NCBI GenBank assembly: GCA_047971245.1 | Contig: JBKDZN010000165.1 | Coordinates: forward strand, 1-61,468 | Source: Acidimicrobiales bacterium | Lineage (GTDB): Bacteria > Actinomycetota > Acidimicrobiia > Acidimicrobiales > SZUA-35 | Direction: 5' to 3' | Length of the DNA stretch: 61,468 nucleotides | Shown here: piece by piece, positions 1-61,468 of the stretch | How positions within the stretch are numbered: the stretch's first letter is position 1 | Layout of the letters: the number at the start of each line of letters is the position of its first letter | Position numbers and translations under genes: made by a program | The notes under the pieces: model-generated | What the model saw: only the letters and a program-made list of their open reading frames with translations | The model's database searches: none | What the model was told of the DNA's origin: nothing

Positions 1-1
1 C

Positions 2-1786
2 GTCGGCCAGCAACTGTTGGTGCTCGAAGCCATGAAGATGGAGCACGTGATCGCGGCCACCGAAGCCGGGTTCGTCCGGTCGGTCAACGTCGAGGTGGGC
101 GACACCATCTTCGAACAGCACCCCCTGGTGTTCGTGGAACCGGCCGACGTCGCCGGCCTGGTCGACGCGGCCACCGCCGACACCGTCGACCTCGACCACA
201 TCCGCCCCGACCTGGCCCAGATCATCGAACGGCACCGGGTCGCCCTCGACGGCGCCCGGCCCGAGGCGGTGGCCAAACGGCGCCGCACCGGGCAGCGCAC
301 GGCCCGGGAGAACGTCGACGACCTGTGCGACGACGGCAGCTTCGTCGAGCACGGCAGCCTCGTGCTGACGCCGGGCACCGGCCTCCCCGTCGACGAGGTC
401 ATCCGCAAGTTCCCGACCGACGGGATGATCAGCGGGGTGGGCAGCGTCAACGGTGACCGGTTCGGGCCGGACCGGTCCCGGACCGTGGTGTGCGCCTACG
501 ACTACACCGTGCTGGCCGGCACCCAGGGGGCGCTCAACCATCCCAAAACCGACCGGATGCTGGAGATCGCCAAGGCCTGGCGGCTCCCCCTGGTGTTCTT
601 CACCGAGGGCGGCGGCGGCCGGGCCGGCACCGGTGGGAACCGGACCGGGAAGCGGGGGTCGGAACCGTCGTCGGGCGGGTTCCTGTCCCGACCCCTCGTC
701 ACCCCCACCTTCACCTCGATGGCCCAGCTCAACGGGCTGGTGCCCACCGTGGCCATCAACTCCGGGTACTGCTTCGCCGGGAACGCCGCCATCCTCGGGG
801 CGTGCGACGTGGTCATCGCCACCGAGGACTCCAACATCGGGATGGGCGGCCCGGCCATGATCGAGGGTGGCGGCCTCGGGGTGTTCTCACCCGACGAGGT
901 CGGCCCCATCGACGTCCAGGTCCGCAGCGGGGTCGTCGACGTCCGGGTGGCCGACGAGGCCGAAGCGGTGGCGGTCGCCAAACAGTACCTGTCGTATTTC
1001 CAGGGCCCGCTCGACACCTGGGACCATGCCGACCAGCGGACCCTCCGGTCGATCGTGCCCGAGAACCGGTTGCGGACCTACGAGATCCGGGACGTCATCC
1101 ACGGCCTGGCCGACACCGGGTCGGTCCTGGAGCTGCGGCACGGGTTCGGCCTCGGCATGGTGACCGCCCTGGCCCGGGTGGAGGGCCGCCCCGTCGGGGT
1201 GGTGGCCAACGACCCCAACCACCTGGCCGGGGCCATCGACTCCGAGGGTTCCGACAAGGCAGCCCGGTTCCTCCAGCTGTGCGATGCGTTCGACCTGCCG
1301 GTCCTGGTGCTGTGCGACACCCCGGGGATCATGGTCGGCCCCGAGGTGGAGAAGACCGGCCTGGTGCGGCACTGCAACCGGCTGTTCATCACCGGGGCCA
1401 ACCTGCGGGTCCCCATGTTCATGGTGGTGACCCGCAAGGCGTACGGGCTGGGCGCCCTGGCCATGGCGGGCGGGTCGGTGAGCGAGCCCCTGTTCTGCGT
1501 GGCCTGGCCGTCGGGCGAGTTCGCCGGGATGGGCCTGGAAGGCCAGATCAAGCTGGGGTACCGCAACGAGCTCCAGCGGATCGACGACCCGGTGGAACGC
1601 AAGGCCCGGTTCGACCACCTGGTCGCCGAGGCCTACGAGCGGAGCAAGGCCATCCACCAGGGGGTCGTGTTCGGCATCGACGACGTGATCGACCCGGCCG
1701 ACACCCGCCACTGGCTCCTCAACGGGCTCCGCTCCGTGGCCAACCGGCCCCGCGACGACCGTCCCCGCCGCGTCGACGTGTGGTAA
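2..1786 (+). CDS. Multidomain acyl-CoA carboxylase, biotin-carrier plus carboxyltransferase domains (5'-truncated by window edge)
   Basis: Frame is open from position 2 (VGQQLLVLEAMKME). Biotinylation motif AMKM, then CT motifs (DYTVLAGTQG, GMGGPAMIEGGG, DTPGIMVGP, RKAYGLG). Confidence 0.9.
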   Translation, partial: VGQQLLVLEAMKMEHVIAATEAGFVRSVNVEVGDTIFEQHPLVFVEPADVAGLVDAATADTVDLDHIRPDLAQIIERHRVALDGARPEAVAKRRRTGQRTARENVDDLCDDGSFVEHGSLVLTPGTGLPVDEVIRKFPTDGMISGVGSVNGDRFGPDRSRTVVCAYDYTVLAGTQGALNHPKTDRMLEIAKAWRLPLVFFTEGGGGRAGTGGNRTGKRGSEPSSGGFLSRPLVTPTFTSMAQLNGLVPTVAINSGYCFAGNAAILGACDVVIATEDSNIGMGGPAMIEGGGLGVFSPDEVGPIDVQVRSGVVDVRVADEAEAVAVAKQYLSYFQGPLDTWDHADQRTLRSIVPENRLRTYEIRDVIHGLADTGSVLELRHGFGLGMVTALARVEGRPVGVVANDPNHLAGAIDSEGSDKAARFLQLCDAFDLPVLVLCDTPGIMVGPEVEKTGLVRHCNRLFITGANLRVPMFMVVTRKAYGLGALAMAGGSVSEPLFCVAWPSGEFAGMGLEGQIKLGYRNELQRIDDPVERKARFDHLVAEAYERSKAIHQGVVFGIDDVIDPADTRHWLLNGLRSVANRPRDDRPRRVDVW

Positions 1787-2519
1787 CCGGCCGGGCGGGC
1801 CGGCGGTGCCGGTCGGCCGCCAACCGGAGGCCCGCGGTGGCCGCCAGGCCGGCGGCCGCCCACGGTGCCCCGTAGGTGACGGTCCGGATCATCCCGAACC
1901 GGCGCAGGATGGTGGCCCGGTCGTTGAGGCAGGGGAACGGCTCGTCGGGCACCGCCACCCCGAGGAACCCGCACAGGGGTTCCCAGCCGTCGGCCACGTC
2001 GAACACGAGGAGCCGGTCGGCGGGTACCGCGGCGACCACCTCGGCCGTGCGGGCCTGGTAGATCTCGATGGCCCGGTCCCGGTCCTCGAACCGGCCCTCG
2101 AACAACCCGTCCCAGATGAGCCCGTTGGTCACGGTCACGGCCTGATCGACGAACGGCGATACCCGACGCACCCACGGGGCGATCATGGTCCGCAGCGGAT
2201 AGATGGTGGCCCGGGTGCTCTCGTACCACCGCTCCGGGTCGCGCACGGTGTGGAGGATCCTGGCGTCGGGGAACGCGGCCCACAGTTCCCGCCAGATCGT
2301 CGCCCCCGGGAAATCGACCTGGCTGCGGTAGCCGGCGAAGGCGGCGGCCCAGTCGACCGGTTCACCCCGCAGGTGGGCGGCGTAGTGGCGGAACTGGCCG
2401 GGATGCCGGATCGCCTCGTACATATGGTGACACGGCCCGAACCCCAGCCGTTCCAGGGCATGCTTGGTGGACAGGGTCCCGGTACGCCCGAACCCCGTTC
2501 CGATGACCTCCATGCTCAC
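1719..2519 (-). CDS. Sulfotransferase-family protein (Sulfotransfer_4-like); start may be ATG 2513
   Basis: N-terminal VIGTGFGRTGTLS P-loop; GFGPCHHM, HTVRDPERWYES, GWEPLCGFLG, PFPCLN are typical of this family. Confidence 0.85.
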   Translation of the reverse strand: MSMEVIGTGFGRTGTLSTKHALERLGFGPCHHMYEAIRHPGQFRHYAAHLRGEPVDWAAAFAGYRSQVDFPGATIWRELWAAFPDARILHTVRDPERWYESTRATIYPLRTMIAPWVRRVSPFVDQAVTVTNGLIWDGLFEGRFEDRDRAIEIYQARTAEVVAAVPADRLLVFDVADGWEPLCGFLGVAVPDEPFPCLNDRATILRRFGMIRTVTYGAPWAAAGLAATAGLRLAADRHRRPARPVTTRRRGGDGRRGAGWPRSGAR

Positions 2520-2657
2520 CCCCTCCGATCGGCCGGTGGGGCCCCGGGTTGAATCCGGGCCTCCACCCGCCCCCGGCGGGGATCAACCGATGGGATGACC
2601 CCGGATCAGTCCGACCGGCGATCCGGGGCGATCCGCCGGTCACCTAGATTGGGTCCG

Positions 2658-3887
2658 ATGGCCGCCCCCGCCCCACCCCACCGGTTCCGGTGGCCCGCCC
2701 CGATCGACGTCGGCCTGGCCGCCTGCCTGGCCGCCATCTCGGTCCTGGTGGCCGTCCAGGCCCAGGCCGGGGGCAGCCCCGGGGCGGAAGCGCCCACCAC
2801 CTGGTGGGCGTGGATCCTGGTGGTCCTCCCCTCGGTCGCGGTCGCCTTCCGCCGCCGGGCCCCCCTGGCCGCCACGGTGGTGGCGGTCGTCGGCCAGATG
2901 CTGATCTGGGGCCTCGACCTGACCGAGGTGTTCGTGGCCCCGCTCGTCCTGATGTACTCGGCGGCCGCGGTGGGGGGCCGAAGGGGCCTCCGGGTCAGCA
3001 TCCTCGCCGGGGTGGCCCTCACCGCGATGACCGCCGTCGGGCTCACCCGCGCCCCCGACGTCAACGCCGACCTGCTTCTGCTCACCGCTCTGTCGTCGGC
3101 GGTGGCGGTCACCCTCGGGGTGAACGCCGCCAACCAGCAGGCGGCATCCGGCCGCCTGGCCGCCGATCTGGCCGTGGCCGAGCTCAGCCGGGACGCCGCC
3201 CAGGAGTCGGCGGTGGCCCGGGAACGGGAACGGATCGCCCGGGAGCTCCACGACCTCGTCGGCCACTCCCTGGCCGTGATCGCCGTCCAGGCCGAGGCGG
3301 CCCAACGGCTCGGCGAGGACAAGCCGGGCGACGCCCGGGACGTGGTGGTCGCCATCGGGGACACCGCCCGCCGGTCCCTGGCCGAGGTGCGCCGGGTCCT
3401 CCACGCCGGTTTCGGTGACGCGGAGGCCGATTTCCGCCCCGGAACCGGCCTCGTCGACCTGCCGGAACTGGTCGACCGGGTCGCCGCGTCCGGGGTGGCC
3501 GTCCGGCTGGAGGTCACCGGCCCGGTCGCCCCGGGCGACGTCGACGCCGCCACCGGGGCCGGGATCTACCTGATCGTCCAGGAAGCCCTCACCAACGTCA
3601 TCAAACACGCAGGCCCGCGGACAGCGGCGGCCGTCACCGTCACCGTGGAGGTCGACGAGGTGCGGGTCGAGGTCGTCGACGCCGGCCGGGGCCCCGGGGA
3701 CACCGACGGTCCCCAACCCCGGACCGGTATGGGGCTGGTCGGGAGGACCGAACGGGCCCGGTTCCTGGGCGGCGCCCTCGACGCCGGGGCCAACACCGGC
3801 GGCGGGTTCCGGGTCCGAGCCACCCTGCCCCACCACGGGCCCCCGACCGTCCCCCAGGCCACCCCCACCCGAGGAGAACCGCGATGA
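2658..3887 (+). CDS. Membrane sensor histidine kinase (HisKA_3 type)
   Basis: Several TM helices; H-box ERERIARELHDLVGHSL; N-box VQEALTNVIKHA; ATGA overlap with the response regulator. Confidence 0.93.
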   Translation: MAAPAPPHRFRWPAPIDVGLAACLAAISVLVAVQAQAGGSPGAEAPTTWWAWILVVLPSVAVAFRRRAPLAATVVAVVGQMLIWGLDLTEVFVAPLVLMYSAAAVGGRRGLRVSILAGVALTAMTAVGLTRAPDVNADLLLLTALSSAVAVTLGVNAANQQAASGRLAADLAVAELSRDAAQESAVARERERIARELHDLVGHSLAVIAVQAEAAQRLGEDKPGDARDVVVAIGDTARRSLAEVRRVLHAGFGDAEADFRPGTGLVDLPELVDRVAASGVAVRLEVTGPVAPGDVDAATGAGIYLIVQEALTNVIKHAGPRTAAAVTVTVEVDEVRVEVVDAGRGPGDTDGPQPRTGMGLVGRTERARFLGGALDAGANTGGGFRVRATLPHHGPPTVPQATPTRGEPR

Positions 3888-4549
3888 TCCGTGTCGCCCT
3901 GGTCGACGATTCCGACATGATCCGCACCGGGTTCCGGTTGATCATCGACCACGAGGCCGACATGACCGTCGTCGGTGAGGCCACCACCGGCCGGGAGGCC
4001 GTCGAGCTGTGCCGGACCCGGCGGATCGACGTCGCCCTCATGGACATCCGCATGCCCGACCTCGACGGCCTGGCCGCCACCGAGCTGATCCTGACCGAAC
4101 CAGACCCGCCCCGGGTGGTGGTGCTCACCACCTTCGGTCTCGACGACTACGTCACCCGGGCCATCGAGGTCGGCGCCTCCGGCTTCCTGCTCAAGGACGC
4201 CTCGGCCGACACCCTCGTCGACGCCATCCGGGCCGTCGCCGCCGGCGACAACGTCCTCGCCCCGGCCGTCACCCGTCTGGTGGTCGAGCAGGCCCGCCGG
4301 GGCGGCCCGACCCACCCGGCCGACGTGCCCGGCATCGCCGAGCTGACCGACCGGGAACGCGAGGTGTTGGAACAGCTCGCCCTCGGCCGGTCCAACGCCG
4401 AGATCGCCGAGGCCCTGTTCCTCAGCGAGGCGACGATCAAGACCCATGTGGGCCGGGTCCTCACCAAGCTCGGGGTCCGCGACCGGGTCCAGGCCGTCAT
4501 CGCCGCCTTCCGGGCCGGGGTGGCCGACCCCGGTCAGCCCTTCGGATGA
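3884..4549 (+). CDS. NarL/LuxR-family response regulator
   Basis: Receiver VALVDD, LMDIRMP, GFLLKD; C-terminal LTDRERE...GRSNAEIA...TIKTHV HTH. Confidence 0.95.
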   Translation: MIRVALVDDSDMIRTGFRLIIDHEADMTVVGEATTGREAVELCRTRRIDVALMDIRMPDLDGLAATELILTEPDPPRVVVLTTFGLDDYVTRAIEVGASGFLLKDASADTLVDAIRAVAAGDNVLAPAVTRLVVEQARRGGPTHPADVPGIAELTDREREVLEQLALGRSNAEIAEALFLSEATIKTHVGRVLTKLGVRDRVQAVIAAFRAGVADPGQPFG

Positions 4550-4657
4550 CCTGAACAGGACCTGCGGGCGATTCGCCTGGTCAGGGTGGGTACCTACGGT
4601 TGGATCAAGCCTCCCCGGGCCGCACCCGCGGCCCGGTTCCACCCCGAGGAGCTGATC

Positions 4658-5425
4658 GTGCCCCAGACCGCGACCCCCACATCCGCCCCGCCCGCGGCCC
4701 GGACCGCCGCCGCCCGGGCCTGCGCGGCCACCAAGATCTACGGTGCCGACGACCTCGCGGTCACCGCCCTGGACCGGGTCGACCTCGACCTCGCCCCCGG
4801 CGCGCTCACCGCCATCATGGGCCCGTCCGGGTCGGGGAAGTCGACCCTGCTGCACACCATGGCCGGCCTCGACCGGCTCAGCTCCGGGTCGGTGTTCATC
4901 GGCGACACCGACCTCGGCGAACTCGACGAGCGCCGCCTCACCGAACTGCGCCGCGACCGGATCGGTTTCGTGTTCCAGGCCTTCAACCTGGTCCCGATGC
5001 TCACCGTCGAGGAGAACGTCCGCCTCCCCCTCACCCTGGCCCGGCGGAAACCGGATGCGGCCTGGCTCGACCATGTGCTGGGAACGGTGGCCCTCGCCGA
5101 CCGCCGACACCACCGCCCCGGGGAACTGTCGGGCGGTCAACGGCAGCGGGTGGCGGTGGCCCGGGCGTTGGCGTCACGGCCCGAGGTCGTGTTCGCCGAC
5201 GAACCCACCGGCGCCCTCGATCGCGCCTCGGCCGCGGATGTGCTCGGCCTGCTCCGCGGGGCGGCCCGGGAGGGCGGCCAGACCGTGGCCATGGTCACCC
5301 ACGACCCGGTGGCCGCGGCGTACGCCGGCCGGGTCGTGTTCCTGGCCGACGGTCGGGTCGTGGCCGACATGGCCGACCCCACCGTCGAGTCCGTCCTCGA
5401 CACCATGAAGCAGCTGGAGGTCTGA
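4658..5425 (+). CDS. ABC transporter ATP-binding protein (LolD/MacB-like)
   Basis: GPSGSGKS, LSGGQRQRV, FADEPTGALD, VTHD; GAGGAG RBS before GTG 4658. Confidence 0.93.
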   Translation: MPQTATPTSAPPAARTAAARACAATKIYGADDLAVTALDRVDLDLAPGALTAIMGPSGSGKSTLLHTMAGLDRLSSGSVFIGDTDLGELDERRLTELRRDRIGFVFQAFNLVPMLTVEENVRLPLTLARRKPDAAWLDHVLGTVALADRRHHRPGELSGGQRQRVAVARALASRPEVVFADEPTGALDRASAADVLGLLRGAAREGGQTVAMVTHDPVAAAYAGRVVFLADGRVVADMADPTVESVLDTMKQLEV

Positions 5426-5431
5426 TCGATC

Positions 5432-7831
5432 ATGTTGTCCTTGATCCTGCGGTCGGTACGAGCCCACCGCTCCCGCCTCACCCTCACCATGGTCGCCGTG
5501 GCGGCCGCGGTCAGTTTCGTCACCGCCAGTTTCGTCCTCGCCGACTCGCTCCGGGCCGTATTCGACGACCTGGCCGACAACATCTACGACGGCGTCGACG
5601 CCGAGATCCGGGCCGGTGAAGGCACCTTCGACATCGCCGACACCGGGGAACGGTTCCCCGAGACCGCCCTCGGCCCGCTCGGCGCCGTCGATGGGGTGGC
5701 CTCCGTCGGCCCCTCGCTCGGTGGGTCCAACGCGGTGCTGGTCCTGGACGCCGACGGCCAGCCGGTGCGCCAGGTCGGTCCGCCCACCCTCGTTTTCTCC
5801 GAGGCCGGCGACCCGGCCCTGTCCCCGTTCACCATCCTCACCGGCCACGCCCCCGGTCCGAGCGAGGTCATGCTCGACCAGGCCCAGGCGGACACCCTGG
5901 GTGTGGCCATCGGCGACCTGGTGCCGGTGATCGGTCCGTCAGGGCCGGAGACGTTCACGCTGTCGGGGACCGTCCTGTTCGGCAACGCCGGATCGGCCAT
6001 CTCCCCCTACTTCCTGCTGTTCGACCTGCCCACCACCCAGCGGCTGCTCGACGCCCCCGGCCTGGTCGACAGCGCCTCGGTGGTCCTCGACGACGGCGTC
6101 GGTTTCGACGAGGTGCGTCCGGCGATCGAGGCCGCCCTGCCCGACGGCCTGATCGTCGTCGACCAGGGCACCCTGATCGACGAGCAGAACGCCGAGTTCG
6201 GGGGGATCATCGACCTGATCGGCACCGGCCTGCTCGTCTTCGCCGGCCTCACCCTGTTCGTGTCCACGTTCGTGATCGCCAACACCTTCGCCGTCCTCGT
6301 CGGCCAGGACCGCCGCCAGATCGGTCTGTTGCGGGCGGTGGGCGCCCGCCGGGGCCAGGCCGTCACCATCGTGGTGGCCGAAGCCGCCCTCGTCGGCCTC
6401 ATCGCGTCGGTGGTCGGCCTGGTTGCCGGAGTCGGCGTGGCCGAGGGGCTCAAGGCCCTGGTCGGGGCGGTCAGCGGGGGCGGTTTCCCCGAGGGCCCCA
6501 CCCTGATCCTGGCCCGCACCGTGATCGCCGCCCTGGCGGTCGGGGTCGGGGTGACCGTGGTGGCGGCCCTCATCCCGGCCCGGCGGGCCGGATCGGTGGC
6601 CCCGCTGGTGGCCATGCGAGCCGACGCCGACGCCGGGACCTCCGCTGCGGGGACCGGCCGGCTCGCGGTTGGGGTACAACGCCTGCTCGGCGCCACCCTC
6701 GGCCGGCTGGGCCCGGCCGGTCAGGTGGCCGCCACCGGGGTGGCCCGCAACCCGCGCCGGGTGATCACCACATCGATGTCGATGATCGTCGGCCTGGCCG
6801 TCATCGCCGCCGTCGCCGTGCTCGCTTCCTCGTATGGGGCCACCGTGCGGGACCTCGCGGACCGGGGCCTGGAGGCCGACGCGATCATCCTCGAGGAGGA
6901 CTTCGGGCCGGTGGCCTACACCGCCGTCGACGAGCTGCTGGCCCGGCCCGAGGTGGCGGCCGCCTCCGGGTACGGGGTCACCGAGGTCCGCCACGACGGT
7001 GAGGTGATCGACATCGGCGGGTTCCAGTCGTCGCATGCCGCCGGGGTGGTCGTGTTCGACACCGTCGAGGGGACGGCCGGGCCGTTGAGCATGGAGGACG
7101 CGTACGTGTCCGACGACTTCGCCCGGGTCAACCAGATCGGGGTGGGGGACACCACGACCGTCGAGTTCAGCGACGGGTTCCTGGCCGACCTGACGGTCCG
7201 GGCCGTGGTGGAACCCGCCGCCCTGATCGACGCCCCGGTGGTGGTGGACGCCGGCCTGGTGGCCGAACACGCCCGCAACACCGACGCCGACATCGCCGTG
7301 GTCCGCTTCGCTGACGGGGTGACCGAGCGCGAGGGCCTGGCCGCGATCGACGAGGCGTTCGCCGCCCGGCCACAGCTGGCCGTCCAGACCGTCGACGAGT
7401 ACGTCGCCGACCTGGAGGCCGAGACCCAACAGCTGCTGATGGTGGCCAACGGGCTGCTGGCCCTGACGATCGTGGTCGCCCTCACCGGGATCGCCAATAC
7501 CGTCGCCCTCAACCTGATCGAGCGCCGATCCGAGCTCGGCCTGCTGCGGGCCGTGGGCATGTCCCGGCGGCAGGTGCGGCGCATGGTCCGCTACGAGGCG
7601 TTCGCCCTGTCGGGGTTCGGGGCGCTGGTCGGGGTGACGGTCGGGGTGGTGATCGGGATGGCCGCCATCCCGTTCCTGCCCGACACGATCGTCGGGTCGG
7701 TGCGGATCCCGGTCGGGTCGCTCACTGCGTACGTGGCGGTGTGCATCGTGTTCGGGGTGCTAGCCGCCGCCGTCCCGGCCCGGCGGGCGGCCCGGCTCGA
7801 TATCCTCGACGCCATCGAGGATCCGGCCTGA
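5432..7831 (+). CDS. FtsX-like ABC exporter permease (duplicated FtsX domains)
   Basis: Two extracytoplasmic domains, each followed by R.. (I/L)GLLRAVG motifs and TM bundles; follows the ATPase. Confidence 0.9.
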   Translation: MLSLILRSVRAHRSRLTLTMVAVAAAVSFVTASFVLADSLRAVFDDLADNIYDGVDAEIRAGEGTFDIADTGERFPETALGPLGAVDGVASVGPSLGGSNAVLVLDADGQPVRQVGPPTLVFSEAGDPALSPFTILTGHAPGPSEVMLDQAQADTLGVAIGDLVPVIGPSGPETFTLSGTVLFGNAGSAISPYFLLFDLPTTQRLLDAPGLVDSASVVLDDGVGFDEVRPAIEAALPDGLIVVDQGTLIDEQNAEFGGIIDLIGTGLLVFAGLTLFVSTFVIANTFAVLVGQDRRQIGLLRAVGARRGQAVTIVVAEAALVGLIASVVGLVAGVGVAEGLKALVGAVSGGGFPEGPTLILARTVIAALAVGVGVTVVAALIPARRAGSVAPLVAMRADADAGTSAAGTGRLAVGVQRLLGATLGRLGPAGQVAATGVARNPRRVITTSMSMIVGLAVIAAVAVLASSYGATVRDLADRGLEADAIILEEDFGPVAYTAVDELLARPEVAAASGYGVTEVRHDGEVIDIGGFQSSHAAGVVVFDTVEGTAGPLSMEDAYVSDDFARVNQIGVGDTTTVEFSDGFLADLTVRAVVEPAALIDAPVVVDAGLVAEHARNTDADIAVVRFADGVTEREGLAAIDEAFAARPQLAVQTVDEYVADLEAETQQLLMVANGLLALTIVVALTGIANTVALNLIERRSELGLLRAVGMSRRQVRRMVRYEAFALSGFGALVGVTVGVVIGMAAIPFLPDTIVGSVRIPVGSLTAYVAVCIVFGVLAAAVPARRAARLDILDAIEDPA

Positions 7832-7863
7832 GCCCGGACCCGGGCCCCGGCCCGGCCGGTGGG

Positions 7864-8535
7864 TCAGGGGGCGAACCGTGGGGGCTGCCGGGCCACGAAC
7901 TGGGCCTTGGCGGCCCGGCCGCCCGGGTTCCCGGCGATGGCGTGGGCCACCTCGGCGGCCCGTTCCGCCAGGGCGGCCGGTTCGATCAGCTCGCTGACCA
8001 GGCCGAGCCCGCCGGCCTCGGCCGCACCCATGATCCGGCCGGTCAGGCACAGGTCGCGGGCGATGGGCACCCCGAGGACGTCGGCCATCAGGTCGTAGGA
8101 GGCGGGGATGCCCCGCTTCACCTGGGGCTGGCCGAACGCGGCGTCGGGCGACGCGATCCGCAGATCACACAGCAGGGCCAGGTCGAACCCGCCGGCCACG
8201 GCCGGACCGCCGACCGCGGCCACCAGGGGCTTGGGGAAGGTGTGCAGGACGTGGTGGTAGTGGCGGGCGTCGGCGAACACGGCGGCCGGATCGGGGGCCT
8301 CGGCCAGTTCGGCCAGGTCGAACCCGGCGCAGAACGTGTCCCCGGTGGCGGTGAGCAGGACCGCCCCGATCGCCTCGTCGGCGGCCGCGGTGCCGAGGGC
8401 GGCCACCAGGTCGGCCCGGAGCCCCGCCGACAGGGCGTTGCGCTTGTCGGGCCGATCGAGGGTCAGGGTGCGCAACGGGCCGGCCGTGGCGGTCCGGAGG
8501 GGAGGCCCACCGGCAGGGGAGGGAGGCGTCGACAT
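7864..8535 (-). CDS. Enoyl-CoA hydratase/isomerase family protein
   Basis: LDRPDKRNAL, FCAGFDL, KPLVAAVGGPAVAGGFDLALLCDLRIA. Start set at ATG 8535 (TACTGT box 7 nt upstream). Confidence 0.88.
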   Translation of the reverse strand: MSTPPSPAGGPPLRTATAGPLRTLTLDRPDKRNALSAGLRADLVAALGTAAADEAIGAVLLTATGDTFCAGFDLAELAEAPDPAAVFADARHYHHVLHTFPKPLVAAVGGPAVAGGFDLALLCDLRIASPDAAFGQPQVKRGIPASYDLMADVLGVPIARDLCLTGRIMGAAEAGGLGLVSELIEPAALAERAAEVAHAIAGNPGGRAAKAQFVARQPPRFAP

Positions 8536-8599
8536 CGGGCCGACAGTAGTGAGGTCGTCCCGGGTCGGCGAAACGGTGGTGGTCGGTACGGTTCGAGGG

Positions 8600-9202
8600 A
8601 TGAACGACAACCGGTGGCTGCAACTCCTGGAAGACAACCCGGGCCATTCCTCCTGGTACATCGAACGGTTCCGGACCATGGCCGCCGAGGGGGCCGACCT
8701 GCACGGCGAGGCCCGCTTCGTCGACGCCATGGTGGGCCGCGAGGCCCGGGTCCTCGACGCCGGCTGCGGCCCGGGCCGGGTCGGCGGCCGCCTGGCCGCT
8801 CTCGGTCACACCGTGGTCGGCGTCGACCTCGACCCCCAACTCATCGCCGCGGCCGAGGCCGACCACCCGGGGCCCACCTGGCTGGTCGGTGACCTGTCGG
8901 TCCTCGACCTGCCCGCCGCCGGAGTAGCCGAGCCGTTCGACGTGATCGTCTCGGCCGGCAATGTGATGACCTTCCTCGATCCGGCCACCCGGGCCACGGT
9001 GCTGACCCGGCTCGCCGCCCATCTGGCCCCCGACGGCCGGATCGTGGTCGGGTTCGGATCCGGCCGGGGTTACGACTACGACGAGTTCTTCACCGATGTG
9101 GTCTCCGCCGGCCTGGGGGAACAGCTGCTGCTGTCCACCTGGGATCTCCGGCCGTTCGGTCCCGACGCCGACTTCCTGGTTGCCGTGCTCGGTCCCCGGT
9201 AG
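8600..9202 (+). CDS. Class I SAM-dependent methyltransferase
   Basis: VLDAGCGPG, VVGVDLD, FDVIVSAGNV motifs. Confidence 0.9.
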   Translation: MNDNRWLQLLEDNPGHSSWYIERFRTMAAEGADLHGEARFVDAMVGREARVLDAGCGPGRVGGRLAALGHTVVGVDLDPQLIAAAEADHPGPTWLVGDLSVLDLPAAGVAEPFDVIVSAGNVMTFLDPATRATVLTRLAAHLAPDGRIVVGFGSGRGYDYDEFFTDVVSAGLGEQLLLSTWDLRPFGPDADFLVAVLGPR

Positions 9203-9269
9203 GCGTGGGCCCCGGCGCCCCGCCCCGGCGGGTGACCGGGACGGCGCCGGTGGGGTAGCGTCACCGGCC

Positions 9270-10091
9270 ATGGCCTTCGCGGCGGTCAACGGCATCGACA
9301 TCTGCTACGAGGTGCACGGTGAGGGGCCCCGGGTGGTCCTGATCAGCGGTACCGGCGGCGACCTCCGCCAGAACCCGGCTCGTGACCGGCACCCCCTGGT
9401 GGCCGGTCATCAGGTGCTGATGTACGACCAGCGGGGTCTCGGGCGGACCACCAAGCCGGGCCCGGGCGACGAACCGCCCACCATGGCCGACTACGGTGAC
9501 GACGCGGCGGCCCTGATCGACCACCTGGGCTGGGGCCGGGCCCATGTGGTGGGGATCAGTTTCGGGGGCATGGTGGCCCAACATCTCGCCCTGCGGCACC
9601 CGGACCGGGTCGACCGCCTGGTCCTGGCGTGCACATCGTCGGGTGGTGCCGGCGGCGCCTCGTTCGACCTGCTCACCCTGGACGGCTTCGACCCCGACGA
9701 CCGGCTCCGCCGCCTGCTGCCGATCATGGACACCCGCAACGATCCCACCACCGACCCGCCCACGCTCGCCCCCGGCTTCGAACCGTTCCTCGCCGGGGTG
9801 GCCGGCGAGCGGCCCAACGCCGGGGAACCGGGCGCCGCGCTCGGGGCCCGCCGCCAGCTCGAGGCCCGGGCCGGGCACGACGTGTGGGCCGACCTGCCCC
9901 GCATCACCGCCCCCAGCCTGGTGATCGGCGGACGGTTCGACGGTCAGGCCCCACCGGTCAACGCCGCCCGCCTGGCCGACCGCATCCCGGGGGCGGAACG
10001 GGTGATGTTCGACGGCGGCCACCTGTTCCTGGCCCAGGACCGCACGGCGTGGCCGACCGTCGTCGGCTTCCTCTCCGGTCATCACCCGTAG
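9270..10091 (+). CDS. Alpha/beta hydrolase
   Basis: YDQRGLG, nucleophile elbow GISFGG, G..D acid, GGH catalytic His. Confidence 0.9.
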   Translation: MAFAAVNGIDICYEVHGEGPRVVLISGTGGDLRQNPARDRHPLVAGHQVLMYDQRGLGRTTKPGPGDEPPTMADYGDDAAALIDHLGWGRAHVVGISFGGMVAQHLALRHPDRVDRLVLACTSSGGAGGASFDLLTLDGFDPDDRLRRLLPIMDTRNDPTTDPPTLAPGFEPFLAGVAGERPNAGEPGAALGARRQLEARAGHDVWADLPRITAPSLVIGGRFDGQAPPVNAARLADRIPGAERVMFDGGHLFLAQDRTAWPTVVGFLSGHHP

Positions 10092-10126
10092 GGTGGACCG
10101 ACACCCGACCAGGAGGAATATCGGTC

Positions 10127-10708
10127 ATGTACGACGTCATCATCATCGGCGGCGGGCCCACGGGGGCGAGCGCCGCGATCTTCACCGCCCGGGCCGAGCT
10201 GTCCACCGTGGTCATCGACGCCGACAAGGGCATCACCCGCCGGGCCATGCTGGAGAACCATCTCGGCTTCGCCGATGGCATCACCGGCCCCGAACTGGTC
10301 GACGCCGGTCGGGCCCAGGCGGAACGGTTCGGGGTCACCTGGGTCGAGGACTCCGCCGACCGGCTCGACGACGGGCCGGGCGGCACGTTCGTGGTGGCCA
10401 CCGCCGGTGGGGAAACGGTGGAGGGCCGTCAGGTGATCCTGGCCACCGGGCTCAACCCGGCGTTCGCCAAGAACGCCGGGATCGCGCTCACCGACGGGAC
10501 CGAACCCCGGGTGGCCACCATCGCCGAGGTCGACCCGGACGGGCGGACCAACCGGGCCGGCGTGTGGGCGGCCGGGGCGTTCGCCGGTACCAGCGTCCAC
10601 ACCATCATCACCGCCGGCGACGGGGCCCGGGTGGCCATCAACCTGATCAGCGGGGTGAAGGGCGAACGCTGGGTCGACCACGACGTCCTCCCCACCCCCG
10701 AGGCCTGA
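10127..10708 (+). CDS. Short thioredoxin-reductase-like FAD-binding protein
   Basis: YDVIIIGGGPTG, ILATG, GVWAAG; 193 aa, no Cys; AGGAGG RBS at 10111-10116. Confidence 0.82.
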   Translation: MYDVIIIGGGPTGASAAIFTARAELSTVVIDADKGITRRAMLENHLGFADGITGPELVDAGRAQAERFGVTWVEDSADRLDDGPGGTFVVATAGGETVEGRQVILATGLNPAFAKNAGIALTDGTEPRVATIAEVDPDGRTNRAGVWAAGAFAGTSVHTIITAGDGARVAINLISGVKGERWVDHDVLPTPEA

Positions 10709-10710
10709 AC

Positions 10711-10730
10711 CCCGGGCGACCCCGCCCGGG
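10711..10730 (+). terminator. GC-rich hairpin, possible terminator
   Basis: CCCGGGCG-ACCC-CGCCCGGG perfect 8-bp stem just after the stop codon; only a weak U-tract. Confidence 0.45.
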
Positions 10731-10772
10731 CCTCCGGGGTGGTGTTTGACGGCCCGGACGGGGATACGACAG

Positions 10773-10820
10773 CCTGACGTCACCGCGCCCGGTCGACGCC
10801 CGGTCGACGGTGAGGTCAGG
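10773..10820 (+). promoter_or_regulatory. Inverted repeat enclosing an 11-bp tandem repeat, upstream of LLM gene
   Basis: CCTGACGTCACCG (10773-85) pairs with CGGTGAGGTCAGG (10808-20), 1 mismatch; loop = (CGCCCGGTCGA)x2. Confidence 0.5.
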
Positions 10821-10828
10821 AACGGGGG

Positions 10829-12097
10829 ATGACGGCCATGAAATTCGGGGTGTTCTACGAGATCCAGTTGCCGACGCCACACGTCGACGCCGATGTGACC
10901 AGGATGTTCCAGGAAACCCTGGAGCATGTGGAACTGGCCGAACGGCTCGGGTTCCACTGCGCCTGGGGTGTGGAGCACCACTTCCTGGAGGACCACGCCC
11001 TGTCGTCGGCCCCCGAGGTGTGGTTGGCCGCGGCCGCGGCCCGGACCTCGACGATCCGGATCGGCCAGGGGATCGCCTGTGTCCCACCCGAGTTCACCCA
11101 CCCGGCCCGGCTGGCCGAGCGCATCGCCACCCTCGACCAGGTCTCCCGGGGCCGGGTCGAGTTCGGCACCGGTGAGAGCTCGTCCCGGATGGAGTTGGAG
11201 GCGTTCGGGGTCGACCGGGCCACCAAGCACGACGCCTACCGGGAAACCCTCGAACAGGTCGCCGACATGATGACCATGACCCCGTACCCGGGTCACGACG
11301 GGGCCGCCTTCTCCATGCCGTGCCGCAACATCGTGCCCAAACCGGTGCAGAAGCCCCATCCGCCCCTGTGGGTGGCCGGGAAACCGGAGGTGGCGGCCCG
11401 GTTGGGGATCGGGTGCCTCGGGTTCAACGTGGTCGGCGGCCGCCAGGCCAAGGTCATGGTCGACCGCTACTACGAGACCCTGGCCGTGGACTGTGTACCC
11501 ATCGGCCACGCCGTCAACCCCCAGATGAGCGTGCTGGCCACCATGCACTGCCACGACGACGGCGACGTGGCCCGCCGCCACGGATCGAACCTGCGGTTCT
11601 TCGGGTTCTCGATCGCCAAGTACTACCTCAACGGCCTGGTGCGACCGGGCCGGGACAGTTCCTGGGCCGAGTTCGAGGCCGCCCGCGACGACCTCCCCGA
11701 CCTGGGCGATAGCCCGACCAGCGCCATCGGCACCCCGGACGAGATCCGGGTCCACCTCCGGGCCCTGCAGGCGGCCGGGGTCGACCAGGTGCTCATCATG
11801 CACCAGGGCGGCCGGATGCCCTTCGAGGCCAACTGCGCATCGTTGGAGAAGTTCGCCACCGAGGTCATGCCCGAGTTCGTCGACGGTGAGGACGAGCGGG
11901 AACGGCGGAAGGCCGAGCGTCTCGCCCCGGTGATCGAGGTGGCCATGGCCCGCAAACCGTGGCGGGAGCCGGTACCCGACGACGAGATCCCCACCATCGC
12001 CGCGTACGGCCACTTCAGCCATGTGCCCACCGCCGAGGACGTGGCCCTGGAGGGGGGAACCTCGGCCGAGACCATCGGCGCCCTGGGCATCCGCTGA
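10829..12097 (+). CDS. Luciferase-like (LLM) flavin-dependent monooxygenase; start may be ATG 10838
   Basis: MKFGVFYE, AERLGF..AWGVEHHF, HPARLAERIATLD.VSRGRVEFGTG, PKPVQKPHPPLW. Confidence 0.92.
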   Translation: MTAMKFGVFYEIQLPTPHVDADVTRMFQETLEHVELAERLGFHCAWGVEHHFLEDHALSSAPEVWLAAAAARTSTIRIGQGIACVPPEFTHPARLAERIATLDQVSRGRVEFGTGESSSRMELEAFGVDRATKHDAYRETLEQVADMMTMTPYPGHDGAAFSMPCRNIVPKPVQKPHPPLWVAGKPEVAARLGIGCLGFNVVGGRQAKVMVDRYYETLAVDCVPIGHAVNPQMSVLATMHCHDDGDVARRHGSNLRFFGFSIAKYYLNGLVRPGRDSSWAEFEAARDDLPDLGDSPTSAIGTPDEIRVHLRALQAAGVDQVLIMHQGGRMPFEANCASLEKFATEVMPEFVDGEDERERRKAERLAPVIEVAMARKPWREPVPDDEIPTIAAYGHFSHVPTAEDVALEGGTSAETIGALGIR

Positions 12098-12118
12098 CCC
12101 GCGCTTCGCCCCGGGCCG

Positions 12119-12166
12119 CCCCGAACCGCGCTCCACCCCGAACCGCGCTCCACCCCGAACCGCTCC
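12119..12166 (+). repeat. 17-bp tandem repeat CCCCGAACCGCGCTCCA, about 2.8 copies
   Basis: Exact copies at 12119-35 and 12136-52; degenerate third copy at 12153-66. Confidence 0.85.
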
Positions 12167-12173
12167 GATTCTT

Positions 12174-12237
12174 AGTTGCATGATGCTACTTTGGGGTGCC
12201 ATCATCATCGCATGCCCCTGCATTGCATCAAACAACT
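12174..12237. promoter_or_regulatory. Putative operator pair upstream of MFS gene
   Basis: AGTTGCA-TGA-TGCTACT near-palindrome (12174-90); related ATTGCA-TCA-AACAACT (12222-37); AT-rich island. Confidence 0.55.
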
Positions 12238-12252
12238 CAGGCGGGTCGGTCG

Positions 12253-13662
12253 GTGACCGGGCGGAGTGAGCGCAACGCTCGCCGCACCCTGACCATCGCG
12301 TCCCTGGCCACCCTGGCCACCTTCCTCGACACCACCGTCCTGTTCGTGGCCTTCCCGGACATCTCCGCCACCTTCGCCGGTTCGGCCCCGGCCACCCTCT
12401 CCTGGGTGCTGAACGGGTACACGATCGTGTTCGCCGCCCTGCTCATCCCGGCCGGGAAACTCGCCGACCGTGTCGGGCACCGGCGGGCGTTCCTGGCCGG
12501 TTCGGCCCTGTTCACCGCTGCGTCGATGGCGTGCGGCCTGGCCCCGACGGTGGAGCTGTTGATCCTGTTCCGGGTCGTTCAGGCCATCGGGGCCGCGGCC
12601 CTGATCCCGTCGTCGCTGGCGCTGGTCATGCACGCCTTCCCCCACGACCAGCTGCCGCGGGCGGTGGCCATCTGGGGGGCGGCCGGGGCGGTGGCCGGTG
12701 CCCTCGGACCGACCCTCGGCGCGGCCATCGTCGAGGGCCTGGGTTGGCGCTGGGCGTTCTTCATCAACCTCCCCGTCGGTCTCTACACCGTGATCGCCGG
12801 GCGGCGGACCCTCACCGAATCCTCCGACCCCAGCACCCGGGTGCCCTCCCTGACCGGCGTGGTCCTCATCGCCGCCGCCGCCGGCCTGCTGTCGTACGGG
12901 ATGGTGGTCTCCGAGGAGTACGGCTGGGCCGGTTCCCGCACGGTGGCGGCCGTCCTCGCCGGGCTCGTCCTGCTCGCCGTGTTCGTGGTGCAGCAGAGCC
13001 GGAGCGCGGCGCCGGCGCTCAACCTGGAGCTGTTCCGGCTCCCCAACGTGGCCTGGGGCAACCTGGCCATGCTGGTGTTCGGCACCGCCTTCTCGGCCCT
13101 GTTCTTCGGGTCGATCCTGTTCCTCACCCAGGTCTGGGGCTGGTCGATCCTGCAGGCCGGCCTCGGGGTGGCCGCCGGCCCGGTCATGGTGGGGATGATC
13201 ACCCCGTTCGCCGGGCGTCTGGCCGGACGGATCGGGCAACGGCCCCTGCTCCTGGCCGGCGGTCTGTTCTTCGCCTCCAGCGGGCTGTACCGCCTGGTCT
13301 TCCTGACCACCGAATCCCGCTACCTGGTCGACTACTTCCCGTCGATGGTCCTCAGCGGGATCGGGGTCGCCTTCGTGTTCCCCCAACTGTCGAGTGTGAT
13401 CGCCCAGGCCCTCCCGGCCAACCGGCGCGGGGTGGGCGGCGCCGCCCTGCAGGCGGCCCGCCAGTTCGGCGGCACCTTCGGTGTGGCCCTCACCATCGCC
13501 CTGGTCAGTGCCCACCTGGGACCCGACCCCCTGGCCGTGTTCGACCGGGTCTGGTGGCTCATCGTCGGGGCCGGGGTGGCCACGTCGCTGCTCGTCCTGC
13601 CCATGCACACCCGGCCCGCCCCGGTGGTCACCGCCACCCAAGCCGCCCCCACCCCGGCCTGA
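12253..13662 (+). CDS. MFS efflux transporter (DHA2/EmrB-QacA type, about 14 TM)
   Basis: FLDTTV, WVLNGY, GKLADRVGHRR (motif A), FRVVQAIG, LGPTLG, WRWAFFINLPVG. Confidence 0.92.
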   Translation: MTGRSERNARRTLTIASLATLATFLDTTVLFVAFPDISATFAGSAPATLSWVLNGYTIVFAALLIPAGKLADRVGHRRAFLAGSALFTAASMACGLAPTVELLILFRVVQAIGAAALIPSSLALVMHAFPHDQLPRAVAIWGAAGAVAGALGPTLGAAIVEGLGWRWAFFINLPVGLYTVIAGRRTLTESSDPSTRVPSLTGVVLIAAAAGLLSYGMVVSEEYGWAGSRTVAAVLAGLVLLAVFVVQQSRSAAPALNLELFRLPNVAWGNLAMLVFGTAFSALFFGSILFLTQVWGWSILQAGLGVAAGPVMVGMITPFAGRLAGRIGQRPLLLAGGLFFASSGLYRLVFLTTESRYLVDYFPSMVLSGIGVAFVFPQLSSVIAQALPANRRGVGGAALQAARQFGGTFGVALTIALVSAHLGPDPLAVFDRVWWLIVGAGVATSLLVLPMHTRPAPVVTATQAAPTPA

Positions 13663-13676
13663 GGGCCGGGCGGCCC

Positions 13677-13705
13677 CCGGCCCCCGGGCGGACCCCGGGG
13701 GCCGG
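13677..13705. terminator. Bidirectional terminator-like hairpin between convergent MFS and gdhA
   Basis: Perfect 12-bp stem CCGGCCCCCGGG / CCCGGGGGCCGG, 5-nt loop. Confidence 0.7.
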
Positions 13706-13711
13706 AGCCGG

Positions 13712-16220
<2,509 letters not shown>

Positions 16221-16319
16221 CCCTGGAGGGTAGGGGGACAGGCCGACGGGACGGCCGGTGTCCGGTCAAAACGCCGATGTTCGACGCGGTGGGCCGCCGA
16301 CCCGCCATCATGGACCCCT

Positions 16320-17372
16320 ATGAGCCTTGTCCGTCGGGTCTTGGGGCCGGTCGTCCGACCGGCCCGTCGGGTGGTACGTGCCGGTCGGGTGTCGGCCCAC
16401 AATCTGGTGCAGGGCGACCGCGCCGTGAGGGAGCAGCTCGACGCCTCGAGCCATCAGCTCGAGGTGATCGAGCAGACGGTGAGCTCCGGCAACCAGACGT
16501 TCAACGACCATCTCGCCCTCCAGGCGGCCACCCTGCGCCGGGTCCAGAGCGAGCTCGACGCGTTCCGGGCCGAGCTGGTCGAGATGCGCAAGGCGGTGGC
16601 CGGCCGGCTGCCCCCGCCCCAGGCCGGTGACGCCGTCGGCGCCCGGCTGGCCGATATCGACGACCCCACCGCCTGGTTCCTCAACTACGCCGGTTCCCAC
16701 CTCGGCCCCATGGCCGACGCCGGCTGGTGGATCAATCACCCGCTGGTCATGGAGTGGCGGCGGGGCCAGGTGGGCCTCGGCGCGGTCAACGAGCGGATCA
16801 TGGAGCAACCCTTCGTGTTCGCCGCGGTGGCCGGCCTCGCTCCCGGCTCACGGGTCCTCGACATCGGCGGGGCCGAGAGCACCGTCGGGTTCTCGCTGGC
16901 CTCCCTCGGTTACGACGTGACCGTCATCGAGCCCCAGGGCTATCCCTTCACCCACCCCAACCTCACCGTGTTCGAGCAGCCGCTCGAGGCGTTCCAACCC
17001 GAAGCGCCCTTCGACGCCGTCATCCTGCTCTCCACCATCGAACACTTCGGGATCGGCAGCTACGCGGGTGGCCCCGAACCGGATCCCGACGCCGACCTGA
17101 CCGCCATGGCCACCATCCGGGGCTGGACCGCCGACCGGGGTCTGCTTGTGCTGACCACCCCGTACGGGCCGGCCGCGGTCACCGAACTGGAACGGATCTA
17201 CGATCGGGCCCGGCTCGACAAGCTGCTGTCGGGCTGGACGGTCCGCAACGCCCTCATCGGCCGCCGGGTCGACGCCACCACCTGGACCCTCGAGGCCGAC
17301 GAGCTGATCGATCCGCCCGGGCCGGGACGGGTGGTGATGGTGGTGGCCTCCCCCGATCCTCAGCTCTCGTGA
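16320..17372 (+). CDS. Coiled-coil plus SAM-methyltransferase-like protein (DUF268-like)
   Basis: Basic amphipathic N-terminus, heptad-like helix (LRRVQSELDAFRAELVEMRK), NERIMEQPF, VLDIGGAES, LSTIEHFG; GTGA overlap with next gene. Confidence 0.75.
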   Translation: MSLVRRVLGPVVRPARRVVRAGRVSAHNLVQGDRAVREQLDASSHQLEVIEQTVSSGNQTFNDHLALQAATLRRVQSELDAFRAELVEMRKAVAGRLPPPQAGDAVGARLADIDDPTAWFLNYAGSHLGPMADAGWWINHPLVMEWRRGQVGLGAVNERIMEQPFVFAAVAGLAPGSRVLDIGGAESTVGFSLASLGYDVTVIEPQGYPFTHPNLTVFEQPLEAFQPEAPFDAVILLSTIEHFGIGSYAGGPEPDPDADLTAMATIRGWTADRGLLVLTTPYGPAAVTELERIYDRARLDKLLSGWTVRNALIGRRVDATTWTLEADELIDPPGPGRVVMVVASPDPQLS

Positions 17373-19726
17373 CCGTCGTCTACGACCTGCTCGGCTTCCA
17401 GAACCGGGACCACGGCGAACGGGGCATCGCCCGCTACGTGCTCCACCTGGCGCTGGCCATCGAGCGGCACGACCCCCACCTGATCAGCCAGTACCTGGTC
17501 CACCCCAGGCTCCCGTTCCCGCCCGGGGCGGAGGCGTTGCTGGCCACCGGGAAGGTGGTGCGAACCGACCGGCGGGAGGCCAGCCGGGCCCCGGCCGCCG
17601 GGGGCGTCTACATCGCCCCGTCCCTGTTCGAGAAGTTGGGGGACCGGGTCGACTACGTCTACCCGGCCTGGGCCCGGGCGCCGGCCTGGCGATCGGTGGC
17701 CGTCGTCTACGACCTGATCCCCGCCCTCTACCCGGCGTGGTACCTGAGCCATCCCCTGGCCGCGTACTCCTACCCGGTCCGAACGGCCACCCTGGCCGCG
17801 GTCGATCACCTGCTGGCCATCTCCGAAGCCACCGCGGCCGACGCCGCCGGCCTGCTCGGCGTGGAACGCGACCGGATCACCGTCATCAACGCCGGGGCCG
17901 ACGAACGGTTCGCCCCCGCCGACCGGCCGGCCGCCGAGGTGGCCGCCGAGTTGGCCACCTCGGGTCGGGTACCCGGCCTCCGGCCGGGCTACCTGCTGCT
18001 CCCCACCGGGATCGACCCCCGGAAGAACGTCGAGGTCTCGATCGAGGCCTACGGCCGGCTCGACCCCGCCCTGCGCCGGGCCCACCAGCTCGTCGTGACC
18101 TGTCGCCTCGACGACAACGGGCGCGACCTGCTCGACGACCTGGCCGCCACCTACGGGGTGACCGACGATCTCCTGGCCACCGGGTTCGTGTCCGACGCCG
18201 ATCTGGTCACCATGTACCAGGGGGCGCACCTGGTCGCCTTCACCTCCCTCTACGAGGGGTTCGGGCTACCGGTGCTCGAAGCCATGCAGTGCGGCGCCCC
18301 GGTGATCTGTTCCGACACGTCGTCGCTGGTCGAGGTCCAGACCGACCCCGAGGCCCGCTTCGACCCGTCCTCGGCGGATGCCGTCGCCGCCGCCTACCGC
18401 CGCGGTCTCACCGACGAGGCGTTCCGGCAACGCCTGATCGACCAGGTTCCCCCCGACTACAGCTGGGACGATTCGGCCGCCCGGACCATCCCGGTCATCG
18501 AACGGCTCTACGCCGAGACGGTGAGCCGACCCGCCGGCCTGCCCCGGCCCCGTCTGGCCGTGGTGACCCCCCTGCCCCCCCAGGGTTCGGGGATCGCCAC
18601 CTACGCGGCCCGGCTGCTCGCCTACCTCCCCCGGTTCGCCGAGATCACCGTGTTCACCGACGCCGCAGCCGACGGTGAACCCGACGCCCACCCGATTCCC
18701 AGCGTCGAGATCCAGACCATCGACCGGTTCGACGCCATCGCCCAGGGCGGCGGCGCGTTCGACCAGGTCGTCTACTTCCTGGGGAACAGCCAGTTCCACG
18801 TGAGCGCCCTCGAACTGCTGCGCCGCCAACCCGGCGTGGTGCTGTTCCACGAGGCCCGCCTCACCAACCTCTACAACCATCTGTGGCGCCGCGACCCGGA
18901 GCGCCTTGTCGGTGAGACCGTGGGCGGGCATCTGGCCGAGTGGTATCCCGACCGGTACCAGCCGTGGATCGAGGAGCTCGACACCATCGAGCCGCCCCTG
19001 GCCCAACGATTCGGGATCCTGATGGCCCGGGAGGTGACCGACGCGGCCAGCCGGGTGCTGGTCCATTCGGCGTACGCGGCCGCCCTGCTCGACATCGACA
19101 CCGGTGTCTGCGCCGACGTCGTGTTCCCCCAGCCGTGCCCGGACATCGGGCCGGCGGTCCGGGCATCGGCGGGCCGGGGGGAGGTGCCGGAGCCCACCAT
19201 CCGGACCTTTGGCATCGTCGACCCGGTCAAGGCGCCCGAACGGATCGTGGCCGCCCTGCCTCTCATCCGCGACCGGGTGCCCGGGGCCACCCTCGACATC
19301 GTCGGCCTGATCGCGCCCGCCCACCAGCGGGCCCTGCAGGATCAGGCCGGCGCGGCCGGGGTGGGCGACGCGGTCAGTTTCACCGGATCGATCGGTGACG
19401 CCGAGTTCGCCCGCCTCCAGGAGGAGACGGCGGTGGCGGTCCAGCTCCGGGTGGCCACCAACGGGGAGTCGTCCGCCGCGGTGGCCGAACTCCTCGCCCG
19501 TGGCGTCCCCACCGTGGTCAGCGACCTCGGCCCGGCCCACGAGTACCCACCGGACGTGGTGGCGGCCGTGCCCGGCCTGGTGGAACCGGCCGAACTGGCC
19601 GACACCGTGGTGGCCCTTCTCACCGACCCGGACCGCCGGGCCGCGGTCGTGGAGGCATCGGTGGCCTACGCCCGCAGCCACACCTTCGCCGCGGCCGCCG
19701 AGATCCTGGCCAAGACCGTGCTGTGA
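17369..19726 (+). CDS. Tandem two-domain GT4 (GT-B) glycosyltransferase
   Basis: Domain 1: RGIARY, YDLIP, DPRKN, SLYEGFGLPVLEAM. Domain 2: VTPLPPQGSGIATY, GNSQFH, FGIVDPVK, GESSAAVAE. Confidence 0.9.
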   Translation: MTVVYDLLGFQNRDHGERGIARYVLHLALAIERHDPHLISQYLVHPRLPFPPGAEALLATGKVVRTDRREASRAPAAGGVYIAPSLFEKLGDRVDYVYPAWARAPAWRSVAVVYDLIPALYPAWYLSHPLAAYSYPVRTATLAAVDHLLAISEATAADAAGLLGVERDRITVINAGADERFAPADRPAAEVAAELATSGRVPGLRPGYLLLPTGIDPRKNVEVSIEAYGRLDPALRRAHQLVVTCRLDDNGRDLLDDLAATYGVTDDLLATGFVSDADLVTMYQGAHLVAFTSLYEGFGLPVLEAMQCGAPVICSDTSSLVEVQTDPEARFDPSSADAVAAAYRRGLTDEAFRQRLIDQVPPDYSWDDSAARTIPVIERLYAETVSRPAGLPRPRLAVVTPLPPQGSGIATYAARLLAYLPRFAEITVFTDAAADGEPDAHPIPSVEIQTIDRFDAIAQGGGAFDQVVYFLGNSQFHVSALELLRRQPGVVLFHEARLTNLYNHLWRRDPERLVGETVGGHLAEWYPDRYQPWIEELDTIEPPLAQRFGILMAREVTDAASRVLVHSAYAAALLDIDTGVCADVVFPQPCPDIGPAVRASAGRGEVPEPTIRTFGIVDPVKAPERIVAALPLIRDRVPGATLDIVGLIAPAHQRALQDQAGAAGVGDAVSFTGSIGDAEFARLQEETAVAVQLRVATNGESSAAVAELLARGVPTVVSDLGPAHEYPPDVVAAVPGLVEPAELADTVVALLTDPDRRAAVVEASVAYARSHTFAAAAEILAKTVL

Positions 19727-19744
19727 GCCCCGGCTAGCCCCTGT

Positions 19745-21025
19745 TTAGTCGCCGGGAACGAACGAGAGGTCCATGGCCACCGGCCCGTAGACGACCCCGC
19801 CGGTGCCCACCTCGAACGAGACCTTCTGCTGGTGACGGTCGTACTCGGCGGTCTCGTCGGGGCGTTGGAGCACGATGGTGATCAGGTAGGTGCCGTCCGC
19901 GAGGGGCAGATCGTCGATCACGAACGAGAACGTGCCCTCACCGTCGGTGGGGCCGAGGTCGGCGGCGTTGAGATCGTAGGAGGAGATGTTGAGCAGCTGC
20001 ATCCCGTCGGCCGCGTGCAGGATGAGACGGGCGCGGATGGGCAGCGGCCCGGTGGTGCGGTAGTGGCCCCGGATCGCGACCGTGTCACCGGGTTCGAAGG
20101 TGAGATGCCCCCGGGGCGGGGGTTCGACGCCGACCCCGAGGATCTCCACCGGGGGAGCGTCCGGGTCGATCGCGGTGGCGGCCACCTCGTCGGCCATGTC
20201 GTCGTGGGGGACCTCGTGGCCCGCCTCGGCCAGGGACCGCCGGTAGATGGCCACGGCCTCGTTGACATCCCCCAGGTGGATCACCTGGCCGTGATCGAGC
20301 ACGACGGCCCGGTCGCACAGGTGGCGGACCATCTCGGGGGAGTGGGTGACCAGGCAGATCGTCCGCCCCGCGGCCTGGAAACCGCGGACCCGTTGGATGC
20401 ACTTGCGCTGGAAGGCCTCGTCGCCGACGGCGAGGACCTCGTCGATCAGCAGCACGTCGGGTTCGACGTTGACGGCCACCGCGAACCCGAGCCGGGCGTA
20501 CATCCCCGAGCTGTAGTGCTTGACCTGGGTGTCGATGAATTCCTCGAGCCCGGCGAAGGCCACGATGTCGTCGAACATCTCGTCGATCCGGGCCTTCGGG
20601 AACCCGAGGATCGACCCGTTGAGGTACACGTTCTCCCGCCCGGTCAGATCGGGGTGGAAGCCGGCGCCCAGCTCCAACAGGGCCGAGAGCCGTCCCCGCA
20701 CCCTGACCATGCCCTGGCTGGGACGGATGGTGCCGGCCACACACTTCAACAGGGTGCTCTTGCCCGACCCGTTGTGGCCGAGGATGCCGAACGTCTCCCC
20801 GACCTTCACCTCGAAGCGGACATTGCTGAGGGCGTCGAAGGTGTCGGTGGTGGACCGCCGGAAGGTGAGCACCCGCTCCTTGAGGGTCTTGGACGGTTCG
20901 GAGTGCTTGCGGAACGTCTTGGTGACGTCGAGCACCTCGATGGCGGCCGGCTGGTCCTCGGGCGGTTCCCCGGCGCCGGCACCGTTGGTGGCCGCCCGAG
21001 CGGGGTGTTCGACGGTGTCGCTCAC
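19745..21025 (-). CDS. wzt: Polysaccharide ABC exporter ATPase with C-terminal Wzt_C domain
   Basis: GHNGSGKS, LELGAGFHPDLTGRENV, YSSGMYARLGF, DEVLAVGDEAFQRKC; C-terminal extension containing LADGTY. Confidence 0.92.
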   Translation of the reverse strand: MSDTVEHPARAATNGAGAGEPPEDQPAAIEVLDVTKTFRKHSEPSKTLKERVLTFRRSTTDTFDALSNVRFEVKVGETFGILGHNGSGKSTLLKCVAGTIRPSQGMVRVRGRLSALLELGAGFHPDLTGRENVYLNGSILGFPKARIDEMFDDIVAFAGLEEFIDTQVKHYSSGMYARLGFAVAVNVEPDVLLIDEVLAVGDEAFQRKCIQRVRGFQAAGRTICLVTHSPEMVRHLCDRAVVLDHGQVIHLGDVNEAVAIYRRSLAEAGHEVPHDDMADEVAATAIDPDAPPVEILGVGVEPPPRGHLTFEPGDTVAIRGHYRTTGPLPIRARLILHAADGMQLLNISSYDLNAADLGPTDGEGTFSFVIDDLPLADGTYLITIVLQRPDETAEYDRHQQKVSFEVGTGGVVYGPVAMDLSFVPGD

Positions 21026-21942
21026 AGTTCCTCTCCCAGGTTGGCTTCGAGGCGGGTGAACACCTTGAAGCCGAGGTACAGCAGGGCGATCGCGATGGCC
21101 GCCCCGATGCCGAGGTTGGTCAGGTACCACGAGGTGGGCCGCAGGAGCAGGGCGAAGTGCTCCTCCTGGGTGGTGGCCGGGAAGTTGGTGGGGGTGTACA
21201 CCGTGCGCTGGAAGGTGGTGACCACCGGGATCATGGGGTTGAGCATGGCCAGGCGCTCCGCCCCGGGTCCGAACTTGTCGATCAGGCCCCGGCCCATGAA
21301 GTCATACGCGTAGACGATCGGGGTGAACCAGAACCAGGTCAGCAATCCGAGCTCGAGGAAATGCTGCACATCGCGGTAGTACACGTTGAGGCTCGACAGC
21401 AGCAGGCCGAGCCCGGTGGCCAGGATCAGGGTGACGGCCAGGGCGGGCAGGGTGAGCCACAGCATGCGCCACTCCGGGGCCTGGCGGAAGATGATCAGAC
21501 CCACGGCGAGGATGGTGAGCTGGAAGAAGAAGGTGATGAGGTTGGCCCCGATGGCGGCCAACGGCAGGATCTCGCGGGGAAACCACACCTTCTGCACCAG
21601 CGGTCCGTTACCGGTGATGGAGGTGGTGGCGGCGGTGAGGCCCACCTGGAACAGGTTGAACGCCAGCAACCCCGACAGGAGCAGCAACCCGTAACGGGGC
21701 ACCGTGGATCGGAGCACCAGGCCGAACACCACGCTGAACACCGCCAGGTAGAGCAAGGGGTTCAGCAGGGTCCAGAAGAACCCGAGGATGCTGTCTTTGT
21801 ATTTGACCTTGAGCTCCCGGCGAACGAGGTTGCCGAGCAGTTCCCGGTAGTTCCAGATGTCGCGGACCCGTCCGAGGAAGTGGGGCGGGCGATTGCCGTT
21901 TTCCAGCAGCGGCGGCAGATCGTCTTGACGCAGCGCAGTCAT
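21022..21942 (-). CDS. wzm: Polysaccharide ABC exporter permease
   Basis: RELKVKYKDSILGFFWTLLNPL, KVWFPRE, YYRDVQH, FTPIVY, LNPM; GTGA-coupled to wzt. Confidence 0.93.
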   Translation of the reverse strand: MTALRQDDLPPLLENGNRPPHFLGRVRDIWNYRELLGNLVRRELKVKYKDSILGFFWTLLNPLLYLAVFSVVFGLVLRSTVPRYGLLLLSGLLAFNLFQVGLTAATTSITGNGPLVQKVWFPREILPLAAIGANLITFFFQLTILAVGLIIFRQAPEWRMLWLTLPALAVTLILATGLGLLLSSLNVYYRDVQHFLELGLLTWFWFTPIVYAYDFMGRGLIDKFGPGAERLAMLNPMIPVVTTFQRTVYTPTNFPATTQEEHFALLLRPTSWYLTNLGIGAAIAIALLYLGFKVFTRLEANLGEEL

Positions 21943-21949
21943 GAGAGGT

Positions 21950-23389
21950 TCAGGGTACTGGTGACCGGGCCATACGGGGTTGCGCCACCAGGGAGGTGTG
22001 GGACAGACGCCGGGCGGCCCGATCACGGTGGTCGAGGACCCGTTCCAACACCGGCAGCAGGAACGGCATCCGCCGAGCCCGGATGGCCAGATCCCACACC
22101 GGTTCGAACTTCTTCCAACCGGCGGCGTAGGCCACATGGCGGGCCGCGCCGGCCCGGGTCGGCTTGGTGCCGGCCCCCCGCAGGATCGACCCCCACCGGT
22201 AGAACGACTCGTACGCCCCCCAGTAGCCGGCTTCGAGCTGGTCGGGGGTCATGCCCCGGGGCCGGTACACGACCTGGCGGGTGTCGTAGCGGTCCCAGTC
22301 GTGATGCAGGATCCGGCCCTCGGCCTCGAGCCGACGGTACAACCCGGTGCCCGGGTACGGGGTCATGATGTGGAACGTGGCCGTCTCGATGCCCTGATCG
22401 ACGGCCCAGGCCACGGTCCGATCGAACACGTCGGGCCGGTCGTCGTCCATCCCGAACACGAAACTGGCGTTGACCATCACCCCCAGGTCGTGGAGCCGGC
22501 GGATGGCCTCGGTGTAGTCCTGGCCGAGATTGTGGCCCTTGGCGTGGACCGACAGGTTGGCCGTGCTCAGGGTCTCGAAACCGACGAAGAGCGACCGCAG
22601 GCCGGCCTCGGCCGCCCGCTCGATCAGGTCGTCCTGGAGCACCGAGCGCACCGTGGCTGCGGCCTGCCAGACCCGTCCGGCCCCGGTCAGGCCGGCGAAC
22701 AGCTCCCGGGCGAACCGGCGGTGGCCGAGGATGTGGTCGTCGAGGAAGTACAGGTGCCGGCCGGAGAGCCGGTCGATCTCGGCCAGGGCGTCGTCGACCG
22801 GCTGGGTGTAGAAGCCGCGGCCACCGGTGAAGAAGGCGTCCCGGTAGCAGAAGTCGCAGGCGTGGGGGCAGCCCCGGGTCACGACCAGGGAGTTCGGCAC
22901 CAGGTAGCGGTGCCGCTTGATCAGGTCGCGGCGTACCGGTGGCGCCCCGACCAGGGTGCGGACCGTCGACTGGTAGCGGGGCTCGGGGCGGCCGGCGGCC
23001 AGGTCGGCCAGGAACCGGGGCCAGGTGTCGTCGCCGGGCCCGAGGAACACATGATCGGCGTGGGCGGCCGCCTCGTCGGGTAGGGAGGTGGGGTGGAGGC
23101 CGCCGAGGGCCACCCGCACCCCGAGCCGGCGGTAGTGATCGGCGATCTCGTACGACCGGCGGGCCGAGGTGATGTACACCTCGATCACCACCAGGTCGGG
23201 GAGCTCGTCTCCCGCCGCCTGGAGCCGGAGCGGTTCCACATGCTCGTCGCACAGCTCGATCCGGTCGGCGGGGTCGCAGTGGGCGGCCAGGCCGGCCAGG
23301 CCCAGTGGGGGGAACAGGGAGTACTTGATCGGCCGGTACCCCGGGGCCGTGGCCTCGCTGAGGGCGGGGAGGATCATCTTGATGTGCAT
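21950..23389 (-). CDS. Cobalamin-binding-domain radical SAM protein
   Basis: FPPLGL, LGGLHPT (B12 domain), TRGCPHACDFC (CxxxCxxC), FLDD, FVGFET, TPYPGT. Confidence 0.92.
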   Translation of the reverse strand: MHIKMILPALSEATAPGYRPIKYSLFPPLGLAGLAAHCDPADRIELCDEHVEPLRLQAAGDELPDLVVIEVYITSARRSYEIADHYRRLGVRVALGGLHPTSLPDEAAAHADHVFLGPGDDTWPRFLADLAAGRPEPRYQSTVRTLVGAPPVRRDLIKRHRYLVPNSLVVTRGCPHACDFCYRDAFFTGGRGFYTQPVDDALAEIDRLSGRHLYFLDDHILGHRRFARELFAGLTGAGRVWQAAATVRSVLQDDLIERAAEAGLRSLFVGFETLSTANLSVHAKGHNLGQDYTEAIRRLHDLGVMVNASFVFGMDDDRPDVFDRTVAWAVDQGIETATFHIMTPYPGTGLYRRLEAEGRILHHDWDRYDTRQVVYRPRGMTPDQLEAGYWGAYESFYRWGSILRGAGTKPTRAGAARHVAYAAGWKKFEPVWDLAIRARRMPFLLPVLERVLDHRDRAARRLSHTSLVAQPRMARSPVP

Positions 23390-23409
23390 ACGCTCACCTT
23401 GGCCGAAAC

Positions 23410-23450
23410 TGAACGATTGTTCAAGGCAGTTGTTCAGTGCAGTCGTTCAG
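23410..23450. promoter_or_regulatory. Putative TetR operator array between divergent radical SAM and TetR genes
   Basis: Palindrome TGAAC-GATT-GTTCA (23410-23); direct repeats GCAGTTGTTCAG (23426-37) and GCAGTCGTTCAG (23439-50). Confidence 0.6.
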
Positions 23451-23474
23451 GGGCAGACGCGGTAGTCTCCGGCC

Positions 23475-24122
23475 ATGGCGAAGTCCGGTCCCCGCCCGTC
23501 CCCGATCGTGTCCGATCAGACCGTCGGGGATCCGGCCGAGAGCACGGCCGACCGGGCCCGGAGGCGCCTGATCGATGCTGCGGTCACCGTGCTGGCCCGC
23601 GACGGGTTCGCCCACGCCAGCGCCCGCGCCATCGCGGCCGAGGCCGGCGGGGCCAACGGCCTGATCTACTACCACTTCGGATCGATGGATCAGCTCCTGG
23701 CCGCCACCGCCCGGGCGCTGGCCGAACGGGGCACCGCCCGGATCAAGGCCGGTCTCGGTGGCGACGACGCCACCCGGCTGTGGCCCCGGCACCTGGCCGA
23801 GGTGATCCGGGCCGAGGCCGAGGGATCCGACGGTCGGGCCGTACTCGAGCTCCTGGTCGGGGCCCGGACCTCACCCACCCTCCAGGCCGAGATCGCCGAG
23901 GTCATCGGCGACGCCCTCGGGTTCATCGCCGGTGAGCTCCGCCCGGTGGCGGCCGGGAGTCCCGTGGTCGGGGTGGTGCCCCCCGAACTGATGGCCGATG
24001 TCGCCGGGGCCACCTTCCTCGGTCTCGCCGTGCTCCTCCAGAACGGCCGTGAGGTGGACGTCGACCGTCTGGCCTCCACCGTGGCCGCCGCCCTCGCCCT
24101 GTCCGGCTGGTCGCCGGGCTGA
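23475..24122 (+). CDS. TetR-family transcriptional regulator
   Basis: RRRLIDAA...GFAHASARAIAAEAG...LIYYHFGSMDQLL HTH. Confidence 0.92.
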   Translation: MAKSGPRPSPIVSDQTVGDPAESTADRARRRLIDAAVTVLARDGFAHASARAIAAEAGGANGLIYYHFGSMDQLLAATARALAERGTARIKAGLGGDDATRLWPRHLAEVIRAEAEGSDGRAVLELLVGARTSPTLQAEIAEVIGDALGFIAGELRPVAAGSPVVGVVPPELMADVAGATFLGLAVLLQNGREVDVDRLASTVAAALALSGWSPG

Positions 24123-24130
24123 GGGAGGGT

Positions 24131-25141
24131 TCAGGGCCGGGCCGGCGCGGTCGGGGGAGCGGCCGCCCACAGGGCGTCGGTGAGCTCGTCCGCCGCGCTC
24201 GACGGCGACCGGTCGCCCGAACCGATCGCGGCCACCAGATCCCGGCGGTGGTCCTCGATCCCGGGAACCTGTCGGGCCCGGGACCGCAGGGTGTGATCGA
24301 ACTCGGCCTCGAACTGGCGGATGGCCTGGTCGGCGCGGAGGGCGGCCAGGCGGCCGTCCGCTCCGAGCCGGTGGTGGAACGAGCTGATCGCCTGCCACAG
24401 CTCGTCGAGTCCGGCGCCGGTGCGGGCCGAGCAGGTCAGCACGGCCGGTTCGATGCCCGGCCATTTGGGCCGCACCAGGCCGAGCGCGTGCCGGTAGTCC
24501 GCGGCGGTGTGGCGGGCCTGGTCGGCCTGGGCGCCGTCGCACTTGTTGACCGCGACCACGTCGGCCAGTTCCATCACCCCCCGCTTGATCCCCTGCAGAT
24601 CGTCACCCCCGCCGGGGGCGACCAGCAGCACGAACACGTCGGAGATGTCCGCCACCGCCGTCTCGGCCTGGCCCACCCCCATGGTCTCGATGATGATCAC
24701 GTCGAACCCGGCCGCCTCGCACAGCAGCATGGCGTCCCGGGTGCGGCGGGCGATCCCGCCGGTGAGCCCGCCGGAGGGGGAGGGGCGGATGAACACCTCG
24801 GGCCGGTTCGACAGGGCCCCCATGCGGGTCTTGTCGCCCAGGATCGACCCGCCGGTCCGGTTGCTCGACGGGTCGACGGCCAGGACGGCCAGGCGGAGGC
24901 CCTGCTCCACCAGCCGCAGGCCGAAGGTGTCGATCAGGGTGCTCTTGCCCACTCCCGGGGTGCCGGTGAACCCGATCCTGACCGCACCGCCGGTGTGGTC
25001 GAGGACCCGGTCGACCAGGGCGGCCGCGGCCGCCCGGTCGCGGGGCCGGGTCGATTCCACCAGGGTGATCCCCCGGGCCAGGGCGCGGCGCTCTCCGGCC
25101 ACGATGGCGTCGGCCGCGTGCGCGTCGGCGGGGCCGGTCAT
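24131..25141 (-). CDS. meaB: Methylmalonyl-CoA mutase-associated GTPase
   Basis: GFTGTPGVGKST, AVDPSS..TGGSILGDKTRM, ETMGVGQ, LQGIKRG, NKCD; adjacent to the mutase. Confidence 0.96.
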   Translation of the reverse strand: MTGPADAHAADAIVAGERRALARGITLVESTRPRDRAAAAALVDRVLDHTGGAVRIGFTGTPGVGKSTLIDTFGLRLVEQGLRLAVLAVDPSSNRTGGSILGDKTRMGALSNRPEVFIRPSPSGGLTGGIARRTRDAMLLCEAAGFDVIIIETMGVGQAETAVADISDVFVLLVAPGGGDDLQGIKRGVMELADVVAVNKCDGAQADQARHTAADYRHALGLVRPKWPGIEPAVLTCSARTGAGLDELWQAISSFHHRLGADGRLAALRADQAIRQFEAEFDHTLRSRARQVPGIEDHRRDLVAAIGSGDRSPSSAADELTDALWAAAPPTAPARP

Positions 25142-25149
25142 CCCGCTGG

Positions 25150-27303
<2,154 letters not shown>

Positions 27304-27384
27304 GGGCCCTGATTGTAGGGAACGGCCCGGTGCGGGGCGAGAGCGAGGATCCGGGCCGGTCGCGGAGCCGTTAGGGTCGCAGCC

Positions 27385-28506
27385 GTGTCCGGACCAGATG
27401 CCCCCCTCCGCCTCGGGTTCGAGGCGACCTCACTGCTGGGGCCGCGCACCGGGGTGGGGATGATGGCCGGGGCGGTCCTGGACCGCCTGGCCGTCCGGCC
27501 CGACCTGGAGGTCACCGGGATCGTGGTGTCGTGGCGGGGACGGGGCGGCCTGGCCGCGGCGCTCCCCGTTGGTGGGTCGGTGGCCGAGCGGGCCCTGGCG
27601 TTCCCGGCCCGGCTGGCCCACAAGGCGTGGACCCGGTTCGACCGGCCCCGCGTCACCGGGTTCGACGTGGTGCACGGCCCGAACTTCGTGGTGCCGCCGT
27701 CGCCGGGCGCGGTCGAACTGGTCACCGTCCACGATCTCGGTCCGTGGCGGTTCCCCGAGCTGGTCGACCGGCACGCCGCCGCCTACCCGCGCCTGCTCGC
27801 CGCGGCCCTGGAGCGGGGGGCGCATGTCCACACCGTGTCGCGTTTCGTGGCCGACGAGGTCCGGACCCTGATCGGGGTCCCGGCCGAGCGGATCCACGTC
27901 GTGCCCAACGGGTTCGATCTGCCCCCCGGGGGCGACGCCGGGCGGGGCCGGGCCCGGATGGGCGGACCCTACGTGCTGGCCATGGGGACCATCGAGCCCC
28001 GCAAGGACCTGCCCACCCTGGTGGCGGCCATGGACCGGGTCTGGGCGGTCCGGCCCGAGCTGCGCCTGGCCGTGGCCGGGGGAGCGGGGTGGGGGATCGA
28101 GGCGTTCGACGCCGCGGTGGCCCGGACCGCTCGGCCCGACCGGATCCTGAAACTGGGGTACGTGGCCGACCCCGACCGGGCCGACCTCCTCGCCGGGGCG
28201 GCGTGCCTGGCTTTCCCCTCGATCTACGAGGGGTTCGGGCTGCCCCCCCTGGAGGCCATGGCGGCCGGGGTCCCCGTGGTGGCGAGCACGGCCGGAGCCC
28301 TGCCCGAGGTGTGCGGCGACGGGGCGCTGCTGGTGGCCCCGGGCGAGCCGGACGCCCTGGCCGAAGCCATCGTGACGGTGATCGACCGGCCCGAACGGGC
28401 CGCGGCCCTGGTGGCGGCGGGACGAGATCGGATCACCGCCTTCTCCTGGGACGACACCGCGGCGCGTCTCGCCGCCCTCTACCACCGGTTGGCCGACGGG
28501 GCCTGA
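27385..28506 (+). CDS. GT4 glycosyltransferase
   Basis: [34 protein letters not shown]. Confidence 0.92.
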
Positions 28507-28552
28507 GGGGCCCCATCCCGTCGATCCGCCCGGCCCGGACCGGTCGCGCCGA

Positions 28553-28996
28553 TCATCGGATCACCACGGCGGTGACGATGAGGGCGAACCCGGCCAGCTG
28601 GAGGCAGGCGCGGACGCCCTGGAAGGTCTCCCACCTCGCTCGCTGGTCCTGCCAGTAGTCGGGCGGGTGGTCGGGATCCCAACGGCCGGTGTCGAGATTG
28701 ATGCCGACGTTGACGACAATGGTGGTCACCAGGGCCAGGCCGAGCGCGGCGGTCGCCATCCAACCGAGGGTCGCCGATCGGCCGAGGCCGGCCGCGGTCG
28801 ACCCGGCGAGGATGGGGGCCGCCGTCATGCCGACCGGCATGACCCGGCCGAACGTGCGCAGCAGCCCCTGCTCGACCTGGAGCCAGTAGGTCGGCGGCAG
28901 GCGGCGCAGCACGGGGTGGACGAAGGCCCACGAGCCGAACTCGGCGCAGCCGACGAAGCCGACGACGCAGACGGTGAGGATGTACCGGACGGTCAT
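28553..28996 (-). CDS. DUF1772/anthrone-oxygenase-like membrane protein
   Basis: 4 hydrophobic segments, GRVMP, VNVGIN, PPDYW...RARWE...VR; ATGA overlap with upstream gene. Confidence 0.65.
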   Translation of the reverse strand: MTVRYILTVCVVGFVGCAEFGSWAFVHPVLRRLPPTYWLQVEQGLLRTFGRVMPVGMTAAPILAGSTAAGLGRSATLGWMATAALGLALVTTIVVNVGINLDTGRWDPDHPPDYWQDQRARWETFQGVRACLQLAGFALIVTAVVIR

Positions 28997-29310
28997 GTCG
29001 GCTCCCCGATCTCGATGGCCAGGGTGACCCGGTCGTGGGCGGCCCGGCGCAGGTCGGCCTCGGCCACGGTGCCCCCGATGCGTCTGATGCCCGCCGCCTT
29101 CGGGTAGCCCGGGATCGTCACGAGAGCCCGCAGGGCCTCGACCGACGCGTCGAGGGTGTCCCGGTAGGCCACCGGCAGGTGGTAGCGGCGGCCGGTTCTC
29201 CGGCCGGTCATGTGCAGGGTGAGGCAGCGGCCGCTCATCAGCCGGTGGATCGGGCCGGCGATGACCAGACGGGGAACGGCGTTCATCAGGGTGGTGGTGA
29301 GTCGGGACAT
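28993..29310 (-). CDS. Short DDN/F420 nitroreductase-like split-barrel protein, possibly internally deleted
   Basis: LTLHMTGRRTGRRYHLPVAY motif; only 105 aa; GGAGG-like RBS upstream. Confidence 0.55.
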   Translation of the reverse strand: MSRLTTTLMNAVPRLVIAGPIHRLMSGRCLTLHMTGRRTGRRYHLPVAYRDTLDASVEALRALVTIPGYPKAAGIRRIGGTVAEADLRRAAHDRVTLAIEIGEPT

Positions 29311-29328
29311 GGGCCCTCCGGTCGACAA

Positions 29329-29391
29329 ATGTAGTCACTGTCTACTTGTTGGCGACGTCAGCATGGGTCAGTATGTAGTCGATGTCAACAT
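29329..29391. promoter_or_regulatory. Two related 19-bp palindromic TetR operators
   Basis: ATGTAGTCACTGTCTACTT (29329-47) and ATGTAGTCGATGTCAACAT (29373-91); the second overlaps the TetR start codon. Confidence 0.7.
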
Positions 29392-29957
29392 CTGTTCGGA
29401 AGTACCACCTGGGGGATGTCCCCGACCGGGTTCTGGCCGCGGCCCGGACCCTCCTCGACGACCAGCCCGCGGCCGACATCAGTGTTCGTGAGCTGGCCCG
29501 CACCGCGGGGGTCAGCCACGCGGCGCCCTACCGCCACTTCGGCGACCGCGACGGGCTCCTCGCCGCCCTGGCCGCCCGGTGCTTCGCCGAGTTCATCGAC
29601 GAGCAACGCAGGGCGTACGATGCGGCCCCGCCCGGCAATCGGCTGCTCGATGTCGGCCTGGCCTATGTCGACTACGCCACGGCGCACCCGAATGCGTTCG
29701 CCCTCGTCTTCGATCCCACCGTCAGCCCGGCCGACGCACCGCCGGAGTCCCACCAGCCGCTCATCGCCGCCCACACCGAACTCCTCGTCGCCGCCATCGA
29801 CGACGCCGTGTCGGCCCGCCGTCTGTCCGCCGCCGTCGCTCCCGACGACCTGGGGGCCGCGGTGTGGAGCGCCGCCCACGGACTCGCCGGCCTCATCATT
29901 TCGGGGCGGATCGACCGCTCCCGCGCCCCCGCCGTGCTGGCCGCCCTGCTGACCTGA
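29382..29957 (+). CDS. TetR-family regulator (WHG-type C-terminus)
   Basis: YHLGD, SVRELARTAGVSHAAPYRHF, WSAAHGLA. Confidence 0.93.
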   Translation: MSTSVRKYHLGDVPDRVLAAARTLLDDQPAADISVRELARTAGVSHAAPYRHFGDRDGLLAALAARCFAEFIDEQRRAYDAAPPGNRLLDVGLAYVDYATAHPNAFALVFDPTVSPADAPPESHQPLIAAHTELLVAAIDDAVSARRLSAAVAPDDLGAAVWSAAHGLAGLIISGRIDRSRAPAVLAALLT

Positions 29958-30088
29958 TGGGCTCGGCGGCCCGTCATCCTCGGCCGCCCCGTCGCCTCGG
30001 CCGCCCGGCCCGACGGCCTGGATGACCGGCGTGTGAACGCCCCGCCCGTCGCTCCAGACGGCCCGGGAACCGCCGATAGGGTCGGGCC

Positions 30089-31480
30089 ATGGCTCAGATC
30101 ATGCACGCGCAGCAGGGTTCCACCAGGCGGCTGGTCATCATCGGTGGCGGCCCCGGGGGGACCTCGTGCGCCACCTACGCGGCACGGTTCGGGGCCGAGG
30201 TGACCCTGATCGAGCGGGACGTGATCGGCGGAGCCGCCCACCTGCTCGACTGCATCCCCTCCAAGGCCATGATCGCCACCGGCGGGGCCATCGCCCAGAT
30301 GATGCACGCCACCGAGATGGGTCTCGCCCGGGTGGACGTGGAGGTCGACTTCGACGCCCTCCGCACCCGGATCACCGACATCGAGGGTCGGTTGGAGACG
30401 ACCCTCACCGACCTGTTGGCCAGCCAGCGGGTCCGCCTGATCGAAGGGACCGGTCGCCTGCTCGACGCCCACAAGGTCGAGGCCACCCATGCGGACGGCA
30501 CGGTCGAGGTGCTTGACGCCGACGTGGTCGTGCTGTCCACCGGTAGCCGACCCCGGATCCCCGATTGGGCCCCCGTCGACGGTGTCCGGGTGCTGTCCAC
30601 CCGTGACGCCTACCCGCCGCCGGAGCTGCCCTCCCACCTGATCGTGATCGGCTCGGGCGTGACCGGCGTGGAGTTCGTCCACATGTTCACCTCGTTCGGT
30701 TCCGACGTGTCGCTCATCGTCAGCCGCCAACAGGTCCTGCCCGGCAAGGACCCCGAGGTGGCGGCGGTCCTGGAGCAGAGCTTCCTCGATCGGGGCGTGA
30801 AACTGCTCATGGGGGCCAGGGCCACGGCGATCACCGCCACCGACGACGGGGTGACCGTCGACTGCGACGACGGGCGCCGCGTCACCGGAAGCCATGTGCT
30901 GCTGGCCATCGGCTCCATACCGAACTCCGAAGCGCTCGGCCTGGAGAACGCCGGGGTGGAGACCGACGGCGGTTATGTGGTCATCGACCACAACTGCCGC
31001 TCCAGTGTCCCCCACATCTACGCCGCCGGTGACCTGTCGGGGAAGCTGCCGTTGTCGTCGGTGGCGTCCACCCAGGGCCGCAAGATCGCCGAACACGCCA
31101 TGGGTCTCCACGTCGGCCCCCACCGCCACCTCGACTACGACAAGGCCGCCTCGGCCATCTTCACCGACCCCGAGATCGCCGATGTCGGCCTGGCCGAGGC
31201 CGACGCCTTCGCCGAGGGCCGCAAGATCCGGGTCACCAAGGTGCCGTTCTCGGTGTCGGCCAAGGCCCTGATCAACAACGATTCCCGGGGGTTCGTGAAG
31301 ATCGTGTCGGATCCCGCCACCGGGGTGGTGCTCGGCGGCTCCATCGTCGGCCGGCACGCCGCCGAGCTGATCTCGGTGCTGGCCCTCGCGGTGTCGGCCG
31401 GGCTGACCGTCGTGGACCTGGTGGAATCCCTGTTCGTCCACCCGGCCCTGGCCGAGGTCCTGGGCGAAGCCGCCGAGTGA
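30089..31480 (+). CDS. lpdA: LpdA-like NAD(P)H:quinone reductase (flavoprotein disulfide reductase family)
   Basis: IIGGGPGG, GGAAHLLDCIPSK (one Cys only), IGSGVTGVEF, YAAGD, FTDPEIA. Confidence 0.8.
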   Translation: MAQIMHAQQGSTRRLVIIGGGPGGTSCATYAARFGAEVTLIERDVIGGAAHLLDCIPSKAMIATGGAIAQMMHATEMGLARVDVEVDFDALRTRITDIEGRLETTLTDLLASQRVRLIEGTGRLLDAHKVEATHADGTVEVLDADVVVLSTGSRPRIPDWAPVDGVRVLSTRDAYPPPELPSHLIVIGSGVTGVEFVHMFTSFGSDVSLIVSRQQVLPGKDPEVAAVLEQSFLDRGVKLLMGARATAITATDDGVTVDCDDGRRVTGSHVLLAIGSIPNSEALGLENAGVETDGGYVVIDHNCRSSVPHIYAAGDLSGKLPLSSVASTQGRKIAEHAMGLHVGPHRHLDYDKAASAIFTDPEIADVGLAEADAFAEGRKIRVTKVPFSVSAKALINNDSRGFVKIVSDPATGVVLGGSIVGRHAAELISVLALAVSAGLTVVDLVESLFVHPALAEVLGEAAE

Positions 31481-31490
31481 CCACGAATTC

Positions 31491-31545
31491 CCCGTTCTGA
31501 CCGTAGCTGCTCCAGGTTCTCGGAGGATCCACGGTCAGAAGCGGG
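31491..31545. repeat. Intergenic inverted repeat (terminator or REP-like element)
   Basis: CCCG-TTCTGACCGT (31491-504) pairs with ACGGTCAGAA-G-CGGG (31531-45); lies between convergent genes. Confidence 0.7.
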
Positions 31546-31565
31546 ATCAGGGCCCTCGGTGGGCC

Positions 31566-32654
31566 TTAGGGCGAGCGGCTGGGCTCCGGCAGGTCCAGGC
31601 CCACTTCGGTCGACCAGAAGCCGCGGGGTGCCACCAGATAGTCGATCAGATACTCCATCTGGGGGGCCCAGCGGGCCCGGATCCGGGCGGAACGGGCCCG
31701 GGCCTCGTCCATCGGCAGCAGGTCGAACCCGTGGTCGGTGAGCTGCCGGTACAGGTCGTCGAACAGGTCGGTGCCGTCGGGCCGGTTACCCCGATCCGCG
31801 CCGACATCGCGGTACGGGGTCAGGTCGACGCCGGCGGTGAGCTCCTCGAACAGGGTGATGGCCCGCCGCAGGAACCAATACGACTCGCTCCGTCCCGATG
31901 AGCCCACGATGATCTGGGCGTGGATGGCGGTGTCGCACAGCAATCCGAGGGCGGTCACCCAGTTCTGGCGCCGGTCGTGGGAACGGAAGAGCTGGAGCAG
32001 CGGCACGGTCGAATGGGTCTCCAGGATGCCGGTCACCCACTCCTCCCACTCGCCCATCCGGGCGTTGATACGGGCCGGGTCGGCGTCGGGCGCCCAGGCC
32101 ATGACCAGGTGGGTGGGGGTGATCCGGTCGTCGGAGCCGTCGTCCAACGTCATCAGCTTCTGCTCCCGGGCCGAATACTCCCCGTACAAGGTGGGCAGGT
32201 AGCCGATGACCAGGGCGACGGTCACCACCCCGGAGAACGCCTCCATGATCGCCCCCGTGCGGGGCAGTTCGGAGGCGGGGAGCACTTCCCCGAAGCCGAC
32301 GGTGAAGTACACCACGCCGGAGTAATACAGGGCGGTGGAGAGATCGGCCCCGCCCGACAGGTCGCCGACCGCCCACCAGATCAGGCCGAACCCGAAGATC
32401 TGGATCGTCGACCACATGGCCAGCCACACCAGCACCAGCAACGGGCCGAACGAGGCCAGCACCCGCTCCCGGGCCGCCGAGGCCTCAGGCATCCGCAGCG
32501 CCAGGCGTCGGACCAGCCAGAACAGGCTGAGGCCGATGATCTGGGACGGCCACCACCGAGCCCCCGACACCGATGTGGTGACCAGGGTGTTGAGCAGATC
32601 GGCCACGGCGAGGCCGATCAGGACGAACCCGGCCACCGCGGCCAGCACTGTCAT
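31566..32654 (-). CDS. Potassium-channel-family protein (Ion_trans_2) with cytoplasmic domain
   Basis: TM helices, pore helix ALYYSGVVYF, filter-like TVGFGE. Confidence 0.8.
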   Translation of the reverse strand: MTVLAAVAGFVLIGLAVADLLNTLVTTSVSGARWWPSQIIGLSLFWLVRRLALRMPEASAARERVLASFGPLLVLVWLAMWSTIQIFGFGLIWWAVGDLSGGADLSTALYYSGVVYFTVGFGEVLPASELPRTGAIMEAFSGVVTVALVIGYLPTLYGEYSAREQKLMTLDDGSDDRITPTHLVMAWAPDADPARINARMGEWEEWVTGILETHSTVPLLQLFRSHDRRQNWVTALGLLCDTAIHAQIIVGSSGRSESYWFLRRAITLFEELTAGVDLTPYRDVGADRGNRPDGTDLFDDLYRQLTDHGFDLLPMDEARARSARIRARWAPQMEYLIDYLVAPRGFWSTEVGLDLPEPSRSP

Positions 32655-32690
32655 CGCCGGAGGGCCGTCATCGCCGGGAGACCGTCATCG
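32650..32690 (-). repeat. 17-bp-period triple repeat encoding two ATGA-coupled 6-codon uORFs
   Basis: GTCATCG at 32650, 32667, 32684. Minus strand: 32688-32668 MTVSRR*, 32671-32651 MTALRR*. Confidence 0.75.
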
Positions 32691-32704
32691 GGGGCGGGGC
32701 AAGG

Positions 32705-34474
32705 TCAGGTGATGATGGCGACGATGTCGCCCCCACTGACCGAGTCGCCGGTGGACACCTTGATCTCCGACACCGTGCCCGCCTTCTCGGCCACCACATT
32801 GTTCTCCATCTTCATGGCCTCGAGCACGATGATGGTGTCACCGGCGGCGACCTCGTCACCCTCGGCGGCGACGACGTTGACCACGGTGCCCTGCATGGGG
32901 ACCACCACATTGCCGGAACCGCTGCCGGCCGCGGCGCCGCCGCTGGGACCCCGGCGCTTCGGCCGACGGGCTCCGCCGCCCCGGCCGCCGGGGGCGGCCA
33001 GCTGGGATTCGGGAACCCACATGCTCACCGCGAACCGCTTGCCGTTGACCTCGACGTCGACGTCGCGCTTGACCTTCGGCTCCGGCTCCTCGCCGTCCTC
33101 GGCGTCGGTCTCGGCGGGTGCGGCCACCCCGGACAGGTCGAGGACCTCCTCCACCCACTTGGTGGAGTGCTCCACGTTGGCGAAGTCCGCCGCGGCGAGA
33201 ATGGCCACATCGGCGGGAATGGTGGTGGCGATCCCCCCGACCTCCATCTCGTCCAGGGCCCGCAGGGTCCGGGCGATGGCGGTGGGCCGGTCGGCGCCCC
33301 AGCAGATCAGCTTGCCGACCAGGTTGTCGTAGTACTGGCTGACCTCGTCGCCGGCCTCGTAGCCGCCGTCCCAACGGACCCCGTAGCCGGAGGGGACCCG
33401 CAGGCTGGTGATCCGGCCCGGCGACGGCATGAAGGCCCCGCCCGCCGGGTTCTCGGCGTTGATCCGGACCTCGATGGCGTGGCCGTCGATCTGGACCTCG
33501 TCCTGGGACAGGGGGAGCTCCGCCCCCGACGCCACGGCGAGCTGCAGGGCGACCAGGTCGAGCCCGGTGACCATTTCGGTGACCGGGTGCTCCACCTGGA
33601 GCCGGGTGTTCATCTCCAGGTAGTAGAACGAGCCGTTCTCGTACAGGAATTCGACCGTGCCGGCGTTGGTGTAGTTGCAGCCGTGCGCCACCTTGACCGC
33701 GGCCTCGCCCATGGCGGCCACGGTGTCGGCCGGGATGTCGGGGGCCGGGGCCTCCTCGATCAGCTTCTGGTGGCGCCGCTGGGCCGAGCAGTCCCGTTGC
33801 CCCAGGTAGACCCCATTGCCGTGCTGGTCGCACATGACCTGCACCTCGATGTGGCGGGGCCTGGTCAGGTAGCGCTCGAGGTAGCACTCGCCCCGCCCGA
33901 ACGAGGCGGTGGCCTCCCGCTGGGCCGATTCGAGGGCGCCGGCGGCCTCGTCGGCCGAGTGGACGACCTTCATGCCGCGGCCACCGCCGCCGAAGGCGGC
34001 CTTCACCGCGACCGGCCACCCGTGCTCGTCGCCGAAGGTCACGATCTCGGCCGGGTCGGTCAGGAACTCGGTGTTGCCGGGCACACCCTCGACGCCGACC
34101 TTCTCGGCCGCCGCCCGGGCGCTGATCTTGTCGCCCATGACCTCGATGGCTTCGGGGGGCGGGCCGATGAAGGTGACCCCGCGCTCGGTGATCGCCCGAG
34201 CAAAGTCGGCGTTCTCGGAGAAGAACCCGTAGCCGGGGTGCACCGCGTCGGCCCCGGACCGTTCGATGATGTCGAGGATGGCATCGGTGTTGAGGGAGCT
34301 CTCGGCCGCGGTCTGGCCGCCGAGCGCGAACGCCTCGTCGGCCAGGCGCACGTGCAGGGCGTCGCGATCAAGGTCGGAGTAGACCGCAACGGTGGGAATC
34401 CCCAGGTCGCGGCAGGCACGGATCACCCGTACAGCGATCTCGCCCCGGTTCGCGATAAGGACCTTGTTGAACAT
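32705..34474 (-). CDS. accA: Acetyl/propionyl-CoA carboxylase alpha chain (biotin carboxylase plus BCCP)
   Basis: VLIANRGEIA, HPGYGFFSEN, GGGGRGM, QRRHQK, EMNTRLQVEH, EAMKME. Confidence 0.95.
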   Translation of the reverse strand: MFNKVLIANRGEIAVRVIRACRDLGIPTVAVYSDLDRDALHVRLADEAFALGGQTAAESSLNTDAILDIIERSGADAVHPGYGFFSENADFARAITERGVTFIGPPPEAIEVMGDKISARAAAEKVGVEGVPGNTEFLTDPAEIVTFGDEHGWPVAVKAAFGGGGRGMKVVHSADEAAGALESAQREATASFGRGECYLERYLTRPRHIEVQVMCDQHGNGVYLGQRDCSAQRRHQKLIEEAPAPDIPADTVAAMGEAAVKVAHGCNYTNAGTVEFLYENGSFYYLEMNTRLQVEHPVTEMVTGLDLVALQLAVASGAELPLSQDEVQIDGHAIEVRINAENPAGGAFMPSPGRITSLRVPSGYGVRWDGGYEAGDEVSQYYDNLVGKLICWGADRPTAIARTLRALDEMEVGGIATTIPADVAILAAADFANVEHSTKWVEEVLDLSGVAAPAETDAEDGEEPEPKVKRDVDVEVNGKRFAVSMWVPESQLAAPGGRGGGARRPKRRGPSGGAAAGSGSGNVVVPMQGTVVNVVAAEGDEVAAGDTIIVLEAMKMENNVVAEKAGTVSEIKVSTGDSVSGGDIVAIIT

Positions 34475-34508
34475 CCGATTGCCAGACACCCGCATATGGT
34501 TAGCCGAC

Positions 34509-35312
34509 ATGCAAGGCGTAAGGGAAGTACCGGGGACGCGTTTTTCGCCACTCCGCCACGTTCACGAGACCGGCTCCACCAACGCCGACCTGCTGGCGGC
34601 GGCCCAGACGGGTGCGCGCGAGGGCGCGGTGCTGGTCACCGATCATCAGACCGCGGGGCGGGGACGGCAAGGCCGATCCTTCCACGACGAGCCCGGCTCG
34701 GCCGCCCTGTTCTCGATCCTGTTGCGGCCCGAGCCGGACATCGCCGGCCTGGTCCCGCTGTTCATGGGCCTGGCCGCCGTCGATGCGGCCCACACCGTGA
34801 TCGGGCTCGATCCCGACACCACCGATCCCGTCGTCCGGCTCAAGTGGCCCAACGACCTGATCGTGCCCGGCCTGGGGGAACGGAAACTGGCGGGCATCCT
34901 GGCCGAGGCCACCACCGGCGCCGACGGCCGCCTGGCCGTGGTGGTGGGGATGGGAATGAACCTCCGCTGGGTCGAACCGCCCCCACCGGACATCGTGGCC
35001 CGGGCCGCCACCCTCGAGGAGGCGGCGCAGCAGGCCGGGGTGGCCGAGCCGGTCACCGATCGGGCCCGGCTCGTCACCGCGGTACTGGTCGCCCTCGAAG
35101 GCTGGCTCGGCCGGGCCGAGAACGGCCGGGTGGGCGACGTGCTGGACGCCTACCGGGCCCGGTGCGCCACCATCGGGCGCCAGGTCGACCTGGACACCCC
35201 GTCGGGTCCGTTGAGCGGCCTGGTGTGGACGGTGACCGACACCGGGGCGCTGCGGGTGGAGACCGGCCAGGGCCCCGTCGACGTGCTCGCCGGGGACGCC
35301 CACCACCGCTGA
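34509..35312 (+). CDS. birA: Biotin-protein ligase without N-terminal HTH
   Basis: TGSTN, QTAGRGRQGR, LKWPND, KLAGIL, GMGMN; divergent from accA. Confidence 0.94.
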   Translation: MQGVREVPGTRFSPLRHVHETGSTNADLLAAAQTGAREGAVLVTDHQTAGRGRQGRSFHDEPGSAALFSILLRPEPDIAGLVPLFMGLAAVDAAHTVIGLDPDTTDPVVRLKWPNDLIVPGLGERKLAGILAEATTGADGRLAVVVGMGMNLRWVEPPPPDIVARAATLEEAAQQAGVAEPVTDRARLVTAVLVALEGWLGRAENGRVGDVLDAYRARCATIGRQVDLDTPSGPLSGLVWTVTDTGALRVETGQGPVDVLAGDAHHR

Positions 35313-35361
35313 ACCGGGTCACCTCAACTCCGGACCGGTCCCGACCGATGGCTGATTGTCT

Positions 35362-36810
35362 ATGTCGGGACCATCACGTTCAGATCTGGCGGGCGGCGCG
35401 TCCCGGCGTGCTCCCGGGCGGCTCCGGCGGGCCGTGGTGGCCCTGCTGAGTGTCGTCGCGGTCACAGCCGCCGCTCCGACCGTCACCTCGGCCCAGGAGG
35501 GCCCCGGCACCGACCCGACCGCCCCGGCCACCGACACGACGTCCCCGCCCACCACGGCCCCGCCCACCACGGCCCCGCCCACCACGCTGCCGGTGCCCGG
35601 CGGGTCGGGCTCCGGGGGGACGACCACCACCTCGGGCCCGGGGCCGGACGGCTCAGGCCCCGACGCCTCCGGGCCGGCCGGCACCGTGGCCCCACCAGTC
35701 GATCCGGTGCCCGAGGAGGGGCCAGGTGAAACCGTGCCCGACACCGACGTCACCGTGCCACCGGCCACGGGTGGCGGCTACGGCGGTCAGGGGGCCTACC
35801 GCCCGCCGGCGGTGGTCTGGGGGGATCTGCGGGCGGCCGAGACGCGGTTGGCCGAGGCCGACGCGGCCCATCAGGCCGCCGTGGACGGCCTCAGGGCGGC
35901 CGAAGCCGAGCACGCTGCCCTCGATGCCGAGCTCGCCGACCTCGACGGCCGGACCCAGCAGGTGGTGGCCGACCTCGAACGGACCCGTGAGCGGTTGGTG
36001 CGTCGGGCGGTGGCCGGCTTCGTGGCCGACGAGGCGGTGACCGGCGAGCTCGTCGGATCCCTGATCGCCGAACCGGGGGTCTCCGCCGTCGACCACCGGG
36101 TGCGAGGGACGCTCCTCGGCGCAGCCATCGACGTCGACGACACCCTGATCGCCGACTATGTCGAGCTGCGGGCCCGCCTGGAAACCGACACGGCGGTGGC
36201 CGTCGAGGCCCGAGCCGACGCGGCCCAACGCATCGTCACCCTGACCGCCGAGGTGGACGCCACGGGCGTCGCGGTCGAGCAGGCCGGGCGGGAGCTAGAG
36301 GTCTTCTCGGCCGGCAGCTCCGTGTACATCCCCGACGTGGTGTTCCCGGTGGCCGAGGGGTACGCCACCCCCCTGATCGACTCGTTCGGGTTCCCCCGCA
36401 TGCCGGGCACCCCGGACGCCCACTGGCACGAGGGGATCGACATCTTCGCCCCGGCCGGCACCCCACTGCTGGCGGCCGAGCGGGGGGTGATCACCAAGGT
36501 CGGCAGCAACCGGTTGGGCGGTCTGTCGGTCTGGCTGCGAGGGGCGAGCGGCGCCGACTGGTACTACGCCCACCTCCTGACGCACGCCCCGGGTCTCCAT
36601 GTCGGCCAGGTCGTCGAGGCCGGCACGGTTCTGGGCACGGTCGGGAACTCCGGCAACGCCGCGTCGACCCCGGCCCATCTCCACCTCCAGCTCCATCCCG
36701 GCGGCGGCTCGCCGGTCAATCCCTACCCCCTGCTCAAGTCGGTGTCGGACCGCGACGCCGTGCTCCGGGCCGCCCAGCCGTCCGAGGCCGCGGCGGCCGG
36801 CGCCGGCTGA
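35362..36810 (+). CDS. Secreted M23 peptidase with Pro/Thr linker and coiled coil
   Basis: Signal peptide, PTTAP repeats, helical region, HEGID, YYAHL, HLH. Confidence 0.9.
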   Translation: MSGPSRSDLAGGASRRAPGRLRRAVVALLSVVAVTAAAPTVTSAQEGPGTDPTAPATDTTSPPTTAPPTTAPPTTLPVPGGSGSGGTTTTSGPGPDGSGPDASGPAGTVAPPVDPVPEEGPGETVPDTDVTVPPATGGGYGGQGAYRPPAVVWGDLRAAETRLAEADAAHQAAVDGLRAAEAEHAALDAELADLDGRTQQVVADLERTRERLVRRAVAGFVADEAVTGELVGSLIAEPGVSAVDHRVRGTLLGAAIDVDDTLIADYVELRARLETDTAVAVEARADAAQRIVTLTAEVDATGVAVEQAGRELEVFSAGSSVYIPDVVFPVAEGYATPLIDSFGFPRMPGTPDAHWHEGIDIFAPAGTPLLAAERGVITKVGSNRLGGLSVWLRGASGADWYYAHLLTHAPGLHVGQVVEAGTVLGTVGNSGNAASTPAHLHLQLHPGGGSPVNPYPLLKSVSDRDAVLRAAQPSEAAAAGAG

Positions 36811-36829
36811 GCGGCGGCGACCCGCCGGG

Positions 36830-37699
36830 TCAGTCCCGGCGGGCCCGCGCCGAGTACCGGCCACGGTGGAGGGTGACCTCGACGGGCAACCCGAACGCGG
36901 CGCCCAGATTGGCGTCGGTCAGCACCCGGCGGATCGGGCCCGACGCCGTCATCCGGCCGGCCGCGATCACCGCGGCGTGGGTGGCTGTGGTCGGCACGTC
37001 CTCGACATGGTGGGTGATCAGCACCGACGGCACCGCGTCGGGCGCCGCGGCCAGGGCCTCCAGCGTGGCCACCAGCTCCTCCCGGCCCCCGAAATCCAGG
37101 CCGGCGGTGGGCTCGTCCAGCAGCAGCACGGCCGGTTCCGGCATCAGTACCCGGGCCAGGAGGACCCGTTGCCGTTCCCCACTCGACAGGGTCCCGAGGC
37201 GGCGGTCGCCGTAACCGGCCAGGCCCACCCGGGCCAGCAGGCCCTCGGCGCGTTCGGTGTCGGCGTCGTCGTAGTGGTGCCACCACGGTTCCAGGGCCCC
37301 GTAGCGGCCGCAGCGGACCACGTCGATGGCCGCGAGGCCGCCCCGAAGCTCGGCAGTGAGTGATGGGGAGAGCACGCCGAGCCGTCCCCGCAGGGCCCGC
37401 AGATCGGTGCGGCCGACCCGGCCGCCGAGCACGGTCACCTCGCCCCTGGTGGCCCGCCGGCGCCCCGCCGCCACCTCCATCAGGGTCGACTTGCCGCCCC
37501 CGTTGGGTCCGATGATCACCCAGTGCTGGCCCGGCTCCACCCGCCAGGTCACGTCGTCGAGGATGTCCCGGCCGTCCACGGTGACCCCGACCCCGGTGAG
37601 CTCGAGCCGGGCCCCGGGGCGGTCGCCCGTTCCCGCCCCGGCGGGATCCGCGGGCGAGGAGGCGGGGTTCGGGGGTGTGGCGGCAATGGGACTGGTCAC
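36830..37699 (-). CDS. Orphan ABC ATPase (ModF-like); start uncertain
   Basis: GPNGGGKS, LSSGERQRV, LLLDEPTAGLD, ITHHVED. Confidence 0.87.
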   Translation of the reverse strand: MTSPIAATPPNPASSPADPAGAGTGDRPGARLELTGVGVTVDGRDILDDVTWRVEPGQHWVIIGPNGGGKSTLMEVAAGRRRATRGEVTVLGGRVGRTDLRALRGRLGVLSPSLTAELRGGLAAIDVVRCGRYGALEPWWHHYDDADTERAEGLLARVGLAGYGDRRLGTLSSGERQRVLLARVLMPEPAVLLLDEPTAGLDFGGREELVATLEALAAAPDAVPSVLITHHVEDVPTTATHAAVIAAGRMTASGPIRRVLTDANLGAAFGLPVEVTLHRGRYSARARRD

Positions 37700-37831
37700 G
37701 GGGCTCAAGAGTGGATCGGCCCGACACCCCGCTGTCAACCCGCGCCGTGAGGGCGGTCGCGGCCGGTGTCGACGGTTGTGGCGGCGATTGCCTGTCGGCC
37801 CCGGGTTACGGCCCCGTTACGCTGACCGGCT

Positions 37832-38929
37832 GTGCGCAGCGCTCGGCTTCGGTACACGCGGGGCAGGGGGATGGCCCTCGCCGGAGTGGTGGCGTTGGGC
37901 GCGGTCCTGATCGGCTCCCCGGCCCGGGGCGACGAGCGGGCGATGGCCGGCCTGGCCGAGACGGTCGCCGCGGCCCCGGTCGACGGTGACGTGCTGCCAT
38001 CGGGCCTCGGCCGCCAGGAGCTTCGGCTCCGGATCGATCTCACCACCAAGGACCTGAACGCGGCCACCACCCGTCTCACCCAGCTCGACCAGGGCCTCGC
38101 GGTGGCTACCGGAGCGGCGGCCGACCTCGAGGTGGAGACCGACCGGGTGGGGGAGCAGACCCTCCAGTACGCCATCCGGGGCTACCAGCGCAGTGAACTC
38201 CCGGTCGGGCTGTTCGAAACCGACGACCTGGTGGACAGTATGCGGGCCGACACCCTGGAGACCGCCGCCCTCTCGGCCGACACGGCCGGCTTCGACGCCT
38301 ACCGGGATCTCCGCAAGGATCTGGAGATCCAGCAGGCGGAGGTGGTGGAACGGCAGGGCTGGGTGGCCGAGGCCAACGTCGAGGTGGCCGACCTGCAGAC
38401 CCGGCTCAACCAGGAGACCGTCGTGTTCGGCGAGATGGAGGAGCGTCGCATCCAGGCCTCGGCCACGGCCCTGTCGGTGCAGGCCAGCAACCGGGCCCAG
38501 GTCCGGGGGCGACGCCAGGGGTACTACCTCGACGTGTGCCCGGTGGCCGGGCCCCACAACTTCATCAACTCGTGGGGCTTCGCCCGCTCCGGAGGCCGAC
38601 GCCACCAGGGGGTCGACATCCTGGCCTCGGTCGGCACGCCCATCGTCGCCCCCGTCAGCGGTCGGGTGGAGCACTACTCCAACTCGCTCGGCGGCCGCTC
38701 GTTCCGCCTGTTCGGACCCAACGGGCTCTATCTCTACGGCACCCACATGTCCGGGTTCGCCAAACAGGGTGATGTGGTCGCCGGCGAGGTGATCGGCTAC
38801 GTGGGTGACGACGGCAATGCGGCCGGCATCCCCCACCTCCACTTCGAGATCCACCCCGGCGGTCAGGGCTCTCCGGCGGTCAACCCGTTCGCGGACTCGG
38901 CCGCGGTCTGCTCCGGCGCCCAGTACTGA
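37832..38929 (+). CDS. Secreted M23 peptidase with coiled coil
   Basis: Hydrophobic N-terminus, coiled coil, HQGVD, HLHFEIH. Confidence 0.88.
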   Translation: MRSARLRYTRGRGMALAGVVALGAVLIGSPARGDERAMAGLAETVAAAPVDGDVLPSGLGRQELRLRIDLTTKDLNAATTRLTQLDQGLAVATGAAADLEVETDRVGEQTLQYAIRGYQRSELPVGLFETDDLVDSMRADTLETAALSADTAGFDAYRDLRKDLEIQQAEVVERQGWVAEANVEVADLQTRLNQETVVFGEMEERRIQASATALSVQASNRAQVRGRRQGYYLDVCPVAGPHNFINSWGFARSGGRRHQGVDILASVGTPIVAPVSGRVEHYSNSLGGRSFRLFGPNGLYLYGTHMSGFAKQGDVVAGEVIGYVGDDGNAAGIPHLHFEIHPGGQGSPAVNPFADSAAVCSGAQY

Positions 38930-38941
38930 GGGGCCCGGTCG

Positions 38942-39826
38942 GTGGACATCGCGCTCGAGGCGTGGGGTGCCGACTACCCCCGGGTCGAGGAGGCGTGCCG
39001 GTTCGCCGAAGCGTCCGGCCTCGACGGCTTCACCTACGGGGAATCGCCGCACGGTCTGAACCTGGAATGCTGGAGCGTGCTGGCGGCACTGGCCCGGGTC
39101 ACCCACCGGATCCGGCTCGGTCCGGTCATCGCGAACGTCCTGCCCGAGTACCGCAGCCCCCTGCTCCTGGCCCGCCAGGCCGAGGCCGTCTCGGCGATCG
39201 CCCCGGGTCGGGTCGAACTCCGCACCGGGGTCGGCGCCGCCGCCGGCCACGCCCGGCCGTGGTGGAACCCCCACGGCATCGGCTACCCGAGCTACGACCG
39301 CCGGTTGGCCGATCTGGAGGAGGCCCTCGCCACCTGGGATCGACGGTGGGACGGTGCCGGCGTCGACATCCCGATCACGGTGGCCGCCACCGGCGAGCGG
39401 GCCATGGCCCTCGCCGCCCGCCACGCCCGCAGCTGGGAGACCTCCTTCTGCACCCCGACCGAGTACGTCCGACGTCGGACCCGGTTCGCGTCCATCGCGG
39501 CCAGGGTCGCCCCCGGCCGAACGGTCACCGGTTCGCTCGAGGTCGACGCCTTCGTGGCCACCACCAGGGCGGGCGTCGACGCGGTGCTCGCCGCCGCAGG
39601 CGCCGAGCGGGGCCGGGGCGAGGACCTCGGACCGGTGTTCGACCGGGCCCTGGTGGGCACCCCGGACCGGATCGCCGCCGATCTGGCGGCGTTGGCCCGC
39701 GCCGGGGTCGACCGGGTGCTCGTCGCCCCCCATGACCCCCTCGACCTCGACGCCATCGCCGCCCTCGCCGACGCGGGCCGTTTGGTGCGGGGCGGACCGG
39801 CGGGCACGACCGGGCCGGCCGGTTGA
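38942..39826 (+). CDS. LLM-class flavin-dependent oxidoreductase
   Basis: AEASGLDG, LAALARVTHRIRLG, RSPLLLARQA, GRVEL, LVGTPDRI. Confidence 0.8.
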   Translation: MDIALEAWGADYPRVEEACRFAEASGLDGFTYGESPHGLNLECWSVLAALARVTHRIRLGPVIANVLPEYRSPLLLARQAEAVSAIAPGRVELRTGVGAAAGHARPWWNPHGIGYPSYDRRLADLEEALATWDRRWDGAGVDIPITVAATGERAMALAARHARSWETSFCTPTEYVRRRTRFASIAARVAPGRTVTGSLEVDAFVATTRAGVDAVLAAAGAERGRGEDLGPVFDRALVGTPDRIAADLAALARAGVDRVLVAPHDPLDLDAIAALADAGRLVRGGPAGTTGPAG

Positions 39827-39854
39827 CCGGCCCGCATCCCGGGCGACGGTGCCC

Positions 39855-40622
39855 TCAGGCGCCGATGGAGTGGTAGCCGCCGTCGACGTGGATGATCGAC
39901 CCGGTGGTCTGCGGGAACCAGTCCGACAGCAGGGCCACGCAGGCCTTGGCCACCCCGGTGGAGTCGGTGACGTCCCAGCCCAGTGGGGCCCGCTTCACCC
40001 ATTCCTCCTCGAAGGCGGCGAACCCGGGAATGGCCTTGGCCGCGATCGTCTTCATCGGCCCGGCGGCCACCAGGTTGACCCGAACCTGGCGCGGCCCCAA
40101 CTCGCGGGCCAGGTACCGGTTGAGCGATTCGAGGGCGGCCTTGGCCACCCCCATCCAGTTGTAGGCCGGCCAGGAGACCGTGGCGTCGAAGGTCAGGCCC
40201 ACGATCGAGCCGCCGTCGGGCATGAGCGGGGTGACGATGTCGGATAGGGTGCGCAGCGAGTAGGCGGAGACCTCCACCGCGGTGGCCACGTCCGACCATT
40301 CCGGGGCGAAGAAGTCGTCGCCCAGGCACGCCTCGGGGGCGAACCCGATCGAATGGAGGGCGCCGTCCACCCGACCCCACCGGTCGGCCAGTTCGGTTCG
40401 CAGGGCGGCGGCGTGCTCCGGATCGGTCACGTCCAGCTCGAGCACATCGGGTACCGGGTCGAGCCGGCCGGCGGTGCGCCGGGTGAGCCGCAGGGCCCGC
40501 CCGAACCCGGTCAGGATCACGTTGGCGCCCTGCGCCTGGGCCAGCTCGGCCACCCCGTAGGCCAGGGAGTCGTCGGTGAGGACTCCGGTGATGAGCAGGT
40601 TCTTTCCTTCGAGCATGGTCAC
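39855..40622 (-). CDS. fabI: Enoyl-ACP reductase (FabI/InhA)
   Basis: LITGVLTDDSLA, HSIGFAP, LTFDA, YNWMGVAK, AAGPMKT, HVDGG. Confidence 0.94.
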   Translation of the reverse strand: MTMLEGKNLLITGVLTDDSLAYGVAELAQAQGANVILTGFGRALRLTRRTAGRLDPVPDVLELDVTDPEHAAALRTELADRWGRVDGALHSIGFAPEACLGDDFFAPEWSDVATAVEVSAYSLRTLSDIVTPLMPDGGSIVGLTFDATVSWPAYNWMGVAKAALESLNRYLARELGPRQVRVNLVAAGPMKTIAAKAIPGFAAFEEEWVKRAPLGWDVTDSTGVAKACVALLSDWFPQTTGSIIHVDGGYHSIGA

Positions 40623-40691
40623 GTGGCTTCGACCGTCGGTGATGGGCTGGGGTTACCGACGCCTCCGCCCCGGAAGCTAGCCTCAGCCATC

Positions 40692-41876
40692 GTGATCCAG
40701 CTCTATGACACGGCCCGCGACGCCATCGTCCCGTTCACCCCGGGGCCGCTGGTCACCATCTACACCTGCGGCATCACCCCGTACGACGCCACCCACATCG
40801 GTCACGCCGCCACCTACCTCACCTACGACGTGCTGCAGCGGCGGCTGCGTGATCTCGGCCACGACACCCACTGTGTCCGCAATGTGACCGACGTCGACGA
40901 CGACCTGTTGCGCAAGGCGCGCGAGCTCGACGTCCATTATCTCGATCTGGCCGCGGCGGAGACGGCCCGGTTCGACGACGACATGCGGGCCCTGGGGATG
41001 CTGCCGAGCTGGAGCGAACCCCGGGCCACGTCCGCCATCGCCGACATCCGCGGGTTCATCGGGATGGTGCTCGACCGGGGCCACGCCTACGAGGCCGGTG
41101 GAGCCGTCTACTTCGACGTCGGCTCCTGGCCCGCCTTCGGTGAGCTGTCCGGCTACGACCGGGAGACGATGCTGAAACTGGCCGCCGAGCGGGGCGGGAA
41201 TCCCGACGACCCGAACAAGCGTGACCCGCTCGACTTCGTCCTGTGGCAGCCCTCGGCCGAAGGTGAACCGGCGTGGGACACCCTGTGGGGCCCAGGCCGG
41301 CCCGGTTGGCACATCGAATGCTCGGCCCTGGCCATGCGGGAGCTCGACACCACCATCGACCTGCACGGGGGCGGCGCCGATCTGATCTTCCCCCACCACG
41401 AGTGCGAGTTGGCCCAGTCCCAGGCGGCCACCGGTGAGCCGTTCGTACGGCACTGGATGCACCAGGCCATGGTCCGCATGGACGGGCAGAAGATGTCGAA
41501 GTCGCTCGGCAACCTGGTCTTCGTCAGCGATCTCCGCGCCGAGTGGGATCCCCGGGCCATCCGCCTGGCCGTGGTCGACAACCACTACCGGTCCGAACTC
41601 GACTGGACCAACGACCGGATGCCCGCCGCTGCCACCCGGTTGGACCAGTGGCTGGCCGCCGGGCCCGGCGACGCCGCCCTCGACGAGGTCCGGGTGGCCC
41701 TCGACGACGACCTCAACACCCCCAGGGCGGTGGAGGCCATCGACCGGGCAGCCCGGGAGGGCCGTGGGATCGGGGACGCGGCCATGCTCCTTGGGGTCGA
41801 CCTGGCCGCCGGACCCGTGGCCCTGGATCCGTCGAGCTTCGGCTCGCCCCGGACGGTCGGCACGGGCGACGACTGA
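40692..41876 (+). CDS. mshC: MshC-like cysteine ligase (CysRS paralog, mycothiol biosynthesis)
   Basis: CGITPYDATHIGHAATY, GRPGWHIEC, FPHHE, KMSKSLGNLVFVS; 394 aa, no anticodon-binding domain. Confidence 0.75.
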   Translation: MIQLYDTARDAIVPFTPGPLVTIYTCGITPYDATHIGHAATYLTYDVLQRRLRDLGHDTHCVRNVTDVDDDLLRKARELDVHYLDLAAAETARFDDDMRALGMLPSWSEPRATSAIADIRGFIGMVLDRGHAYEAGGAVYFDVGSWPAFGELSGYDRETMLKLAAERGGNPDDPNKRDPLDFVLWQPSAEGEPAWDTLWGPGRPGWHIECSALAMRELDTTIDLHGGGADLIFPHHECELAQSQAATGEPFVRHWMHQAMVRMDGQKMSKSLGNLVFVSDLRAEWDPRAIRLAVVDNHYRSELDWTNDRMPAAATRLDQWLAAGPGDAALDEVRVALDDDLNTPRAVEAIDRAAREGRGIGDAAMLLGVDLAAGPVALDPSSFGSPRTVGTGDD

Positions 41877-41919
41877 AACTCCGGCTCGGCGCCGTCGCCC
41901 GGCCCGTACAATCGGGCCC

Positions 41920-43896
41920 GTGGAACAGATCAGTGTGACCTTGCCCGACGGTTCCCAACGGGAACTCGACGCCGGGGCGACTGCGGCCGATCTGGCCGCC
42001 GGGGTCGGCCGGAGGCTGGCCAAGGACGCCCTCATCGCGGTGGTCGACGGCCGACCGACCGATCTGACCACCCCCCTCGGCGACGGGGCGAAGGTGGAGA
42101 TCGTCACCCCTGGATCCGCCCTCGGGGTCGACACCCTGCGCCATTCCACGGCCCATGTGCTGGCCCAAGCCGTGCTGGCATTGTGGCCCGGGTCGACCTT
42201 CGCCATCGGTCCCGCCATCGAGGACGGCTTCTACTACGACTTCGACCTGCCCGACGGGCAGACCTTCACCGACGACGATCTCGAACGCATCGAGGCCAGG
42301 ATGCGTGACATCATCGCCGCCGATCAGCCCTTCGTGCGCTCGGAGGTCGGCGCCGATGAGGCCCGTGCCCTCATGGCCGAGCACCCCTACAAACGGGAGA
42401 TCATCGACCGGGTCACCAGCGGTGACGCGGATGGGCTCGGCACCGAGGTGGCCGGCGACGACGGCGGCGGTGTGGTCAGCTTCTACCGGAACTCCGACAC
42501 CTTCGTCGACATGTGCGTGGGTCCCCATGTGCCCTCCACCGGCCGTCTCGGCCACTTCAAGCTCATGAAGGTGGCCGGTGCCTACTGGCGAGGTGACGAG
42601 CACGGTCCGATGCTGCAGCGCATCTACGGGACGGCCTGGCCCGACGCGGCGTCTCTCGCCGCCCACCTGGAACGGTTGGAGGAGGCGGCCAAGCGCGACC
42701 ATCGCCGCCTGGCGAACGAGCTCGACCTGCTCTCGTTCCCCTCCGAGCTCGGGGGCGGCCTGGCCGTGTGGCACCCGAAGGGGGCGATCGTCCGCAAGCT
42801 GATGGAGGACTACTCCCGGCAGCGCCACCAGGACGGCGGCTATGAGTTCGCCTACACCCCGCACCTGGCCCGCTCCGACCTGTTCGCCACCTCCGGGCAC
42901 CTCGACTTCTACGCCGACTCCATGTACCCGCCCATGGAGATGGACAACGGCATCTACTACCCGAAGCCGATGAACTGCCCCATGCACGTGCTGATCTACC
43001 GGTCGCGCCAGCGGTCCTACCGGGATCTGCCGTTGCGCCTGTTCGAACTGGGCACGGTCTACCGCTACGAGCGGGCGGGCACCCTGCACGGCCTGCTCCG
43101 CACCCGCGGGTTCACCCAGGACGACGCCCACATCTTCACCACCCCCGACGAGGTCGGGGCCGAGATCATCAGCCTGCTCGAGTTCGTTCTCAGCGTGCTG
43201 CGGGCCTTCGGTTTCGCCGAGTTCTCGGCCCGGCTCGCCACCCGCCCACCGGAGAAGTCGGTGGGCACCGACGAGGTGTGGGATCTGGCCACCACCGCCC
43301 TGCGGGACGCCCTGGAAACGGCCGGACTCGACTACGACATCGACGAGGGCGGCGGCGCCTTCTACGGCCCCAAGATCGACATCGACGTGCAGGACGCCAT
43401 CGGCCGCTCCTGGCAGCTGTCGACCATCCAGGCCGACTTCAACCTGCCCGAACGCTTCGGCATCGAATACGTGGCCCCCGACGGGGAACGGCGCCGACCG
43501 ATCATGCTGCACCGGGCCCTGTTCGGATCGGTGGAGCGGTTCTTCGGGGTGCTGCTCGAGCACTTCGCCGGCAACCTTCCGGCCTGGCTGAGCCCGGTCC
43601 AGGTGGTCGTGCTGCCGGTGGCCGCCGACCACGAACCCTACGCCCGCTCGGTGGTGGACCGCCTGACCGGGGCCGGGATGCGGGTCGAGATGGTTGCGGC
43701 CACCGACCCGCTGGGCAAACGGATCCGCAACGCCAAGACCCAGAAGGTCCCCTATGTGCTGGTGGTGGGAGGCGACGATGTGGACGCGGGCACCGTGGGG
43801 GTCAACCCCCGGGGCCGGCAGGTGGAGCGCGACGTTCCCCTGGACGACTTCGTGGCCCGGTTGAGCGCCGAGGTCGAGCAGCGCAGCGGGGTCTGA
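41920..43896 (+). CDS. thrS: Threonine-tRNA ligase
   Basis: TGS domain, RHSTAH, DMCVGPH, GAYWRG, KPMNCP, QDDAH, AFYGPKID, MLHRA. Confidence 0.98.
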   Translation: MEQISVTLPDGSQRELDAGATAADLAAGVGRRLAKDALIAVVDGRPTDLTTPLGDGAKVEIVTPGSALGVDTLRHSTAHVLAQAVLALWPGSTFAIGPAIEDGFYYDFDLPDGQTFTDDDLERIEARMRDIIAADQPFVRSEVGADEARALMAEHPYKREIIDRVTSGDADGLGTEVAGDDGGGVVSFYRNSDTFVDMCVGPHVPSTGRLGHFKLMKVAGAYWRGDEHGPMLQRIYGTAWPDAASLAAHLERLEEAAKRDHRRLANELDLLSFPSELGGGLAVWHPKGAIVRKLMEDYSRQRHQDGGYEFAYTPHLARSDLFATSGHLDFYADSMYPPMEMDNGIYYPKPMNCPMHVLIYRSRQRSYRDLPLRLFELGTVYRYERAGTLHGLLRTRGFTQDDAHIFTTPDEVGAEIISLLEFVLSVLRAFGFAEFSARLATRPPEKSVGTDEVWDLATTALRDALETAGLDYDIDEGGGAFYGPKIDIDVQDAIGRSWQLSTIQADFNLPERFGIEYVAPDGERRRPIMLHRALFGSVERFFGVLLEHFAGNLPAWLSPVQVVVLPVAADHEPYARSVVDRLTGAGMRVEMVAATDPLGKRIRNAKTQKVPYVLVVGGDDVDAGTVGVNPRGRQVERDVPLDDFVARLSAEVEQRSGV

Positions 43897-43951
43897 ATCG
43901 CCGGAACCGGCCGCCGGCCGGTATCGACCGATCCCGAGGGAGGGACCGAAC

Positions 43952-44464
43952 GTGGACTATTTGACCGCGGGCTGGCGCATGGGCCGCCCCGAGGGTGAGG
44001 GCGCCGATGGTCGGCCGCACGTGGACGTGGCGCCGGCCCCCGGTCAGAGCCTGTTCGAAGCCATCGAGACCTCGGGCCGACCCGACAACGAGACCTACAT
44101 CCTGGAGCGGCGGGAGCACACGTTCGCCATCCTGAACGTCTTCCCGTACACGGCCGGTCATCTCATGGTCCTGCCCCGCCGGGCCGTCGCCGGGATCGAG
44201 GACCTCGACGACGCCTGCTTCGACGAGCTGTGGCGCCTGGTCCGTCACGCCCTGGGCGCGGTGACCCGCGCGTTCCGCCCCGAAGGGGTCAACATCGGGA
44301 TCAACCAGGGGGTGGCCGGCGGCGGCTCCGAGCCCGACCATCTCCACGTGCACGTGGTGCCCCGGTGGAGCGCCGACACCAACTTCATGACCTCGCTGGC
44401 CGACACCCGGGTCCTGCCGGTCACCCTGGAACAGACCTGGGAGCAGCTCCGCGCCCACTGGTAG
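43952..44464 (+). CDS. HIT-family protein (Ap4A phosphorylase-like)
   Basis: LNVFPYTAGHLMV, NIGINQG, HLHVHVVPRW; conserved position after thrS. Confidence 0.92.
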   Translation: MDYLTAGWRMGRPEGEGADGRPHVDVAPAPGQSLFEAIETSGRPDNETYILERREHTFAILNVFPYTAGHLMVLPRRAVAGIEDLDDACFDELWRLVRHALGAVTRAFRPEGVNIGINQGVAGGGSEPDHLHVHVVPRWSADTNFMTSLADTRVLPVTLEQTWEQLRAHW

Positions 44465-44512
44465 CCGGACCCCGGGGCCGAGGCGCCCCGCCGGCCCGAT
44501 ACCGTTGCCGGG

Positions 44513-45226
44513 GTGAACGACCGTGACGCCACCAGCGGATCGGCCGGCCTGGTTCCCGCCGAGACGGCCGAGGACGTGTCTGCTGACGACGTGTCCTCCG
44601 GCGACGTGTCCTCCGAGGACGTGTCTCCTGATGACGTGCTCCCCGAGGACCTCCAGCCCGCCCTCGCCGATCACGAGGACTATGTCTTCCCCAACAACAA
44701 TCGGCGCCGTATCCCCGGCTACCTGTACCTCGGGGTCGCCGTCGTGCTGGTCGTCCTCTACCTGGCCTTCCGGGATTCGCCCTACGTCAACGGGGGCTAC
44801 CTGTTCGCCGCCGTCCTCCTCGGCGCCTTCGGGGCCTACAGCATCGTGTCGGGGTGGAACCTCGACGTCGACGAACGCGACGCCCTGGTGGCGTCGGTGG
44901 ACCGGGTCGGGTTCCCGGTCGGGCACGCCTCGGCCCAGATGGGTTGGCGAGGGCTGCTCAGCCGCCCCACCTGGCGGATCCTGCTCTACTCGGCCGACGA
45001 GCCCCCGTCGAAGCGGGGATTCGTCCTGGTCGACGGGGTCGACGGTGAGGTGGTCGAGGCCCTGGTGGAGGACAACCCGGAGGATTGGTCGGAGTTCGCC
45101 GATGACCCGGATGATCCCGAGGCCGCCGAACCGGCCGCGATCTCCGCCGGCGACGAGGCCGATGAGACCGATGACACCGGAAACCCGGCGGATCCGGGAC
45201 GAACGCCGGGGTCTGGTACCGTTTAA
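44513..45226 (+). CDS. Hypothetical 2-TM membrane protein with acidic termini
   Basis: High-GC3 ORF, two hydrophobic helices, acidic repeat N-terminus, TACCGT box 7 nt upstream. Confidence 0.75.
   Translation: MNDRDATSGSAGLVPAETAEDVSADDVSSGDVSSEDVSPDDVLPEDLQPALADHEDYVFPNNNRRRIPGYLYLGVAVVLVVLYLAFRDSPYVNGGYLFAAVLLGAFGAYSIVSGWNLDVDERDALVASVDRVGFPVGHASAQMGWRGLLSRPTWRILLYSADEPPSKRGFVLVDGVDGEVVEALVEDNPEDWSEFADDPDDPEAAEPAAISAGDEADETDDTGNPADPGRTPGSGTV
44570..44644 (+). repeat. In-frame 15-bp tandem repeat x5 (xDVSx)
   Basis: Units EDVSA, DDVSS, GDVSS, EDVSP, DDVLP, each containing GACGTG. Confidence 0.85.
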
Positions 45227-45341
45227 GGAGACGACGGAGCCGGCGTCGCCGCATCCCACGGTCGGCTCCGTGACGGGCCCGGGCCGGGGACTGATGCCGG
45301 CCGGGTCGTGAGCCAGGAATACCCCTACCTAGGACATTACG

Positions 45342-46049
45342 TTGTTCGACGGATCGTTTCGTACAGGATTCGAGCGGGTGGTCGCTCCGATCGGGAAGGG
45401 CCTGCAGCGTGCGGGCATCTCGCCGGACGTCATCACCGTGGGCGGGGTGATCATGGCGTCCGCCACCGCGGTGGCCATCGCCACCGGCCGGTTCTGGCCG
45501 GCGGCGCTGCTGCTCGCCCTCACCGGTGCATCCGACGCCCTCGACGGCGCGGTGGCCAAGGCCGGGGGCCGGGCCGGCCCCCGCGGCGCCTACCTCGATT
45601 CGGTCAGTGATCGGCTCAGCGACGCCCTCCTGTTCGCCGGTTGCGCCTGGTACCTGGCCGGAACCGACTCCCCCCACATGGCCCTGCTGCCCTTCGGGGT
45701 GTACATCGCGGCGTCACTGGTCTCCTACCAGCGGGCCAAAGCCGAATCGTTGGGCTACCAGGCCAAGGGTGGCCTGATGGAACGGGCCGAGCGGTTCATC
45801 GTGCTCGGTTTCGGCCTGGTGTTCCACAGCCTGCTCGTGCCGGTCCTGTGGGTGATGCTGGTCCTCACCGCCATCACGGCGGCCACCCGGTTCGCCAAGG
45901 TGTGGCGGCAGGCCTCGGGGCAGCCGCCCCGGGCCGTGGCCGCGGCCCGCCGTACCCGGCGGCGCCGGACCCGTTCGGTGGCCGACTTCCGGGCCCGGGC
46001 CGACGCCCGGGTCGCGGCCCGGGCCGAACGCCGCCGTCGGGCCCGCTGA
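45342..46049 (+). CDS. pgsA: Phosphatidylinositol-phosphate synthase (CDP-alcohol phosphotransferase)
   Basis: SPDVIT, DALDGAVAK...GAYLDSVSD motif, ERAER; synteny with acyltransferase and pimA. Confidence 0.88.
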   Translation: MFDGSFRTGFERVVAPIGKGLQRAGISPDVITVGGVIMASATAVAIATGRFWPAALLLALTGASDALDGAVAKAGGRAGPRGAYLDSVSDRLSDALLFAGCAWYLAGTDSPHMALLPFGVYIAASLVSYQRAKAESLGYQAKGGLMERAERFIVLGFGLVFHSLLVPVLWVMLVLTAITAATRFAKVWRQASGQPPRAVAAARRTRRRRTRSVADFRARADARVAARAERRRRAR

Positions 46050-46063
46050 CCTCCGACCCGTCG

Positions 46064-46993
46064 GTGCCCGGCCGACGTCGCTTCACCTGGCGGCCGGTGT
46101 GGACGTTCCGGGTTGCCGCCGCGGCGGTCGCCGCCGTGCCCCGGCGATGGCTGTGGCCCCTGGCCGAACGGGTCGGGACCCGGTTCGGGCCCCGCCTGCT
46201 TCCCGACCGGACCGCCCAACTGGCCACCCACATCCGCCGGGTCGACCCGGACCTCGACGAAACCGAGGCCGCGGCCGCCGCAGCCCGGGGCATCGGCTCC
46301 TACGCCCGCTACTGGGCCGAGTCGTTCCGCCTGCCGACCATGTCGGCCGCCGCCGTCGACCGGGGTTTCGTGGTCACCGGCTACGACCGGATCGAGGCGT
46401 CCCTGGCCGCCGGGGTCGGCCCGATCCTCGTCCTGCCCCACCTCGGGGGGTGGGAATGGGCGGCGGCGTGGCTGAACCGGGTCAAACACCAGCAGGTCAC
46501 CGCGGTGGCCGAACGGCTCGAACCCCCCGAACTGTTCGACTGGTTCGTCTCGTTGCGCCGCTCGTACGGGATCGACGTGGTTCCCCTCGGCCCCCGGGCG
46601 ATCGCGGCGCTGGTCAAGGCGGTGCGGCAACGCCGGATCGTCTGCCTGTTGAGCGACCGGGACCTGTCCGGCACCGGGGTGGCGGTGACGTTCTTCGGCG
46701 AGACCACCACCCTTCCGGCCGGACCCGCGGTCCTGGCCCGGCGGACCGGGGCGCCGCTCCTGCCGACCGCCGTCTACTTCCGGGGCCCGGCCCACCTGGC
46801 CGTGGTCGGGCCCGCGGTGCGGGCCGACGAGTCGTTGCCGCTGCGCGACGACGTGGCCCGGATGACCCAGCAGCTGGCGTGGGCCATGGAGGACCTGATC
46901 GGCGACGCCCCCGACCAGTGGCACCTGTTGGAGCCGAACTGGCCGTCGGACCGGGCCGGGTACCGCACCCCGATTCCCGCCCCCGCTGAGTAG
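46064..46993 (+). CDS. Phosphatidylinositol mannoside acyltransferase (PatA-like); start uncertain
   Basis: SYARYWAESFRLP, PHLGGWE, LSDRDL, PDQWH; between pgsA and pimA. Confidence 0.88.
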   Translation: MPGRRRFTWRPVWTFRVAAAAVAAVPRRWLWPLAERVGTRFGPRLLPDRTAQLATHIRRVDPDLDETEAAAAAARGIGSYARYWAESFRLPTMSAAAVDRGFVVTGYDRIEASLAAGVGPILVLPHLGGWEWAAAWLNRVKHQQVTAVAERLEPPELFDWFVSLRRSYGIDVVPLGPRAIAALVKAVRQRRIVCLLSDRDLSGTGVAVTFFGETTTLPAGPAVLARRTGAPLLPTAVYFRGPAHLAVVGPAVRADESLPLRDDVARMTQQLAWAMEDLIGDAPDQWHLLEPNWPSDRAGYRTPIPAPAE

Positions 46994-47002
46994 TGTGCAC
47001 GG

Positions 47003-48073
47003 GTGCGTGTCGGCCTGATCTGTCCCTACAGCCTCGCGGTCTGGGGCGGTGTCCAGGCCCAGGTGCTGGCCCTCGGGCGGGCCCTGCGGGACCGGGGGGT
47101 CGACACCCAGGTCCTCGCCCCGTGCGACGGGACCCCGCCCGAACCGTGGGTGACCCCGCTCGGCAACTCGATCCCCTACGCCCAGAACGGCTCCCTCGCC
47201 CCGCTGGCCCCCGACGCGGCGGCCCAGCTCCGGGTGATCGCGGCCCTGTGGGACGAGGAGTTCGACGTCCTCCATCTCCACGAACCGCTGGCCCCCGGCC
47301 CGACCATGACCGCCCTGTTCGTCAAGCCGGCCCCCCTGCTCGGCACCTTCCACGCCGCCGGCCACATCGGTTCCTATCGATGGTTCCGGCCGGTGGTGAG
47401 CCGGATGGCGTCACGGCTCGACCAGCGGGTGGCCGTCTCCCCGGAAGCCGCCGACATGGCCGAACGGCACCTGGGCGGTGCGTACGACGTCTTGTTCAAC
47501 GGTATCGAGGTGGACCGGTTCGCCGGGGCCGAGCCGATGCCGGACCGGGAACGTGCGGTGCTGTTCCTCGGCCGCCACGAGCCCCGCAAGGGCCTGTCGG
47601 TCCTGCTCGAGGCGGTCCGTTGGCTCCCGCCGGACGTTCAGATCCTGGTGGCCGGGTCCGGTCCCGAAACCTCCACCCTCCAGGCCCGCTACCGGGACGA
47701 CGACCGGATCGTGTGGCTCGGTCCCCTCCCGGAGCTCGACAAGCGCCGATACCTGCGGGGTGTCGGGGCGTTCTGCGTCCCCTCCCTCGGCGGCGAGAGC
47801 TTCGGTCTGGTGCTGCTGGAGGGGATGGCGGCCGGGGTGCCCATCGTGGCCAGCGACCTGCCCGCCTACGAGGTGGTGACCGGCGGCGGGGCCTACGCCA
47901 CCATGTTTCCCACCGGCGACCCCCAGGCCCTGGCCAAGGCCCTGCTCGACGCCCTGGCCCGGACCCCGGCCATCGAGGCCCGGATCTCGTCGGGTCGCAA
48001 GCGGGCCGAGGAGTTCTCCATGGACCGTCTGGCCGAGTTGTACCTGGCCCGCTACGACCGGTTGAGCGCCTGA
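47003..48073 (+). CDS. pimA: Phosphatidylinositol alpha-mannosyltransferase
   Basis: CPYS...GGVQ, LHLHEP, TFH, FLGRHEPRKG, GGESFGLVLLEGMAAG. Confidence 0.88.
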   Translation: MRVGLICPYSLAVWGGVQAQVLALGRALRDRGVDTQVLAPCDGTPPEPWVTPLGNSIPYAQNGSLAPLAPDAAAQLRVIAALWDEEFDVLHLHEPLAPGPTMTALFVKPAPLLGTFHAAGHIGSYRWFRPVVSRMASRLDQRVAVSPEAADMAERHLGGAYDVLFNGIEVDRFAGAEPMPDRERAVLFLGRHEPRKGLSVLLEAVRWLPPDVQILVAGSGPETSTLQARYRDDDRIVWLGPLPELDKRRYLRGVGAFCVPSLGGESFGLVLLEGMAAGVPIVASDLPAYEVVTGGGAYATMFPTGDPQALAKALLDALARTPAIEARISSGRKRAEEFSMDRLAELYLARYDRLSA

Positions 48074-48101
48074 CCGTCGGGCGTACACTCGTCTTCCTCT
48101 C

Positions 48102-48920
48102 ATGGACTCCGACGCCCAGATCGGCCCGAGCCGCGACACCACCTCCGGGGTTCTCACCGGACTGGTGGCCACCGTCGCCGTGATCGTGGCCCTACCCCTG
48201 CTGATCGTGTGCGTCGCGTTCGCGGCCGTGCTCCCGGGGGTGCCGTGGTGGGTGGGTGCTCCCGTGGCCGTCATCGTGTCCGGCCTGGTCGTCTGGTGGA
48301 TGCTCCGGAACCCGATCGACCGGATCGTCGGCCGGCTCGACGCGTCACCGGTCGACGAGACCCGCCACGCCCGCCTCATCAACCTGGTCCAGGGCCTGGC
48401 CCTGGCCGAGGGTGTCCCCGAACCCGACCTGATGATCATCGACGACCCGGCCCGGAACGTCGCCGTCGCCGCCCGGGGCGACACCGCCGTCATCATCGCC
48501 ACCACCGGCCTGCTCGAATCGCTCGACCTGGTCTCGTTGGAGGCGGTGGTGGCCGAAGCCATGGTCCGCATCGGCAACGGTGACGCCGAGGCCGCCGCCA
48601 CCGGGGCCAATTTGCTGGGGGTCTGGGGGTCCCTGCCCGTGGCCTCCGTGCTCGACCCGGTGGTCAGTGCCCGGCTCCAATCAGCGTTGCCCGAGGACCG
48701 CGACCTCATCGCCGATCGGGACGCGGTCAACCTGACCCGCTACCCGCCCGGCCTCTACCAGGCCCTCACCGCCATGGCCGACCAGAACGTCACGGTCCGC
48801 CGGGCCCGACGGGCCGACGACGCCCTGTGGATGATCTCGCCCGCCCAGGCCAACGGGGGACGCCACCTCGGCCCCCGGTCCTCGCTCACCCTACGCCTGG
48901 ACATCCTCTCGGAGCTGTGA
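48102..48920 (+). CDS. HtpX/M48-like membrane protein lacking HExxH
   Basis: 2 TM, NLVQGL...GVPEP, IIATTGLLE.L...LEAVVA, AD..AV.LTRYPPGL..AL. Confidence 0.7.
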   Translation: MDSDAQIGPSRDTTSGVLTGLVATVAVIVALPLLIVCVAFAAVLPGVPWWVGAPVAVIVSGLVVWWMLRNPIDRIVGRLDASPVDETRHARLINLVQGLALAEGVPEPDLMIIDDPARNVAVAARGDTAVIIATTGLLESLDLVSLEAVVAEAMVRIGNGDAEAAATGANLLGVWGSLPVASVLDPVVSARLQSALPEDRDLIADRDAVNLTRYPPGLYQALTAMADQNVTVRRARRADDALWMISPAQANGGRHLGPRSSLTLRLDILSEL

Positions 48921-49044
48921 CCGATCCGCTCGTGATCATCGGCTCCCGATAGCCACCGCCCGGCCCGGGCCACCCCGGCGGGCGCCACAAATCCGAGGTC
49001 GATTCCCGCTCGACCCCGGCAACCAGGAGGGATCCCGCCGCTCC

Positions 49045-50148
49045 ATGTCCACCCCATCCCGTCGTGCCCGGCTGCGCCTGGGGGCCGCCGCCGCGGCCCT
49101 GCTGATCACCGGTTGCGGAGGGGGCGAGGCCGCCGTCCCGAGCACCCGCCCCGCCCCGCCCCGCTCCACCACCCCGGTGGCGATCACCACCACCGCCCCG
49201 CCGTCCACCACCAGTTCGGTGCCGTTCCCCGACGGCACCGTCCCCGCCCCGTTCACCGGTCTGCCCCTCGAATCGGCCCTCACCGCCCGCCGGGCGGTGA
49301 TCGTCAAGGTCGACAACCACCGCGACGCCCGGCCCCAGACCGGCCTCGACCGGGCCGACATCGTGTTCGACTACCGGGCCGAGGGGGTGACCCGGTTCGC
49401 CGCCGTGTTCCACTCCGACCTGCCGGACGCGGTCGGTCCGGTCCGCTCCAGCCGCACCGGGGACTTCGACATCCTCAGCGGCTTCGACCATCCCGTGTAC
49501 GGGTCGTCCGGCGGGAACGACGGGGTCATCCACGGCCTGCGACGCCTGCCCATCTTCGCCATGACGAACTGGGACCGCACCGAGTACTACCGGGACCCGG
49601 CCCGGCGGTCGCCGCACAACCTGATGGTCGACCCCGGCGTCCTGTACACGGCGGCGGAGGGTCGCTACGGGGCCGACCTCACCGACCTGCCGGGTCCACG
49701 GCCCTGGTTCGACTACGCCCGGCCGGGCGAACCCGGTTCGGTCGGCCAGCCCGTCGACGGGGCCGTCACCGTCGACTTCCGGGGCAGCCCGGTGGTGACC
49801 TGGGAGTGGGATCCGCGCCGCGCCGCCTGGGCCCGCAGCCAGGACGGTCAACCCCACCTGACCACCGACGGGGCGGCGATCGTTGCCGCCAACGTGGTGA
49901 TCATGATCACCAGCTACGGCACCAGTTCGGCCGACGTCACCTCCCCCGAGGTCCGTTCCCTCGGCCGCGGCGAGCTGTTCGTCCTCACCGGCGGCCAGGT
50001 CGTGGAGGGCACCTGGACCCGGGAGGCGGCCACCGAACCGCCCACCCTGCTCGACGAGGCCGGTGGGCCGATCGTGCTCACCGCCGGTCGGACCTGGGTG
50101 CTGTACCCCGAGAAGGGCCAGGTCCGGGTGCCCACCGCCGTCCCGTAG
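49045..50148 (+). CDS. DUF3048-family lipoprotein
   Basis: Lipobox LITGC, PFTG, VKVDNH..ARPQTGL..AD, EG.TR, GPVRS.R, PHN. Confidence 0.85.
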
Positions 50149-50240
50149 CCGCCGCCGGCCAGGTGGTTCGCACTCGGCCGCCGGACGGGGCCGGAAACCG
50201 ACTGGCGGGCCGGCCGAGACCGGGTCGTAGACTCATGGCC

Positions 50241-51161
50241 ATGGCTTCCTCTTCTATTCCTCCGGCCGACGGCGCCGGGCCCCAGCGGACCGACGGCACC
50301 GTCCGGGTCAAGCGCGGCCTGGCCGAGATGCTCAAGGGGGGTGTGATCATGGACGTGGTCACCCCCGACCAGGCCAGGATCGCCGAGGAGGCCGGCGCGG
50401 TGGCGGTCATGGCCCTGGAACGGGTGCCGGCCGACATCCGCCGCGACGGCGGGGTGGCCCGCATGAGCGATCCGGAGATGATCGAGGGCATCAAGGCCGC
50501 GGTCACCATCCCGGTCATGGCCAAGGCCCGGATCGGTCACTTCGTGGAAGCCCAGGTCCTGCAGGCCCTCGGGGTCGACTATGTCGACGAATCCGAGGTG
50601 CTCACTCCGGCCGACGAGGCCCACCACATCGACAAGTTCGCCTTCACCGTGCCCTTCGTGTGCGGTGCCACCAACCTGGGGGAGGCGCTGAGGCGCATCT
50701 CCGAGGGTGCGTGCATGATCCGCTCCAAGGGTGAGGCCGGCACGGGCAATGTGGTGGAAGCGGTCCGGCACCTGCGGTCCATCACCGGCGACATCCGGGC
50801 CCTGACCCAGGCCGATCCGGCCGAACTGTTCGACTGGGCCAAGCGGCTCCAGGCGCCCCTGCCCCTGGTGCAGGAGATCGCGTCGACCGGTGAACTGCCG
50901 GTCCCCCTGTTCTGCGCCGGCGGGCTGGCCACCCCGGCCGACGCGGCGCTCGCCATGCAGCTCGGCGCCGAAGCGGTGTTCGTCGGATCGGGGATCTTCA
51001 AGAGCAGCAACCCGGCGCCGCGGGCCAAGGCGATCGTCGAGGCCACCACCCACTACAACGACGCCGAGATCCTGGCCAAGGTGAGCCGCGGCCTCGGGGC
51101 CCCCATGACCGGCATCGGGATGGACGATCTCGACGTCCGCCTGGCCGACCGCGGCTGGTAG
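50241..51161 (+). CDS. pdxS: PLP synthase subunit PdxS (alternative start 50235)
   Basis: [49 protein letters not shown]. Confidence 0.98.
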
Positions 51162-51165
51162 CGCC

Positions 51166-51750
51166 GTGCCCGCCGTCGGGGTCCTCGCCCTCCAGGGGGC
51201 GTTCCGCCGCCATGTCGAAGCCCTGCACCGGTGCGGGGCCGACCCGGTCGAAGTCCGCACCCCGGCCGGTCTCGACACGGTCGACGCCCTCGTCATCCCC
51301 GGTGGGGAGTCGACCACGATGGTCAACCTGCTCGACGCCTCCGAACTGACCGACCCGGTCGGCAAACGGCTGGCCGACGGGATGCCCACCCTCGGCACCT
51401 GCGCCGGCATGATCCTGCTGGCCACCACGGTCACCGACGGCCGCCCGGGCCAGTTCAGCTTCGCCGTCCTCGACGTCGAGGTGCGGCGCAACGGGTACGG
51501 ACGCCAGATCAACTCCTTCGAGGCCGACCTCGAGGTGGCCGCCGTCGGCGCGCCCCCGGTCCGGGGGGTGTTCATCCGGGCCCCGAAGATCGAATCGGTC
51601 GGACCGGAGGTGGAGGTCCTGGCCGAGCTGGACGACGACCCGGTCCTGGTGCGTTCCGGTCCGATCCTGGCCTCGTCGTTCCACCCCGAGCTCACCGGCG
51701 ACGATCGCCTCCATCGATTGTTCCTCGCCTCCCTGGCCGATCAGGCCTGA
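51166..51750 (+). CDS. pdxT: PLP synthase glutaminase PdxT
   Basis: GVLALQG, PGGESTT, GTCAG, RNGYGRQ..SFE, FIRAP, FHPEL. Confidence 0.97.
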   Translation: MPAVGVLALQGAFRRHVEALHRCGADPVEVRTPAGLDTVDALVIPGGESTTMVNLLDASELTDPVGKRLADGMPTLGTCAGMILLATTVTDGRPGQFSFAVLDVEVRRNGYGRQINSFEADLEVAAVGAPPVRGVFIRAPKIESVGPEVEVLAELDDDPVLVRSGPILASSFHPELTGDDRLHRLFLASLADQA

Positions 51751-51835
51751 GCCGGGCCCACCAGGCGCAGCCGACCGGCCGGGTGCCGCGCCTCAGTAGA
51801 CTCAATGGGCCAACCGAAGGAATGGGGAGCAGACG

Positions 51836-52582
51836 GTGTCAGGTCACTCCAAATGGGCAACCATCAAACACAAGAAGGGCGCGGCCGACATCAAGCGCGG
51901 CAAGCTCTTCGCCAAGCTCATCAAACAGGTGGAAGTGGCGGCCCGTCAGGGGGGCGGCGATCCGGACTCCAACCCCACCCTGCGGACCATGTTCCAGAAG
52001 GCCCGCGACAATTCGGTCCCGCTCGACACGATCGAGCGGGCGGTCAAGCGGGGCACCGGCGAGCTCGACGGGGTCAACTACGAGCCGATCACCTACGAGG
52101 GCTACGCCCCCGGCGGGGTGGCCCTGATGATCGAGGTGCTCACCGACAACCGCAACCGGACCGGGTCGGAGATCCGGTCGCTGCTGACCAAGAACGGGGG
52201 CTCCCTGGCCGAACCGGGCGCCGTGGCCTGGCAGTTCGCCCGGAAGGGCGTGGTCCGGGTGGCCCGATCGGCCGACGAGGACGAGGTCATGATGGTCGGC
52301 CTCGACCACGGGGCCGAGGACGTCGAGGACCATGAGGAGGTCTGGCAGGTCACCTGCGAGGCCGGCGACGTCACCGGCCTCCGCGCCGCGTTGGAGGAGG
52401 CCGGGCTGGAGGTGGCCGACTCCGACACCCCGATGCTGCCCACCAACACGGTGCCCCTCAGCGATGTGTCACAGGTCAAGGCGGTGCTCAACCTGATCGA
52501 CCTGCTCGACGACCACGAGGACGTGCAGGACGTCTTCTCCAACGTCGACATCCCCGACGAGGTCCTCGAAGCGGTCGGCTGA
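51836..52582 (+). CDS. yebC: YebC/PmpR-family protein
   Basis: MSGHSKWATIKHKK, YEGYAPGG, TDNRNRT, DVQDVFSN. Confidence 0.97.
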   Translation: MSGHSKWATIKHKKGAADIKRGKLFAKLIKQVEVAARQGGGDPDSNPTLRTMFQKARDNSVPLDTIERAVKRGTGELDGVNYEPITYEGYAPGGVALMIEVLTDNRNRTGSEIRSLLTKNGGSLAEPGAVAWQFARKGVVRVARSADEDEVMMVGLDHGAEDVEDHEEVWQVTCEAGDVTGLRAALEEAGLEVADSDTPMLPTNTVPLSDVSQVKAVLNLIDLLDDHEDVQDVFSNVDIPDEVLEAVG

Positions 52583-52613
52583 CCCGATCCAACCGGGCCG
52601 CCGACGCCGCCCG

Positions 52614-53438
52614 TCAGATCCCGGCGGCCACGCCCAACAGGCGCGAGCGGGTCACCGCCCGCATGCCCCGGGCCAGGCTGAACCCGGCCACGAACCAGGC
52701 CACGGCGCCGACCACGAGGGGCAGGATGCCGGCCCCGAACAGGACCCCGGTGGCCTGGCTGTAGGCGATCATGATCAGGGGCAGACTGACCAGGCCCGAT
52801 GCCTGCTGGGCGGCGGCGGTGGAGCTGACCCGGGCCGAGAGCCGCAACACCAGGGACAGGCAGATGGCCAGGAACGGGGGCAGGACCCACAGGATCATCA
52901 CCCACCACTGGGCGGTCGGGAAGAACCAGCCCCCCACCGACGGGCCGACCATCAGGTTCACGATGACCGAATACGCCCCGAACCCGAGGGCCACGGTCAG
53001 ATAGCCAGGGATCAGACTGGCGATCAGCTTCCCGACATAGATCTCACGGGCCGACGCGGGGGAGTGGGCCAGGAACTCGCCGGTACCGCGCTCCCGTTCC
53101 CCGACGATGGTGGCGGCCCCCACCGCGGTGGAGATGGTGAGGGGCACGATCACCGCCACGGGGGCGAACAGGAACACCGCCAGGGCGTAGCCGGTCTGGC
53201 CCTCCGGTGAGTCACCCCGGATCTGGGACCGGGCCGCCTCGGGCAGGGCCTCCAGGGCGTCGGACACCCTCGACACCACCTCGACGCTGCCGATCCGGGT
53301 GATCGACAGCAGCAGGATGGCGGGTACCACCACATAGAACAGCGAACCGAGCAGGAGCATGGGCAGCCAGAAGTCCTTGGCCTGCGACAACTGGCGCAGC
53401 TCGATGCGGGCCACGGTGGCGATGCGCTCCCGGTTCAT
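52614..53438 (-). CDS. ABC-2 type permease
   Basis: 6 TM, GERERGTGEFL..P, GK; ATGA-coupled to the ATPase. Confidence 0.88.
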   Translation of the reverse strand: MNRERIATVARIELRQLSQAKDFWLPMLLLGSLFYVVVPAILLLSITRIGSVEVVSRVSDALEALPEAARSQIRGDSPEGQTGYALAVFLFAPVAVIVPLTISTAVGAATIVGERERGTGEFLAHSPASAREIYVGKLIASLIPGYLTVALGFGAYSVIVNLMVGPSVGGWFFPTAQWWVMILWVLPPFLAICLSLVLRLSARVSSTAAAQQASGLVSLPLIMIAYSQATGVLFGAGILPLVVGAVAWFVAGFSLARGMRAVTRSRLLGVAAGI

Positions 53439-54502
53439 GACCTCACCCCCGCCTGCTCGGCGTGCGGCGCCCCGAGCCGCGAGCGGTCACCGTCGAGCCG
53501 CCCGTCACCGGCGTCGCCGTTGGCGTCGGGCCGGGGCCCCGGCGGTGGCCACCCCCGTTGGGGTCGGGGCCGGCCGGACCGGTGGTGGCCCCGCACCGCG
53601 AAGTAGATGTCCTCCAGGGACGGCTGGTATGGCTCCACCGACCGCAACCGGATCCCGGCCGCGCTCATACCGAGGATCAGGTCACCGACCCGGTCCATCC
53701 GGTCGAGGGTCACCATCACCCCTCCGCCCTCCAGATCACAGGCGAGGACCCCGTCGGCGGCGGCGATCGGCCGCAGGTCCACCCCCGGTTCGGCCGTGAA
53801 CGTCACCACCGGATCGGGCCAGTACCGATCGGCCATCTCGACCTGGGTGCCGCTGGTCATGACCGCCCCCTGCTCCATGACCACCACCTGGTCGGCCAGC
53901 CCTTCGGCCTCGATCAGCAGGTGGGTGCACAACACCACGGTGTTCCCGTCGTCGGTCATGGCCCGGATCAGGTCGAGGACCGCGGTCGCCGACTCCGGGT
54001 CGAGGCCCGAGGTGGGTTCGTCGAGCAGGAGCAGATCCGGGCCGTGCAGCACAGCCCGGCTGAGGGCGAGTCGGGTCTTCATCCCGGTCGAATAGCCACC
54101 GACCTGCAGCTCGAGGGCATCCGCGATCCCGAACCGGTCGGCAGCCTCCCGGATGCGGGCCTCGGCACCCTCCCCCCGGCCGAGCCCGTAGAGCCGGGCG
54201 GCGTAGCGGAGGTTGTCGAACCCGGACAACCGGTCGTAGAGCGACGGCTTGGCCGAGAAGACCCCACAGCGGCGCCGGACCTCCTCGCCCTGGGCGTCGT
54301 CACACGGGTCGAGGTCGAACACTCGGACCGTGCCGGTGTCGGGCCCGAGGGCCCCGGTGACGAGGCGGATGGCCGTGGTCTTGCCCGCCCCGTTCGGTCC
54401 GAGGAGGACGGTGATCGACCCGGCCGGTGCCTCCAGGGTCACCCCTCGGAGGGCGTCGACGGATCCGAACCGCCGCGAGACGTTTTGAAGCGAAACCAAC
54501 AC
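53435..54502 (-). CDS. ABC transporter ATP-binding protein
   Basis: GPNGAGKT, YSTGMK, LLLDEPTSGLD, CTH, PSLEDIY. Confidence 0.9.
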   Translation of the reverse strand: MLVSLQNVSRRFGSVDALRGVTLEAPAGSITVLLGPNGAGKTTAIRLVTGALGPDTGTVRVFDLDPCDDAQGEEVRRRCGVFSAKPSLYDRLSGFDNLRYAARLYGLGRGEGAEARIREAADRFGIADALELQVGGYSTGMKTRLALSRAVLHGPDLLLLDEPTSGLDPESATAVLDLIRAMTDDGNTVVLCTHLLIEAEGLADQVVVMEQGAVMTSGTQVEMADRYWPDPVVTFTAEPGVDLRPIAAADGVLACDLEGGGVMVTLDRMDRVGDLILGMSAAGIRLRSVEPYQPSLEDIYFAVRGHHRSGRPRPQRGWPPPGPRPDANGDAGDGRLDGDRSRLGAPHAEQAGVRS

Positions 54503-54566
54503 CTGGCTTCCTTCGGCACGATCACCGTCACCCTCAAGCCCCCATCGGGCGGCTACCGTCGTACAG

Positions 54567-55076
54567 GTGTTCGTCCTCGGGATCGATCCTGGTCTGTCGC
54601 GCTGCGGCTACGCCGTCCTCGAGCCCCAGGCCCGTCACCGCTGCCGTCCCGTGGCCATCGGGGTGATCCGCACCGCGGCCGATCAGCCCGTCGCCGTTCG
54701 CCTGGCCGAACTGCGCCACGAGCTGGGCCTGCTGTTCGACGACTACCGGCCCTCGGTGCTGGCCCTCGAGCGGGTGTTCGCCCAACGGAACCTGCGGACC
54801 GTGGTGGGCGTGGCGCAGGCGTCGGGGTTGGCCATGGCCGAGGCCGCGGGCCGGGGTGCGGCGGTGGCCGAGTACTCCCCGTCGGCGGTGAAGGCGGCGG
54901 TGACCGGCGACGGCCGGGCCGACAAGCTGCAGGTGCAGACGATGGTGCAGATGCTGCTCGGCCTGGTCGAACCCCCCCGCCCGGCCGACGCCGCGGACGC
55001 CGCCGCGGTGGCCCTGTGCCACCTGGCCCACGCCCCGGCGGCCCGGGCCCGGTCACGGGCCATGGGGGCGGGATGA
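54567..55076 (+). CDS. ruvC: Holliday junction resolvase
   Basis: LGIDPG, ALERVF, VKAAVTG.G.A.K, PADAADA. Confidence 0.96.
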   Translation: MFVLGIDPGLSRCGYAVLEPQARHRCRPVAIGVIRTAADQPVAVRLAELRHELGLLFDDYRPSVLALERVFAQRNLRTVVGVAQASGLAMAEAAGRGAAVAEYSPSAVKAAVTGDGRADKLQVQTMVQMLLGLVEPPRPADAADAAAVALCHLAHAPAARARSRAMGAG

Positions 55077-55153
55077 CGGCCCGGACCCGGCAACCTGGCA
55101 CGAGAACAACAACAACAACGACGGTGACGGCGACAATGGGAGGGTGGCGATGA
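55073..55153 (+). other. Candidate 26-aa Thr-rich mini-ORF coupled to ruvC and ruvA; contains (AAC)5 at 55105-55119
   Basis: [30 protein letters not shown] overlap at both ends. Translation not demonstrated. Confidence 0.45.
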
Positions 55154-55764
55154 TCGGCTGGTTGCGGGGACGGGTGGTCGACCGGGAGTCGGCGTCCGGG
55201 CGGGCCACGCTGCCGGAAGTGATCGTCGAGGTGGGTGGGGTTGGCTACCGGGTGAACGTCACCTCCACGGCCCTGGCCCGCCTGGCGCTCGACGACGAGG
55301 TGGTGCTGCACGTCCACCACCACCTGTGGGAGGCCGACCAGAAGCTCTACGGGTTCACCACCAAGGCGGAACGGGTCGCCTTCGAGGGCCTGCTCGCCGC
55401 CCATGGGGTCGGCCCGGCCCTGGCCATGGCCGTCCTGGCCACCCACCCGGCCGATCGGTTGGCCCGGATCCTGGCCGACGACGATCTCGACGCCCTCCGC
55501 CAGGTGCCGGGGGTGGGCCTGAAGACGGCCCAGCGAATGCTGGTGGAGCTCAAATCCACCCTGGTCCTCCCGGACGAGGCCGACGCGGGCGCGGACGGGA
55601 CCGATGCCGGTCCCGACGCCCTGGGCGACGTGGGGGAGGCCCTGGCCAACCTGGGCTATTCGGCCGACGAGATCAAGGCGGCGGTGGCCGGCCTCGATCC
55701 GGCCGACGGTGACGCCGGGGCCCTGCTCCGCCGGGCCCTCCGCTCCCTGGCCGGGGCCCGCTGA
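55150..55764 (+). CDS. ruvA: Holliday junction DNA-binding protein
   Basis: [40 protein letters not shown]. Confidence 0.96.
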
Positions 55765-56873
55765 TGCCCCGGGACGAACTGGTCGACCCCCGGCCCATGC
55801 CCGATGAGCTCGGCGGGGCCCCCCGCCGGGAACCGGTGCGGCTGGAACCCGACCGGATCGACCTCGACGGCGGCCCGCCCGACGAGGCCGGGCTCCGGCC
55901 CCGGTCCATGGACGATTTCGTGGGCCAGGCCGAACTGAAGGAACGTCTCGGCGTCATCCTGGAGGCGGCCCGCGGCCGGGGGAGCCCGGCCGACCATCTC
56001 CTGTTCGCCGGTCCCCCCGGGCTCGGCAAGACGACCCTGGCCGGGATCGTGGCCGCCGAGCTCCGGTCCCACATCCATGTGACCTCCGGTCCGGCCATCG
56101 AGCGGGCCGGGGATCTGGCCTCCATTCTCACCAACCTCGAACCGGGTGATGTGCTGTTCGTGGACGAGATCCACCGGCTCCCCCGCACCGTGGAGGAGGT
56201 CCTCTACCCGGCCATGGAGGACCGCCAGATCGATGTGGTGCTGGGCAAGGGGCCGGCGGCCCGGTCGATCCGGTTCGACCTGGAGCCGTTCACCCTCGTC
56301 GGGGCGACCACGCGCACCGGTCTGCTCACGGGGCCCCTGCGCGATCGGTTCGGGTTCGCCTTCCGGCTCGACTACTACGACCCCGCCGACCTGGAAGCCA
56401 TCGTCATCCGGGCCGCCGATGTCCTCGGCGTGTCCATCGACCGGCCGGGTGCAGCCGAGATCGCCCGCCGCAGCCGGGGCACCCCCCGTATCGCCAACCG
56501 CCTCCTCCGCCGGGTCCGGGACTACGCCGAGGTCCGGGCCGACGGGGTGATCGACCGGGCCACCGCCGCCGACGGGCTCCGCCTGTTCGGCATCGACGAG
56601 CGGGGCCTCGACACCGTCGACCAGCAGCTCCTCACCAGCATCTGCCTCCGGTTTGGCGGCGGCCCCGTCGGCCTGTCCAACCTGGCCATCAGCGTCGGGG
56701 AACCCACCGAGACGGTGGAGGACGTCATCGAGCCGTTCCTGATCCAGCAGGGCCTCATCATCCGCACCCCCCGGGGCCGGGTGGCCACCGAGGCCAGCTG
56801 GCGCCATCTCGGCCACGAACCGCCGGTCGGCGGTGAGTTCGTGCCCGCCCCACCGAACCTGTTCGACGAGTGA
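55764..56873 (+). CDS. ruvB: Holliday junction branch-migration ATPase
   Basis: [42 protein letters not shown]. Confidence 0.98.
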
Positions 56874-57898
56874 GCCATCCCGACCCGGCGGATACGGCGT
56901 CGTTCGACTACCCGCTGCCGCCCGAACGCATCGCCCAGGAACCGATCGAGCCCCGCGACCGGGCCCGGCTCCTGGTCGACCGGGGAACCGCCGTCGACCA
57001 TCACCGGGGGGCCGACCTCCCGGCGGAGGTGGGCCCCGGTGATGTGGTCGTGGTGAACGACTCCCGGGTCATCCCGGCCCGGCTCGAACTGGTGAAACCG
57101 ACCGGGGGCCGGGTGGAGGTCCTCCTGCTCGAACCGGCCGACGACGACCCCCGCCGCTGGCAGGCCCTGGTCCGGGGCGGCCGCCGGGTGGCGCCCGGCA
57201 CCGGCCTCCTCGACGGTGACGGCCATCCGGTGCTGACCGTGGAGGAGGCGATCGGCGACGGCCGCCGGACGGTCCGGCTGGGGGAAGCGCCCGGCGCCCT
57301 GATGGCCCGGGCCGGACGAATACCGCTGCCGCCCTACATCACCCGCCCGCTCGGCGACGACGATCGGTACCAGACCACGTTTGCCCGCCGTCCCGGCTCG
57401 GTGGCCGCCCCCACCGCGGGCCTGCACCTCACCGCCGGGGTCCTCGATCGGATCCGGGCCGCCGGGGCCGAGGTGGTGACGGTGGACCTGCGGGTCGGTC
57501 TCGGCACGTTCCGGCCGATCGCCACCGACCGGGTGGCCGACCACACGATGCACGCCGAGCGGTACGCCATCGAACCGGAGGTGTGGGAACGGATCAGGCG
57601 GGCCGACCGGGTCGTGGCCGTGGGGACCACCGTGGTCCGTACCCTGGAGGCGGCCGCGGCCACCGGGCGGCTGGTCGACGACACCCGCCTGTTCATCACC
57701 CGCGACCACCGGTGGCGGGTCGTCGACGTGCTGCTCACCAACTTCCACGTACCCCGTTCGTCACTGCTGGTGCTGGTCGACGCCTTCACCTGGGGCCGCT
57801 GGCGTGCGCTGTACCGCGAGGCCCTGGCCGGTGACTATCGATTCCTGTCGTTCGGTGACGCCATGCTGCTGACCCGGGCCGAACCGGAGGACCATTGA
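56870..57898 (+). CDS. queA: SAM:tRNA ribosyltransferase-isomerase
   Basis: [52 protein letters not shown]. Confidence 0.96.
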
Positions 57899-59022
57899 CG
57901 CCCCTCACCGTGACGATCGAGGCCACCGACGGTGCGGCCCGGGCCGGCCGGATCATCACCGGTCGGGGGGAGATCCCCACACCGGTGTTCATGCCGGTCG
58001 GGACCCGGGGGGCGGTGAAGCTGCTCGACACCGGCGACCTCGACGCCCTGGCCCCGCCCGTCGTCCTGGCCAACACCTACCATCTGCTGGAACGGCCCGG
58101 CTCCGACCTGATCGCCGAACTGGGCGGTCTCCATCGGTTCATGGGCTGGGACGGGCACCTGCTCACCGACTCCGGTGGCTACCAGGTGTTCTCGGTCGGA
58201 CCGAAGGTGACCGAGAACGGTGCCCGGTTCCGGTCGGTGTACGACGGTTCGCTGGTCGATCTCAGTCCGGAGCGGGCGATGGCCGTCCAGCAGGAGCTCG
58301 GCGCCGACATCGCCATGGTGCTCGACGTCTGCACCGGGCTGCCCGCCCCCCGCCAGACTGTCCGCGGCGACCTGGAACGCACCCTGCGGTGGGCCGAACG
58401 GAGCAAGGCCGCCCACACCCGGGCCGACCAGGCCGTGTTCGGGATCGTCCAGGGGGGTGTCGAGGTCGACCTGCGGGTCGAGTCGGCGGAGCGGACCGTC
58501 GACATCGGCTTCGACGGCTACGCCATCGGGGGATTGTCGGTGGGGGAGGCCCGCTCGGCCATGATCCCGGCCATGCGGGCGGCCGCCGGGGTCCTGCCGG
58601 TCGGGCAACCCCGCTACGTGATGGGCCTCGGCGACCCCGTCGGCCTGATCGAAGGGGTCGCCGCCGGGGTCGACATGTTCGACTGTGTGCTCCCCACCCG
58701 GGTGGCCCGCCACGGTTCGGCCCTCACCAGCCAGGGGCGCCTGAACCTCCGGAACCTGCGGTTCGCCCGCGACGACAGCCCCATCGATCCCGGGTTCTCC
58801 CACCCGCTCACCGACCGGTATTCCCGGGCCTACCTGCGGCACCTGATCGTCACCGGGGAACCGACGGCGGGCCGGATCATCACCCTTCACAATCTGGCCT
58901 GGCTGGCCGACCTGATGGCGCGAGCCCGGAACGCCGTCGTCGACGGCACACTGGACCGGTTGCGCGACGAGGTGTGGGCGATCTGGGCACCCGGCGAGAC
59001 CCGGCCGGACCCGGCCCGGTGA
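57895..59022 (+). CDS. tgt: tRNA-guanine transglycosylase
   Basis: TPVFMPVGT, NTYHL, TDSGGYQ, GIVQGG, GGLSVGE, DMFDCVLPTR, HNL; Zn cysteines absent. Confidence 0.95.
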   Translation: MTPLTVTIEATDGAARAGRIITGRGEIPTPVFMPVGTRGAVKLLDTGDLDALAPPVVLANTYHLLERPGSDLIAELGGLHRFMGWDGHLLTDSGGYQVFSVGPKVTENGARFRSVYDGSLVDLSPERAMAVQQELGADIAMVLDVCTGLPAPRQTVRGDLERTLRWAERSKAAHTRADQAVFGIVQGGVEVDLRVESAERTVDIGFDGYAIGGLSVGEARSAMIPAMRAAAGVLPVGQPRYVMGLGDPVGLIEGVAAGVDMFDCVLPTRVARHGSALTSQGRLNLRNLRFARDDSPIDPGFSHPLTDRYSRAYLRHLIVTGEPTAGRIITLHNLAWLADLMARARNAVVDGTLDRLRDEVWAIWAPGETRPDPAR

Positions 59023-59083
59023 CGACGACGCAACGACCACACCCCCAACGCCAACGACCACGATGACAACGACGTTGCGGTAG
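59019..59083 (+). other. Two chained candidate mini-ORFs after tgt, in an AAC/GAC-rich spacer
   Basis: 59019-59066 MTTTQRPHPQRQRPR* (GTGA overlap with tgt stop); 59063-59083 MTTTLR* (ATGA overlap). Confidence 0.3.
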
Positions 59084-59154
59084 GACGATCGGCCCGCCAG
59101 GTATCGCCGCAACCGTGTGGGCCAGCCGATACCGTCGCAAAGCCGGAGGTACCC

Positions 59155-59514
59155 ATGGAGCTATTGCCACTCGTTCTGATATTCGGGGTCGCGTATTTCG
59201 TGCTGATCCTGCCTCAGCAGCGGCGAAATCGAGATCATCGGGCCTTGATGGCCAGCCTCGCGGTCGGCGATGAGGTGGTGCTGAACTCGGGCATCTACGG
59301 ATTCATCTCGGGCATCGAGGGCGACATCCTCTGGCTGGAGGTGGCGGAGCGGGTCGAGCTGAAGGTGTCGCGCAGCGCGGTCCAGGCCAAGATCCCCGAC
59401 CCGGCCGGCGCGGATGCCGCGGCCGACGCCGACGCCAAGCCCGAGAAGAACGAGCCCAAGGCGGACCGCCCGGTCGAACCGGACGACGCCGACACCACCG
59501 GTGAGGCCGACTGA
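59155..59514 (+). CDS. yajC: Preprotein translocase subunit YajC
   Basis: N-terminal TM, PQQRR, L.VGDEV..SGIYG; GGAGG RBS; precedes secD. Confidence 0.94.
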   Translation: MELLPLVLIFGVAYFVLILPQQRRNRDHRALMASLAVGDEVVLNSGIYGFISGIEGDILWLEVAERVELKVSRSAVQAKIPDPAGADAAADADAKPEKNEPKADRPVEPDDADTTGEAD

Positions 59515-59515
59515 G

Positions 59516-61381
59516 ATGCGCAGCCGCTGGTACTGGTGGCCCGCCGCCCTCGTCATCGTGCTCGCGATCGGCAGCGGGCTCGGCACCCTGTGGACCGGCA
59601 ATCGCCCCCTGCTCGGACTCGACCTCCAGGGTGGCGTGTCGGTGGTGCTGCAGCCCACCGCACCGGCCGATGACGAAGCCCTCCAGCAGACCCTGTCCAT
59701 CATCCGGTCCCGGGTCGACTCCCTGGGGGTGGCCGAACCGGAGATCGCCCTGCAGGGCGACACCATCGTGGTCGACCTGCCCGGAGTGGAGGAGCAGCAG
59801 CGCGCCGTCGATCTGGTCGGGCAGACCGCCGAGCTGCGGTTCCGTCCGGTGATCTTCAACCTCGGCCCCGAGACCCCGCCGGGGACGGAGGGCACCGGGG
59901 ACACCACCCCCGGCGAGACGATCCCCGGCGAGACGGTCCCCGGGGACACCACCCCGGAGGACACCACGCCGGGCGAGACCGGGTCCGGCGATGACCCCAC
60001 CGGTTCGATACCGGCCGACACCCTCCCCACCACCACGGTGCCCCCGGCCGGCGACGGCTCGGCGACCAACGGCGGCGACGAACAGGGCATGGGGACGCTC
60101 ACCCCCATCGCGTTCACCCAGGACACCGGCACCGCCCAGCCGGACACCACCGACTCGATACCCGCCGACACCCTCCCCACCGAGGACACGGTCCCGTCCG
60201 ACACAGCCCCCTCGGAGACCGTGCCCTCCGACACAGTGCCATCGGAGACCGTCCCGTCAGACACCGTGCCCGCCGACGGGTCAGATCCGTCGGTGTTGCC
60301 CCTGGATCAGCAGACCCTCGATGCCGGTATGGCCGACGCCCTGGCCGCCTGCTCCACCGGTCAGCTGACCACCCCCGAAGGTGATGTGGCCGACGCCCCG
60401 GTCCTGTTGATGGACCGCGACGGCAACCGGCTCTGCCTGGGCCCGACCCTGCTCACCGGTGATGCCCTGGAAACCGCGGACGTCGGCATCGTCGGCATCG
60501 GCTCCTGGACGGTGAACCCGGTGTTCAAGGAGGGCCCCACCGGTATCGACGCCTTCAACGCTGCCGCGGCCAAATGCTATGTGAGTTCGCCCGATCAGGC
60601 CGTCTGCCCCTCGGGCCAGTTGGCCATCGTGCTCGACCACGAGGTGGTGTCGGCCCCGACGATCAACTCGTCGTCGTTCAGCCGGGACCAGATCGAGATC
60701 ACCGGCAACTTCGACGAGGCCGAGGCCCGTGACATCGCCTCGGTCCTCCGGTTCGGCGCCCTCCCCGTGGAGTTGGAGACGCTCCAGACCCGAACGGTGT
60801 CGGCCACGATCGGTTCCGACGCCCTTCGTGCCGGTGTGATCGCCGGATTGTTCGGCCTGGCCCTGGTGATGATCTACCTGCTCGCCTACTACAAGCTGGC
60901 CGGGCTGGTGGCCATCGGCGGTCTCGCCCTCTCCGGGGTGATGCTGTGGGCGATCATCGCCTGGTTCGGCAGCAACCAGGGCCTGGCCCTGACCATGGCC
61001 GGGGTGGTCGGCCTGATCGCGTCCATCGGTGTGGCCGCCGACTCCAACATCGTCTACTTCGAGAACGTGAAGGACGCCTACCTCACGGGCCGACGTCCCC
61101 CCACCGCGGTGGACCGGGCCTACGGCAGCTCGATCTCCACCATCGTCAAGGCCGACGTGGTCAGCCTGATCGCCGCCGGCCTGCTGTACTGGCTCACGGT
61201 CGGCGCCGTCCGGGGCTTCGCCTTCTACCTCGGTCTCGCCACCCTGCTCGACCTGTTCATCGCCTGGCTGTTCATGCGGCCGGCGCTGATGGTGCTGGCC
61301 CGCCGTGGCGCGGTGCGGGCCCGTCCCCGCCTCCTCGGCCTGCCGGCCCGATCCGACGAACCGGATGGAGGGCCGTCATGA
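59516..61381 (+). CDS. secD: Protein translocase subunit SecD
   Basis: LGLDLQGG, RVDSLGVAEP, AIVLD..VVSAP, FGALP, GVAADSNIVYFE, VRGFA. Confidence 0.96.
   Translation: MRSRWYWWPAALVIVLAIGSGLGTLWTGNRPLLGLDLQGGVSVVLQPTAPADDEALQQTLSIIRSRVDSLGVAEPEIALQGDTIVVDLPGVEEQQRAVDLVGQTAELRFRPVIFNLGPETPPGTEGTGDTTPGETIPGETVPGDTTPEDTTPGETGSGDDPTGSIPADTLPTTTVPPAGDGSATNGGDEQGMGTLTPIAFTQDTGTAQPDTTDSIPADTLPTEDTVPSDTAPSETVPSDTVPSETVPSDTVPADGSDPSVLPLDQQTLDAGMADALAACSTGQLTTPEGDVADAPVLLMDRDGNRLCLGPTLLTGDALETADVGIVGIGSWTVNPVFKEGPTGIDAFNAAAAKCYVSSPDQAVCPSGQLAIVLDHEVVSAPTINSSSFSRDQIEITGNFDEAEARDIASVLRFGALPVELETLQTRTVSATIGSDALRAGVIAGLFGLALVMIYLLAYYKLAGLVAIGGLALSGVMLWAIIAWFGSNQGLALTMAGVVGLIASIGVAADSNIVYFENVKDAYLTGRRPPTAVDRAYGSSISTIVKADVVSLIAAGLLYWLTVGAVRGFAFYLGLATLLDLFIAWLFMRPALMVLARRGAVRARPRLLGLPARSDEPDGGPS
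59897..60271 (+). repeat. In-frame 15-bp repeat arrays inside secD
   Basis: 5 units at 59897-59971 (GDTTP/GETIP type); 6 units at 60182-60271 (SDTVP/SETVP type); 27-bp near-exact duplicate at 60005-31 and 60155-81 (SIPADTLPT). Confidence 0.85.
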
Positions 61382-61468
61382 CCAGTATCCGCACTCAGCT
61401 CTACCGGGGGACGAACCGGTTCGACTTCGCCCCGGTCTGGCGCCGCTCGGTGGTCGCCTCCACGGTGC
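61378..61468 (+). CDS. secF: SecF N-terminus (3'-truncated by window edge)
   Basis: ATGA overlap with secD; MTSIRTQLYRGTNRFDF resembles the actinobacterial SecF start; synteny. Confidence 0.8.
   Translation, partial: MTSIRTQLYRGTNRFDFAPVWRRSVVASTV

What the first reader, a model, noticed from the sequence alone, without database searches (positions are those of the whole stretch)
55073..55153. Poly-Thr mini-ORF translationally coupled to both ruvC and ruvA
Seen: the ruvC stop (TGA 55074-76) overlaps an ATG. This opens [26 protein letters not shown], whose TGA overlaps the ruvA ATG (55150-53). 11 of 26 residues are Thr. The run of six includes four consecutive ACA codons preceded by AGA, both rare in this GC-rich DNA, and is built on an (AAC)5 microsatellite whose unit changes keep the frame. 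Known: runs of one amino acid in leader peptides sense aminoacyl-tRNA supply, and thrS lies in this gene block. Inference: a ribosome relay that could tune RuvA/B output relative to RuvC by Thr-tRNA(UGU) availability. Caveat: ruvA has its own GGAGG RBS.
Basis: partly seen in the sequence, partly recalled or inferred. Interest (0 to 1): 0.72.

Follow-up and report, generated by a model that had tools for sequence, protein, structure and literature searches.

The report
Ribosome relay between ruvC and ruvA
A 26-codon reading frame starts on the stop codon of one DNA-repair gene (ruvC) and ends on the start codon of the next (ruvA), a layout that related bacteria keep while its sequence drifts, so it likely hands ribosomes from gene to gene; its threonine run was seen only in this genome and is probably not a sensor.

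Summary

Of 227 classified ruvC-ruvA junctions (54 families, one order), 197 overlap directly and 30 have a spacer. In 26 of those 30, a stop-free mini-ORF, or a chain of two, runs from the ruvC stop to the ruvA start. These fall in 11 families and need about 19 changes on a tree; overlap-to-overlap distances run from 8 to 172 nt and the peptides are unrelated. This genome has 76 such relays, about twice the shuffled expectation.

The six-Thr run lies almost wholly in a 27-nt AAC-repeat segment that the sister species lacks; no other relay ORF has more than three Thr in a row. thrS is 10.7 kb away, beyond two antisense genes.

Best reading: a sequence-free relay that likely preserves ruvC-to-ruvA translational coupling; poly-Thr is a frame-preserving microsatellite by-product. 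Translation was not measured. It works like mycobacterial MIRU ORFs but has no second copy in the genome. This scan noted such relays before on other DNA, not at ruvC-ruvA.

The parts
54567..55076 (+). ruvC (169 aa); its TGA is the first overlap
   Evidence: TIGR00228 above cut-off; NF000711 162.3 bits against a cut-off of 163
54554..54573 (+). Predicted -10 hexamer (TACCGT, 54554-59) 7 nt before the ruvC GTG and a LexA-like box (54560-73) over the start: likely a leaderless, SOS-controlled start of the ruvCAB mRNA (context; inferred)
   Evidence: box in 196 of 218 loci, TANNNT at 6-8 nt in 201 of 218; consensus from PMC9380542
55073..55076 (+). First ATGA overlap: ruvC stop and relay ORF start
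   Evidence: ATGA also in sister G010
55073..55153 (+). Relay mini-ORF, 26 codons; ATGA-to-ATGA distance 77 nt (2 mod 3)
   Evidence: no NCBIfam match; not on record as a called protein
55099..55125 (+). 27-nt segment absent from sister G010; holds the (AAC)5 tract (55105-19), the AGA and the Thr run (the gap can be slid by a few codons)
55139..55143 (+). GGAGG Shine-Dalgarno-like site of ruvA, inside relay codons 22-24
   Evidence: duplex -10.4 kcal/mol against a median of -6.4 for directly coupled ruvA
55150..55153 (+). Second ATGA overlap: relay stop and ruvA start
   Evidence: GTGA in G010
55150..55764 (+). ruvA (204 aa)
55764..56873 (+). ruvB, TGATG overlap with ruvA

Best explanation
The 77-nt stretch is a short open frame overlapping the ruvC stop and the ruvA start by four bases each, and it likely works as a relay that preserves termination-reinitiation coupling from ruvC to ruvA across a spacer that would otherwise break it. 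Shown: the geometry; direct RTGA overlap as the usual state of this junction; repeated appearance of spacers that nearly always keep the chain; free drift of length (in steps of three) and of peptide. Inferred: ribosomes ending RuvC restart at the overlapping AUG, translate 26 codons, stop on the UGA inside the ruvA start and restart there, probably helped by the ruvA SD. The peptide is likely irrelevant. The poly-Thr run is likely a by-product: in a relay only length changes of 3n are tolerated, so a trinucleotide microsatellite can grow there and must read as a one-residue run.
For: Direct overlap in 197 of 227 classified loci (191 at -4, 5 at -1, 1 at -11); 26 of the 30 spacers are complete relay chains. 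They lie in 11 families, in 21 maximal all-relay clades, 19 changes by parsimony. Counting once per family, 11 relay against 2 non-relay gives P = 2e-4 if one frame in three is hit by chance and 0.011 if one in two. Three loci have two chained relays with a total gap of 0 mod 3, as a relay predicts (L064, L170, L230). Births by junction duplication are visible in L064, L185 and L230, whose relay peptides copy the RuvA N-terminus. Of the four exceptions, L053 is a TGATG overlap in frame with ruvA, L179 and L213 carry a second copy of a ruvC-like leader whose frame still ends on the ruvA GTGA, and L221 keeps the frame with CTGA. G000 and G010 keep both overlaps through a 27-nt indel and 12-13 differences in 51 aligned bases spread over all codon positions (4/4/5; 8 of 17 residues differ), whereas ruvC differs 5/7/45. 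Genome-wide: 76 relays among 139 junctions with NTGA at both ends, against a null mean of 36.7 (maximum 51 in 300); 75:29 against 303:283 for gap classes 1 and 0 mod 3, Fisher P = 1e-4. Literature: about 20 nt of spacer almost abolishes coupling (PMC10666635, abstract); coupled short ORFs can keep the linkage without the peptide (PMC4633059, passages).
Against: No translation data for any locus. ruvA here has a stronger SD than most directly coupled ruvA genes, and ruvA starts behind relays are predicted easier to open (median 12 against 16 kcal/mol, P = 6e-5, kin not independent), so ruvA may initiate without the relay. The relay frame in G000 is poorly codon-adapted (CAI 0.20 against 0.63 for the same bases read in the ruvA frame). 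About half of the 76 genome-wide relays are expected by chance, and the gene calls are my own. Selection seen across the order does not prove present use at this one locus. The G000 spacer shows no duplication signature (5 of 12 and 5 of 12 identities, null mean 4.3), so its origin is unresolved. The tree is a FastTree on 247 columns with modest support. The ruvA-ruvB junction is far less strict (13 direct, 4 relay, 42 other, 9 unscored of 68).
Confidence: 0.75

Rival explanations
1. Relic without present function: spacers arise by junction duplication or by a frameshift in the dispensable RuvC tail, which give the double overlap for free, and ruvA now starts from its own SD.
For: Duplications visibly create the first RTGA (L064, L185, L230). 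RuvC tails are 0-60 aa and hypervariable, so a former tail frame is stop-free by descent. Strong ruvA SD in G000.
Against: Duplication gives the right frame one time in three and a tail frameshift one time in two; the observed share is 11 of 13 families. Length changes inside relay clades are multiples of three (73/46, 37/40, 49/67). A start codon overlaps the ruvC stop in all 26 (17 ATG, 5 GTG, 4 TTG).
Confidence: 0.13
2. One reading: tandem rare ACA codons make relay transit, and so RuvA/RuvB output, depend on charged tRNA-Thr(UGU), by throttling ribosome delivery or by holding open a helix that covers the first ruvA codons.
For: ACA is 1.6% of Thr codons; tRNA-Thr(UGU) is encoded. Thr is 23 of 210 codons in 16 other relays (one per clade, G000 left out), above shuffles (mean 13.3-13.5, P <= 0.002) and above RuvC tails (4-5%). 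The predicted fold pairs the 5' half of the relay with ruvA codons 2-7, and a ribosome on the relay lowers the opening cost from 15 to 10-12 kcal/mol. Polycysteine sORFs act by stalling in mycobacteria (10.1101/834739, abstract and Discussion).
Against: The run is missing from the sister species and from all 28 other relay ORFs. Only 3 of the 23 other Thr codons are ACA; Glu is more enriched than Thr; ATG-started relays at unrelated junctions have 12% Thr; the excess over gene N-termini (7.8%) is not significant (P = 0.06). The opening effect is the same at non-Thr codons 3-11 as at Thr codons 12-16, is absent in G010, and the fold has z = -1.5. No terminator-like site. Downstream genes have no link to threonine; thrS is 10.7 kb away, beyond two antisense genes.
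Confidence: 0.05
3. The AAC tract is an unstructured, A-rich standby or enhancer patch for SD-led ruvA initiation, 31-45 nt before the start; the frame is incidental. Not exclusive of the best explanation.
For: The tract is unpaired in the predicted fold. [quoted passage not shown]
Against: The tract is absent in G010, and this reading does not explain frame conservation in 26 of 30 spacers.
Confidence: 0.05
4. The spacer is coding in the ruvA frame: a +1 shift at the ruvC UGA gives a RuvC-linker-RuvA fusion, or RuvA has an N-terminal extension.
For: A gap of 1 mod 3 also fits a +1 shift; the ruvA frame is open from 54904 and looks codon-typical (CAI 0.63, GC3 0.88); it is open across 22 of 26 relay spacers.
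Against: It is closed in 4 of 26; the three double relays are 0 mod 3; G000 has no ATG/GTG/TTG in that frame before 55144; long open off-frames are common at this GC content; it does not explain the start codon on the ruvC stop.
Confidence: 0.02

Closest known systems
Mycobacterial interspersed repetitive units (MIRUs; Supply et al. 1997, seen only as summarised in PMC12548453 section 11, with lengths from PMC4213456 passages)
   Same: An ORF inside an intergenic insert is coupled at -4 so that expression of the next gene is kept; MIRUs of 77 and 53 bp are both 2 mod 3, as are the 77-nt distance here and four 53-nt ones in relatives (the mod-3 reading is my arithmetic).
   Different: MIRUs are repeated and apparently mobile. 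This spacer has no second copy in the genome, shares no sequence across clades, and arose repeatedly at one junction, at least three times by local duplication.
Termination-reinitiation coupling at ATGA/TGATG overlaps (Huber et al. 2019 PMC6728339 and 2023 PMC10666635, abstracts)
   Same: Both ends are 4-nt RTGA overlaps; direct overlap is the usual state of this junction.
   Different: Two successive restarts through a non-conserved filler ORF instead of one; coupling was not measured here.
RTGA-coupled small ORFs of mycobacteria (Shell et al. 2015, PMC4633059, passages)
   Same: Small ORF whose stop overlaps the next start; linkage kept while the peptide diverges.
   Different: Those are leaderless first ORFs coupled on one side; this one sits inside an operon and is coupled on both sides.
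Short ORFs in integron attI1 and attC sites (review PMC8876359, passages)
   Same: A short ORF between two cistrons is described as carrying ribosomes on by termination-reinitiation, with little dependence on its residues.
   Different: Those belong to a recombination site of mobile cassettes; this is a chromosomal housekeeping junction with exact overlaps at both ends.
Amino-acid-sensing leader ORFs: polycysteine leaderless sORFs (10.1101/834739) and actinobacterial attenuators (PMC1262725, passages)
   Same: A short ORF with a run of one amino acid ahead of a gene.
   Different: There the run is conserved, leads the transcript and controls genes of that amino acid's metabolism; none of these holds here. 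The 2005 survey saw no conserved RNA element before actinobacterial threonine operons.

Membership tests
Amino-acid-sensing leader peptide (attenuator / polycysteine type) | Run of codons for the sensed amino acid | tested here: met
   Six Thr in a row, four ACA
Amino-acid-sensing leader peptide (attenuator / polycysteine type) | Run conserved at orthologous loci | tested here: not met
   Absent in sister G010; longest run 3 in 1 of 28 other relay ORFs, 2 or fewer in 27
Amino-acid-sensing leader peptide (attenuator / polycysteine type) | Controlled genes make, carry or charge that amino acid | tested here: not met
   Downstream genes are ruvA and ruvB; thrS is 10.7 kb upstream beyond two antisense genes
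Amino-acid-sensing leader peptide (attenuator / polycysteine type) | Terminator or SD-sequestering structure switched by a ribosome at the run | tested here: inconclusive
   No terminator-like site; a weak predicted helix over ruvA codons 2-7 (z -1.5) opens equally at non-Thr codons and is absent in G010
Amino-acid-sensing leader peptide (attenuator / polycysteine type) | Expression responds to limitation of the amino acid | not testable with these tools
   Needs a reporter or proteomics
MIRU | [quoted passage not shown] | tested here: met
   ATGA at 55150-53, and also at 55073-76
MIRU | Repeated, interspersed copies in the genome | tested here: not met
   blastn-short of the spacer against the assembly: in the 30 rows printed, no match longer than 23 nt besides itself; assembly 90% complete
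MIRU | Sequence relatedness to mycobacterial MIRU units | not tested
   No MIRU sequence was fetched
Termination-reinitiation (TeRe) coupled pair | Stop and start overlap by 4 or 1 nt | tested here: met
   Both ends; 26 of 30 spacers and 196 of 197 direct junctions
Termination-reinitiation (TeRe) coupled pair | Downstream translation depends on upstream translation | not testable with these tools
   Needs reporters or ribosome profiling
Leaderless RTGA-coupled sORF (Shell 2015) | ORF begins at the 5' end of a transcript | tested here: inconclusive
   Its ATG overlaps the ruvC stop and no TANNNT-like hexamer stands 6-8 nt before it; no transcript-start data
Leaderless RTGA-coupled sORF (Shell 2015) | Coupled linkage kept while the peptide is not | tested here: met

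The most novel reading that the evidence does not exclude
Relay ORFs are obligatory, sequence-free stretches of translation inside operons and so are ready ground for new translational sensors; in this lineage an AAC-repeat expansion has put four tandem rare ACA codons into the relay and thereby created, from scratch, a tRNA-Thr(UGU)-dependent throttle on RuvA/RuvB relative to RuvC in an SOS operon.
Probability: 0.06. Interest if true: 0.75.

Novelty: new variant of a known kind. Interest (0 to 1): 0.43.

Why it matters
If the relay reading is right, the ruvC-ruvA junction is a natural experiment repeated many times in one order: whenever sequence comes between the two genes, it survives almost only if ribosomes can still step from stop to start. 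That supports, from comparative data, the reporter result that post-termination ribosomes do not cross even short spacers (PMC10666635), and it implies that dozens of 'intergenic' stretches per genome in these bacteria are translated fillers that annotation misses (about 40 above chance here). It also warns that one-residue runs in such ORFs need not be sensors: trinucleotide repeats are the only microsatellites a relay can tolerate. The headline claim of threonine control over Holliday-junction resolution is not supported.

Tried and rejected
Metagenome scan with RuvA returned 8 distant loci of 32-43% identity (L032-L039); these and the paralogous hit L031 were left out of the counts (9 of 238 loci). 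Of the 229 examined, L071 has no ruvC in the fetched stretch and L156 could not be resolved, leaving 227. Sequencing runs: none was listed and no RNA holder was listed, so the repeat length and expression are unchecked. A RuvC protein search found no relative above 71% identity outside the query's own two-member cluster, and a 19-nt pattern scan of genome contigs gave 23 stretches, 4 with ruvC-ruvA, none adding a further close lineage; so the gain or loss of the 27 nt cannot be polarised. Rfam: 0 matches at E <= 1 in 54300-55400. Sigma-70 promoter and terminator scans: 0 and 0. Interspersed-repeat origin rejected. Junction-duplication origin for G000 itself not supported. The 297-aa antisense ORF at 54553-55446 was not chosen by the gene finder's plus-strand-consistent calls and is taken as a shadow frame (inference). 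Frameshift fusion and enhancer readings are kept only as minor rivals. The 21-against-2 clade count gives P = 1e-8 but overstates independence, so the per-family figure is used. Eight literature searches listed no paper on relay ORFs at ruvC-ruvA or on a genome-wide excess of doubly coupled intercistronic ORFs; the library lacks most subscription papers, Supply 1997 was not read, and no supplements were opened (those of PMC4633059 may list such ORFs).

Full report
Observation. The window reads ATGA at 55073-76 and at 55150-53, and the frame between them is [26 protein letters not shown]. The flanking genes are ruvC (54567-55076) and ruvA (55150-55764), followed by ruvB. ACA is 1.6% of Thr codons and AGA 0.4% of Arg codons in 3,646 genes called by my own dicodon gene finder, which recovers the starts of ruvC, ruvA and ruvB used here. 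The (AAC)5 tract is the only one of that length in the assembly. thrS is at 41920-43896; two minus-strand genes, an ABC ATPase and a likely permease, lie between that block and ruvC. Close RuvC relatives carry the label Acidimicrobiales, so the host is probably of that order (inference).

The junction in relatives. I fetched the ruvA region from every genus member held, nearly all family members and a sample of the order. Of 238 loci, 9 were left out as distant or paralogous, 1 lacks ruvC in the stretch and 1 was unresolved; 227 loci from 227 genomes in 54 families were classified. In 197 the genes overlap directly (191 by RTGA). Thirty have a spacer, and in 26 of them a start codon overlaps the ruvC TGA (17 ATG, 5 GTG, 4 TTG) and opens a stop-free frame, or a chain of two, whose TGA overlaps the ruvA start. 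Distances run from 8 to 172 nt. The peptides share nothing beyond what ATGA and the ruvA SD impose. The four exceptions are informative: L053 is a TGATG overlap that adds two residues to RuvA; L179 and L213 hold a second copy of a ruvC-like leader, and a frame from it still ends on the ruvA GTGA; L221 keeps the frame but begins with CTG.

Independence. A FastTree on RuvC core plus RuvA N-terminus (247 columns) puts the relays in 21 maximal clades with 19 parsimony changes, in 11 families. G000 and G010 form one clade inside a genus whose other 11 members overlap directly. Counting each family once, 11 relay against 2 non-relay families gives P = 2e-4 if the frame is hit one time in three (duplication origin) and 0.011 if one in two (frameshift in the RuvC tail), before asking for the start codon. 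Three loci show birth by duplication of the junction, for example L064 with three copies of a 17-nt unit reading LIGTLR*, LIGLLR* and then RuvA. G000 shows no such signature, so its origin is open. The pattern could reflect selection against the other two frames as much as for the relay, but both need ribosomes to restart at the first ATGA (inference).

Genome-wide. Among 1,991 adjacent co-directional pairs, 375 overlap by 4 nt and 65 by 1 nt. Of 1,062 with gaps of 4-150 nt, 139 have NTGA at both ends: 75 with gap 1 mod 3, 29 with 0, and 35 with 2 (26 of these may be mis-called starts). Seventy-six form complete chains, against 36.7 on average and at most 51 in 300 frame-randomised shuffles; 75:29 against 303:283 gives Fisher P = 1e-4. 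So this locus is one of some 76, about half of them expected by chance.

The threonine run. Against G010 the spacer has one 27-nt indel, 55099-55125, which holds the repeat, the AGA and the run. The remaining 17 codons differ at all three positions alike (4/4/5; 8 residues), unlike ruvC (5/7/45) and ruvA (14/13/43): the peptide is not constrained. Of 28 other relay ORFs one has three Thr in a row and 27 have two or fewer. But 14 of the 23 are ACG and 3 ACA, Glu is more enriched, the excess over gene N-termini (7.8%) is not significant (P = 0.06), and ATG-started relays at 15 unrelated junctions of G000 have 31 Thr in 256 codons. The excess is a trait of relay ORFs, not of ruv control. A predicted helix pairs the 5' half of the relay with ruvA codons 2-7 (z = -1.5); blocking a ribosome footprint lowers the cost of opening the ruvA start from 15.3 to 10-12 kcal/mol at any codon from 3 to 16, Thr or not, and G010 shows no such effect. 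There is no terminator-like site and no Rfam match.

Mechanism. Most likely ribosomes load at the ruvC start, which looks leaderless and LexA-covered (box in 196 and TANNNT in 201 of 218 loci; consensus tCGAAC-N4-GNNCGa and ruvC/ruvA as LexA targets in Streptomyces from PMC9380542 passages), stop at the first ATGA, restart, run 26 codons and restart again at ruvA. The geometry and its conservation are shown; every step of translation is inferred. Coupling at ATGA overlaps was shown for 13 of 14 tested pairs (PMC6728339, abstract) and fails across about 20 nt (PMC10666635, abstract), which gives the reason a filler ORF would be kept. Against full dependence: the ruvA SD here is strong, and ruvA starts behind relays are predicted more open than directly coupled ones. 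Confidence 0.75; relic 0.13; Thr sensing 0.05; enhancer 0.05; fusion or extension 0.02.

Comparison with what is known. It works like the ORF in a MIRU (PMC12548453 section 11; lengths 77 and 53 bp in PMC4213456 passages), like the short ORFs of integron att sites (PMC8876359 passages) and like coupled mycobacterial sORFs whose linkage outlasts their peptide (PMC4633059 passages); coupled uORFs are also reported in Sinorhizobium (PMC13285730, abstract). It is not a MIRU, since it has no second copy, and not a sensing leader of the kind in 10.1101/834739 (abstract and Discussion) or PMC1262725 (passages), since the run is not conserved and the genes are unrelated to threonine. Eight searches listed no paper on this junction or on a genome-wide excess. 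This scan holds 29 earlier notes with similar wording on other genomes and none on ruvC-ruvA; I did not check their DNA and do not count them as support.

Verdict. Observation confirmed; relay supported by a strong comparative signal; threonine sensing unlikely. New variant of a known kind (non-mobile, repeatedly born, doubly coupled filler ORF); interest 0.43.

Noticed in passing
window 54554-54573 (+): ruvC looks leaderless (TACCGT 7 nt before the GTG) with a LexA-like box over the start; box in 196 of 218 and TANNNT in 201 of 218 related loci. The right half of the box doubles as the first RuvC codons. Fourteen genes of the genome have such a box near the start; three have N-termini that I recall as UvrA, LexA and DinB (not tested).
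   Followed up: partly
L179 (G274) and L213 (G341), ruvC-ruvA spacer: The spacers hold a second copy of the ruvC-like leader (-10, LexA-like box, MFV/LFV-like start) whose frame ends on the ruvA GTGA: ruvA may have gained its own SOS promoter with a coupled leader ORF.
   Followed up: partly
L064 (G063), L230 (G114), L185 (G196), L170 (G216): Tandem duplications of the ruvC/ruvA junction or of a relay, with 17-nt units in three of them, giving one or two chained mini-ORFs.
   Followed up: yes
L055 (G088): Direct overlap inside a clade of 49-nt relays; its RuvC tail ends like the neighbours' relay peptides, as if the relay had fused back into RuvC (weak tree support).
   Followed up: partly
genome G000, 76 junctions listed: Relay chains at many other junctions, including double and one triple chain; about twice the null.
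   Followed up: partly
ruvA-ruvB junction, L098, L101, L105, L116: Four relay ORFs among 68 loci long enough to score; this junction is otherwise much less strictly coupled.
   Followed up: partly
window 52614-54502 (-): An ABC ATPase and likely permease pair sits antisense between yebC-like 51836-52582 and ruvC, divergent from ruvC across 64 nt.
   Followed up: no
window 3452-3545 (+): ARAGORN reports a tRNA-like gene with an unassigned four-base anticodon field; it is not among the 40 Rfam tRNA matches of the genome, so probably spurious.
   Followed up: no
genome G000, contig C21 near 3709-3738: Two neighbouring (AAC)4 tracts, the only other ones of four units.
   Followed up: no
L030 (G027), L156 (G238): ruvC appears broken by a frameshift in L030 (two HSPs); L156 could not be resolved and may be similar.
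   Followed up: no
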